DNA of 64,000 bases, taken from Narcine bancroftii. Its lineage: Eukaryota. The stretch's first letter is position 1; each line of letters starts with the position of its first letter. The notes beneath the pieces are model-generated. The model searched no databases. It worked only from the letters and a program-made list of their open reading frames with translations, and was not told the origin of the DNA. The stretch covers positions 188,418,001 through 188,482,000 of the forward strand of contig NC_091469.1 in assembly GCF_036971445.1 (NCBI RefSeq). Direction: 5' to 3'. Made by a program: the position numbers and the translations under genes. Below, one piece after another: positions 1-64,000 of the stretch.

Positions 1-299
1 AGCATTTATAGTGACCACGATTCTTCTGCTAAAAATGTACAAATTTTAATGGAATCTCTCTCATTTTCAGATATTGCATTATTTAGTTGGGATTTAATAG
101 TTGAGCTGCCATAATAGATCTTTAATTTTCAAAAATTGTTGAGAATTTTTAATGCTTATCATAAAATGATCACTATTTCCATCTTGTCTGTCACTTGCTA
201 CCTGCAAAAAATATATGGAACTATAATACTGCCAGGAAATTTGAATAATAGATTGTAAATTAAAATCCAACTGGAAACTAGTTTCCTTAAGGGAATTTA

Positions 300-500
300 A
301 AAAAAAAACCAGCAGGAACTCAGTAAGTCTTGCAGCATCCATAGGAGGTAAGGATGTATAGTATGAACATGCTTTGGACCTGAGCTCTTCCTCAAGGTGA
401 AATAAGTGAAAGTCTGCAGATGCTACAATTTAGTCAAAACACAGAAATGCTGGAAGAACTCAGCTGATCGTGCAGCACCCATAGAATGTAAAGATATTCT
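300..500 (-). mobile_element. Two tandem Penelope-like 3' UTR fragments
   Basis: Repeated gaactcag...gcagca(t/c)ccatag motif, also seen near 40845 and reverse-complemented near 52370; appears to continue into the GIY-YIG fragment at 4838. Confidence 0.55.
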
Positions 501-533
501 GGCAAAAAAAAATCATGGAAAATAAATAGATTT

Positions 534-3500
534 TGCGAGCAAAAGAAACACACTGAGTCGAACAGAGTTTCAGTTCAACTGATTTACTAATTTAAAATCG
601 CAAGCTTAAAAGGCCCGCGCTTCCCAGCAACCCTTGTGCCCTGCGGGGCGGAAGTGAAGTTGGCTACCGCACTGAGAGTTGCCATGGATGCTGCTGCTGC
701 GGACGCGACCACTGGAGCTGATTCACTTACTGCATGGGTGAGCTGCCACAAGACCTCCCCCACCCCCCCCCCCCCCCACAAGAACTGGCATTAGGAGGCG
801 CAGAAACCATAACCTGTACACTGTTCGTTTTACATAGCCAGCCTCATCTTTTTGCGAGTGGTACCACAACTGGTCGTTCAATGAGTAGGTGTGCCAGTTT
901 GAGACAGTCAATGGTAAAAGTCACCAACGTCCAGAGCACAGGTTGTCCCATTATGACGCATCACTTTGAAGGGTCCTTCGTACAGCCACTGCAGGGGTCG
1001 TCTGTGTGCTCCTTGGTGAACGAAAACCTACTCACTCTGCTGCAGGTCCTTGAGCACAAAGGAAGGCACACTGGTCTGTGGTTGGACGTTGGTACCAGGG
1101 CCAGTACCCCAAGTTCAGAGTTTGGTCTAGTCCTCCATCGGTGTGTCCTCTTAGCCGTGGGTTGCGGGCACAAATTTGAACGGAAAGCTGTAAACCAGCT
1201 CGGCCAATAATGCTGCCAAGACTTCCTTGTGTGCTATGCGGATGCCCAGTAGCACCCAGGGGAGTTTGTCTACCCAGTCTGGCCCTTGGAAGTATGCTAT
1301 TCAGGCTGATTTCAGGTGCCTGTGGAAATGTTGTTTGATTGTGGATGGTACGCAGTCATCCAGTGGAGCTGGGTTCTGAGGAGCTGCACCACGCAGACCA
1401 TCGTCTGAAGTGATATGAGCAGGGAGCCCAAAACGTGCTACCTAGGTAGCGATCAGAGTCCTGGGCAGGTCTCCACAGTCGTGTCAGCGATTGGGACAGC
1501 TTCTGGCCACCTTGTGAACCTGTCCACCATTGTAAATAGGTACCTTGCTCCTCTTGAGACAGGCAGTGAGCCAACGACGTGCACGTGCTCGAACCTCTTA
1601 TGCAGTGGCTGGAAAGATTGCAATGGTGCCCTTGCATGCTTCTGGATTTTGGAAGCCTGGCAGTATGTGCATGTCCTGGCACAGTGCCCAACCTGTTTGC
1701 GTAGGCCATGCCACAAACTGATCCACAATCAGCTGGACAGTCGCCTGGATGGAAGGGTGGGCTCATCCGTATAAGGCATTGAAACTCCAAGCAGTCAGGA
1801 CGATGGGCCAGGGTTGCCCAGTGGACATGTCGCAAAGGAGCTTGCTACTTAATCATCTGGGTTCAATAGGTACGTCCTCAAGGCGGAGTCCAGTGACTGC
1901 AGTTTGGTATTCTGGTATTTCGCCATCCACGTGCTGCGCCTCTGCTAATGCTGCATAGTCCACCCCTAGAGATAGAGCATGTACTGACTGGATGGATGTC
2001 CATGACAGCGCGTTGGCCACCACATTGTTCTTCTCAGAGATATGCTTGATCGTGGTGGTAAATTCAGATACATATGACAGGTGGTGCTGCTGGTGGGTTG
2101 ACTACTGGTTGGACACTTTGGCAAATGCGTAGATGAGGGGCTTGTGATCTGTGAAGATTGTGAAATCCCTCTCTTCTAGGAAATACCTGAAGTGCTGGAT
2201 TGCCAGGTACAGAATACACTGTATTTGATCTCTCGGGGTCGCAGATGCTGGCTGAAGAAAGCAAACGGTTTCCACTGGCCTTCGATTAGCTGCCCAAGTA
2301 CGACACTGACTGCCACAGTGAGGGCTGTGGGAACGTCTACCCGGGGATGGACCTGGAGCGTGGCATTGGCTAAAGCATCCTTGGTCTGTTCTAAAGCTGC
2401 CATCGCCTCCTCCATCCAGGCAACTTCTTTGGCTTTGTCAGACATTAAACCAAAAAGGGGGCACATGATCTGGGCTGCTGAGGGAATAAACTGATAGAAA
2501 AGTTAACCATCCCAACAAATTCCTGCAGGCCTTTGAATGTGTTGGGCCTGGCAAATTGACGAATATCTTCCACTTTTACCAGCAGAGGAAAAGCTCCTTG
2601 ACGGTCGATCTAGTGTCTCAAGAAGTTGATGGCAGGTATGCCGAATTGGCACTTGGTGAAGTGGATCACCAGGCCATAGTTACTGAGGTGGTAGTAGAAC
2701 AGGCGCAGATGTGCCATATGCTCCTTGTGAGAGTGGCTGGCTACCAGGATGTTATCTAGGTAGATGAACAGCAAGTCCAGATCCCACTCTACTGCGTCCA
2801 TGTGCCACTGGAAGGTCTGCGCTGCATTTTTAAGGCCAAATGGCATCCTAAGGAATTCGAACAGACCGAACGAGGTAATGATTGGCTGTCTTCTGAATAT
2901 CATCTGGGTGATGCCCTCAAATCAGGTCAACTTTTGAAAAGATGCGTGACACATGCAGATTAGCCATGAAGTCTTTGATGTGCAAGACTGGATATCTATC
3001 AGAGATGGTTGTGTCCCTCAGCCTCCTGTAGTCACCACATGGCCTTCATCCTCCCGCAGATTTGGGCACCATATGGAGCGGGGAGGCCCATGGGCTATCC
3101 GAATGCCGCATGATCCCATCTCCTCCTAAACTCATCTCTCAGAGTTGAGCTTGTCTGGTGGGCCTGGGCATGTAGGGGGTGTCCCTATGTGGGAATGTGG
3201 TGCATCACGCCGTGTTTGGGGGCTGCTATGAAAAATTGCAGCGTGATGCTGGATTGGAACTCCGACAACACCCTGGCAAACTTGTTGTCTGAATAAGTGA
3301 AGTTGGCAACTTGGCCTCACTGAGGGAGAAGGTCTGGAATCTCTTTGCGTCAACCAGCCATCGTCCCTTCAGATCCAGGAGCAAACCGTGCACACAGAGG
3401 AAGTCCGCACTCAGCAATGGTTGTGATACCGCGGCCTGCGTAAATATCTGTGCAGAGCAGCTGGAACCGAATTGCAAGGGGATAGTCCAGGTGCCATAGG

Positions 3501-4683
3501 TGCAGATGGTGCTGCTATTAGCTGCCGTGAGCTCCAGTCTGGCCCTTCTGGTTTGGGTATCGTGACTCAAGGGATGAAGGACGCTGATTTCTGCTCCCAT
3601 GTCTACTAGAAATCTGCACCCAGAGTTCCTGACCCAGACGTATAGGAGGCTATCACAGTGGCCAGCCACCATAGCCAGTGACACTTGCTCTTTCGTTTCC
3701 CTGGAACGAGCATGGCAGTCGGCATCAGTGGGCCCCGGATCCCCACTTTTGATGGTTAAAAGCACCAAGACTCAGAAATTGTGTCGTCTCTTGGTGTGGG
3801 CGTTGCAGGTTTGGCTGCTGGGATATGGTGTGGTTGGGCTATCAGCTGTGACGTAGCATTGATCGCCATGCTGGTTCCGCTACAGAATGTCCACGCGAGT
3901 AGCCAACTTTTGCGGGTCGGAGAAGTTCTCATTGGCTAGTAGGAGGCGGATGTCCTCCGGCATCTGCTCCTAAAAGATGTATTCAAAGAGTAGACACTTC
4001 TTATGGTCATCTGCCAGTGCATGTCACTCATCAGGGCTATGGCGTGCGGTTGCCCAGGTTGCCTATATGTAGCAACCATGTGGCCTGTTCGCGGCATGAG
4101 AGGCCAAATGTGCTGACCATCAAGGCCTCAAGTGCTTCATACCTGCCAGCTTCCGGGGCCTGTTGCAAAAAGTCAATTACTTGGCCCGCTGTTTTCTGGT
4201 CGAGAGCAGCTACCATATAGTAGTATCTGGTCTCATCGGAGCCAGTGTTCTTGACTTGGAACTGGGCCTCTGCTTGTTGAAACCAGACAAAGGGCTGAGT
4301 GGTCCAGAAAGCTGGCAGTTTACATGAAATTGTGTTCTGAAGAGCCGAGTCGTTCACATTGTCCACGTCAACGTTGTCATTCGTGTCGAGTCCACATACC
4401 ATTGGATCTTCGAGGCCACCAATGTGGCTGGTATGCCACTGCAAGCAAAAGAAACACACTGAGTTGAGCAGAGTTTCAGTTCAACTGATTTGACTAATTC
4501 AAAATCGCGTGCTTAAGAGGGCCATACTTCCCAGTGACCCTCGCGCTCTGCAGGACAGGAGTGATGTCGGCTTCTGGGTCAAGGCTTTTCCCCACACTGA
4601 AGAGTCCCCATGGATGCCACTGGCTACGGACCCGCTCACAACCACTGGAGCCAGTTCGATTGCTGTGTGGGTGAGCCACCACA
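534..4683 (-). mobile_element. Decayed Gypsy/Ty3 LTR retrotransposon 1
   Basis: LTRs at ~534-750 (end truncated) and 4423-4683 (TGTGG...CCACA). PBS-like TGGTGGCCTCGAAG on minus strand next to 4423 resembles the tRNA-Trp PBS; G-rich PPT at ~755-778. Order gag (4037-4459, LPAFW...WFQQAEAQF), PR (FLVDMGAEIS), RT (PFGLKNAAQTFQ, YLDN), RNase H, IN (YLFTMVDRFTRWPEA); frameshifted. Confidence 0.92.
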
Positions 4684-4829
4684 TGGTTTTTTAAAAAAGG
4701 AAAGTTTAACATTGACACTCCCTAGTAGTCAGTTCATTAATCATGCAACATACAATCTCAACCAATTGGCAAATTCAGTTATCCAGCATTACCAATCCCT
4801 ATAGGTGCCAGATACTAGGGGTTTTACTG
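4684..4829. mobile_element. Right end of a Tigger-like MITE
   Basis: Ends GGGGTTTTACTG followed by TA; left end not found. Confidence 0.5.
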
Positions 4830-4835
4830 TATTTC

Positions 4836-5413
4836 TAACATTTCTGGCCTGAAGCCTTCCTCAAGACGAGAGAAATTAGACAAGTGATGGAATTAAAGGC
4901 TGAGGAAAGAAAAGGGGGTGGGGGAAATGGGAGGGGGAGGAGTACAGACCTACAGACAGAAGGTGTTAATTGGATATGACAATAGGAAAGGTAAGAATTG
5001 ATTTTTGGCTCTGTGAAAGAAGGGCAGAGAAAGTGATGAGATGGAGGAGGGAGGAGAAGGGGGGTGGGGTGTGCAGTGGCAAACAGAAACCAGAATGTCA
5101 ATGATAATGTCATCTGGTTAGAAGATGCCCAGACGGAATACGAGGGGTTGTTCCTTCTGTTTACGAGTGGTCTAAATCTGGCAGTGCATGAGACCATGAC
5201 AGACATATTGGCAAGGGAATGGGGCAGAGAATTTAAATGAGTTACCACTGAGGGAACCACACTGTTGCGGCTGACAGAACTGAGGTGCTTAACAAAGCAA
5301 TCTCCCAGTCTATTTCCGCCTCTCTGATGTAGAGGAGGCCACATCGAGAGCATCGGATTTAGTAGATGATCATATTATGTCTAGGTATCCTCCATCCGGT
5401 TGGCATTAACATC
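4836..5413 (-). mobile_element. Penelope-like element fragment (GIY-YIG endonuclease remnant and 3' UTR)
   Basis: ORF 4835..5353 RLGDCFVKHLSSV...VVTHLNSLPHS matches the RLxxRFxEH...VAxHFN motif of the Penelope GIY-YIG domain. Confidence 0.75.
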
Positions 5414-6084
5414 ATTTGCAATTAAAATGATGTATAACATTTCCAAAATTAAGTAAAACTCCAATAATTCATTAGCCCATTGTTCAGAAATCCCAGTGGT
5501 TTGTCATTTAGATCACTGGGTCCTAGTTTCTCCAAGTTCCCTTTAAGCTCATTCACGACTGTTTCACACATTCATTTAGACTCACTCAGCTCTGTTTCCA
5601 GCACTGGGTTTCCTAGAAAATTTATCACGCTATTATTTAAAATCTTACTTTATATAAAGCTGATTGAAGTACTGTATATTGGGATATTAACAGGAGTCCA
5701 GAAAATCTGCAAGTCTAGTGCCACTAACGCATGTAAGCAGGAGTTTTATGGTAGTTCTGACAATTTTAATTATACCATGTGGAAGAATTTTGATTCTTGC
5801 ATATCCTTGGAAAAGAGATTGAATGTTGAATGCCTCCATTTTAGTTTTGCATCTTTTAAATAAACCTCTTAAATTACTAAAACATTTCCATGTAATGACG
5901 ATGTGAAAAGGAAGTGACAGTGACATTTTTAACTCTCAAAATATGTTAACGGAAGAACAGACTCTTCACCTTTCTGATATTATGAAAGTATTTTAAAAGG
6001 TACTAAATTATATTTTACTCTATTTGAAATCCCTTATTTTCATCATAATGTTAATTTACCTAATTTTCTATTTTATATACACAG

Positions 6085-6216
6085 GCTAAGAAACATAACC
6101 TAACAGTGAACCTAACCACATTCCGAGTTTGGTGTTACGCCTGTGAGAAGGAAGTTTTCCTGGAACAACGATCTGTTGTACCCAGTCCAGCTCCATCAAG
6201 CAGATCAACAGAGCAG
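6085..6216 (+). CDS. USP20: USP20 exon A (end of zf-UBP)
   Basis: acag|GCTAAG...GAGCAG|gtaatt; [29 protein letters not shown]... Confidence 0.95.
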
Positions 6217-6305
6217 GTAATTCACAGGTGGATTTATGCTAAAATGTATGCACTGATATAGCTGCTGCTTTTTGAAAAGTAAATTTATTTTCTTATTTCT
6301 CGCGT

Positions 6306-6545
6306 GGCACGGTTAGCATTGTGGTTAGTGCAATGCTGTTACATTGCCAGCAATCAGAATTTGGGTTCAAATCCTGCACTGTCTTTAACGAGTTTGTACA
6401 TTCTCTTGTGTCTGTGTGGGTTTTCCCCAGGGGCTTCAGTTTCCTCCCACCATTCAAAATGTTCCGGGTGTTGTCAGTTAATTGGGTGTAATTGGCCAGC
6501 ATGGGTCCATTGGTTGAAATGGCCTGTTTCTGTGTTGTATGTCTG
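6306..6545 (+). mobile_element. tRNA-derived SINE (V-SINE-like)
   Basis: A-box-like TAGCATTGTGGTT, B box GGTTCAAATCC, central gagtttgtacattctc...tttcctccca domain, tail ggcctgtttctgtgttgtatgtct. Confidence 0.8.
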
Positions 6546-6762
6546 AAAAAAAATTACACTGGCTATTTGGGGATATTTAAGTTATCCAGAGGCAGACCCA
6601 CATTCTTATATAGCTGGATGTTGTGAAAGTTTTCTTAATTCATAGCTTTGGTGACATGTAAATATATTTCCTATAAATAGCCTAAAATATAATTAATGAG
6701 AAATAATCCCTGTAGATTAAAAATTGGTATAATTCTAGTAACATGGCTTTTTCTTTTATTAG

Positions 6763-6865
6763 GACTCTGGCATATCACTTGGAAATCAACCATTCAAAAT
6801 TGTTCCCATTGCTGTTGCAGATGAAGGAGAATCAGAGTCTGAGGATGATGAGTTGAGACCAAGAG
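6763..6865 (+). CDS. USP20: USP20 exon B
   Basis: ttag|GACTCT...AGAG|gtactt; ...VPIAVADEGESESEDDELRPRG. Confidence 0.95.
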
Positions 6866-7088
6866 GTACTTCGAGCACAGAGAGTATTGAATACAACTGA
6901 AACAAATGAAATAAATTGTTGTTGTGTTAAGTCAATGTTATGAATCATTGTGTTCAACCTGGGAGTTTATCCCAATTGACCGAATTGAGCATGTTCGTGT
7001 GGAAAGTTTGTGTTCAAATGCATTATTGTTTTGCCCCTGAAATTAACATCATTTTTTAAAATTTGTATTTTTTGCTGAACTCGCTTAG

Positions 7089-7158
7089 GACTCACAGGAA
7101 TGAAGAACATTGGAAACTCTTGCTACATGAATGCTGCACTGCAGGCGCTGTCCAACTG
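7089..7158 (+). CDS. USP20: USP20 exon C (Cys box, catalytic Cys TGC 7121-7123)
   Basis: ttag|GACTC...AACTG|gtagga; [24 protein letters not shown]. Confidence 0.96.
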
Positions 7159-8004
7159 GTAGGACAAGGGTTTTACTGAGCTTAGTACCTTTCCAACTTA
7201 TACTGTATCAATACTTAATGAATATTTGATGGAAAAATTAATCATATGTATTTCAAATTCATGATCAAATTAAACATTGGGTTGGCACTAATTATTGAAA
7301 AGCCAGGTAAAAATGTATGTTTGCATTTCACATCCTTTGGTTTTCTTCATGGATTTAAGAATGAAATCAAACAGAATGATACTGTTCAGGAATCATCCAT
7401 TATACCTCTGCCATCTCTTTGTAAGAGGATTCATCCACTCCATTGCTCTTAACATTATACATTCCTCCCTTGAACACCTGCCCCAAGTATCCAGTGTCCT
7501 TGTGAAAGTTGTTTATTAGTCTTTTTGCACTCACTTTTGTGTGGCAATCCTAAACAGAGAAAATGGTAACCCCTAAACCTTTGTGTGACCACTCAAAGTA
7601 AGACTGTACAAAATGATAACTATTTAGATTTTTTAAAAAAAGGGTTTTGTGAATGTAGATTTTTTAAAAAAAGATTTGACCTCCATCCTCTTTTCCCTAT
7701 CCAAAAATATCCTGAATAAGTTTTAGCGCCAACAAGGAGAGATCAGTCAGTTCCCACTCTTTATTTCATTTTGACTGTTTGAATGAATACTTGATCTAGA
7801 GATTTTGTCATTAAACTTTGTTATTTGTTTTAGAACTCTTACTAACTGAAAATGTCTTTGCCTTTTAAGTCTTAATGTAGCCATTGAGATTGATTGTGAA
7901 TACCCTGAGATTTTAATGATTTTAGTTAGCATTTTGTTTTGCTATTGAGCTGCTGGTATTCTAATTGAAATTTAGTTAATTCAATTGCCACTTTTTTGTT
8001 GCAG

Positions 8005-8118
8005 TCCACCACTCACCCAGTTCTTCTTGGAATGTGTAGGCTTGGTTCGTACCGACAAAAAGCCAGCTCTTTGCAAAAGCTATCAGAAACTTATTTCTGA
8101 GCTTTGGCACAAAAAACG
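8005..8118 (+). CDS. USP20: USP20 exon D
   Basis: gcag|TCCACC...AAACG|gtatgt; [38 protein letters not shown]. Confidence 0.96.
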
Positions 8119-8234
8119 GTATGTGTCCATTTATGAATGTGAATTTGTTTTTGTATATAATGCTAAAATGTTGCCACCAAGTTTTAACAAAAAGTAACAA
8201 GCTTATTGGTTGGATTCAGACATTGTTGGATATA

Positions 8235-8592
8235 CAGTAATTCCCTCCCTTTTGTGCGGGTGATGTGTTCCAAGACCCCCAGAGGATGCCTGAAATCGCG
8301 GAGAGTGCCGAATCCTTTACAGGGTATGCACCGCTTAATGTCCAAGATACGTTCTGTGAAATAGAGCATTATGCGATGTGGACATTGTGTGAACATCATA
8401 ATTATATACTTAGCAAAGGTATATGGGATACTGTAGTGTACTTGTAAACTTTTTATTTGTAAGTAGGGATCAGTGTGGGGACCAACACAGGGCTGTGGGG
8501 AGAGTGCAAGGCAGTCGGATCAGTTTTGGTGTGCGGTTGACCACGGGTAACTGAAACAGCGGAAAGTGAAACTGCAGATAAGGGGGCCACTG
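8235..8592. mobile_element. Tc1/pogo-type MITE
   Basis: TA-CAGT...ACTG-TA termini with imperfect TIR (CAGTAATTCCCT / AGGGGGCCACTG). Confidence 0.6.
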
Positions 8593-10022
8593 TATTCATA
8601 GTTTTTTTTTTAAACAAAGAACAATATCAGTAAAAAGGAGGAAATACATTTAAAAGGAGGAAATGCAGGATAAATGTAGCAGATCAGGTAAGCTATGCAA
8701 AAAGAGAAACAAAGTTAATTAAACAGACTAATTAACTTCTGAAGTAATGGGGAAAAGAGAAAAGCAGTTGCAGCGATAGGGATGGAGGGGTGAATTGGAT
8801 AAAAGAAATATCTATTATACATTGAGATCAAGGTTCCATGGGCATAAGATGTTGATGAAATCTGCTTCATGGAACCAGTTGATTGTTCCATTTATTTGTG
8901 TTGCAGTCCATCAACTAAGAGAGTAAACCACTAAAAAAAAACATTTATTGGGTCTAGGATTTGTAGTGTTTATCTGGATTTTGCAATCTGGTGAATGTAT
9001 AGAGCAGCAAAAGGGTCATTTGTGAAAGCATAAGGCATTTTTCAAAATAACTGAGCAAAGGCATTTGCCACGTATCAAAATAATAGAGCAATGTTGGAAG
9101 TTTGAAATAATTGTAACTGCCATCATTGGATAGTTTGGTCTCTTTACATTATCATCCTTGATCAAGATCTAAAATTTAGGCAAACAGCACAGTTACAGGC
9201 CCTTTCAGCTCGAGACTGTGTCACCCAATTGACCTACAAACCCCAGTACATTTTGAATGTAATGAGATCTATATGAATAATCCTGTAAGAATGTTCCATC
9301 TTCTCTGTGAAGAACATACAGATTGTTTTACTTGTAGATTGCTGTATTTGTTTTGGTGTTAGAATTTTGGTTCACATTTAAGTGGGAAGATTTCAATGGC
9401 TGGTATGGGTCTTTGGTTTGCTCAGTCTAGATCCCAGATATTAAGTGAGATAAAGTATATTAAAAAATTTTATCAAATTGTTGGCTTTTTTTAAAATTAA
9501 GCAGCATAGGGACATTCTTATGGGATGGTGGAAATAAAAAAAAAAATAGCATATGCTAGAAATTGACAGCAAATCAGGCAGCAGGAGAAGTTCAAATTAT
9601 AGCAGATACAATGCATAAGGTGTTCAATTATTTTGTAAATTCTTGGTTGACAAATCATTAGATTTTATAATGCAAAGAGGGCCATTAAACCCATTGGATG
9701 TATGATTAAATGGATCCAGTTGGAAGCTGAGAATTGGAATATATTTAATATGTACACAGAGTTTTATAGCCCTGGAATTGTATAGCTGCTGCTTTGTTTA
9801 CCATTTTGTACTGCATCTTGTAACTTGCAAAATTTCTTATTCACGAGCCAACTTCTGGCTAATCCCTCAAGAGAAGTTGAAAAAAAAATTGTAAGGGGGT
9901 TTGTTTTAAATATAAATTTTGGTGTTTAAATCTCACTTTCGCACAATGATGAAAATTTGAGAGAGGTATTCAAATTACTTGAAATAAGGAGGTTTATTTT
10001 ATTTTTTTTCTTTCTTGTACAG

Positions 10023-10101
10023 TCCTAGCTATGTTGTTCCTACAAGTCTTGCCCATGGCATTAAATTGATTAATCCTATGTTCCGAGGTTATGCACAGCA
10101 G
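10023..10101 (+). CDS. USP20: USP20 exon E
   Basis: acag|TCCTAGC...CAGCAG|gtaagt; [26 protein letters not shown]. Confidence 0.96.
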
Positions 10102-10563
10102 GTAAGTTGAGATTATCTTTAAATATAGCATTTAGAATAAGCTCACAGAGTTTAAGAATGTGTTCCTGTCCATCAGTTGGGAACTTTGATTGAGAATAAA
10201 GTTATGTTGGCTTTCACTTCACTATTGTAACAAAGTTATGGACTGTATCATTGTTTCGGTTTGAACAATGGTGTCCAACTAATTGCATCCTTTTTTTGAT
10301 TATTTTGATATTGATTAAATAATTGTCTGTGCTTACAAGAAAGGTTCTCATGAAAATGGGCCTTTAGTCCATTTTGATTCTAGAATATAAACTCTGGTGC
10401 TTTTACAGTTACAGCATCTAGTTTTTTTTTCCCAATAATTGGAGCTTTGCCTGGCTGAGAGATGTTAAATAAGACCTGCATGCTTTCTGGAATTGATCAT
10501 TAAATTTCCCTCCATGTTTCTACACATTGAAAAATGCACTGTTTCTGGTTGTTGCCAGCAATA

Positions 10564-12297
10564 CAGTGGAACCCTGTTACAACACGATAGATCAAGACAA
10601 AAAACAGATCGCGCTAAATCGGGGACATGAAAACAGCATTTTCAAAAAAATAAAGAGCACGTACAGTACCTGTATTTGCAATCATCTTTTTTTATTTCTT
10701 ACAATCATCATTTTATTTCTTAAAAAAGCGATCGAGCGTTCGTTACCTGAATGCAGCAGGTCTCTGGCGGCGAGCGAAATCCAAAATACCTCTGAGTTGG
10801 AGGATTTTTATATGGGCCACATCCTGGGTCTCCAGCCAACTAGACCAGCCTCAAGGTACTCAATGGCTTCAAACAATTTTGGGGGTGGGGGTGGAGGCTC
10901 CTCATTGTCATCCTCCTGTGGTTCAGGAACCGGTGCTATAGTAACATTACAGACGATCCTGAGTCCGTCAGATGCTCATATGTCGGGCATTTGTCATCGG
11001 CAGAGTAACACTGGTGAAAATTTTCTTTGCTAATTTGAAACTGCCTCACCCACCTCTTCATCTGTGAAGCCATAGAAACTTTGTTCATCGTCATCTTCTT
11101 CGGTGGATTTTTGTGATGATAAGGCTGGACCCAAACCCTTCCCCAGCATTTTTCCAATAACAAGGAGCTGACTGCTGCCCAACCCTTCCCACCTAAGTGC
11201 AAACTTCTTTAACATTCATGCTTTTCAGATAATCTTCCAGCATTGTTGATTCGTCTACAATTCTACAAATGAATTCACGCTTGTAACTTTGTTTGAACAT
11301 GGAGATGATCTAGAGGCTGGATCTTAGATGTAGTGTCCTTTAGGAAGTAAGAAACTTGGATCTTTCCGTCACGGTTTAATAGGTTGGCAGATGGTGAGTG
11401 GGTGGGATGGTTGTCAAGCAAAAGAAGACCTTTGGGTTCTAACTTATGCTTGCAAAATGAGTACGGACAGCAGAAACAAAAGTTAGGTAAAACCAATTCT
11501 CAAAGATAATCCAAGCATTGCTGCTATGCATGTACTTGAACAGTAACGACTTCATGTTGACATGGTGAAAACAGAGGGGCGAGCGAAATTTGCCAATCAT
11601 GGGCGGTTTTAACTTGTCTTGTTAACGCAAAACAACAATGTCAGCGATCTTTGCTTTGTTTGTCCCCTCACATTGATGGGCGTCATCTGTGCTAGACAGT
11701 GTGTGGTCTGAGATCATCTTGTAGCAGATGCTGTTTTGTCACAATTGTACATTTGTTTTTTGACATAGCCACCTTCTTCAAAGAGAGTTTTTAGTTCTGT
11801 CGGTATTCGCTATTGGCTGAGCAAATTTCTCCAGACACTAACACTTGAGAAATCCTGTGACAACATTAAAACCAGTCTAGCCATCCATTGCTAGCTTTGA
11901 ACTGTGAGGTTTCTCCTTTGATCAGCTGGTCAAACTTCTCAGCCTGAGCTTAGAGAATAGGCCCAGAAATTGTAAGGCTTTCTGAGCACACTTCAACAAA
12001 CCAGTTGTACAGGGAGTCATCGAGGCTGACATCTTTGGGTGTCTTCATGTGTTTAGCCTTTAGTCCTGCCTTTTCCTCATTTTTCCAAAGCAATGCACGT
12101 AACTTATTTTCCTGAGATTTCCAGCAACTTGGATTTGACTTTTATTTTTAATCAGTGAAGTGCGTGAAGCTCGTCTTACACTGAAAAAGATTTTCATCTT
12201 CTAATGGTGCGTTCCACTTTGATCTGAAAACATCTTCAATTCCAGAAAGAGGAAAAAGGTCCACTATCCGGGTTCATGTTAAATTGGGGTTCTACTC
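10564..12297 (-). mobile_element. Decayed pogo/Tigger DNA transposon
   Basis: TA-CAGTGGAACCC...GGGTTCTACTC-TA TIR. Minus-strand remnants: DDSLYNWF (CENP-B HTH), FKASNGWL, YNCD, LLLLDNHPTH, TTSKIQPLD. Confidence 0.85.
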
Positions 12298-14366
12298 TAT
12301 GCATACATTATTAGAATAGACATTTAGCAATTTAACATTGATACAATGCAATTAAGCACAGGCTGCAGTGAGAGTTTCAGTGATGGCAGATGTAGAACTT
12401 TTTTAATGACGGGAATAAATGCTGTGTTCTGTTCTAACATTTTTAAAAAAATGATCAATGAACTAGTTCAATTAGTGATTGGAATCTTCCTGAATTCTGA
12501 CATTTTTCATATTGTTATTGTTCAAAGATCTCTGGTTTTAAATCTGTCAACTTTTTGTATGGTAGGCCATTGTTTGATGCTCTGAATGCTATATTTAAGT
12601 AGTGGAGTGAGAAAAATAAAGACATGCCTCTTAAATCAGTTTGCCCTGTGGTGTCAATTGAAGTGCATGTCTGTATCCAACTGAAGGATGTTTAGTTTTT
12701 AATTTTAAGCGTGGGAAAATCCTATCAAGTGTACATTGAATAGATCTATCCTTTCTACAAATCTACAAATATCTACAAAACTTGTAGAAATTAATAAAGT
12801 AAGCATATTTGTTAAAATATTTGGAGAACTAAATGAAAAGGAAAGTTTCTGAGGTCCCATGTTTAGAATGATTGGTTTCAAGGTCATTTGGTTTTAAACG
12901 TTTTTTCCTTAATGTTGATTTGAATTGATGAACCACTTGTACGCGGCACTGAAAATAATTTTATTCTTTGATTAAAACAGTGTATATTTTGTAATGAAGA
13001 CTCTCAAATGGCATTTCAATTCCCTTTCAAATTTCAAAGGGATGGATATAACTGGCAGATACTATGTTGGTTTTATCTTGTTCAGAAATGCTTCATTTAT
13101 AAATATAAGCTTCAATGTATGAACCTGAGCAAAGTTGATTATGCAGTACAGTATTGAGTTTACATGGTTTGTGTGTTTTCCATTCCAATGAAATGTGAAC
13201 AGAGGCCCCAGAATACTAGATTTTTTGCTTTCAGGGACCTCTGCTGGGTTACTGTCAAGTTGCTGTAGATCTTTCAAGTCACATTTCTGTTTCCCATAGA
13301 TATGAGGGTTTTTGTTAAATTGCTCACTTTTGCCAAAATTATGAATGCAATTTTATGAAGTATTTTTAATAAAAGGAAGAAAGAATATTATTGAAATTGG
13401 GCTGAAATGGGAAATTATTTGAGCAGATGACAAAATAGTTCTTAAGAGATTAATTTAAAAATCCCTCTCAAAAGAATAAAGGAAGGAACAGAATTTAGAG
13501 AAAGAATTCTAAACTTTAGAACTAAGGTAGAGAAGGCAAGGATGAGCAAGTAGCTAGAGTTCAACAGATGCAGATGACTTGCATTATAGGGTTGGAAAAT
13601 GTCGGGTCATGGAGGATGGAAGCCGTGGAGTTGGTTCAAAACAAGGATAAGAACTTTAAAATTGTGTATTGTTTAACCGAGAAACAGTGTACAATGGGAA
13701 GCCAGGGAATGATGGGTAACAGAACTTGTTAATGTTAAGATATAGACAACAGAGTTTAAGCTGAATTTGTGTTTTAAGGATGGTTGAGTAAGAGAATCTA
13801 TTGAAATAATTAAGACTAAAGATGACAAAGACATGGATGATAGTATCAGCGGCTGATGAACTGAAGGAGAGTCAGAGTCAGGTGAAGAGGTGGGCCCATC
13901 TAGTTTACAAATCATATCGATGTGAACTTGAGTCAAATATAAAACCAAGGTTGTGAAGAAAACATATGACTTTCACATAGAATGAAATCTGAAATTTAAT
14001 AAAATTGCTGGAAATATTACCAGGTTAGGCAGCATCTGGAACTGGAAACTGAGTGAAAGGTTTAGATTGAGGACCTTTTATGCATTAGCCTAGAAAAGGT
14101 ATTGGGTCTGCAGATCCGGTTTGTTTTTTGATGGGGATTGATGTTGGTGGCTGGTCTGTCCAAAGTTTGATGTTGGATGAGAGACAGTATGATAATTTAG
14201 AGACTGGTGGTGGTAGGGCAGAGAAAGGGATGGAAAAGAGATGACTGGGTATAGTTGGGACATGTGCGTCAAGATTATTGGTGATGTTATGTTGTCAGTA
14301 TTCACATGGGAGGCCATAAATAATAACCAGACTGCCATACTCTTTTTCCTCTGATTCCTTTTCCAG

Positions 14367-14802
14367 GACACACAGGAATTTCTCCGATGTTTGATGGATC
14401 AACTTCATGAAGAACTTAAGGAACCTTTGACAGAGAGAGATTGTGACTCTTCGAGTGACACAGAAGAAAAGCGAGATGGGGACAGGAGTCCTTCAGAGGA
14501 TGAGTTTCTCTCATGTGACTCTGGCGCAAGCAGTGATAAAGGGGAAGGGGAAAACAGAAGCAAATGTTCCTCTGAGAAGCAGATTGAAACAGAGCTATTG
14601 ATCCAGGATGAATGTGGAAAAGGAATTTCAGAAAAAGAGAGGCAAAAGGACAGAAAATTTTCATGTGGCCACCATAGACTGGGGTTAGTGGATGCAATTG
14701 ATGAAGATGCAGATGTAGACACATCTTTGAGTTCGGGAGATGCTGGAGGTTCTGGTGATGCCAGAACTGCTATGGTTTCTAGAAGTCCTTGCAGAGCACC
14801 AG
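14367..14802 (+). CDS. USP20: USP20 exon F (QQD box and acidic insert)
   Basis: ccag|GACACA...CCAG|gtgttg; [20 protein letters not shown]...RSPCRAP; matches ORF 14391..14828. Confidence 0.94.
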
Positions 14803-15237
14803 GTGTTGTATTTAAATACTTTTCTTAAGCTTACTTTGACCTGTTCAATTAGTGAACCTTGTGTAGTGTTTACTAACGCAATCTTGTACCATTTCAGTAT
14901 TTTACCATTATGTACAACAAATTTCATGACAAGTTTATCCAATAAATTATAAATTGTTATCTACCTTTAATGGCATTTTACACATACCTGTAGAATGAAT
15001 ACAGAATGATATTCAATGATCTGAGATAACAGGCTTGAATTCTAAATTTTCTCTTATGGGAATTTTAAGAGAAACTGAATCTTTATGGGAACAATTCTTC
15101 TCTTCACTGATAGCTTTATTGTGATATTTGAAATGAAAGCTAGATTCTCCCCCAATATAATATGCTGTAAAGCCAGTCATCCTGCTTCAGTGTTGGAAAA
15201 GATAACCTTTTTGATTTCATTTGTTTGCCTGATCCAG

Positions 15238-15375
15238 AACCTGACAATGATGTAAACATTCGCCGCACGTCACGATCTTGCAGCCCTATCCATCAAGAAC
15301 TTCATTCCAAGTTGTCCAGCAGCCCACCTCGATCGAGTCCAATGAGGGCAGTGTCACCATTTTCTTTGAAGAAAG
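15238..15375 (+). CDS. USP20: USP20 exon G
   Basis: ccag|AACCTG...AAAG|gtactc; EPDNDVNIRRTSRSCSPIHQELHSKLSSSPPRSSP...LKK. Confidence 0.93.
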
Positions 15376-16654
15376 GTACTCTTCCAAAGTGCTATTATAA
15401 TAATTTCCTTGTGATTTTTTTAAAAAACACTGGCATTATGGCAAAAGATAAAATACAATATACTAATAAATTCTGAATCTATGTTCTTTTGGTCATGTGA
15501 TTTTTTTTTAAAAGAAAAAACTAATTGTACCTCTTCAAATGAATTTATTTGCAGTTCAGAACAATGTTTCTTCCTAGTTTTCTTAAAAGCATTCTTAAGC
15601 AACTGAAGTTGTCAGATTGACCAAATGACAATTTTTTAGTAATGTGCTTGTGAATAGGCAAAACCACATATTGTACTCCTGAAGACACAAAATAAGGTCT
15701 TCTTTTAAGTAGATAAATGCAAATGATTAGGAGCATATTTTTGATTTTAATATTAAATACTTTTTGTTTTAAAGTATGTTGATACAATCAAGAAAACATT
15801 AATTTGTCTACAGATTTCAACTTGATTAATATTATCCTCTTTCAGGGCCTCTTCACTGTCATCCAATTTAGTGTGCCTACTTACATGACACCTTTTTCTC
15901 ATCTGTCTAGTTGTAGCCAGAGGATTTCATGTAATGACATTGCTTCCTATTCACCCCATGAATTAATCTTTAAACTTAGCGTCCATAGAAATCAAAAGGC
16001 TGTTAACGTTTTGAGCCTTCCTCAGAAGTGCCGAAAATCAGTCAGTCATGTGAATAAACTAGCGCAAGGGGGAAGGGGGAGGAAGACTATTTTAAAGTGT
16101 TCTTGACCAGCCTTCCACATTTTATTCATCACAAACTTGAGATGAAGTAAAACTCAAACCTTTAGTGTTCTAACTCGCACTGCCTAATTTGGTTAAAAAC
16201 CTTGCGCCTGTTTTCTGACCTCTTAATTTTAAAATATCAATCCTTGTTTTAAAATACTTCATCCCTAACTGTCTCTGCAGCTACTCCAGTCCTGAAACAC
16301 TTGAGATGCCTGCATTCTTCTTTTTGGTCTTGTGACCATCCCTGGTTTTAATTGTCTCTCCACCTGGCCATGAGTTATTCCAAGATTGTAAAGTGGCAAT
16401 CTCTTAAATATTTCTGGCTATCTGTGTCTTCCTCCTTTTTAAAAGCTACATCTTCAATCATGTTTGATCATTTTCCTGAATATATTGTCTTGAGGTTTGG
16501 TGTCAAATTTTGTTTTGTTATTATTCTGTATTGTACTCTGCAACTCTGTTACATAGCAGTATTACACAAATACAATTTATGCATGTTGGCGTGAATTTTA
16601 TTATCTCGATTTAGTCATTTTACAATGTGTAATTCATTTTTTTTCCTCATTCAG

Positions 16655-16767
16655 CGCAACTTCTGTTGTCAACCAAGAAGAAAAGGCAACCCAAATATCG
16701 CAGTGTAATTTCTGATATTTTTGATGGGTCAATATTGAGCCTAGTCCAGTGTCTCACCTGTGACAGA
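16655..16767 (+). CDS. USP20: USP20 exon H
   Basis: tcag|CGCAAC...GACAGA|gtaagc; ...[24 protein letters not shown]. Confidence 0.95.
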
Positions 16768-18086
16768 GTAAGCCTCTTTGAGCTAATATATTATAATTTG
16801 GTGTAGAATCCTGCAGTAATTTGGAGCTATTCATTTAGTTTTATTATTATTCTTTTGTAACTGCAGCACATCAAGTAGTTTCCCCTCAAAGCTTTAGTTA
16901 ATTAAACTTATTTAATAACTAACAATCACTGACCCCTGTGGAGCTGATGCATTTTACTACATTTATCCTGTAAATTGAATGCTCTTTCCATATTAACTTG
17001 CTAGTTATTATGTCAGTTCATACGTCTAAACATGAAATAAATATTTAGACCTCTGAAATTTAAAAATTACATTTCAAAGGTTTTTAAAAAGCACCATCAA
17101 TTGCCCTCCATACCTATCTTAATCCATCCATTTCTTTTTGCTTGTTATGACCTATTTTGTCTGTCTGTTTCTATTTCATTGCCTGCATTAAAGGTTAATT
17201 ATCACAGAATGTCAATTGTTGTAAAGCTTAAAAAAAAGCATATTTTCTCTTTAATGATTAATTCAAGTAGCTTTTGCACGACAGTTTTTGAAGAAAATGT
17301 AAACACTGGATCTTGACTCCAGAAAACAGCACCAAAAATACAGAATGTGGTGAATAGGATTAAACTGGTCATTTTTTGATTTGGAAGGCTGTGATCTGTG
17401 GTGTGCCACAGAGATTGGTTTTGGAGTCCATGTGTTTGCATACCGTATTCGCCGATGATACAAAGCGAGGTGGTGTCATGAAGTGTGAGAAGAATGCAGA
17501 GAGGTTTCAGATGGATATAGACAAATGAATATCAGCCATTGTTGATTTGAATATTGAAGTAGGTATAAGCAGCCAAATGATCTATTTCTGTTTCTAAAGT
17601 TCATAAGTATAAAATTGATCTCCACTCTTTAATTTTTTTTTAAACTGGTTTTACACCTTCCATTGTAGTCATATGGCATTTACAAAGATGTTGAATTTTT
17701 GGTGGAGAAACAAAAGAATGAATATGTTGTGTGCAACACAGGTAAATAAAGATGGTTGGGGACCAAGTTGGTTCTTTTCCAACTTGAACAGCCACATTCC
17801 AGCAGCTTTTAAACATATCATTTCTGGACAAGCTGAAGAAGTCTGCTGAGAAATATATCATAGAATTTCCATTTCACTTAAACAGCGATAAGACTGGTGT
17901 TGCATTACTTATTTCCAAATGTTTCAGCAGGGGTGGGTGGATAAACAATTTAACAGCATAAACCAGAAGTTACTACCTGTGAGGTATCATTGTACCATGA
18001 ATTAGGCAGAAGTGGAACCTACTTCTGTCTCACCATTAGCATGCATTAAATGATGTGAAGTTGCTTTATTTATGCAGGAGATATAG

Positions 18087-18331
18087 TCTTTTCTTCTTTG
18101 GCTTGGCGGACGAAGATTTATGAAGGGGTAATGTCCACGTCAGCTGCAGGTTGGTTTGTGACTGACAAGTCCGATGCAGGACAGGCAGACACGGTTGCAG
18201 TGGTTGCAGGGGAAAATTGGTTGGTTGGGGTTGGGTTTTTCCTCCTTTGTCTTTTGTCAGTGAGGTGGGCTCTGCGGTCTTGTTTAAAGGAGGTTGCTGC
18301 CCGCCGAACTATGAGGCGCCAAGATGCACGG
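18087..18331 (-). mobile_element. RTE LINE 3' fragment
   Basis: Near-identical to the 3' ends at 42375 and 48402. Confidence 0.88.
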
Positions 18332-18439
18332 TAGTAAAACTCTAGTTATCCACTATAAACCTCTATATATTTAAGCCTGCAGCAGAAAACTCCCACTTGT
18401 CTTAGTAGCTGTTTAACAATGAGATCATTATTAATTACT

Positions 18440-18766
18440 TGCAGCTGCCTGACACAGGAAACGTCCATCAAATTCTGCGATCGAGCAAACAGCGGGCAGG
18501 TTGAGACGCCCACTCCCATAGGCTACAGGAATAGCGGTTGAATCAACCAGTCACCGCCAGAGGATTGCAGAGGGTCCATTCTGGGCCCACTCATCCAGTA
18601 CAGCCACTTGGCAACCAGCCCTGCTCAAGCCACACCCCAGAGGTGGTGCAGCTGGCTGCCTATAAAAGGAAGCTGCAGCCCAATAAAGTCAGTGTTGATT
18701 ACACTCTCTTCGTGTGAGAGTCTGCTTTCTTCAACTTCGTGCTTTAACTGTAGCAACCCCACTACA
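18440..18766 (+). mobile_element. Solo LTR
   Basis: TGCAG...CTACA termini, TATAAAA 18661, AATAAA 18682, flanks tact/tgct (3 of 4 match). Confidence 0.7.
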
Positions 18767-19506
18767 TGCTCACAATGTACTTCTGGTAATGAAAAATGAC
18801 TGCTAAAAGTATGCAGCATCTTTAAGGATTTAGTTATTGATCAAATTCCACATTGGCTTATCATCGGCATATGTTACAAGTTCAAATCTCAAACTTGAAC
18901 CAATATCCTCTGAATCAGAGATGGGATCGCTACCACTGAGCGAGGGCCAACTTTTCAGAAAATCAGGATTATTTAACATGACTTTTTTTTTGCAGTTAGT
19001 CAGGATTTTGTATGTCATAATAGAGAATACTGACATAACTTGACCTGCAGTAATTAATAAATGCACTCACAAATTAAATTAATGAAATTGATTCAAGGCA
19101 AGTCAAAACAAAATAAACTGTTTGGGATTAAATTTCCACTTTTCTATAGAAGTACAAGATTATTTTATGCAATATGTCATGCTAAATTGTTTTTATTTAA
19201 TGTTTTAAAACTTCTTCAGCTTCTATGTGTAGATCCCGGAAGATTATAATACTTGATTAAAGAGAGCCACATGGTATCAAATGGTTGCTCTGAACAATAA
19301 GATAAATAGATACAGTATATAATTGAAATTCAAACAACAAAAGGCAGAGAATATCAAAGGATGTGGAGAAGAGGTTAGGACACAATGTTACAGTATATTG
19401 AAGAAGATGCAGTTTACTTGCATGAAGTATTGTAATTGGATGATGCACCAAAACATTAGCAAATTTGTATCTTTTAATTTAACATGATAAAACTATCCTG
19501 TTACAG

Positions 19507-19679
19507 ATTTCTTCCACAGTGGAAACATTTCAAGATTTGTCTTTGCCAATCCCTGGTAAAGAGGACCTGGCTAAATTACATGCATCCATCCACCAAAATT
19601 TACCTGTGAAAAGTGGCACCTGTGGTGATGCTTACACTACACAAGGATGGGTAGCATTTATTATGGATTATATTAGAAG
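19507..19679 (+). CDS. USP20: USP20 exon I
   Basis: acag|ATTTCT...AGAAG|gtaaat; [25 protein letters not shown]...[13 protein letters not shown]. Confidence 0.96.
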
Positions 19680-20409
19680 GTAAATGGTGTTTCCAAAACT
19701 GGTTAGATTTCAGATAAAGCTCCTTCACACATTGCTTTAGTCCATTTTTGTTTAAGTTTGTCTTACCATTCTTCAGTTTGCTTTTACTAAACATTGGCAT
19801 ACCAATTTATAAAATTGCATTTTTTTTAATTAAAAGCAAGTATGAAATTTATCAAAAGGCATACTGAACAAGTGGATACTTCATGAAATGGGTCTGTGCA
19901 CCTGATCTGCCATTTACATTCAAGCAACATTGCTATTTTGCCTGTATGGTGATTTGGATGTTTTGCCTTTTATCTATTCTGCTGTGACACAGACATTGAA
20001 CATTTTAACCATTCTTGAATCTCAATTTGTAGAATCTCTCCAAACTGATGGAATTATTACTATTGCAAGTGCAATTGTATTAAACTTTCTCATTCAGCAA
20101 AAGTGAGTCATTCCACCAGTCAGTGTTAACTGCAGATTTTATTTTTTTTTTTTTTTTTTTTTTACTTCCATCGAAAGCTTCAAATGCCCGTAATGAAATA
20201 AAGTTTTAAAAACTTGGTTAAGTTCATATTAGCAGATAAATAAATTAATTTGTTATCAATTGAAATTTGGTAACAGAAAAGAGTAACAAAAAATAGATTT
20301 ACAAAATTTAGAGTTATGTTAAATGCTTGCCTTCTTTTCATGTCTTTTTTTTTGTTTTATTTATGTTCTGCTTGCAACTGGATATGAAAATACAGGTTTT
20401 GAGTTGTGA

Positions 20410-20586
<177 letters not shown>

Positions 20587-21287
20587 TGAACTATTTTCAT
20601 AGAGGTGGATAGACAACATGAACACACAACAAATTTCCCATTTGCACAAGCTTTCACAGTTGAAGGGTGAATGTAGTAGTACTCTTCACTCCTTTTCTAA
20701 TATTTATGCCAATCTCTTTTCATCTTCCAAACTCATTCTGGATATACACTTGCATTCTGCATCCACACCTAATATTTGCATTGAATGCTACAACTCCATA
20801 TGGTTCAAGCAGTTCATTGTTTGAATATTTTAAACTTTTCCCTTTAATTGACAGACATGTATTGATGGAAGTATTTTGGATCCAAAATGTCATGAGGTGT
20901 TTCATTTTGTTTTTCCTCGTTCCCCAAACTGTAAAGATGTAGTGAGAATATCATTTGATGTGTTCCTTTGAGCATGCATTAATAAATAATGAACCAAGCC
21001 AAATCAACAAATGGAATTAGTATAAGACTATAGCATTTATCTATCAGACTTTTAATTGTAAAATAATGAAATTGCTTATTTTTTTCCTCTCTAAACAACT
21101 ATACCTGGCATGGCAGTAAATTTCTGTCTCAATGAATGTAAAATTTCATCTTAGAATTGGTATAAAGGCTGTTGCATTTGTTTCAACCACTTATTTATTT
21201 TTAGGTGGATTTACTTTGGAACAAAGAATGTGGTGGATAGCACATTTAGTGAGTTGGTCATACCACAACTTGAGAATAGAGAAAGAT

Positions 21288-24200
21288 AGGGACTGGATGA
21301 CCAATAGCAAGAGCAGTACCAGGAAGGTAGTGCAGGAATCTTCTGTAGTCATCACCCTCCAAAACAGATATACCACTTTAGATATTGTTGGGAGTGATGG
21401 CCCATCAGGAGAAGGCAGCAGTAGGCAAGATCATGGAACTGAGTAGATGTGCAAGAGGGAGAGAAAAAATGAGCAGTAGAGCAATAGCTATAGGGGATTC
21501 TATAGTAAGGGGAACAGACAGGAGCTTCTATGGCTGCAAACAAGACTCCTGGATGGTGTGTTGCCTCCCAGGTGCAAGGATCAGGGATGTCTCAAAGCAG
21601 CTGTAGGACATTCTGAAAGGGGAGAGTGAACAGCTGGCTGTCATTGTCCATATTGGTACCAAGAAGAAAATGGGATGAGGTCCTACAAGATGAATATAGG
21701 GATCTAGGAGTAGGACCTCAAAAGTAATAATCTCTGGATTATTACCAGTGCCACAAGATAGTCAGAGTTGAAGTAGCAGGATAATTAATGAATATGTGGC
21801 ATGAATGGTGGTGTAGGAGCAAGGGTTTCAGTTTCTTGGGGTATTGGAATATGTTGTTGGGCAGATGGGACCAGTACAAACTGGACAGTCTACATCAGGA
21901 CAGGGCCAGCATAGAGGTCCTAGGGAGATTGTTTGCTAGTGTCATTGGGGAAGGGAACTTATAAAGAAAGAATGAGGAAGGTGGTACAAAGACCAAAGCT
22001 AGAGTTAGGAAAGAAAAAAAAGGTCTGAAAAGTCAAAAACAAAAGATGCAGAGGTCACTAAATTCTAAAAGGAAATGAGCACCAGGGCACTTTATCTAAT
22101 GGCCGTAGTATTAGAAACAAGGTTAGTGAACTTGAGGTGAAAATCAGTACCCAAGCATATGATTTAGTGAGCATAACAGAAACATGGTTGCAAGGTGGGC
22201 AACTAGATATGAAAATACAGGTTTTGAGTCGTGACTTTATCTCATTACGAATAATTTTGATTCATCTTGGTATTTGTGCAATTTCCATTGCAGGTTTGTT
22301 GTGTCATGTATCCCAAGCTGGTTTTGGCTGCTTTTTTTGCTGCTGATGAGGGTATCAGGTAATACGAAAAGAGACTAAGGTAAAGTTTTGGTGGGGTGGC
22401 GCTCTTAATTAGGGAAGAGATCAAGGCAATAGTGAGAGACAATACAAGATCCAAGGAGCAGAATGTTGAGTCCATTTGGGTTGAGATTAAGAATAGTAAG
22501 GGGGGGGGGGGGGGAAGAGAAAATAAAAATCACTGGTGGGAGTTGTCCATCACCCATCAAATAACAATAGCACAGTGGCACAGGCCATTAACAGAGATAA
22601 ATGAGGGATGTAAGAACGGAACGACAGTTGTCGTGGGGGGCTAACTTTCATGTAGATAGGGAAAATCAAGTTGATCAAGGGAGTCTGGAGGATAACTTCA
22701 TAGAATGCATCTGCAATAACTGTCTTGAGCAGCATATTAAGGAACCAACAAGGAGAATGCTATTTTAAATCTAGTATTGTGCAATGAGATAGGTAAAATT
22801 AACGATCTTGTAGTTAGGACCCTCTTGGAAAAAGCGATCATAGTATGATTGAATTTCTCATACAGATGGAGGAGTAATAGATTTAAAACTAGTGTATGAT
22901 GCTTGAACAGGGGAAACTACAACAAGATGAGAAAGAAATTGGACAGTGTGGACTGGGAGCACAGGTTAGTTGGCAGAACAATTGAGGAACAGTGGAAGAC
23001 TCAAAGATTTTTCACAATGCTCAACAAAAATATATTCCTGTTAAAAATGAGGGCAATAAGAGAAGGAAGCATCAGTCTTGGTTAACTAAGGAAATAAAGG
23101 AAAGTATAAAAATTAAGAACTAGTGTACAAAGTACCCAAGAGTAGTGGGAAACTGAAGGATTGGGAAAACTAAAAGGCAGCAAAGGAGAAATAGATGGGA
23201 AATAAGGAAAAGGAAATAGGATTATGAAGGTAAATTAGCATTAAAATATAAAAACAGCAAAAAAATTTATAAATATATAAAACAGGAGAGTGGTTAGAGT
23301 CAACATCGGACCCTTGAAGATGAGAAAGGGAAATTGATAAAGTAATGAGGAAATGGCCTGGTAACTATCAGTAGTTCGTTTCACATCTGTAGTTGTGAAG
23401 ATGCTTGAAGCTGTCATTAAGGATGAAATAGCGAGATATTTAGAACTAGGGTTTTCATCAGGCAGACACAGCATAGATTCAGAAAGAGCAGGTCTTGTTT
23501 GACAAACCTGCTGGAGTACTTTGAGGATATAACGGGTGCGGTTGATAGAGGGGAACAGGTTGATGTTGTATATTTGGATTTTCAGAAGGCGTTTGATAAG
23601 GTACCGCACAAGAGAATTGTAAGATAGAGATGAATGGAGTCGGGGGAAGTATATTGGCCTGGTTTGAGGATTGGTTATCTGACAGAAGGCAGAGAGTCAG
23701 GATAAATGGATGTTTTTCTGATTGGCAGACAGTGGTAAGGGGTGCCGCAGGGGTCATTGCTGGGCCTGCAGCTGTTCACCATTTGCATTGATGATTTGGA
23801 AGAGATGTGAAGAGGCTGCAGAAGGATATAGTTATGTTAGGTGAGTGAGCAAAGGTCTGGCAGATAGAGTACAGTAAATGAGGTTAATCACTTAGGTAGG
23901 AAAAATAGAAGAGCAGATTATTATTTAAATGGTGAAAACTTATAGCATGCTGTAGTGAAGAAGGACTTGGGAGTGCTTATGCAAGAATTGCAAAAAGTTG
24001 GGTTGCAAGTACAACAGTTTATTAAGAAGGCAAATGGAATGTTAGCCTTCATTGCTAGAGGAATTGAATTCAAGGGCAGGGAGGTCATGCTGCAACTATA
24101 CAAGGTACTGGTAAGGCCAGAACTGGAGAATTCTGAGCAGTTCTGTCTCCCTAGTTGAGGAAGGATATACTGGCCTTGGAGGCAGTTCAGAGGAGGTTCA

Positions 24201-24626
24201 CCAGGTTGATCCTGGAGATGAGGGGATTAACCTACAAGGAGAGACTAAATCTCCTAGGATTATGCTCAAATTCAGAAGAATGAGAGGAGATCTTAGAGAA
24301 ACACAAGATTATGAAAGAGATAGAGAAGATAGAACTAGGAAAATTGTTTTCACTGTTAAGTAAGACCTGAACTAGAGGACACAGCCTCAAGATTCAGGGG
24401 AGTAGATTTAAAACTGTTGAGGAAAAACTTTGTCCCAGGGAATCAGTTGAGGCTCCTTCATTAAACATATTTAAGGTTCAGTTAGATATATTTTTACATA
24501 AAGGAATTAAGGGATATGGGGGAAAAGGCAAGTAGATGGAGTTGAATAAATGATCAGATCAGCCATAATCTTGTTAAATGGCTGAGCAGGCCAGATGGCC
24601 TACTCCTGCTCCTATTTCTTATGTTT
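21288..24626 (+). mobile_element. Decayed CR1 LINE, near full length
   Basis: ORF1 esterase (IGDSIVRG...CLPGARIRD), APE (ITETWL, ESIWVEI), RT remnants (KKANGMLAFIARG, LVRPELE), tail cctactcctgctcctatttcttatgtt. Confidence 0.9.
22199..22349 (+). pseudogene. Partial duplicate of USP20 intron end plus exon J inside a CR1 element
   Basis: Direct copy of 20374-20555: 95 intronic nt with 6 mismatches, then 56 exonic nt identical apart from a 31-nt internal deletion. Confidence 0.93.
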
Positions 24627-24854
24627 TTAATGTAGGTGTACAGCATGCATTGTTAATACTACAAAGAAATAGAGGTCCGACGATAGAGCTCAATGTCTGG
24701 TGTAATAGTCACACAACTCTTCTTTAGGAAGTTAACATTTTTTCCTCAAGTATTACAAAATTGTAAGCAGATTAAAAATTTTATTACTCCAGAATTGGTG
24801 TTTTACAGGTGGTTCTTTTCCCTCAGAAGGTCTGAATCAGGAACTGCATTAATT

Positions 24855-25332
24855 CAAGATTCAATTTATTGTGTTGTAATAAAACTGTCATATTACACAA
24901 AATTGCTTTTGCCTGCTGTAAGGCAGACAGATTTGCCATCAGCAGAAATAGTCTGAAGTGCCTCTTAAAGTCAGAAAGAAAAGCAGAGCCCCCCCCCCCC
25001 CCAGAATCACTGAGTATGAGTATCCATTGATTCACCTCCAGAACTGCCGCAGCCTCCACTCCAGATATGAACCTCCAACACTGTCAGGAACCCTTCAGTG
25101 CCTCCACCCCCCCCCCCCCCCCATCCAGTTTCTGATACCTGGTACTCCTTCAGCCAGTCTCCAGCAGTCCGGAGCCCAGTGCAAGTTCCCCGACAGCAGT
25201 CTCTAGCAGCCCAGTCTCCGTGGGTTTCTTGCCTCATCAGCAGCCCACCTTTCAGCTACAGAGCACCCTCACTGGTCTGCCACCATGGTCAACATCCTGT
25301 GGTCATCTCCTCTGCTTATCCTCAGATACAGA
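24855..25332 (-). mobile_element. Non-autonomous retroelement-like repeat, left part; probably resumes at 31571-31860 after the Gypsy insertion
   Basis: ttcaagattcaa tail-like start and GC-rich body on both sides of Gypsy 2; family not identified. Confidence 0.35.
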
Positions 25333-25543
25333 TGTTCATTATTGCATGTTGAATAATATGACAACTGAGAGTATCGTTAAGTAAACTCTACTTTGTTCAC
25401 AGGAGAGAAAGGTTCTTACATGGCATATACTCTGTGCCAAAGCCTGTTTTTTCACCGCCACACCTTTGCAGATCTCCTGCTTGCGCAGAGTGCTGTTGCG
25501 AGTACAGTGGCTGCAACACAATTGCATTGGGTGCAGAGCAGCC

Positions 25544-26935
25544 ATAGAGCACTACAGCACAAAAAACAGGCTATTCAGCTCTTCTAGTCTGTGCTGACTA
25601 TTGTTCAAATCTAGTCCCGATAACCTGCTCCCATTCCAAATCCCACCAGACCTCTCCCATCCATGTCTCTATCCAATATATTCTTAAAACTCAAGGTATT
25701 CTGCACCCACTACATCAGATGGCATCTCATTCCACCTCCCACCACACTGAATGAACAAGTTCCCCCTAATGTTCCACCAAACCTTTCCCCTTTCACCCTA
25801 AAGCCATGTCCCCTCATATTTCTCTTTCCAAATCTCAGTGGAAAGAGTCTACTCACATTTACTGCCTATAGCCCTCAATTTTGTAAACCTCTATCGAATT
25901 TCCCCTTATTCTTTTTCATTCCAAGGAATAGTCCTAACCTGTTTAATCTTTCCCTGAACTCTACTCCTGAAGACTCAGCAACATCCTCATAAATCTTCTC
26001 TGCACTCTTTCTATCTTATTGATATCCTGTAGCTAGGTGACCAGAACTGCACACAATATTTCCAAATTTGGCCTCACCAATGTCTTATATAACTTCAACA
26101 CAACATCCCAACTCCTATACTCAATACTTAGGTTTATATAGGTCAAGATGCCAATAGTTACAACCCTGTTCAGCTAGAACACCACTTTCAGGGAACAATG
26201 TACCTTTATCCCCAGGACTCTGCTCCTCCACACTCCTTAATGCCCTACCATTTATTTATAGAGCAAGTCCTTCTATGATTTGCTCTTCGAAAATGCAATA
26301 CCTCATACTTGTCTGCATTGAACTCCATCATCCATTTTACTATCCCATTCTCCCTGTTGGTCCAGATCCCTCTGCAAGCTTTGAAAATCTTCCTCACTGT
26401 CCACTACTATCTTTGTGTCATCAGCAAACTTGCTGATCCAATTTTACCATATTATCATCCAGATCATTGATATAGACAACAAACAACAATAGTCCCAACA
26501 CATCCCTGAGACACAACACTCACAGACCTCCAGTCCGAGAAGCAACCATTCACTACCACTGTTTCTTCCACACAGCCAACTTTGAATCCAGTTTACAACC
26601 CATGTATACCTAGTGTCTTAACTTTCTGAACTAACCTCCCATGTGGGACCTTGTCGATGGCCTTAAAGTCCATGGCCTTAAACATCTACAGTCTTTCCTT
26701 CATCTACCTTCTTTGTAACTTCCTTGAAAAACTACAAGATTTGTTAAACACTACCTACCATGCACAAAGCTATGCTGACATCCATAATCAGCCCATGGCT
26801 GTCCAAATACCTATATATCTTCTCTCAGAACTCCCAATAATTTACCTACTACTGACATCAGGCTCACCAGCCTACAATTACCTGGTTTACTCTTGGAGCC
26901 TTAAAAAGCAGGACAATATGAGCTACTCTCCAATG
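25544..26935 (-). mobile_element. CR1 LINE 3' fragment inserted in the Gypsy 2 LTR
   Basis: Reverse-complement CR1 RT C-terminus and tail (atagagcactacagcac...ttctagtctg). Confidence 0.85.
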
Positions 26936-29900
26936 AGCTACTCTGCTGATGGCAGTGGCTGTCTACATCTCCAGTCTTGAACAACCCCCACATACCAGTT
27001 AAAGCTAATGTTATACATTACCTTGATTCTTTTCAAGTGATGAAACAGCCAACCCAGTTCAGTCTCTGTACTTAGGGTTAAGTTTACAGCTATGTCTGAA
27101 GCATGTCCTGTAGAAGCCCTCTGTGGATGTGGAGGCTTGGGGTGCAACAGCCTGAAAGTTTGTGTTGTCCATTGTATCATGTGTGGTCACTGAGGGAGTC
27201 CTGCCAATCTCAAGATCACTTATCAAATCCTGGAACAGTCTCATCAGGATTAGTTTGGGATGGGAGTGGCTCCCTTATTGGAAGGATGTGTCACCAGTTT
27301 CTTCTGTACACCCTCCCTTCTGATTGGACTAGGTATAACCTAGGCTCCTGGCAGCTCCCTTTGACTATACCCATGCAGTCGTAGCCCTGCATAGTCTGCT
27401 TTCTGATGATCTGCCCTTCTGCCAATCACTCAAGCAGTCAATTTGTTCTGTATTAGCATTTCTCCTGTGCCAGTCTTTTACTCAGCGGCTGGGCCTTGAT
27501 TTCTTGTGGGTTCCTCAATAATGGCACCAGAAGCCTCCTTGCCACCAGTCGAGTCATTCACGTCTGTCTTGACATTAGTCTTGCACCAGAGAGCCCAATG
27601 TAGCATCATGAGGGATGTTCCTCAGGTTAAGCAGACTGAGGAATACATCTGTCTTCTCCCCATGAGACTTTTCCATGAGCTGCTTTGCACTTCTTACAGC
27701 TCTCCCTCAGCCAACTTATTTGACTGGATATTCTGGGTTGCTGGTGATGTGGGTGAAGTCCCACGCTGTTGCAAAGTCTCAGAATCTTTTCCTGGTGAAT
27801 TGTCTGCCATTGACTGACAGCAGAATGTGAGGTGCCTCATGCTCTGAAGTGTCTTTTTAGCTTGGTTATGACCTCTGAGGAAGTAGCATTGCATAACAGG
27901 TCTATTTCGAATCATCCCGAGTATGAATCGACTACTACCAAGTATTGTTGACTTTGCCATTCAAAAATGTCTTTTGCCACAGTTGATCAGGGTAAGGTCT
28001 GCCACTGGGTGAAGGTGCAGTGGCACCTTCTGCTGGTATGGCTTAGTGCTGTTACACACAGAACGAGTTTACACTTGATCAATGTTTCAATTATTCCTGG
28101 CCAAAAAACTGTCTCTCTCCCTTCATTTTGTTCCCTCTGCACCCAGATGTTCTCTCTGCAGGATGCCAATGTAAATGTTTTGCAGTGAAGTCAGGATTAC
28201 CACTCTCTGGCCCTTCATTACGATTTCTTCATCGACAAGTAGCTCGTCATGAAATGGGAAGTAGGGCTGCACTTTTGGTGACAGGCTGCGCTGCTTATCT
28301 GGCCAACCACCCCTATTAAAAGTACCTAGGATCCTGAAAGTGGTGTCTTCAGCTGTGCATCTTCTTAGTTCCTTCAGTTGGGATGAGGAAATGTGCATGA
28401 CCATCATTACATCAAAAGTGCCCTCTTCCTCGACCAGTTGGACTGTGTATTTTCTGGGGGCATGGGATAGCACGTCAGTTAGGTGCATCTTTTTTCCACA
28501 CTTGTGTTCCAAAGTGATGTATTTCTGAAGTCTAAGCATCATTCTTTGCAACCTCACTGACGCTGCGTGCATCAGCTTCAATATCATGACCAGGGTAGGT
28601 GGTCAGTATCTATGGTCACTGTCTACCATCAACTTAGTCGTTGAACTTGGAACAGGAAAAAACCACTGCCAATGACTCCTTTTCAATCTGGACATACCTG
28701 GTTTCCTTGTCAGCGACTTTGATGCATAGACCACATGCTGCACCTAGCCATACTGTGATGCGTCACAGGTCAGCAAAACTGGTCTTCATATGTCGTAGTG
28801 CAACAAAACTGGTGAACATGACATATGCTTCTTTAAAGCATCAAATGCATTTGGTTACTGCTCATGCATGTCCACTCCATATCTTTGAGTCACCTGTCTT
28901 AGTGGAGCTGAGTTTGCTTGAGTCCAGGATGAATTTGCCCAGGTAGTTAACCTTTGTAGGTCCGTCACATCTGCCGGCAACAGCATCTCATTGATTGCCT
29001 TGGTTTTTTTTTAGGGGTCCGCCTTCAGGCTTCTGCTAGTAAACACATGGTCAACGTAGCTGGCCTCATTCAGCCAGAATTTGCTCTTCCGGGAGTTGTT
29101 GAGCCTAAGGTTTGCCTTCCTGGACTATGATGTCATTGGGGTACCTGGCCAAAATTTGCTCCATGCATCTCTGGCCAAATTGATCCTGAATGGCATCTGC
29201 AGAAATCTGTATCAACCAAACCCAGTACTGAATATGGTCGATAATGACAATTTATAAGAGAGCATGACCTGTCTAGAACTGAGAACAGTTGTGCCGACCA
29301 TTTGTGAAGCAACTTCCTCCATGGTGCGCTTTGGATGGTGCTTATCAGGGCTTTGAGGTTTTGCAGGTTTAGACATATCTGGATCTCTTGTCCATCTTTC
29401 TTCTTGGCAGTGACCATGGAGGACAGTAATTTGGTCAGCTCAGAGACTGGGGTAATCACATCCAGGCCTTGCATTATGACCAGCTCAGCCTTGACCTCGT
29501 CTTTCATTGCCACCAGTATACAGTGTGCCAGAAGAGCCATGGGTCTCACCTTTGAGTCAAGCCACATGGAGTTTGTTACTGGCAACTTCCCCAGCTCATC
29601 TGTGAAAAGGTTACCATATTCTGGAAAAAATTCTCTGGCACAAATAAGCTTCAGAGGGGCTTATTTGGTGTACTTCTCTGCTTAACGAGGAGTGCATGTA
29701 TGCACTCAGGCCCAACAGAAGCATGACATCTCCATGGACTACAAAGAACATTAGTACGTGCAACTATCCCTGCATATAGCACCACATCTGCATCGTGTCA
29801 TTGGTTTTGATTCTGCTGTCTCCATATGCCACTATACTTGTTAACCTGACACATAGCTTAAACTGTTCAGTTTTCCTCAGCTGACTGAAAGTCTTCTGTG

Positions 29901-30719
29901 ACACGATTTTTCACTTTGTTCCTGTGTCGACCTTCATTTCTACCATCTTGCCGTTGACTTTCATAGTCAAAGATTTCATTGTTTCCCCTGATTTGCATTT
30001 CTGTTGAGTTCCCTGCTATCCACAGTCAGCCTGTCATCTGGGTTGCTTCCCCCTTGCTGCAGCTGGTGAATTGTCATCCTAGGTCTGGGCCTAGAGTTGG
30101 TTTGCTGCCTGGCTCCTCAGCATCTGCTGAAATGGTTCAATTTTCTGCAGGCTCTAAAATACTGGCTGAATGCCAGGCACATTTCTCATTGTGCCACATG
30201 GTCACTTCTGCAGTTGCTGTCCTCTGCCCTGGATGAGAGTGTGGTATGGCCTGGCTGGCTTTTTCTCCTGACCTCCAGCCTGGAAGTCAGTCCTGTCTGG
30301 ACTGTGTCAACACTTGTGGCATGTTGCTGTGGAGGGGCTAGCTCCCTGCTATTCTCCTGTGGTTTCATAAGCAAAACAGGTAGAGATGGCCTTTGCAAGT
30401 GTTGGTAGTCGTCACGCAGAAGTGCCTTCCTAATACTGTCGTCACAAATGCCACATACCATGCTGATTTTAATTAATTCTTCAGAGCATTCCAAAGTTAC
30501 AAGTCTTTGCCCTGATTTTCAAATCGCTGATGTACGAGTTAATCGACTTGCCAGGCTTTTGGTCTCTAGTATTAAACTTGTGTCTTTCAATCATTACATT
30601 CCCCTGAATTTTCATTTTAGACACTCAAGCACCTCCATCATCTCAGCCGGGCTGGTAACGAGTTCCCCTTCATGCACTATCATACACGAATAACCTCTCC
30701 CTTCAAATGGCTTCCAGGC

Positions 30720-31081
30720 TGTAAGGTAAAAACATCATGAGATGGGACCGGAGAAGGAGTCATCCAGTACTAAGGAGTAACAGAATGCAGATGTGACCTT
30801 GTACATTCAAGATAAGCTTTGCACTAAGAATGATGTGCAGCAGACTAACAGAGAAGGATAGCAACAGTTTATTCATTGGACAATGTAATGGTATGATAAT
30901 TTACTAAGTACGTATCCTGAGGTATAAAAAAACACCACTTGCTGATAACGGCAGAATGCGCCTTCTCCAACTAACACTGTTAGTTGCAAGTGTTACAATC
31001 CGGCAATAAAGAACAAAGAACCTTGATTTCGACTCAGTCTGATGTTTGACTCACTCATTCATGAACAAAGCAGACCTAACA
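30720..31081 (+). mobile_element. Solo LTR inserted in Gypsy 2 gag
   Basis: TGTAAGGT...ACCTAACA termini, TATAAAA 30923, AATAAA 31005; interrupts the gag frame; no clear TSD. Confidence 0.75.
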
Positions 31082-32139
31082 ATTCCCACCAAATTCAATA
31101 AAATATGCTCTGGTGGGGACAGGCTTGTCACTATGTGCTGTTGCAATAAATATGTCATACTCTTGATCAAAGATAAGCCAGTTCTCAGCTACATTGCCCT
31201 CGAACAGGAGTGGGTCGGGCTGTCTAAATCCATCTGGCTTTATGACAGCTGCAACACGGTGTTGGTTACTCACTTTTAGTCATTTGGAAGGCCTCAGGCT
31301 TAGGATGCTTGTGATCCCGGTTCTAACACCATGTTTGTTACTGCGTGCTGGATAACAAGACAACTACTAAGTGTAATGTTAAGAAAACAGTTTACTTTGT
31401 ACACACAGGAGAGGGAACTTCTTACATGGCATACAATCCATACCAAAGCTTGTTTTTTCACCACTGCGCCCTCGCCGAGCTCTTCCATATGCAGAGCCCT
31501 GTTGTACATACGGTGGCTTCAGCGCAATTGCAACAGGTGCAGAGCAGCCAATGGCAGCAGCTGTCTATTAGGGGATGATCTCCCTGTTTTCTAGGGCCCT
31601 GTGCCAGTACTCTGCTCCCCTGGAGTCTGCAACCCCTCGTGGCTGCTGCCAATCATAGGCGCAGCCAACGTGGGCACAGACCCTATGATCACGGGATTTT
31701 AAATAAAACTACAGGCCTTTCAAAGCCTGTGCGGATCTGACGGCAGTTGACTGCTCGATTGGACCCCGTAGACTCGCTCCCCATGGGTCTGCACCAGCGG
31801 CAGTGCTGCCTTTTTTGTCGTACAAGACCATATAACAAGACCTGTAACAAAATATCTGCTCCCTTAAAATTGTTGAACTTCTTAGAGGCATTTTTTATTT
31901 GTCCTTACAGCTCACTATCCTGTTATTTTAATTTTCTGCCTCATCTTGAAATGACAAAAATAGTTATTAAATGTCAGTTATTCCACACATATCCTTGGTA
32001 TGAAATTACATGTTAAGCTGCCATTGCACTGTCAGCTGCTGTCTTTCAGAAGAGACATTATACCAAAGCACCATCTGTCACTTGTGCCAACAGTCCCAAA
32101 CACTGCTTCAAAGAAGAGCAGAATAAAAGTAACGGAATA

Positions 32140-32485
32140 GAATAATAGAAAGATACAGCACAAAGCAGGCCCTCCAGCTAACCAAGTGCATGGTGTCCAT
32201 TACTCACGCACTTGCATCAATCCCACATTAATCCTATTCTTTTAGACTCCCACTTTATCATCAACACTCCCTCTTGCCCCCCCAAACAAAAATTACCACA
32301 TATCTACCAGTAGCAATTAAGTGGCCAATTAACCTCCCAACTTGAGTCTTTGGGATATGGAAGTAAACAGCAGCATCCAGAGGAAATTTGTGTTGTTGTA
32401 GAAAGAATATGCAAACTCCACACAAACAATATTCAACATCAGGATTGAATCCAGGTCTTGGCGATTACAAGGCCTGTGCCATTGT
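32140..32485 (-). mobile_element. Old SINE (V-SINE-like)
   Basis: agaatatgcaaactccacaca...ggattgaatccagg (B box complement). Confidence 0.6.
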
Positions 32486-32840
32486 GGAAAGATGTTCATG
32501 TATAGGCTACCATGGACTGGACTGTATAGTGGTCTGTCTCTGGGCCACATTTTCTATCAATGTGGTCCCTACTGTCTTGGCCAATAGTCTGCAAGATTCC
32601 TGCTTTAATTTTTAAAATACAACAGAATTTTAAAAGCTTTCCTTGGAAGTTACTGGTCTTACAAATGTTGCTGCATCAATATTGCTGTCTTTTTCATAAA
32701 CCTTTCTTTTAATGCAGATATCTAGATATTTTTGCTCTCTGGGAACCTTTCTTTGGGAGCCAAGTTATTCGTGATCTGCACGTGATTTTAAAGTTTTAAA
32801 CAAGATGGCTTCAGACTGATTTTCCATTTTTTTTTTGCAG

Positions 32841-32874
32841 GTGACAATATGTACAGCTGTGAAAAATGCAAAAA
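32841..32874 (+). CDS. USP20: USP20 exon K (34 nt)
   Basis: poly-T gcag|GTGAC...AAAA|gtaagt; GDNMYSCEKCKK. Confidence 0.95.
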
Positions 32875-32989
32875 GTAAGTTTAGAGATAGATCTGCTTTT
32901 TCTGACATTGTTTCACCATTTGTTTTGATTGTATATGATCTATGTTTGATTTAAAAACAAATTGGAGCATCAGGTAATTGGGCCATTAT

Positions 32990-34626
32990 TCAAATTCCAG
33001 CATGCCAAAGGGTGGTGATAGGGATACAGAGGGAGGTGAGGGCCTCAATAAAATAATTGTTACAAAAGAGATAGTCATGAGCAAACAAATGAGGCTGAAA
33101 GGGGACAAATCCCTTGGTCCTGAGCAATACATCCCAGGGTACTGAAGGAAATAGTGGGAGTTATAGTCAATGCGTTAGTAGTTACTTACCAAAATTCTCT
33201 ATACTCTGGGCAGGTCCCAGCAGATTGGAAGACAGCAAATGTCATGGCACTTTTTAAAAAGGGATGTAGGCAGAAGATGGCTAACTATCAGCCAGTTAGC
33301 TTAATGTCCGAAGTCAGGAAAATGCTTGAAGCTGTTATTAAGGATGAAATAGCATGGCATTTAGAATGAAGGGGTTCCATCAGACAGATAGCATGGATTC
33401 AGAAAGGGCAGGTCTTGTTTGACAAACTTGCTGGAGTTCTTTGAGGATTTAATGGGTGTGCTTGATAGAGGGGAACAGGTGATGTTGTATATTTGGATTT
33501 TCAGAAGGCGTTTGATCAGACGGCACAAGAGACTTATCAATAAGATAGAGATGAATGGAGTCGGGAAGTATATTGGCCTGGATTGAAGATTGGTTAACTG
33601 ACAGAAGGCAGAGAGTCAGGATAAATGGGTGTTTTTCTGATTGGCAGACTGTGATAAGTGGGGGGCTACAGCTGTTCACAATTTACATTGATGATTTGGA
33701 AGAGGGGATGGAGTGTAGTGTAGCCTAGTTTGCAGATGACCAGATTGAGTGGAAAAGCAAATTGTACAGAGGATGTGGAGAGGCTGCAGAAGAATATAGT
33801 CAAGTTAGGTGAGTGGGCAAAGGTCCGGCAGATGGAATACAACATTAGTAAATGCAAAGTCATCTACTCTGGTGGAAAAATAGAACAGATTTTTAAATGG
33901 TGAAAAACTGCAACATGCTGTAGTGCAGAAGGACTTGGGAGTGTTTGTGCGTGAATTACAAAAAGTTGGTTGTAGTTACAACAGAAGGCAAATGGAATGT
34001 TGGCTTCATCACTAGAAAAATTGAATTCAAGGGCAGGGAGGTCATGCTGCAACTATATAAGGTACTGGTGAGGCTACACCTGGAGTACTGTGTGCAGGTC
34101 TGGTCTCCATAGTTGGGAAAGGATATACTGGCCTTGAAGGCAGTTCAGAGGAGGTTTGCCAGGTTTATCCTGGAGATGAGGGGGTTGACATGCAAGGAGA
34201 GACTAAATCTCCTGGGATTATACTCAAATTCAGAAGAATGAGAGGAGATCTTATAGAAACCAGATCATGAAAGGGATAAATAAGATAGAGAGAGGAAAAT
34301 AGTTTTCACTGTTCATGAGACCAGAACTATGGGACACGTACTCTATTCAGGGGAGTTGATTTAAGACAGATGAGGAAAATCTGTTTTTCCCCCTAGAGAG
34401 GGGTGAATCTGGAATTCTCTGCCCAGGGAAGCAGTTGAGGCTACTTCATTAAACATATTTAAGGTTCAGTTAGATATATTTTTTACATAAAAAGGAAAAT
34501 GGGGGAATAAGGGCAGGTAGGTGGAGTTGAGTCAATGATCAGATCAGCTGTGAACTTATTGAATGGCAGAGCAGGCTCAACAGGCTGGATGGCCGACTCC
34601 TGCTCCTATTTCTTATGTTCTTATGT
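32990..34626 (+). mobile_element. CR1 LINE 3' half, same subfamily as 21288-24626
   Basis: VPADWKTANV...NYQPVSL RT remnant; same tail ctcctgctcctatttcttatgttcttatg. Confidence 0.9.
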
Positions 34627-35676
34627 CAATGTTTGATAACCATCCTGCATCAAAGTTGAAAGTTTATTTTTCAAATCTCTCTAAAAATCTAAGTTAACGC
34701 TTAAAGTGCAGCACTGAGTGAGCTGCTGTACCAGTCATAATGTATTTTGGAGGAAGCATTAAATCAAAGACCCACCTATTAAAGAGCCCACAATACTATT
34801 TTGAAGATAAATCTGGGCAACTTTACTAGTGTCTGGGGCACTATTTATTGTTTTAGCTAAATATTTTTGAAAAAAAATATGATCTGATCATCATGGAATT
34901 TGATGCAAGGAAATTGGTTTCAAGGACTCCGCTTCAGAAATGTCTCATGGGTTATTAAGTGTTCTGGGATATCTGGAGGTCAGGAAAGATGCCATAAAAG
35001 TGCAAGCATTTACTTTGGCATTATCAGGCTCACAGTTTTGGATCTTTTTAACATTTATGCAGAGAGAAGTTGAAGAAAGTGTCGCTTTTAAAAGACATTT
35101 TAATTGTAGTGTTTTTAAGCTAGTTTTTTTTTTAAAGCTTTAAAATTGTAGTTAAAACTGGTTATTTGTCAAACATAAAATCATAGGCAGTGTATAATAG
35201 CCAAATAATTAAATTGTGCTAAAGATAAAGCCTGAAGAACCTTTACTGAAGTGAGAAAATTGCAAATGGAGGAGGCAGGGCAAACTTGATTTATGCCAAT
35301 TAAAATATTAATTAATTAATGTCCATGTTCTTCTTCATATGAAGAAAACTAGAGAGTGAATGAAATTGAGTCTTACTATTATTGGTGATCTATATTTGAA
35401 TCAAATAGCACAGAAGGAGGTTCATTAGGTCCATTAAGTCCAGGCTCATACTTTGCAGAGTAATCCCATCAATCCTATTTACCTATAATCTTGCAGATTA
35501 TCTTCTCACAAGTGCCTTTCTAGATAACTCTTCTTTCTGTCAGCCTTGAAGGCAGTGATTTCAATTCATTGCAATTTTTTTTTTAATATAAAGTATTTTT
35601 CTCAAGGGCTTTTGTACATTTTTCTTATCTCCAAGTGTGTTTCCTGGTCTTTCAAAGATCTGCTCATAGGAGCAGT

Positions 35677-35721
35677 TTTTCTTTGGCTTGGCTTCGCGGA
35701 CGAAGATTTATGGAGGGGTAA
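35677..35721 (-). mobile_element. 45-bp RTE 3' stub with 11-bp TSD
   Basis: TSD ATAGGAGCAGT at 35666-35676 and 35722-35732. Confidence 0.88.
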
Positions 35722-36030
35722 ATAGGAGCAGTAGGCCTCCATCAAATCTCCATTTCAACTTTAGTTGGATGGTGAGGAACCTCAGCTTCTCTAGTCTAAC
35801 AGAGGCTTAACTCTTTAATCTCTCCAACTATTTCAATATTATCTTCACCTTCACTTAAACTGCTCCATCATTACTAAAAGTGTGATGCTTGGAACTGGAC
35901 AAAAGACACTAATATTTATTAATAGAACCATAGAACATTCTAGTCTATACTGAACTATTATTCTGCCTAGTCCCACTGACCTGCACCCAATCCACAGCCC
36001 TCTACACCCATCCCATCCATGCACCTTTTA

Positions 36031-38035
36031 CATTTTTTTAATATTTTAATTTTGTGGTCAAATAAGTATCAAGAATTAACCATCACAAATACATAAATGA
36101 AAAGGAATCATTGATACAGGTGGTCCAAATTTCAAAACAATCCCATCCCTCTTTCCCCCAAACAAAAAACCCTTAAGAAAATAGAAATTAGAAAGGAAAA
36201 GCTAGAAAAGGAAAGTGAATAAAAAAGCATGAAAAAGAGAAAGAAAGAACTATCAGGATCTGGAATCCAATTCAGAAAATACAATTTTCTTACCTGATCT
36301 CAAATATGAGAAAAAGGATTAGAAAATTCAATATTAAAATGTCTTAACTATTCAACACTGCATTGTGCAAATAAGGCTGCCCTACCTGCAAAAAACATAT
36401 TATACTTCCTTAAATTATAAGTAATTTTCTCCAGAGGAACACAACTATGCATTTCCACATTCCATTAGTCTATGTTCAGAAGGAAATCAGACCTCCAGGT
36501 AACTCCAATACATTTCTTAGTCACTGTCAATGCAACTTTAAGAAATTCCAATTGGTACATGGACTGTCTTATTTTAGGTCTTATGTCCACAATATTTCCT
36601 AGGAAAAACAATTCTGGACTTTGTGACAATTGCTTCCCAATAATGTGGTTTAATAAAACTCTTAAATTTTCCCAAAAGGTTTTCAGTTTAGAGCATGAAA
36701 AAGTGGAATGTAAAAAGGTACCTGTTTATTCCCTGCATCGAAAACACATCAGGTATATGAGAATTTAATTTATGTACTTCTGCAGGGCAAGATGTAGCTG
36801 ATGTAAGTTATATTGCACCAGTCTATACCTTACATTATTGTATTAGTCATGCAATCATGACACAAATTGGACCAGGTCTTATTAAGACTAATATTCAAGT
36901 CTGATTCCCATCCTTTTTGATTTATAAAACTCCCACTTAGGAGTGTCTGATTGAAGTAAAAAAAATACATTACTAATGTAAATTTCTGATCTCCTTTTGA
37001 ATTAGAATCTCCATTTCACTACTCTCTTGTAGAATTATGGTTGGTCCTAATTAGTTTCTGAAAAAAAATTCTTAAATGAAAGTAACAGAAGATTTTTTTT
37101 TTTAAGTGTTCAAATTACATTAATTGCCCTTGTACATAACAATCTTCTACATATCCGATCCCTTTGTGGGACTAGGCATGTAGAATTATCCATTGTGAAA
37201 GGAATTAATCTATTTTGATTCAAGGGCATTTTTGGAGTTTTTTTTCTTGATCTAATTATTCTATTTATGGCAAATATTCAGAATATACTTTATTGATGTT
37301 GCCTCCTTTCCAGCAGAAATAGATTTAGTATCCCATTTGTATATAAAATCTTCTGTTACTCTCTCTCTCTGACTTTGTACAGTTCATTTTCCATCAAAGG
37401 AAGTGACAAATTTCATCTGGGCCACCCAATAGTAATATTTAAAATTCTAGAGTTGTATGATATTTCCAAATTAATTTTTTCATGGATATTCTGGCCAGCT
37501 TACCTTTCCAAAGAAAGTTCCTAATTAACTTATTCAAGATTTGAAAAAAATTCTGTAGTAATGGTATTGGAAGAGTCTGGAAAAGATATTGTAAACATGG
37601 GAATACATTCATTTTATTAGTGTTCACTCTTCCAATCTGTAACTGGAAAAGTTACTCATTTATTTAAATCTTCAACTTAAGTAAAAGGAGGTCGTTCAAT
37701 TTATACATTTTTTAAAAAACATTATCTACTTTAATCCCCAAGTGTTTGATCCCATTTATCGGCCATCTAAATCATGTATTTATCTTAGAATCTGTATAAT
37801 CTCTGTTTGTTAAAGATACATTTTCACTTTTATTCCAATTTATTTTGTACTCAGAGACCCTCCCATAATCTTCCAATTGCAAGTGCAGTCTTTGTAGAGA
37901 AGTTGCAGGTTCTGTTAGATATATAAATATCTTATGTTCATCTTGGTCCACTCTGATCCCTTTAATGTTTGGATCCAGTTGAATAGTTACCACTAAAGGT
38001 TCTATGGCCAATACAAAGAGCTGGGGATAGTGGAG
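36031..38035 (-). mobile_element. L1-clade LINE 3' fragment
   Basis: PQLFVLAIEPL, YKINWNKSE, KMNVFPCLQYLFQTLP...IRNFLWKGK; T-rich tail on + strand at 36031. Confidence 0.85.
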
Positions 38036-40805
38036 ATCCTTGGTCAAATTCTTCTTAAATGTTAAAAATGAGCCTGCATTCACAACTTCAGCTGACAGCT
38101 CACTCACTACTGTGTGAAGAAGTTCCCCCTCATGTTTCCCCTTCACCCTTAACACATGTCCTCTGATAAATATTCACCCAACCTCAGTGGAAAAAGACTA
38201 CCTACGTTTACTTTGTCTATACCACTCAAAATGTTTATATCTATCAAATCTCCCCTTAATCTTCTACACTCCACAGAATAAAGTCCTAACCTGTTTAACC
38301 TTACCTTATAACTTAGTTCCTGAAGTCCCAGCAACATCCTAGTTCATCATCTCTGCAGTCTTGGAATCTTGTAGTTGGGTGACCAAAACTGTATACAATA
38401 CTCCAAATTTGCCCTCACCAATGTCTTGTACAACTTTATCATAACATTCCAACTCCTATACTCAATATTTCTGAAAGCCAATGTGCCAAAAACTCTTTAC
38501 AAATCTACCTATGACAATACAATTATGTAGATACACACTTTCAGGGAATTATGCATCTGTATTTGCAGAATCCCCTATTCTACCACACTCCTCAATGCCC
38601 CACCATTTACCATGTCCCACCTTGGTTTGTCTTTCCAAAATGGAACATCTCACACTAGTCTGCACTAAATTCAAAGAAAAATGCCATTTTTTAGCCCATT
38701 TTTCCCCATCAGGTCCAGATCCCTATGCAAGCTTTGAAAACCTCTTTCGCTGTCCACAACATCTTCACTTTTTGTCTCATCTGCAAACTTGCTGATCCTG
38801 TTTACCACATTTTCATCCAGATCATTGATATATGACAATGAACAATGGTCCTAGCACCAATCCCTGAAGGACACCCCTAGTTACAGGCCTCCAGACTGAG
38901 AAGCACCACCACTCTCTGGCTTCTCCTGTACAGCCAATGTCAAATCCATTTTACAACCTCACCCTGAAATCCAAGTATCTGAAACTTCCTGATTAACCTC
39001 CCATGTGGAACCTTGGCAAAGGCCTTACTAAAGTCCATGTAAACAACATCCACAGCCTTTCCTTCATTTAACCTCAAATTGGTTAAACACAGCTTTTCAC
39101 ATTCAAAGCCATATTGGAACACCTTCCAATAATTTACCTACTACTGATGTCAAGCTCACCAGGCTATAATTTCAAGGTTACATTTGGAACATTTTTTTAA
39201 AACTCTAGAACATCACAAGTTGCCCTCCAATCCTCAACAGGCATGGCTAAGGGCATTTTAAATTGCAGAGCCCCTGCATTTTCTCCACTAACCTCCCTCA
39301 AGGTTCAAGGGAATATCTTGTCAGGCCCTGCAGATTTATCCACCCTTATTTGCTTTTAGACAGAAAACATCTCCTCTTTAATCTATATTGGTTCCTTGAC
39401 ATCACTGCAAGTTTTCTGAACTTCCCCTGACTGTGCCAGTTTCCTGAGTAAATACTGATGCAAAAAAAAACATTTAATCTTTTAGCTCCATACATAGTTG
39501 ACCACTGTGACCTTTAAGGGGACCAATTTTGTCTTTCTTTTGTCCTTCCTGATTTCTTAATTTTTCTTGCATTTTTTTTAGATTCCTAAGTAAACACCCT
39601 CATCTTCCAAACCAGATACCCAATATCCTTCAAAAACCAAGGATCCCTCTGCCTGTTAACTTAGCCTTTAATCCTGTCAGGAACATACAAACTACTCAAA
39701 ATTTCAGCTTTGAAGATCTTCCACTTACCTTGTACAACTTTGCACGAAAAGATTTTAACCCCATCCGCGCATTCTAGATCCTCTCATTTTCTCAAAATTT
39801 GTCTTTCTCCTATTGAGAATTTCAACCTGAGGCCCAGTCCTATCCTTCTCCACAATTCGAAACTAATGGTATATGATCACTTGATGCAAAGTGTTCCCCA
39901 ACACATTCTTTTGTCACCTGTCCTGTTCCCTAATTGGAGATCCAGTATCGCACTCTAGTTGGTACCTCTATATATTGATTTAGAAAAGCATGAACATGCA
40001 TGATAAACTCCAACCCATCCGGTCCTTTAATTGTATGGGAGTCCCGAGCCAATATGTGGAAAGTTAAAATCTCCTGTTTCCTGCAGCTCTGCTATCTCTC
40101 AACAGATTTGCTCTTCCCAAACATGTTGACTATTGGGTAGTCTATAATACAACACCACGAGACTGGTCATACCTTTTCCATTCCTCATCTCCACCCATAT
40201 AGCCTCAATTGACAAGCCTTTGGTCTGTCTTGCCTAATAACAGCCATGATATTTTTCCTGATGAACATTGACACTCCTCCCCCTTTCATTCCTTCACCAC
40301 CCCCCGCCCCACAATTCTATAGCATCCAAAACAATAGAAGCCCAGAACATTGAGCTGCTAGTCCTGCCCATCCTGCAACTAAATTTAACTAATGGCTACA
40401 ATGTCATGCCAATCCACACTGAGTTAATTTGCCTTTCCTACAATAGTCCTTGCATTGAAAGAGATGCACTTTAGAAAATTTCCACCACATACTATCTGTT
40501 GACTTTTAACAGTGCATGCAATTTTCACATCTTTTCCTTTCTACACTCCTCTATCTAATCTAGCATTCAAGTTCCCACCCCCTACAAATCTAATTTAAAT
40601 CCACCAGAGTAGCACTAGCAAACCTCCCACAGGGATATCAGTTCCCCTGCAGGTGGGATGCAAACCATCTTGTCAGAACAGGTCTCACCTTCCTTAGAAA
40701 CCTAAAGCCCTCCCTCCTGCACCATGTCTTTAGCCACATCTTAAGCTTCATTATCCTTCTATTTCTAACCTTGCTAGCACATGGCACAGCGAGCCATCCT
40801 GAGGT

Positions 40806-40946
40806 AAGTGAAACAAAAGTCTGCAAATGCTGTGATTACTAAAATACAGGAAGAACTCTGCTGGTCTTATCAGCCTCAGCACTAAAAGAGAAAAAAAAAT
40901 ATTGTCAACATTTAAGGCCTAAGCCCTTCAAGGAATAGGCAGAATA
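40806..40946 (-). mobile_element. Penelope-like stub with 14-bp TSD
   Basis: TSD AGCCATCCTGAGGT at 40792-40805 and 40947-40960; body similar to 408-500 and 4838. Confidence 0.65.
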
Positions 40947-41454
40947 AGCCATCCTGAGGTCACAACCCTGAAGGTTCTGACCTTCACCTTTGTGCCTAAC
41001 TCCCTGAACTATCTTTGTAGGAACTCATCACCCTTCTTTCCAATGTCATTGGTTCCTACATGGAACACAACATCTGACTGCTCACCATATCTCCTGAGAA
41101 TGCCATGAACTCAAATCTGTGATATCTCAGACTCTGGCACCAGGCAGGCAACATAACACGTATGATTCTCTTTCACAGAAGCTCCTACCTGTTCCCCATC
41201 TATGGAATCCCCTATCAATACAGCACAACAACTCATTCCTTCCCTTCTGAACCAGAGGATCAGACTCTATTCCAAAGACCTGATCACTGTGGCTTGACCC
41301 CAGTAGGTCATTCCCCCATCACAGTATCCAAAATGGTATACATTATTGACAGGAACAGCCACAGGGGTACACTGTACTGACTGCCTATGGGGAGGGGGAG
41401 AAAAAAAGTGTTTAACCTCTAAAATGATCCAGAGTTCATTTAACTCCAATTATA

Positions 41455-41968
41455 TAAAATATAACATATATAACAATTACAGCACGGAAACAGACCATTA
41501 GGCCCTTCTAGTCCGCACCGAACCAAACACCCCTTTCTAGTCCCACCTCCCTGCACAATGCCCATAACCCTCCATCTTCTTCTCATCCATATACCTGTCC
41601 AACCTTTTCTTAAATAATACAATTGACTCCGCCGCCACCACTTCTCCCGGAAGATCATTCCACACGGCTACCACTCTCTGAGTAAAGAAGTTCCCCCTCA
41701 TGTTACCTCTAAACCTCTGCCCCTTAATTCTTAACTCATGTCCTCTTGTTTTAATCTTTCCTCCTCTTAACGGAAATAGTCTATCCACATCCACTTTGTC
41801 TATCCCTTTCATAATCTTAAATACTTCTATCAAATCCCCTCTCAACCTTCTACGCTCCAAAGAATAAAGACCTAATCTGTCCAATCTCTCCCTATACTCT
41901 AGATGCTTAAACCCAGGTAACATTCTGGTAAACCTTCTCTGCACTCTCTCCACTCTGTTTATATCCTT
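41455..41968 (-). mobile_element. Young CR1 3' fragment
   Basis: Open frame RKDINRVERVQRRFTRM...RLRGDLIEVFKIMKG...NFFTQRVVAVWNDLP. Confidence 0.9.
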
Positions 41969-41974
41969 CCTTAA

Positions 41975-42220
41975 TTTTTTTTTTAATTTACAAATACAGT
42001 ACAGTAACAGGCCAATTTGGCCCACAAGCCTATTACCCAATTTACACTCAATTAACCTACATTACAAACAGCAGGAGGAAACCAGAGCACCCAGGGAAAA
42101 CCCACACAGCCATAGGGAGAATATACCAACTCCCTACAGACAGCATGGAATTCAAACCCCAGTCCTGATCACTGGCACTATAAAAGCATTGCACTAACCA
42201 CTACACAAACTACATCACCC
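41975..42220 (-). mobile_element. V-SINE-like SINE
   Basis: Reverse complement of the 6306-6545 family. Confidence 0.75.
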
Positions 42221-42374
42221 TTAATTTGTAAAAAACTGCAGCTGGATACACTTCTCTCAGATAAAGTCAGCAGGGATTCTGCTGGCTTCCCTGCCAATAC
42301 ACATTTTGTAAGAAGAGCATTCCCTTACTCTGGCTGTCATTCCCACTACCTAAGACTTGAGGGAAAAATGTCTC

Positions 42375-43368
42375 TTCTTTCTCTTTGGCTTGGCTTCGCG
42401 GACAAAGATTTATGGAGGGGTAATGTCCACGTCAGCTGCAGGCTCATTTGTGGCTGACAAGTCCAATGTGGAACAGGCAGACATGGTTGCAGCAGTTGCA
42501 AGGGAAAATTGGTTGGTTGGGGTTGGGTGTTGGGTTTTTCCTCCTTTGTCTTTTGTCAGTGAGGTGGGCTCTGCAGTCTTCTTCAAAGGAGGTTGCTGCC
42601 CACCGAACTGTGAGGTGCCAAGATGCACGGTTTGAGGCAATATCAGCCCACTGGCGGTGGTCAATGTAGCAGGCACCAAGAGATTTCTTTAGGCAGTCCT
42701 TGTACCTCTTCTTTGGTGCACCTCTGTCTCGGTGGCCAGTGGAAAGCTCACCATATAACACGATCTTGGGAAGGCGATGGTCCTCCATTCTGGAGACGTG
42801 ACCCGCCCAACACAGCTGGATCTTCAGCAGCATGGACTCGATGTTGTCGGCCTCTGCCATCTCGAGTACTTCAATGTTGGAGATGAAGTCGCTCCAATGA
42901 ATGTTGAGGATGGAGCAGAGACAACACTGGTGGAAGCGTTCTAGGAGCCGTAGGTGATGCCGGTAGAGGACCCATGATTCAGAGCCAAACAGGAGTGTGG
43001 GTATGACAACAGCTCTGTATATGCTAATCTTTGTGAGGTTTTTCAGTTGGTTGTTTTTCCAGACTCTTTTGTGTAGTCTTCCAAAGGCACTATTTGCCTT
43101 GGCGAGTCTGTTGTCTTTTTCGTTGTCGATCCTTGCATCCAATGAAATGGTGCAGCCGAGATAGGTAAACTGATTGACCGTTTTGAGTTTTGTGTGCCCA
43201 ATGGAGATGTGGGGGGGCTGGTAGTCATGGTGGGGAGCTGGCTGATGGAGTACCTCAGTTTTCTTCAGGCTGACTTCCAGGCCAAACATTTTGGCAGTTT
43301 CCGCAAAACAGGACATCAAGCACTGAAGAGCTGGCTCTGAATGAGCAACTAAAGCGGCATCATCTGCA
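42375..43368 (-). mobile_element. RTE LINE 3' ~1 kb, open RT C-terminal frame
   Basis: ORF 42444..43394: ADDAAL...FTYLG...AKANSAFGRL...WAGHVSRM...CxxC. Confidence 0.92.
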
Positions 43369-43539
43369 GAGTAGTTTACAGACAAGTTGTACAAGATAAA
43401 TAAAACCTGCCCTTACCTTTGCATATCTTTTGAATCATTTTTGTTTCTAAAATAGGGTGGCCCTTACTTCAACTCCTACACTACCTCTTCTCACCAAAGC
43501 CTTGCCACTCATTTACACAGAACCTCACTTTTATAGTGA

Positions 43540-43770
43540 TGCTTGGGTCACCTGACCACCTGATCTTTTGAAATCTTGCTCCAACTGTTTGGGTCATCTG
43601 ACCTTAGTTACCCAATCAGCTTCTTCCTGCTGAGTCCAAGTTTTTTTTAAATCTTGGTCCAACTGCTTGGGTCACCTGACCTTGATTGCCCTTTCAGCTT
43701 CTTCCTGCTGAATATGAGTTTTTTAAATCTTGCTCCAAATATTTGGGTCACCTTTGATTGCCTAATTATA
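43540..43770. repeat. ~78-bp minisatellite, about 3 degenerate copies
   Basis: aaatcttg(c/g)tccaa...ttgggtca recurs at ~43571, ~43648 and ~43726. Confidence 0.75.
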
Positions 43771-44268
43771 GTTGGACATAACTTTTCTCCTTTTACACGC
43801 TGATGTGTATTTTGTCCCTCAAGATACCATTTACTTTTCTAACTGCCCTGGTGTTCTGTCGCTGTGGCAGATTTATGTGCAAAACAGCCAGATATCACTG
43901 CTCCAGTGCAACATTTAGAACCTTTCTATATTTTCCATATTGCCTCTTCTCATTCTTTCCACAAAAATATTATCATACTGCATTTCTGAATTAAATTTAA
44001 ACTGCTTCTTCTCTGTCCATTCTGCCAGCTTTTCTTTGTGTTATAAAAATGTATTATTATACTCATAATTGTTTAACAATGTTGCCGTTGCTTGGAAATG
44101 TAGAAATTCTACCTGATGCATCTACTCCAAGTCATTAGTGTCTCTCTAAAATAAGTAGCTCTCTAAAATAAGTAGCTGTACAACCAATACTTGTGGGCTC
44201 ATCAAATTTGTTTTAGTTTATGTATTGTATTTTTGCAATTATTTAATTTTATATGTTTCCCATTTCAG

Positions 44269-44314
44269 GTTAAGAAATGGAGTAAAGTACTGTAAAGTCC
44301 TTAAGCTTCCAGAG
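44269..44314 (+). CDS. USP20: USP20 exon L (46 nt)
   Basis: tcag|GTTAAG...CCAGAG|gtaggt; LRNGVKYCKVLKLPE. Confidence 0.95.
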
Positions 44315-44626
44315 GTAGGTGAGAAACATAATCTTGTACTATTTTTTGGTAACTATGTAGTTATCCAGTTTATTAATCATTTATTCATTAAAGCCCAAGT
44401 ATATTTATGAAAGTGAAATAATATACATTAAAGATTCATACATTCTGGTTGTAAATTTGATTGACAATTCAAGTTTTGTTTCAAGAAGAATTTTACTTTT
44501 CCCCGTCAAGGTTTTTTATTTGTTAAAACAAAAGTTATTATAGTATAATAATGAAAAATACAGAAGATCCTTCAATTTCTATTTTGAATTGGCGGGTACA
44601 GGCATCTCAGCTGCTGCACAATCCTA

Positions 44627-45280
44627 TGTTACAAGCTCAGAGGACCCCAAACCCAGCAGCAATAGATATCACCAAGACAAATGGTTACTTAAACAAAAGT
44701 TGCTTTTAATTATCTTTAAACATGAAAACAGAATCACGCTTTAACTTATCACTATTGACTTAACTAACCTAACTTAACCTCCTTCTAATTCTAAGCACAC
44801 GTGTATGTAATGTATGTGTAAGTTCAAAAAAGTTCTTTGGTTCACAGTAGTCCAATCTCACTTCTCATTCCTCCAAGTTTACTGGTTGCAGTCAATTCTT
44901 ATACTGTGCACAGAATTTAACATTTATGAAGTACACCGGGCTTTGGTGCTTGAAAGGTAAATGGTTACCACTCAGGAAGGTTCTTGTCAGTTTTCAGAGA
45001 GAGATTTCATGTACATTTACTTTCATCAGCCACTTCAGTGTCTTGCCGAAGAAACTTGCCTCCCTTCGGGTTCTCCAGTTGATAACCTCTTTCTTTCAGG
45101 TCACCACAGAGTGGCTTCTTGTTTCTCTTATTCCAAGTGAAACATTAGGCAGCCAGTCCTCTTCTCTTGCATGAACCACAAGGGCTTTGAACAGGCTGTC
45201 TTCCAGTGGGGCTTGCCAGCTTGTCCTGTTCCAGTCCCACCTGCTTCTGCTGATTATAGCACTGCAGAACTGAATTCTCT

Positions 45281-45312
<32 letters not shown>

Positions 45313-45653
45313 CCCCACTCAGAGAGAGAAAACCTTTTTTACTCTCTCTGCTTGCATAACCACGTGACCCTCCTAAAACAGCAAGTTCCACTCCAGACAG
45401 TCTGCAGCTCTGACATTTTTTTTCATCTGTTGCCTTTTTATAAACAACAATCCATTAGTGAAGTCTATTGGGCACTCTCCAAAGCTTTTGCAAAGGCTTT
45501 TGGCACTGACATGTCTAGCATGAGCAGAGCTCCAGTATTTTAAATAAGATCTGTTTTAAAGTGTTTGTATGTGACCTACACTAAAAAACTTGCCCCAATT
45601 TATCTCCCAAAAACATCTCTATATACAATACAAACGCAACATAATCTGTCACA
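44627..45653. mobile_element. ~1-kb solo LTR
   Basis: TGTTACA...TGTCACA termini, flanks ccta/ccaa, internal (CT)n at ~45276-45311. Confidence 0.7.
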
Positions 45654-46670
45654 CCAATGCCAGTTACTGGTTGCTAGAAACTTAATGAAACCTTCTGCTT
45701 TTGCTGTTGCTGCATACCTCTGCCAGGAACATAATTGGGGGCTCAACTTCCACTGGCACTCAAGTGGAACACCACATGGCGCATTCCAAAGTGTGCCTGT
45801 GAGCTAGTGTTGGATTGATTGAGGGAAAGAGGTGTAACAATTTGAGGTTGAGGTGAGAGGTTCATGGTTGCAACCTGACCAATATATCAAATACGAGTCA
45901 TTGTTGGCACTGACGCCTGCTGCATGTGAAGATGGGCTACTGGATCCTATGGTCTCACTCATTTTCTCCAGATGTCATTTGCTATTTTCCTCTTCGTTTG
46001 GCTACATATTATCTTCAGCCCAAAAATCACCTGAAGCAACTGCTGCTGTCGTCCCAGCAATGACCTGCATTCACCTGAGCCTTTCATCTTACTGCTGAGC
46101 AGCTGTACACCTGCCCTTGTAGGCTTCCTAGCCACATTAATTCAGCAGTTCATCTCACCCTGAGCCGCATACCAATGAGATCACAAGGGAAGTGCCAGTA
46201 GAGGGCAGAAACTTGTAGCAGGCACCTGACACGGCAGTGCACAGAGCCATCCGATATCTTAAAGTACAGAATGTGGGGTTCCACAATCAAGGGTGCTGGA
46301 ACTTTGAGGTCGCACTAAGCAGAAAACTGGTGTACTAGTAAAAACAAATCAAATTCAATTCAATTTTTAATTTTTTATGCAAAAATTTATTTTTAAAACA
46401 AATAAATTATTTTAACTCACTAAGAATTAAATAAGAAAAATAAACTAATTTCAACATACTGTTTTCAAAATAACTTTTTTCTTCCCTTTATTTCAATGGA
46501 CTCATTGCACTAATTTAATGCAAACTCAACAGCTGGAAAAGAAAGTATTCATTGCCTCATTGAACTCTGAGGTGTCTACTGACAGTACACAGATGTCCTG
46601 AGAACAACACTTGGTGGGAGTAGGAGGTTAACTATAGCCTCTACCTTGGAATTCTAATCATAAATCCACA

Positions 46671-46880
46671 GTTAGCGCAATGCTATTATAGCACCAGCAA
46701 CCCAAGATCAATTACGGCTCTGTAAGGAGTATGTATGCTTTCCCTGTGTCTGCATGGATTTCCTGTGAGTGCTCTGATTTCTTCTCACCCTTCAAAACAA
46801 TTAACCTTGTAGGTTAATTGGTGTATTTGGGCGGCACAGGCTTGTGTGCCAGAAGGGCCTGTTACAGTGCCTTATGTCTA
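46671..46880 (+). mobile_element. V-SINE-like SINE
   Basis: Same family as 6306-6545. Confidence 0.7.
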
Positions 46881-47460
46881 AATTAAAATTCAATTAACTG
46901 GGAGAAACTGAATATTGGAGTCCACAATAAATATCTTGAGAGTTGGTAGGAACTAATGTTTTTAGAGCAAACTAATTCAATGAGTAAAGAACATGAGAAT
47001 GGAATTCAGTGGACAACATTTTCAAAGGGCCAGCTTATATATGTTGGCTGATGGCTTCCTTTAATGCTGTATTCTTCTCAAAGAGAATGTAGGGCAAATG
47101 GACAACATCGTACTACAAGAAAGCAAAAATTATGAGTATAGGGATCAGTATATTGTAAAAGTAAAATTTACTGTTTAAGCTTGATTCCACTAAAATAATT
47201 TAATACTAGTACATTTTCCAAGGCATGTTTTGTGCACAAGATGGTAACATCCTGTGGAGTATACCTGTGGAAATTTAGTTTACAAAAGTCATTTGATTGC
47301 CCTATCCTAGAACCACATTGTGATAGTTGGCATAGGAAATAATGTCACTATTTGAATTAGTAAATGTTGACACAAAGTATAATAGTTACTTCAATACAAT
47401 TTGATTTGTTCACATTAAGCTTAAAGTATTGACATTCATTGTAATCAGGTTTTTAATTAG

Positions 47461-47467
47461 TACTAAC
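47461..47467 (+). promoter_or_regulatory. Consensus branch point TACTAAC upstream of exon M
   Basis: Exact TACTAAC followed by a pyrimidine tract and CAG at 47491-47493. Confidence 0.7.
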
Positions 47468-47493
47468 TTCGAATCTTTACTTCCCTTTTACAG

Positions 47494-47674
47494 ATTCTTT
47501 GTGTTCACTTAAAACGCTTTCGCCATGAAGTGATGTATTCCTTCAAAGTAAATAGCCACGTGTCTTTCCCACTGGAAGGTCTTGATCTCCGACCCTTTCT
47601 CTCCAAGGAGAGCCATTCTCAAGTTACAACCTATGATCTTTTATCTGTTATTTGTCATCATGGGACTGCAGGCA
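47494..47674 (+). CDS. USP20: USP20 exon M
   Basis: acag|ATTCTT...GGCA|gtaagt; [18 protein letters not shown]...[15 protein letters not shown]. Confidence 0.96.
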
Positions 47675-48143
47675 GTAAGTAAACAATTCTAAGAAGCAAG
47701 TCACAAGTGGCTAATAAGGGAGATTTGTTTGATGAGGTAAACATCTTTTCTCACTGAGTTATGTTCCTTGTTCAAATCCAAATTCTGAATGATTGGTCCA
47801 TGTTTTAGTTTCTATCAGAATAACTTAAATTCAAGTTCAATACACAATAACATAAAGTGTTTTCCAGAGATGCTCTCTGTGATTTCACTGAGCTCTGGAG
47901 AATAGAAAGTAGAATAAATGATATGTAAATCTACAGTCAACAATTGAAGTAAAAATAAGTGAACATGATTGGGCAATTATGGCTGAAATTTATCTTAATT
48001 TTTTTCAACTTTTCAAGTCCTTTAAGTATTATGGAACCCACTTAAAATGTGTATTTGTTAATGAGTGATGATAAATCATTGATGCTTTACAGCTGGAGTG
48101 TGCAAGCTTTTACTCTGGGCCCCTGAGCCTCAGAGATTATGTA

Positions 48144-50723
48144 CCGTGCCTTCCAGAATGTTTGGGACAAAGACACTTTTTTTCCCCTTTTTTTGCCCCT
48201 GTGCTTCACTGTTCTAAATTTGTTATCAAACAATTCATGTGATTAAAGCACACATTCCAGATTTTATTCAAGGATATTGTATACATTTTGGTTTGACCAT
48301 GTAAAAATTACAGCACTTTTTATACATAGTCCCGTCATTTCAGGGCACCATAATATTTGGGTCATATCCCTGTTATGTATATTAAAGTAGCCATGTTGAG
48401 TCTTCTTTGGCTTGGCTTCGCGGACGAAGATTTATGGAGGGGGTAAAAAGTCCACGTCAGCTGCAGGCTCGTTTGTGGCTGACAAGTCCGATGCGGGACA
48501 GGCAGACACGATTGCAGCGGTTGCAGGGGAAAATTGGTGGGTTGGGGTTGGGTGTTGGGTTTTTCCTCCTTTGCCTTTTATCAGTGAGGTAGGCTCTGCG
48601 GTCTTCTTCAAAGGAGGTTGCTGCCCGCCAAACTGTGAGGCGCCAAGATGCACGGTTTGAGGCGATATCAGCCCACTGGCGGTGGTCAATGTGGCAGGCA
48701 CCAAGAGATTTCTTTAGGCAGTCCTTGTACCTTTTCTTTGGTGCACCTCTGTCACGGTGGCCAGTGGAGAGCTCGCCATATAACACGATCTTGGGAAGGC
48801 GATGGTCCTCCATTCTGGAGACGTGACCCATCCAGCGCAGCTGGATCTTCAGCAGCGTGGACTCGATGCTGTCGACCTCTGCCATCTCGAGTACTTCGAC
48901 GTTAGGGATGTAAGCGCTCCAATGGATGTTGAGGATGGAGCGGAGACAACGCTGGTGGAAGCGTTCTAGGAGCCGTAGGTGGTGCCGGTAGAGGACCCAT
49001 GATTCGGAGCCGAACAGGAGTGTGGGTATGACAACGGCTCTCTATACGCTTATCTTTGTGAGGTTTTTCAGTTGGTTGTTTTTCCAGACTCTTTTGTGTA
49101 GTCTTCCAAAGGCGCTATTTGCCTTGGCGAGTCTGTTGTCTATCTCATTGTCGATCCTTGCATCTGATGAAATGGTGCAGCCGTTTTGACCGTTTTGAGT
49201 TTTGTGTGCCCGATGGAGATGTGGGGGGGCTGGTAATCATGGTGGGGAGCTGGCTGATGGAGGACCTCAGTTTTCTTCAGGCTGATTCCAGGCCAAACAT
49301 TTTGGCAGTTTCCGCAAAGCAGGACGTCAAGCGCTGAAGAGCTGGCTCTGAATTCAGCCAGCTGAATGGGCTCAGCCATGTTGAGTACTTTGTAGCATAA
49401 TCCCTTGCATGCAATAACTGCTTGAAGTCTGTGATTGATAGATATCATCAGATGCCTAGTATCTTCTCTGATGATGCTCTCCCAGGCCTTTACTGCTCCT
49501 GCTTGTTTTGGGGGGCTTGTCCCCTAAAGTTTTCTCTTCAGCATATGGAAGGCATGCTCAATTGGATTTAGATCAGGTGACTGGCTATTCAAGAATTTTC
49601 CAGTTTTTAGATTTGAAGAACTCCTTTGTTGCTTTAACAATATGTTTGAAATCATTGTCTTGCTATAGGATGAAGTGCTGTCCAAGAGTTTGGAGGCCTC
49701 TTAAACTTGAGCAGATAAGATGTTTCTCTACACCACAGGATTAATTTTTCTACTGCTATCAGCAGTTTCGTCATCAATGAAGACGAGTGGGAAAGTACCT
49801 GTGGCAGCCATATATGCGCAGACCATAACACCCCCACCACCATGTTTCACAGATGAGGTGATATGCTTTGGATCTTGGACAGTTCCTTTGCGCGTCCACA
49901 CTTTGCTCTTGCCATCACTCTGATACAGGTGAATCTTGGTCTCATCTGTGCACAAGATATTTTCCAGAATTTTTCAGGCTCTCTTAAATATTTCTTAGCA
50001 AACTGTCATCTGGCCACTCTGTTTCTGTGGCCAACTCATGGTCTGCCTCTTGCAGTGTAGTCTCTGTATTTCTGTTCATGAAGTCTTCTGCAGACAGTGC
50101 TCATTTTCCCCCTCCACACCTGCCTCCTTAAGAGTGTTTTTGATCTTTCGGACTGATTGGGGATTTTTCATCATTATGATGAGAATATTTCTGTCATCAG
50201 CAGTGGAGGCCTTCCTTGGCCCAGCAGTGGAGGCCTTCCTTGGCCTACCAGTCCCTTTTTGATTATAAATCTCACCAGTACGCTCTTTCTTCTTATTGAT
50301 GTTCTAAATTGTTGATTTTGTTCATCTTAAGGTTTGGGCGATGCCTCTTACTGTTTTATTGTTGCTTTTCAGCCTGATCATGTTATCTTTGATGTTCATT
50401 GGCACAATTCTGCTCTTCATGTTGAAAAATGGCAACTACAGACTCCAGAGGTGATCAAAAACTTAGAAGCAATCTTATCTCTTATACCTGGACTAATAAA
50501 GCAATTAAACACATCTGTTAACCCAAATGTTCCTGAAAATGGGGAACCTTATATTAAAAGTGCTGTAATTTCTACATGGTCAAACCAAAATGTATACAAA
50601 TAAAATCTAGAATGTGGTCTTTAATCACATGTGAATTGTTTGATTATAAATTTAAAACTGTGGAGCACAGAGGCAAATAAGGGGAAAAAAGTGTCTTTGT
50701 CCCAAACATTATGGAAGGCACTG
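48144..50723 (-). mobile_element. Tc1 DNA transposon (long TIR, IR/DR type), decayed, with RTE insertion
   Basis: TA-flanked ~200-bp TIRs (gtgccttcca.aatgtttgggacaaagacac); transposase motifs TDETK, SVKHGGG.VMV, QDND, SPDLNPIE on minus strand. Confidence 0.92.
48402..49373 (-). mobile_element. RTE LINE 3' ~1 kb nested in Tc1
   Basis: TSD AGCCATGTTGAGT at 48389-48401 and 49374-49386; highly similar to the 42375 copy. Confidence 0.93.
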
Positions 50724-51182
50724 TACATTGTTTGAGTATTTAATTTCCATTAATATTATGAAACTAATGGTTTTTGGTGTTCTAATTTAAGATTTGTCCA
50801 GCATTTGCAGTTCCCATCTGAAGAAGATCTCTTTCCAAACTTCTCAGCCCATAAAATTCAAGAAGATAAACAGTGAGTAAGAAGTAAACTGTCTACTCCT
50901 CTTAATTCAAATTTTCTTTTTTAAATTTTTTTTCAATTTAAAAAATATTAAATCCCATTTTGGTTAATTTGAATAATTGGATAATTTGCCAACTCAAGAA
51001 ATGAGTTTGAATTTTCAGGAGTAGACAAAATCCAAATTTGCCAGTTTCAAGTGTCTGGTTGCAGGACTCTAGAGGCCAGTGCTTGGGCACTCCTGCTTTA
51101 AAGTGTTAAGGAAGAGAAATCAGCTGATTTTTTTAAAGTTGAAAGTTTTGTGATTGGGGCTTTCACAATATTTGCAATATAA

Positions 51183-51338
<156 letters not shown>

Positions 51339-52164
51339 TGAGAAATATTGAAAATGTTGAAATGTGCGTTTAAAAATTAATGGTTTAGAGACTTGGCACC
51401 TCATTCAACTAGTGCAGGACAGAGTAAGTGCTTAAATGTTGAAAGTTCCTTTTGTCAACTTAAGGCATCAAATCAAAGTGTTGACATTTTTGAGGACATA
51501 AAAGGTTCCACAAGTCTTTGATGTCATTACCATGCCCCCTACATTCCAAGTTTACTACATTTCATCTATAATAATTGAAATACATTTGGAATGCACACAA
51601 GTCTGTAAGTCATTGCAGAGGGAACGTAAGAAACTTGGAGCAGACAGGCCACTTAATTCCTTCAGATGCCTTGCCTTTCAATATGATTAAGTCTAAACTG
51701 CCCCAGGCCTCATCTCTTCTGTACAAGTTCCCCATCCCCCTCAGTTCTTTAATCTTTCAAAAATGTAATTACCCTCAATCCTGTTATCTTGTAACTTTAT
51801 CCCCTTGTTCATGACACTTTTTGAAGTCAACTTTATCATGCCTCTTTTGGATCTTGTTTCAATAATATCATCCCTCATTTCTCTAAACTCCAAAGAATAT
51901 GATTCTAATTTCTTTAGCTGCTTGTGATAGGACTCTGTATTGTAGGCACGCCATATTAAGTACATCACAAACTCATACAAGCAGTGCAATATAAACTCAG
52001 TTGAATATTTTGTATTTGTATGTTTAAGCGCTCAGTTTTCTCTTGCTATTTGTAAAGTAGATAGATGCAAGTTATTTATGTTAATCACTCAATTCCCTGA
52101 TATCAACCAACTTGTGCAAGAAGAAATTTCTGTGCAGCTAATTTTTAAATGACTGCTCTCTTAA

Positions 52165-52395
52165 TTACTCCTTCCCCTGCTTGCTGCTGTATCCTCCCTC
52201 CCTTATCTACCTATTACCTCCTGCCTTTGAGACTGTGCTCCTCTTTCCCCCCCCCCCACTATTTTGTTCAGAAACCTGCTGACGTTTTTCCATACCTTGA
52301 TGATGGGCTCAAGCCTGAAATATTGGTTGTGTATCTTTATCTTTGCTATATAAAGTATGCTGTTTGACCTGCTGAGTTTCTCCAGCATTGTTAGC
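52165..52395 (+). mobile_element. Penelope-like 3' UTR fragment
   Basis: ccttgatgatgggctcaagcctgaaa...gacctgctgagtttctccagcatt. Confidence 0.55.
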
Positions 52396-53068
52396 ACTTA
52401 TTTTGTACCCATGTCCTCATTCAATCTTCTCCCATAAGTGGAAACATTTTGTCATTTGACCTATTATACCTTTTAAGGATCTTCTACATTTCTATAAAAT
52501 ACTCCTTGTTGTTCTAAACTTCAATAAATATAGGTTTAGCCACTCATAATAGTTCAACTTTATGCTCAAGAAATTAGCCGAGTGAATCTTTGGTGTGGCT
52601 CTAATGCCAGTATAGCCTTTCTTAAAAACTTTCAAAAGCTCAAGTTCTTGCTAGTTTACATTTACACCGTTGACCTGTGATCTGGTGGATGTTTCCATTC
52701 TAAACTGATTTTATAAGCATTCCTTGATTAAAAATGTTCAAAAGGCAGTCAAAACTAAGGGGTATAATTTTTACCAGTGGTCTAAATGATTGGAAGCACC
52801 AAATGCCAACTCAGATATAATCCTATTAATCTTTTCTGAAACTAAGTAATATTTTTGTGTAACACTAATTTGGTTTACATTTGCAGGCAGGAATTTTAAA
52901 TTTTTTGGCTATGTAGTCCTGTTTTTCATTTTGAAACTGATATTCAACATCTTATCCCAAGGACATTGTATGCTTTGTGGCAAATGATAAAGATTTTAGA
53001 TTTAAGTTGTGCTTTTCAACTTTTCCTAATCTCAGTGAATGTTTCTTTGAATATACTGTATGTTGCAG

Positions 53069-53238
53069 AAAGAGTAGTGAAGAGGCAGTGCGTGAGAGAC
53101 AAAAGGTTGTAGCTTTGACCAACTTGAAGGAACCCAGCCTACTTCAGTTCTACATCTCCAGAGAGTGGTTGAACAAATTCAACACCTTCACTGAGCCAGG
53201 GCCAATCACAAACCACACCTTTCTTTGTTTACATGGAG
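53069..53238 (+). CDS. USP20: USP20 exon O (DUSP1 start)
   Basis: gcag|AAAGAG...GGAG|gtcagt; [11 protein letters not shown]...[31 protein letters not shown]. Confidence 0.96.
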
Positions 53239-53321
53239 GTCAGTAGCCTGGGGGAAATGGAAGCTTGGCACCTCAATTTGAATGTCCAAATAGTCTGCCA
53301 CTTTTTGCTCTCTTACATCCC

Positions 53322-53362
53322 TCCATAAATCTTCATCCGCGAAGCCAAGCCAAAGAAAAGAG
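53322..53362 (+). mobile_element. ~41-bp RTE 3' stub with 7-bp TSD
   Basis: ccataaatcttcatccgcgaagccaagccaaagaaaag; TSD ACATCCC at 53315-53321 and 53363-53369. Confidence 0.8.
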
Positions 53363-54498
53363 ACATCCCAACAGTGTCTTAACTCGGGCTCTTTCTTTTG
53401 CTTTCACTTTATTTATTTTTAAATGTGTGTTCTTAATGTTCAAAAGTGATTTCAAGATTTAATTGCAATCTGAATGATAATAGAGGTCTGAATTCAAATC
53501 CTTTCACAGAAAATAGGGAATTTAAATTCAAATAGTCAAGTATATTTGGAAATTTGAAGAACAAACATTATCGTAATGATGTCCATGAAGATACTTGGAC
53601 CGGTTCAATTACGACCTTTGGGGAAGGACATCTATTACTCACTTTGGACTATATGTAACTGCATACGCATAGTCAATTCTTAACTCCCCCCGAAATAACC
53701 TAACATGCTACATTGTTATGGAGTAAAAGTTATACAATATGAGAAAAGCCCCTTGACCAACTGAATCTACTTAGACCATCAAGCCACAATATCAGAGGGC
53801 ATATAGGGATGGTTAATACTGAATGTTTCAGCAACATGTACTTCCATGAAGGAATACTAAATTTTTCCTTGAATTGTTCCTCTGACCCTGCCCCCCCCCC
53901 TCAATTCCTTTAATGCAGGATTAACACTTTCACCTCTCCCCACCCCCCCCCCCCAACTTTGGTTTTAAGCCACAAATAGTTGTTTTAAATGTCATTTATT
54001 CATTGTGAACCATCACCAATCCAATTATTTTCTTAGATATAATGGAGAAGTTTTGGTGATTGAAGATTAATTTTACTATTTAAATAATCTGCCATATATA
54101 ATTCTATTTACTGGGCACATCTCCCAAGCGTAACTCAAACTTGCTTGCAAATATCAGAGGGGTTGTTTTATTCTTGCTCTACTTGGATGGAACATCACTC
54201 CATTGTAGCTGTTTGTTGTCTGCAAATGACAGTTTCATGGAAGGACTTGGGTCCTGGACAGATTAGAAGTTAGTGAGTAACATACTGGATTGTTAAGCTT
54301 AAAGGCCATTTCTTGAAAGTGAATTGGAACATTATGTAATTTAAGTACTGGAATGTATTGGAGGGTATGTTTATTTGCCATGAGAGTGTTGTTCATGCAT
54401 GTGAATACTTCTATTTTCCATTTGTGCTTTAGCAAAATAATGATTTGGTTTCCTATTTTCAAAGTTGCTGTATGTGTAGCACTATTGTTTGTTTACAG

Positions 54499-54580
54499 GT
54501 ATTCCTCCAAATAAATACCATTACATCGATGACCTAGTAGTGATTCTGCCCCAAAACGTATGGGAGTATCTCTACAACAG
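54499..54580 (+). CDS. USP20: USP20 exon P
   Basis: acag|GTATT...AACAG|gtaggt; [27 protein letters not shown]. Confidence 0.96.
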
Positions 54581-55315
54581 GTAGGTGCAAAGAGACTCCT
54601 GAGAGTGGATCCCTTAATTTGTTATAAATATCTTGATTTCTTTGACAAATGTTTTATTTTTTTTAATCAGATCAGTTAGTCTTATCATGAGGTAAAATTC
54701 AGTCTGAATAAATGCCTTTCACTTTTTGCCTCAATTGTGCTGCTTTGCGGAGCACCCAACTCCTCATATGAAATTATGTAATTAATTAATGATTCTATTT
54801 GTATGGCAACCAGCCATTATAGACAAACACAATCCATTGTGTGTATTGGACACTCCTGCCTTGGAAGGAATACTTCAACATTGGTGATCTCCAGGATAAA
54901 ATCATTATCCCGGAGATTCCAGTTGTAGTCAATAGAGATGAGGATATTGAAACTAATATGATTGAGATCTTTCATATAATTAAAAGAAATTGACAGGATA
55001 TGAATTTCATCCTCTTTATTTGGAAACCCCAAGGCAAGATTTTAGAACTTGCTTTAATCTGCCTTTAAAAATAAATGTTTCTTGACAGAGAGGACTCTGC
55101 TAACATGATCCTAAAAGGTGATACATGTGATTTGGTCTCTATGTAAAAACAACACTTGTTTGTTTGGCAAGTAAAGATATTAAGGAATAAGGTGAAAGTT
55201 TTGAAGAATTTTATTTAATAAGATAAAAATTGCTATACTTAATAAATTTGACATTCTTCCTGGTCATCTGACAAAATTGCTACATGTCTCAATATTCTTG
55301 TCTTGATTGTGGCAG

Positions 55316-55424
55316 GTTTGGAGGTGGTCCTTCTGTGAACCATTTATACATCTGTTCCATTTGCCAAGTAGAAATTGAGGCAATTGCTAAAAGGAGGAAA
55401 ATGGAAGTAGACACTTTTATAAAG
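55316..55424 (+). CDS. USP20: USP20 exon Q
   Basis: gcag|GTTTGG...ATAAAG|gtcaga; [36 protein letters not shown]. Confidence 0.96.
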
Positions 55425-56573
55425 GTCAGAGATCACTGCATCATCGTAAATGGGGTGGGGGGGAGGAGCTAGAAGTGAATTTTACAATTGTTAATTGTAC
55501 AATTGCCTTATAAATGTTTGAGAACATTGATCATAGCTTCACACTAGTTCAATAAAATTCTTGTGTGTGAAATGGCAATTAGAAATACACCATCACAGTC
55601 CAACTGTTGATTATTTCTATGTCTTGCACTTGTGCATTACATCAAGTCACACATTCTGCTCCAAACTTTCTGTCTCTGTCTCAGTCCTGAGCCAGTACAA
55701 GAGTACAGTACAGTCTTGGGTAGTTTCTCCCATCTGAACTGTGGAATATTATTTAGCAGAGATTAAGAATATATGATAAAAGATATTATGGAAAAAAATA
55801 TAACACACTTCTGATAATTGTACTATATGCTGCCATGAATAACACAACAGATTTGAGGAGATGAATAGGCAATTCCTGTTCCTAAATTCCATGGTGTGAA
55901 ACCAATATTATGTAATTCTAACTCAGTTTCAAGTTCAGATAAGTTTCTAAAAAGTTACAAAATATATTTAATTGCAAGTAAGTTTAAACTCTTGAAGAAT
56001 GATTAACCAAAGCTAACTGCCCAGTGGAAATGATGCTGCATTTCTTTAAATTGGAACGTAGTTTACAAGAGCAGGAGTAGACAAGTATTTGTTGAAAAAA
56101 AATTCTTTGCAGAAGCTCTGACACACTGAATATTTTTAGAATAAAATGGCCAATGCAAATATCGTTACTTGCACTTATTCACATTTTATATTTTCTGGGA
56201 CTTGAACTATTTTCAGTTAAAATTTATGGCTCTTGAAATCAACTGGCCTATATTTATTATATCATAGTAGCAAAATGAGCCAACTAGGTCAGAAAAGTCT
56301 CTTTCACACTTGCAAGTGGTCGCAGGAATTAATGGCCAATCAGCCTAAAAAGAGTCTAGTGTGAAGGATCAATCTTCGCAATGCTGGAGGAAGATGATGT
56401 CATTCTCACGCTGGGAGTAAATTGCCTTGATCCATAGTACAATCCCCGGGGTCTGCAGACGCTGGCGTTGCAATCAGGCAAGTGTAGAATGGGCTTTTGC
56501 ATTCTGGGATAGAAATTATCCAAGTTTTTGCATGAGTGCAGGAACATGAAGGAAGAAAAGATTAAAATGAAGG

Positions 56574-56881
56574 TATAAACTTTTCTGTGGGAAAGTCACA
56601 GCAAGGGAAAGAGAGAGAGGAAATAAATAGCAATAGCAGCCAATTTTTAAACAGCGTGGGAAAGTTGGTAGTGCTATAGCACACAATTTATAAAGACCAT
56701 GGGGTAAAAAGCAGTGGCAGACCTGACTTCCCAGAATATTTGTATATTGTGCGCAATAGCACTATCAACTTTCCCATGCTGTTTAAATTGTACACAATAG
56801 TGCTACCAACTTTCCCATGCTGCTTAAAAATTGTCCACTATTGGTTTTTATTCCTAGCACTTTCCCACGGTCCTTTATATA
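56574..56881. mobile_element. Palindromic MITE-like element
   Basis: Arm ttttaaacagcgtgggaaagttggtagtgcta versus two tandem reverse-complement arms (caactttcccatgctg.ttaaa); outer gtgggaaagt / actttcccac. Confidence 0.65.
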
Positions 56882-57864
56882 GGTCGGCACATCAACAAAG
56901 GGACTGAAGGGCTCATACTCTGCTGGACATAAAGCTTAATTTTGTTATAATTAGGCATGATTACTTTTGTTCAAATATAAGATCATAATGCAGTGATCAA
57001 GATTTAGGGCAGGTCCACTGGTAGAAGGTAGAACAGTTCTAATCCCTGGGATGGCTCCTTGCAAGTGTGAATGTGTGTAGTGTCCCAGTTAAGAGTGGTC
57101 AAATGTGAACAACAAAAATGCCATTCCTGTCCTGGGGCACTGAATGGCTGATTTAGTGGGATGCAAGTCTACAAGGGTCTAAAACCACTATCTGACTTTG
57201 CTAAGTTTCCATACACTTTTATTGAGCAATATCAACATGTGATCCATTATTCTTGTGCCAGTTCTTTGAATGTGTGACACAATTTGTCCCAGTCTTTTAC
57301 TCATACTTAAAAGTATTGTGCAATAAATGAAGGACCTATTTGGTTAGCTTCTCAACTTTTGTTTCTCCCGCTGGGCTTTCGGATGTCTTGAATATGATTC
57401 ATACTGTTTTTGCCTTTTTGGCATCTATACAGAGTGCCTTTAAGCATTTCGAAACTCGGGGAAAGTTTGCAGTGTCACGATATCCTAAACTGTTCTTACT
57501 ATCAGCTGAACCAATTTATTCTTATTCACCAACTTTACTCCCGCTGCCCTGAGGAGAAGGAAAACTGCAAGACATGCTATCAGGTCACTCCTGTGCAGCT
57601 GGAGTCAGTTGATTTCGCACTAATTGGTCTGAATACACTGTACTTGGATTGGGAAATTGTACAAGGTGCTTTGAAGAAAATGTAAAAAAAAATAGAATAA
57701 ATGTATTTCTTTCCTATCACAATGAAATAATTGAATCCATAAACCTTTATAACCAAAGAATTACTAATCTATTATGAGAAAGACAAGAAAGACTTGTAAT
57801 TGTATAATCACTGTTCATAGTTTCTGGTTGACACAAAGCACTTCACAATTATGTTTCTTAGACC

Positions 57865-58420
57865 ATATGACATAGGAATAGATATAAGCTATTCAGTTAA
57901 TCAAGTCTTCCCCATCATTTTAATCAATAGCTGATCAATTTTCCCCATTCAGCCCTACTGTCCAGCCTTCTCCCCATAACCTTTGTTGCCTTGACTAATC
58001 AAGAACCCTGTTAATTTCTGCCTTAAATACACCCAATGAACTGGCCTCCACAACTCCCTATGCCAACAAATTCCACAGGTTTACCGTCCTCTGGCTGAAG
58101 AAATTCTTCTGCATCTCTGTTCTAAGTGGGTGCCTTTCGTTCTTGTCCTAGATTCTCCCACCTTGGGAAACATTTTCTACATCTACTCTGTTCATGCCTT
58201 TCAACATTTAAAATGTTTCAATGAGATCACCCTCATTCTCCTAAATTCCAAAAGGCCAGGAGCTGTGAAATGCTTATCGTGATGGCCCTTTCATTCCTGG
58301 AATCATCCTTGTGAGCCTCCTCTGAATCTTCTCCAGCATCAGTACAGCTTTTCTTAAATGAGGAACCCAAAACTGCTCATAATTCTCCAAGTGAGGTCTC
58401 ACCAGTGCCTTGTATTGAAG
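57865..58420 (-). mobile_element. CR1 3' fragment
   Basis: YKALVRPHLENYEQFWVPHLRK...IQRRLTRMIPGMKG. Confidence 0.85.
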
Positions 58421-58538
58421 TAGAAGCACTGCAGTCACTTGGCACACAATAATAGCAAAGTGATTATCTGTTTTATTTAGGAACAGAGATAAAGTTAATA
58501 CAACTTTTTGTGATATTTTTACCAATTTTTTCGTCCAG

Positions 58539-58641
58539 CTTAACAAAGCATTCCAGGCTGAGGAATCTCCCGGTGTGATATACTGCATTAGTATGCAGTG
58601 GTTCCGTGAGTGGGAAGGTTTTGTTAAAGGCAAAGACAATG
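58539..58641 (+). CDS. USP20: USP20 exon R (DUSP2 start)
   Basis: ccag|CTTAAC...AATG|gtaaga; [34 protein letters not shown]. Confidence 0.96.
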
Positions 58642-59187
58642 GTAAGAAATATTTGATGGAGATGTCTCCAGTAAATCAAATAGATTGGCAGATTCCCTGA
58701 ATTCTAGTGAAGTACATTCAGAACTGTATTTTTATTTGGACAATTTAATACCTTTTTTTTTAAAAAGTGAAGCTATACAGAAAATGCCACTACTTATTAA
58801 GACTCTGATCTTAAAATCAGTAGACTTGGCTCATGTTTGATATATGTGCATTTATAGGCAGTCTTAAGTATACATGGCAGGTAAAGGAATTTACACAAGT
58901 TATGGCAATCAATGTGAAGTTAAATAGCTCCAAATTAGAGAATATTTTTATCGTCACAAAAATATTATGTGATTGCTAGATTTACTTTTTTCTGAAGTGT
59001 TGAGGAAAGTATGGCATTGCTGAAGTATAAGAGAGAAGTTGGAAGGGGCAGAGTTCCCAGCAGATTGATTACACATAGATATTGAATGGAGTAAACAGGG
59101 AGTAATTGGCCTTTTCTGACTGTGGACTCTTTTAGAATATTTTGCAGTAAAAACACCAAGAAGTTAAAGAAACTGAAGTGTATATAT

Positions 59188-59555
59188 CAGTGGTTCTCAA
59201 CCTTTTTCTTTCCACTCACATACCACTTTAAGTAATTCCTATGCGATTGGTGCTCTAATTAGTCAAGGATTGCTTAAGGTGGTATCTGAGTGGGAAGGGA
59301 AGGTTTAGGATCACTGCTCTAGATCCAGTTGTTACTGAAATATTTTGCTTGAGAAAAATTGTCATTGGCCCATTTCCTTTAGAGTTATGAAACCATGGGC
59401 ATAATGAGTCAATTAGATATGATTAAAACAGTTCAACCTTTTTCTTTCCACCCACATAGCACCTTAAGCAATCCCTTACTAATCACAGAGCACCGATGGC
59501 ATAGGGAATAGTTAAAGTGGTATGTGAGTGGAAAGAAAATGGTTGAGAACTACTG
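59188..59555. mobile_element. hAT (Charlie-like) MITE with long TIRs
   Basis: CAGTGGTTCTCAACC...GGTTGAGAACTACTG; 8-bp flanks gtatatat/atatatat; TIR unit internally duplicated. Confidence 0.85.
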
Positions 59556-59584
59556 ATATATATACTTGAAAAGAGGTGAGATGA

Positions 59585-59722
<138 letters not shown>

Positions 59723-60012
59723 TAATTGAAATATAAAATGTTTTAAAATAGTACATTAAACTTGTGTATTTTCCTCAGGTGTGTGCATGATTTAAAAGAA
59801 TTGAATATTTTGTACTTTTTAACTGCCTTATCGGTTGCACTACATGTAAGAGGTCTACTGGCCTGCATGCAAAACAATCAATACTTATGACAAATTTGAA
59901 CCATGATAATGGAGCCCAAAACTTGTGACAGATGTAACCTTGTGATGTAGATTGAGGTTGCTTGACTGAGTTTTCCTTTCATTTTGTGGTTCTGATTTCT
60001 TTTTTAAACTAG

Positions 60013-60170
60013 GTGCCGATTATGGTCAGATTTCCGAGGAAACCTGGAACTATTTGTTTACTATCTACAGTGGTGGGCCAGAAATTGCCATGCGGCAGAA
60101 TGTTATTCAAGCTGATTTGGACAGCCCACAGGGAGAGCGGAAAATAGAAGCTGAAACTCGAGGAGTGTGA
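60013..60170 (+). CDS. USP20: USP20 last coding exon T
   Basis: ctag|GTGCC...GTG TGA (tandem TGA TGA); [29 protein letters not shown]...KIEAETRGV*. Confidence 0.96.
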
Positions 60171-60757
60171 TGATGGAGCTGGCTTAAAAAACTAGTTAAA
60201 GGTACGTTTGTGTGGGAGGAGAGAAATATCACAGACTCAATTACAAAACCAAAGAAGATAGTGTTGAGATGCAAATCAATGATTTTTCTTTTAAAAAGCA
60301 AGTTTGAGGAGTTAATTAATCTTGTCCTATAACTCTGTTATTGTGAAAAATCTTTAAAGATAGAAAAATTAACATCAAACAACTTCATTTTGTACTTCAA
60401 TTTGGTGAAGTGTCTTAATGCACTGATCAGGACCATCTGACACGAGGCCATGTAGGACAGGTAACTGAAATCACAACCAAGGACTTTAAAGAGCTTATTA
60501 AAAAAAGAGGAGAGTCAGGAATTAAGTTACAAAGTTTGACTTAACCACAAATTATGGATAGATTTTTTTAAATGGGAATAATTAAGACCAAAGTTGAAGG
60601 CATGCAGAGAGCTCTTCTGGTTTGTCAGGCAGGAAGAGTTTGCAGAGTTGGGGAGGGAATGTAAAGATGAGATGCTATAAAAGGGAAATGATGTAGTATA
60701 GATGATTATAAATATTGGTATATTGAATAAATTTTAAATTTATTGAGCATAGATTTT

Positions 60758-61493
60758 TGTTACGTCACAGACCAGCAGCAATGAAAATTCATCAAAGCAG
60801 TGTTTTTGTTATTCTTTTAAAACCTTATTTATTAATAACTACTAATAATATAACACATTAGTCAAATCAACCCCAATTTTGTGCATGTATTACCCAAACT
60901 ATTACAGCTTAGGCCTAATTCTGGAAAGTCCTTCCAAAGTTCAGTCTTAGAAATCCTTGTTGAAATGCAGACTTTTAAACTGATGCACAGAAATAATCAC
61001 GAGGAGATGGGAGAGACTGAGTGATCAGACTGCCAAAAACTCACGAATCCTTGTCGAGTTTTTTCCAGAGAAATATCCTTGCCTACGAACAGCTGTCACA
61101 ACTCCCCTTTTTCTTGCGTAGGGGAAATGAAATGCGTGACTTCCATTATTCTTCCAAAACCCAGGTACAGGTCAATCAAAGTGACCCTTCCTTGGGTCAC
61201 GGTGGGATTCAATAATTCCCCTGAGAGGAAGAATCAGCCAAATTGTCCATTATCACTGCTCCATGTTCGATGAGACAGCCACTGGTCAATAAAGTGATGT
61301 TTCTTCAGTGTTCCACACGCATGACTCTCACCACCTGTGTCCCAGGAAAAAGCAACAAATGTTCTTTCCCCTTTCCAAAATATCGAATTTGAGTACAGCC
61401 TGTATTAGCTGTTGCCACCCAGTCTTTCCACAGCTGTGAATGATTGCAGCCTGTGCTAGCCCTTAAAGTGAAATGAAAGAGGAGCTCGTAATA
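60758..61493. mobile_element. Probable solo LTR related to 44627-45653
   Basis: TGTTACG...CGTAATA termini; shares ccagcagcaat start with the 44627 LTR; TSD unclear. Confidence 0.5.
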
Positions 61494-62914
61494 TTAGAGT
61501 AATCAATTTTAGAGCTTAGGAAAGGAATCCTTGTGTCTTAGCATTTATCTCGAATTGCTCATTATAAAGCTGCTGGCTCTTTCATTTGTGTGGTGTGGGT
61601 ATTCATGGCAAAGCCTGCATCTCATATCCATTTTAAATAGCCTCCAGAAGCTAGTGGTGTAAAGAAATTTTGCCTCAGATAATAAAGAATTGGACATGTA
61701 GGTCCAAGTTATGGTACCTTCTGGCTTAAAGGTATCTGCTTACTGACCTTTCTGAGTGAAAATTTGCAGTTTTTGTAGATTGATTGCTTCGTTGCAGCAA
61801 TGTAGCCTAAATTTCTTTAACAGTTGAGTCATTCAATGATCTATTTCCAGCTTCTTCTCTCTGGCTCATTTAAACTTCTAGTCAATCATACTCAGGATAT
61901 TGATGGTGGAGGATTTGACAAGGGAGATGCAGTTAAATGATAAAGGATGTGCATTTGTTGGAGATGGTCTCACCTGGTAATTTCTGCTCAAAATTCTTAC
62001 CTCTTCCCATTCCAAGATCCTTAAGCATCCCATGAAATTTCCAAAGCAAGCCTTTTAAGTTATGGAATAAAAAAATCCAAACTGATTTTCCATTCAAATG
62101 TAAATCAATTAAGTGGTTATTTGTATGATACCATAAATCTACAGGGAGCATGAGCAAGAATAAAGTACTGACTTAATTCGAATTCCTTCCTGAAATATAT
62201 AGGTCCAAGTCTGTGTGTACTATTAAAGTTTAAAACTCCTTCTCCCCAAGTTCTATTTAGGGATTAGAGATGTCAATGAGATTTACATAACGGCTGATTT
62301 CCATCTAGGTGGAAATTCATCCCTACTTGTCAAATGACACCTGAAGATAATTGTGTTTGGAATATATAGTAATGAAAAATGCTAATCAACTTTATATTGT
62401 GGGCATCTTGTTTATTGTCATGTTTGGAATGAACACTGATGAACTACCTTCTTTCAGCTCGTAATGGAATAAAGATAAAGTACTTGCCAATCTGAGTGAA
62501 AATGGCATGTTAAGATATTGAGCTATAATTCTAACCAGCAGCAAAATAAAACGAAGAGTTATTTCATTAGCGAAGATTTGAAAACTCGCTATTTATCCAC
62601 TGAAGACTAGGAAAGGACAGTCAGACAGCATTTGCAACTTAAAATGGGCATGTGGCCTTATTGCTTCATACAAGTGATTATACTCCTAAGTCCCTAATTC
62701 AATTCAATCCCAACAAAATACTCAGCAGGACAGGTGAGGGAGAAAGAGTTGATGCTTCAGATTGTTGTCATTCTTTAGCTTGATCCGGCAAGCAGGCAAT
62801 GCTACATGTCTTCCATGATTACAATGAGAGGCTCCAAATTAACACAAATTGCAGCATTAATTGTTTTTTAATTCTGGAACTTTTTTTCATTCAATTGCAT
62901 CTACGTATTCTGTT

Positions 62915-64000
62915 GAATGGAGTGAAGTTCCACAGGGATCTGTTCTGGGACCCCAGGTCTTGGTGTTTTTTTCTAAATGACCTGAATGAAGAAGTAGAGG
63001 TCAGTAAGTTTGCAAATGAAATGATATTTGGAGGAATTGTGGATAGTTTTTAAGGTTGTCTTAGGTTCCAACAGGATAGAGACTAGATGCGGATTTGGGT
63101 GTAAAAGTGGCAGGTGGAGTTCAATCCGGATAAGTGTGAGGTGATACATTTTGGAAGGTCAAACTTGTAGGCAGAGTACATGGTTAATGTTAGGATACTT
63201 AACAATATGGAAGAACAGAGGGACCTTGGTATCTAAATCCATAGATCTCTTAAGGTTGCTCTGCAGGTTGATAAGATAGTTAAGAAGACTCTGGTATGCG
63301 GGACTTCATTAGTGGGGGGATTGAGTTTAGGAGTCGTGAGGAGATCTATAATGAGACCACACTTGGAATACAGTTTTGTGTTCAGTTCTGGACACCTCAT
63401 TGCAGGAAGAATGTGGAAGGTTTGGAGAGGGTGTAGTGGAGATGTTGCCTGGATTGGAAAATAAGTCTTATGATGCAAGGTTAGCAGGGGCTTTTCTCTT
63501 TAATTTTTTTTTTATATACACCACAGTAACAGGCCCTTTTGGCCCATGAGCCCGGTCTGCCCAATTTCAGCCAATAGTCAGTGCACCCCATACATTTTGA
63601 ACGGTGGGAGGAAATGGAAGCCCCTGAGGAAAACCAATGCAGACACTGGGAAAGCATACAAACTCCTTACAAGCAGCACCAGATTTGGACCCTGGTCCCA
63701 GTCACTGGTACTGTAACTGCATGGTGCTAACTGTGCCCTATACTTCACTTTGGAGTGAAGAAAGAGGAGAGGAGACTCACTAGAGATCTACAAGGTTGAA
63801 AAGGGTAGATAAGGTAGACAGTCAACACCTTTTTCCCAGGGGGAAGTAGCAAACACCAGAGGACATTTGTACAAAATGAAGGAAGAAAGTTTAGGGGAGA
63901 CATCAGTGTAAGTTTTTTTATACAGATTGATGTGGGTGCCTGGAATTCATTGACATGGTGGTGAGGGAGGCTGGAATATTAGGGGCATTTAAGAGACTTT
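62915..64000 (+). mobile_element. CR1 3' fragment with a minus-strand V-SINE-like insertion at ~63505-63740
   Basis: SKFANE, KCEVIHFG, RPHLEY remnants; SINE reverse complement inside. Confidence 0.8.

Follow-up and report, generated by a model that had tools for sequence, protein, structure and literature searches.

Positions 22199-22349 of the window, the 64,000-nt stretch of DNA that we analysed, hold a two-piece local copy of a USP20 fragment, which has replaced 21 bases of a LINE. We consider it probable (about 0.7) that this patch arose by microhomology-primed template switching during the repair of a DNA break, and that the exon-like segment created by it is a pseudo-exon that is skipped or included weakly. 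According to the mechanism we propose, a break would have occurred in the resident LINE, and the left LINE end, terminating in GCA, would have primed on position 20374. Synthesis would have covered 129 nt, then jumped forward by 31 nt at a G and continued for 23 nt more, after which the copy would have rejoined the LINE at an A. Exon J of USP20, from which the fragment was copied, would stay constitutive, and any leaky inclusion of the 65-nt copy would follow exon J, meet a TGA at 22344 and be removed by nonsense-mediated decay (NMD). The initial annotation had proposed a templated repair insertion, and this proposal is supported by the anatomy of the junctions, the empty sites in sibling LINEs, the younger-looking copy and the presence of similar patches nearby. 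Our literature searches retrieved no report on this locus and nothing relevant on alternative splicing or poison exons of USP20.

Anatomy of the copied fragment and its insertion site

The gene hosting the patch is cartilaginous-fish USP20, whose exon I is 93-95% identical to shark USP20. We placed 19 introns with GT-AG ends in this gene, and the USP20 exons found were all intact and conserved. Three plus-strand exons frame the patch: the upstream exon I (19507-19679), which ends in phase 2 with the donor AAG/GTAAAT (a slash marks the splice position); exon J (20469-20563), which is 95 nt long with the donor AAG/GTGAGT; and exon K (32841-32874), the next constitutive exon, which is separated from exon J by an intron of 12.3 kb.

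The patch, which is on the plus strand, reproduces the acceptor region of exon J in two pieces totalling 151 nt, and its source lies intact 1.7-1.8 kb upstream. Segment 1 (22199-22327) copies 20374-20502 with 123 of 129 positions identical; its template consists of 95 nt of intron ending in the exon J acceptor (20374-20468, plus strand) and the exonic stretch 20469-20502. Segment 2 (22327-22349) copies 20533-20555 with 23 of 23 positions identical, and the 31 letters of exon J between the two pieces were skipped. These matches bear out the earlier description of a 151-nt copy of 20374-20555 with a 31-nt deletion. The possibility that the skipped 31 nt represent a spliced-out intron was rejected, since its ends would be GG..AG or GG..TA and its length is too short. 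The mismatches between patch and template, at 22205, 22230, 22248, 22250, 22251 and 22273 (-89, -64, -46, -44, -43 and -21 from the acceptor), amount to six in 95 intronic nt and none in 56 exonic nt. The initial counts were correct in this respect, but the exonic zero is not significant (P ~0.21 for a neutral copy; Fisher 0.085) and gives no indication of purifying selection on the copied exon. A genome search with the patch, which ignores very common words, returned only the source and the copy (two candidates, both scored). A third template considered at 20189-20204 (inverted, 15/16) was not significant (E 0.49-0.76).

The patch lies within a decayed LINE on the plus strand (21222-24628, ends approximate), which is sense to the gene. 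The CR1 label previously assigned to this element agrees with its endonuclease motif and 3' end, both of which we take to be CR1-type, but its RVT_1 match (E 3e-5) falls below the curated cut-off. Compared with its siblings, the element also has a large internal deletion at 23358-23360.

We searched with the flanks plus the patch, scored the best 40 of 1382 candidates and fetched 28 sibling loci, 27 of which were distinct. L017, which is without the left flank, and L025, which duplicates L023, were dropped from the site count, leaving 26 copies. The results showed a 21-nt spacer at the homologous site in 24 of these 26 copies and a shorter spacer in the other two, while the insert itself was present in none of the 26. 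Only four of the 151 patch letters are common to LINE and template (GCA on the left and A on the right); therefore, given the sibling spacer and the empty site, 147 new bases replaced 21 LINE bases. We rejected the idea that the LINE family had captured the fragment and spread it, as the fragment occurs at two genomic places only and in 0/26 siblings.

The junctions carry microhomologies of 3, 1 and 1 nt, namely GCA on the left (22199-22201, plus strand), which is common to LINE and template, G at 22327 internally and A at 22349 on the right, of which the 1-nt overlaps at the internal and right junctions could be due to chance. No target-site duplication or poly(A) was found at the patch. It thus displays the features by which templated insertions are recognised: an intact template, junction microhomology and a short target deletion without target-site duplication or poly(A). 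A 5-bp hairpin at 22187-22203 spans the left patch junction and may be either chance or a trace of synthesis-dependent end joining.

Splice signals and possible inclusion after exon J

The candidate pseudo-exon (22294-22358, plus strand) is 65 nt long and follows the duplicated acceptor with 56 nt of exon J and 9 nt of LINE. Its donor, CAG/GTAATA (22356-22364, plus strand), is unchanged LINE sequence. Like the 95-nt exon J, the candidate is phase 2 in and phase 1 out; the exon arithmetic, the phases and both translations given in the initial annotation were recomputed and were all correct. A second, weaker LINE donor, AAG/GTAAAG (22377-22385, plus strand), closes an 86-nt phase-matched exon that contains a stop. 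In the 23 siblings aligned there, the donor 9-mer is identical in 11 and its GT is kept in 17. Because the 9-mer is identical in these 11 siblings, the donor shows no adaptation.

We scored the splice sites with position-weight models derived from 33 true introns (19 of USP20 and 14 of USP33), which are crude. The candidate acceptor scored 11.4, equal to that of exon J, and the last 20 nt of the two are identical. The candidate donor scored 8.4 compared with 10.6 for exon J; it exceeded 15 of the 33 true donors and was equalled or exceeded by 6 of 689 GT sites in the intron. Within the J-K intron, 47 pseudo-exons had an acceptor and a donor that each exceeded the 10th percentile of true sites. 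The candidate tied for the best summed score among them, and 5/47 were phase-matched and stop-free. The segment sharing this best sum is a 62-nt pseudo-exon at 31911-31972, which is likewise phase-matched to exon J and stop-free. The designation as a candidate exon therefore stands in so far as the segment ties for the best pseudo-exon in a crude local model, but its donor is plain LINE sequence and weaker than that of exon J.

The copy was also pasted at 20,000 random positions of the intron, and a donor was sought within 150 nt. A usable donor was present in 41% of placements, a phase-matched one in 13% and one that was also stop-free in 4.5%; for donors scoring at least 8.4, the corresponding values were 5%, 1.6% and 0.5%. 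This combination of a close, phase-matched and stop-free donor is uncommon, but the candidate was selected in hindsight out of many thousands of patches, and matching phases bring no protection as long as exon J is retained. The copy keeps four of five yTnAy branch-point-like motifs and none of the three GAA motifs of exon J; the absence of GAA is a weak argument, as it is shared by 3 of 18 true exons. An internal AG lies 24 nt into both exon J (20493) and the copy (22318); its use would remove eight codons in frame, and its score is poor (-1.8).

Of 16 sequencing runs considered, five are presumably RNA; the four best DNA runs, which may stem from the source sample, contain 94-95% of the words sampled from 14300-22500. 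Contigs of four runs (X5-X8) were aligned to 19300-24800. The cover was swamped by other LINE copies, with the bins of exons I and J empty or nearly so under a filter that omits some records. Among the 15 of 96 contig joints listed, with this near-empty cover of exons I and J, none touched 19679, 20563, 22294 or 22358, and no listed contig piece spanned the patch in the poorly covered aligned region, which ends upstream of exon K. In run X8, which comes from another sample, pieces matching the host LINE exactly lie to the left and right of the patch (21799-21985 and 22845-22995), and one contig of this run joined 22201 to 22349 through a short spacer, a structure indistinguishable from a sibling copy.

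If the candidate were spliced in after exon J, the reading would be 17 residues followed by a stop. Two TGA triplets (22344-22349, plus strand) stand in the frame used in this case, and the first, at 22344, has nine introns downstream of it, so that the transcript is a predicted NMD target; a stop well upstream of a later junction is also the sequence hallmark of a poison exon. In view of the USP architecture, a product truncated at this TGA would also lose the later catalytic residues. The copy could accordingly be a newborn poison exon that follows exon J in a measurable fraction of transcripts and lowers USP20 output through NMD, an outcome that we regard as unlikely. The acceptor matching that of exon J over its last 20 nt, the median-strength donor 65 nt further on, the top rank among the pseudo-exons of the intron and the stop that likewise results from the weaker donor at 22379 are all consistent with it. 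However, the USP20 exons found are intact and conserved, and high inclusion would therefore presumably be costly; the donor has the plain LINE sequence, every GAA motif and one branch-point-like motif have been lost, and nothing points to regulation.

A broader version of this idea appears quite improbable, namely that one repair event built a working exon from a host-gene acceptor and a LINE donor, that this exon is now a lineage-specific poison exon tuning USP20, and that thousands of patches in the 1-2 kb range continually supply cartilaginous fish with new exons. Were inclusion true, the locus would represent a clean, datable, one-step exon birth in which template, empty site and junctions are all readable. 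The arrangement resembles the exonization of intronic transposable elements, including chicken CR1, described in the accessible text of PMC2911107, in that a splice site is supplied by an intronic LINE, here in sequence only. It differs in that the host gene contributes the acceptor and the larger part of the exon. LINE exonization is rare according to the same portion of that source, which gives 53 LINE exons for 65,035 intronic LINEs in chicken.

Age, template and frequency of local patches

The relative age of patch and LINE bears on whether a resident element was repaired. Between the host LINE and the sibling majority, 126 of 1729 sites differ (7.3%; 6.4% near the patch), compared with a patch divergence of 2.5% per branch. 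At equal age, 15-17 differences from the template would be expected and six were observed (P 0.002-0.006) if the source intron is neutral. The same test with a constrained source intron gave P 0.09-0.17, and gene conversion could also shrink the gap between patch and template, weakening the dating. Since the age difference is significant only under a neutral source, these sequence comparisons favour, but do not prove, a patch later than the LINE, that is, the repair of a resident LINE.

An origin from RNA would involve either a LINE reverse transcriptase that switched to USP20 pre-mRNA during insertion or a cDNA patch placed at a later break. The copy is sense to the transcript, it combines intron and exon as unspliced RNA does, and the host LINE lies ~0.7 kb from the template. 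Patches of RNA origin that show microdeletion and microhomology are also known from the accessible part of PMC5110952, and with a constrained source intron the age gap loses its significance. Nevertheless, we consider RNA as the template rather unlikely. With a neutral source, the patch seems younger than the LINE; comparable local patches are found in both orientations, as would fit a DNA template; and the RNA patches described in that part of PMC5110952 derive from distant loci.

The frequency of local duplications was assessed in a non-random sample of 1,063,800 bases, which comprised the window flanked by 200 kb on either side, together with the region of USP33 and two 200-kb blocks chosen arbitrarily. 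Pairs were required to show at least 90% identity, to lie 0.2-10 kb from each other and to have no further match in the sample. The results showed eight two-copy local duplications of 89-478 nt including the USP20 patch, the other seven being four direct and three inverted pairs. Nine pairs were found at any distance, with a separation of 0.9-2.0 kb in six of them, while two cross-contig pairs reached 90% identity and no such pair reached 95%. A genome-wide search with three of the other seven pairs returned nothing beyond the two matches for two of them, and for the third two strong matches accompanied by three weak partial ones. One of the seven sits inside a repeat. This 478-nt patch (C8:150154843-150155320) has its template 2 kb downstream, a short deletion and microhomology; its empty site was seen in one repeat copy on C11, and its anatomy is the same as that of the USP20 patch. 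Local templated patches are a recurrent feature of this genome, because the sample holds eight local pairs, one of which shares the repeat-insertion anatomy of the USP20 patch. The rate besides the USP20 patch is 6.6 per Mb (95% interval 2.6-13.6), and the number of local repair patches in this genome is estimated at 9,000-45,000 from this non-random 1.06-Mb sample. Against this background, the USP20 patch is notable only for having caught an exon start beside a ready-made donor, and the clustering of template distances at 0.9-2.0 kb may serve work on germline repair better than this locus does.

With regard to known systems, the USP20 patch most likely works like the complex germline templated insertions in the accessible text of PMC8421209. 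It shares with the complex multi-template class of MMB-TI/MMBIR presented there an identifiable template, more than one piece, at least 1 nt of microhomology, a return to the original strand and the status of a fixed germline variant. Unlike the yeast events cited in that text, whose templates lie within ~100 bp, the template is 1.7-1.8 kb away. The patch also resembles the class 2 TSIPs of PMC5110952, as far as its accessible part describes them, in its size of ~150 nt (73-414 bp in that source), its microdeletion, its microhomology and the lack of target-site duplication and poly(A). Their templates, however, are distant and proposed to be RNA-derived, whereas the USP20 template is local.

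Hypothetical replacement of exon J and the wider gene context

Used between exons I and K in place of exon J, the candidate reads as 21 residues followed by GDNMY. This replacement would delete the 20 residues at 531-550 (P0003 numbering). At 18 of these positions, at least 92 of 98 full-length homologues carry the same residue, and from residue 533-534 the C-terminal core stretch aligns with solved USP4 and USP8. The protein would likely be misfolded and inactive. Using the candidate for exon J raises the best Kyte-Doolittle mean over 19 residues from 1.19 to 1.93, because the AAFFAAD codons are read in the +1 frame as LLFLLLM, the copy being frameshifted after 11 codons. Judged from these codons, the hydrophobic peptide is a frameshift by-product. 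The 18-residue hydrophobic run noted initially does raise the hydropathy, but 11 of its residues are native and it includes S, C, P and S. We searched for the new peptides of either product in 149 homologous proteins, including 32 cartilaginous-fish USP20 entries, and found them in none of these protein lists, which NMD transcripts would escape. Three of the 32 entries (P0130, P0131 and P0134) end like the last exon of the window.

The initial annotation had envisaged that the copy may replace exon J as a mutually exclusive exon and possibly yield a more membrane-bound and catalytically impaired USP20. Matching phases, an open frame, the increase in hydropathy and a configuration uncommon by chance fit this idea, but the evidence as a whole argues strongly against it, and we hold it to be highly improbable. 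Exon J keeps an identical acceptor and a better donor, the residues that would be removed are near-invariant and form the start of the USP4/USP8-aligned core, the LLFLLLM run merely reflects the shifted frame, and the peptide occurs in 0/149 proteins. Four other phase-matched, stop-free pseudo-exons exist in the same intron, and no significant complementary elements link exon J with its copy. A search for a mechanism of exclusion (steric spacing, competing RNA pairing or U12/U2 incompatibility) found none: the spacing is 1.7 kb, the sites are GT-AG, and there is no significant inverted match. As for membrane binding, the accessible text of PMC11262213 describes human USP20 as tethered to the ER through FFAT motifs and VAP, with no predicted transmembrane domain.

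The nearby exon copy with matching phases is reminiscent of the tandem exon duplications and mutually exclusive exons in the accessible part of PMC8373072. Those exons are whole, homologous, mostly ancient and conserved, whereas the USP20 copy is truncated, frameshifted, lineage-restricted and without a donor of its own; mutually exclusive exons comprise a whole exon with both splice sites, and here 56 of 95 nt were copied. An assembly error as the source of the duplication is likewise very doubtful: none of the reads and contigs inspected crosses the patch junctions, but mis-assembly would not be expected to produce six substitutions together with a 31-nt skip, a clean replacement of 21 nt and three junctions with microhomology.

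The exon of USP33 that corresponds to exon J (on C11 near 143805300, minus strand) seemingly starts ~7-8 codons later, at SWFW. The bases upstream of the AG of that exon read FIFCFP, resembling FVVSCIP, and there is no AG at the position of the USP20 acceptor. This later start presumably recalls the short human USP33 isoform. A literature search for a USP33 Golgi splice variant with a catalytic-domain insert found no paper, and the accessible text of PMC8020466 contains nothing on a membrane-binding insert. Elsewhere in the USP20 introns, imperfect palindromes of ~390 and ~230 nt lie at 59176-59567 and 56622-56852, respectively, and are possibly small inverted-repeat elements. The stretches 42382-43342 and 48404-49353 are 960-nt repeat copies that are 92% identical, 6 kb apart and equally oriented; a shorter relative lies at 18092-18332.
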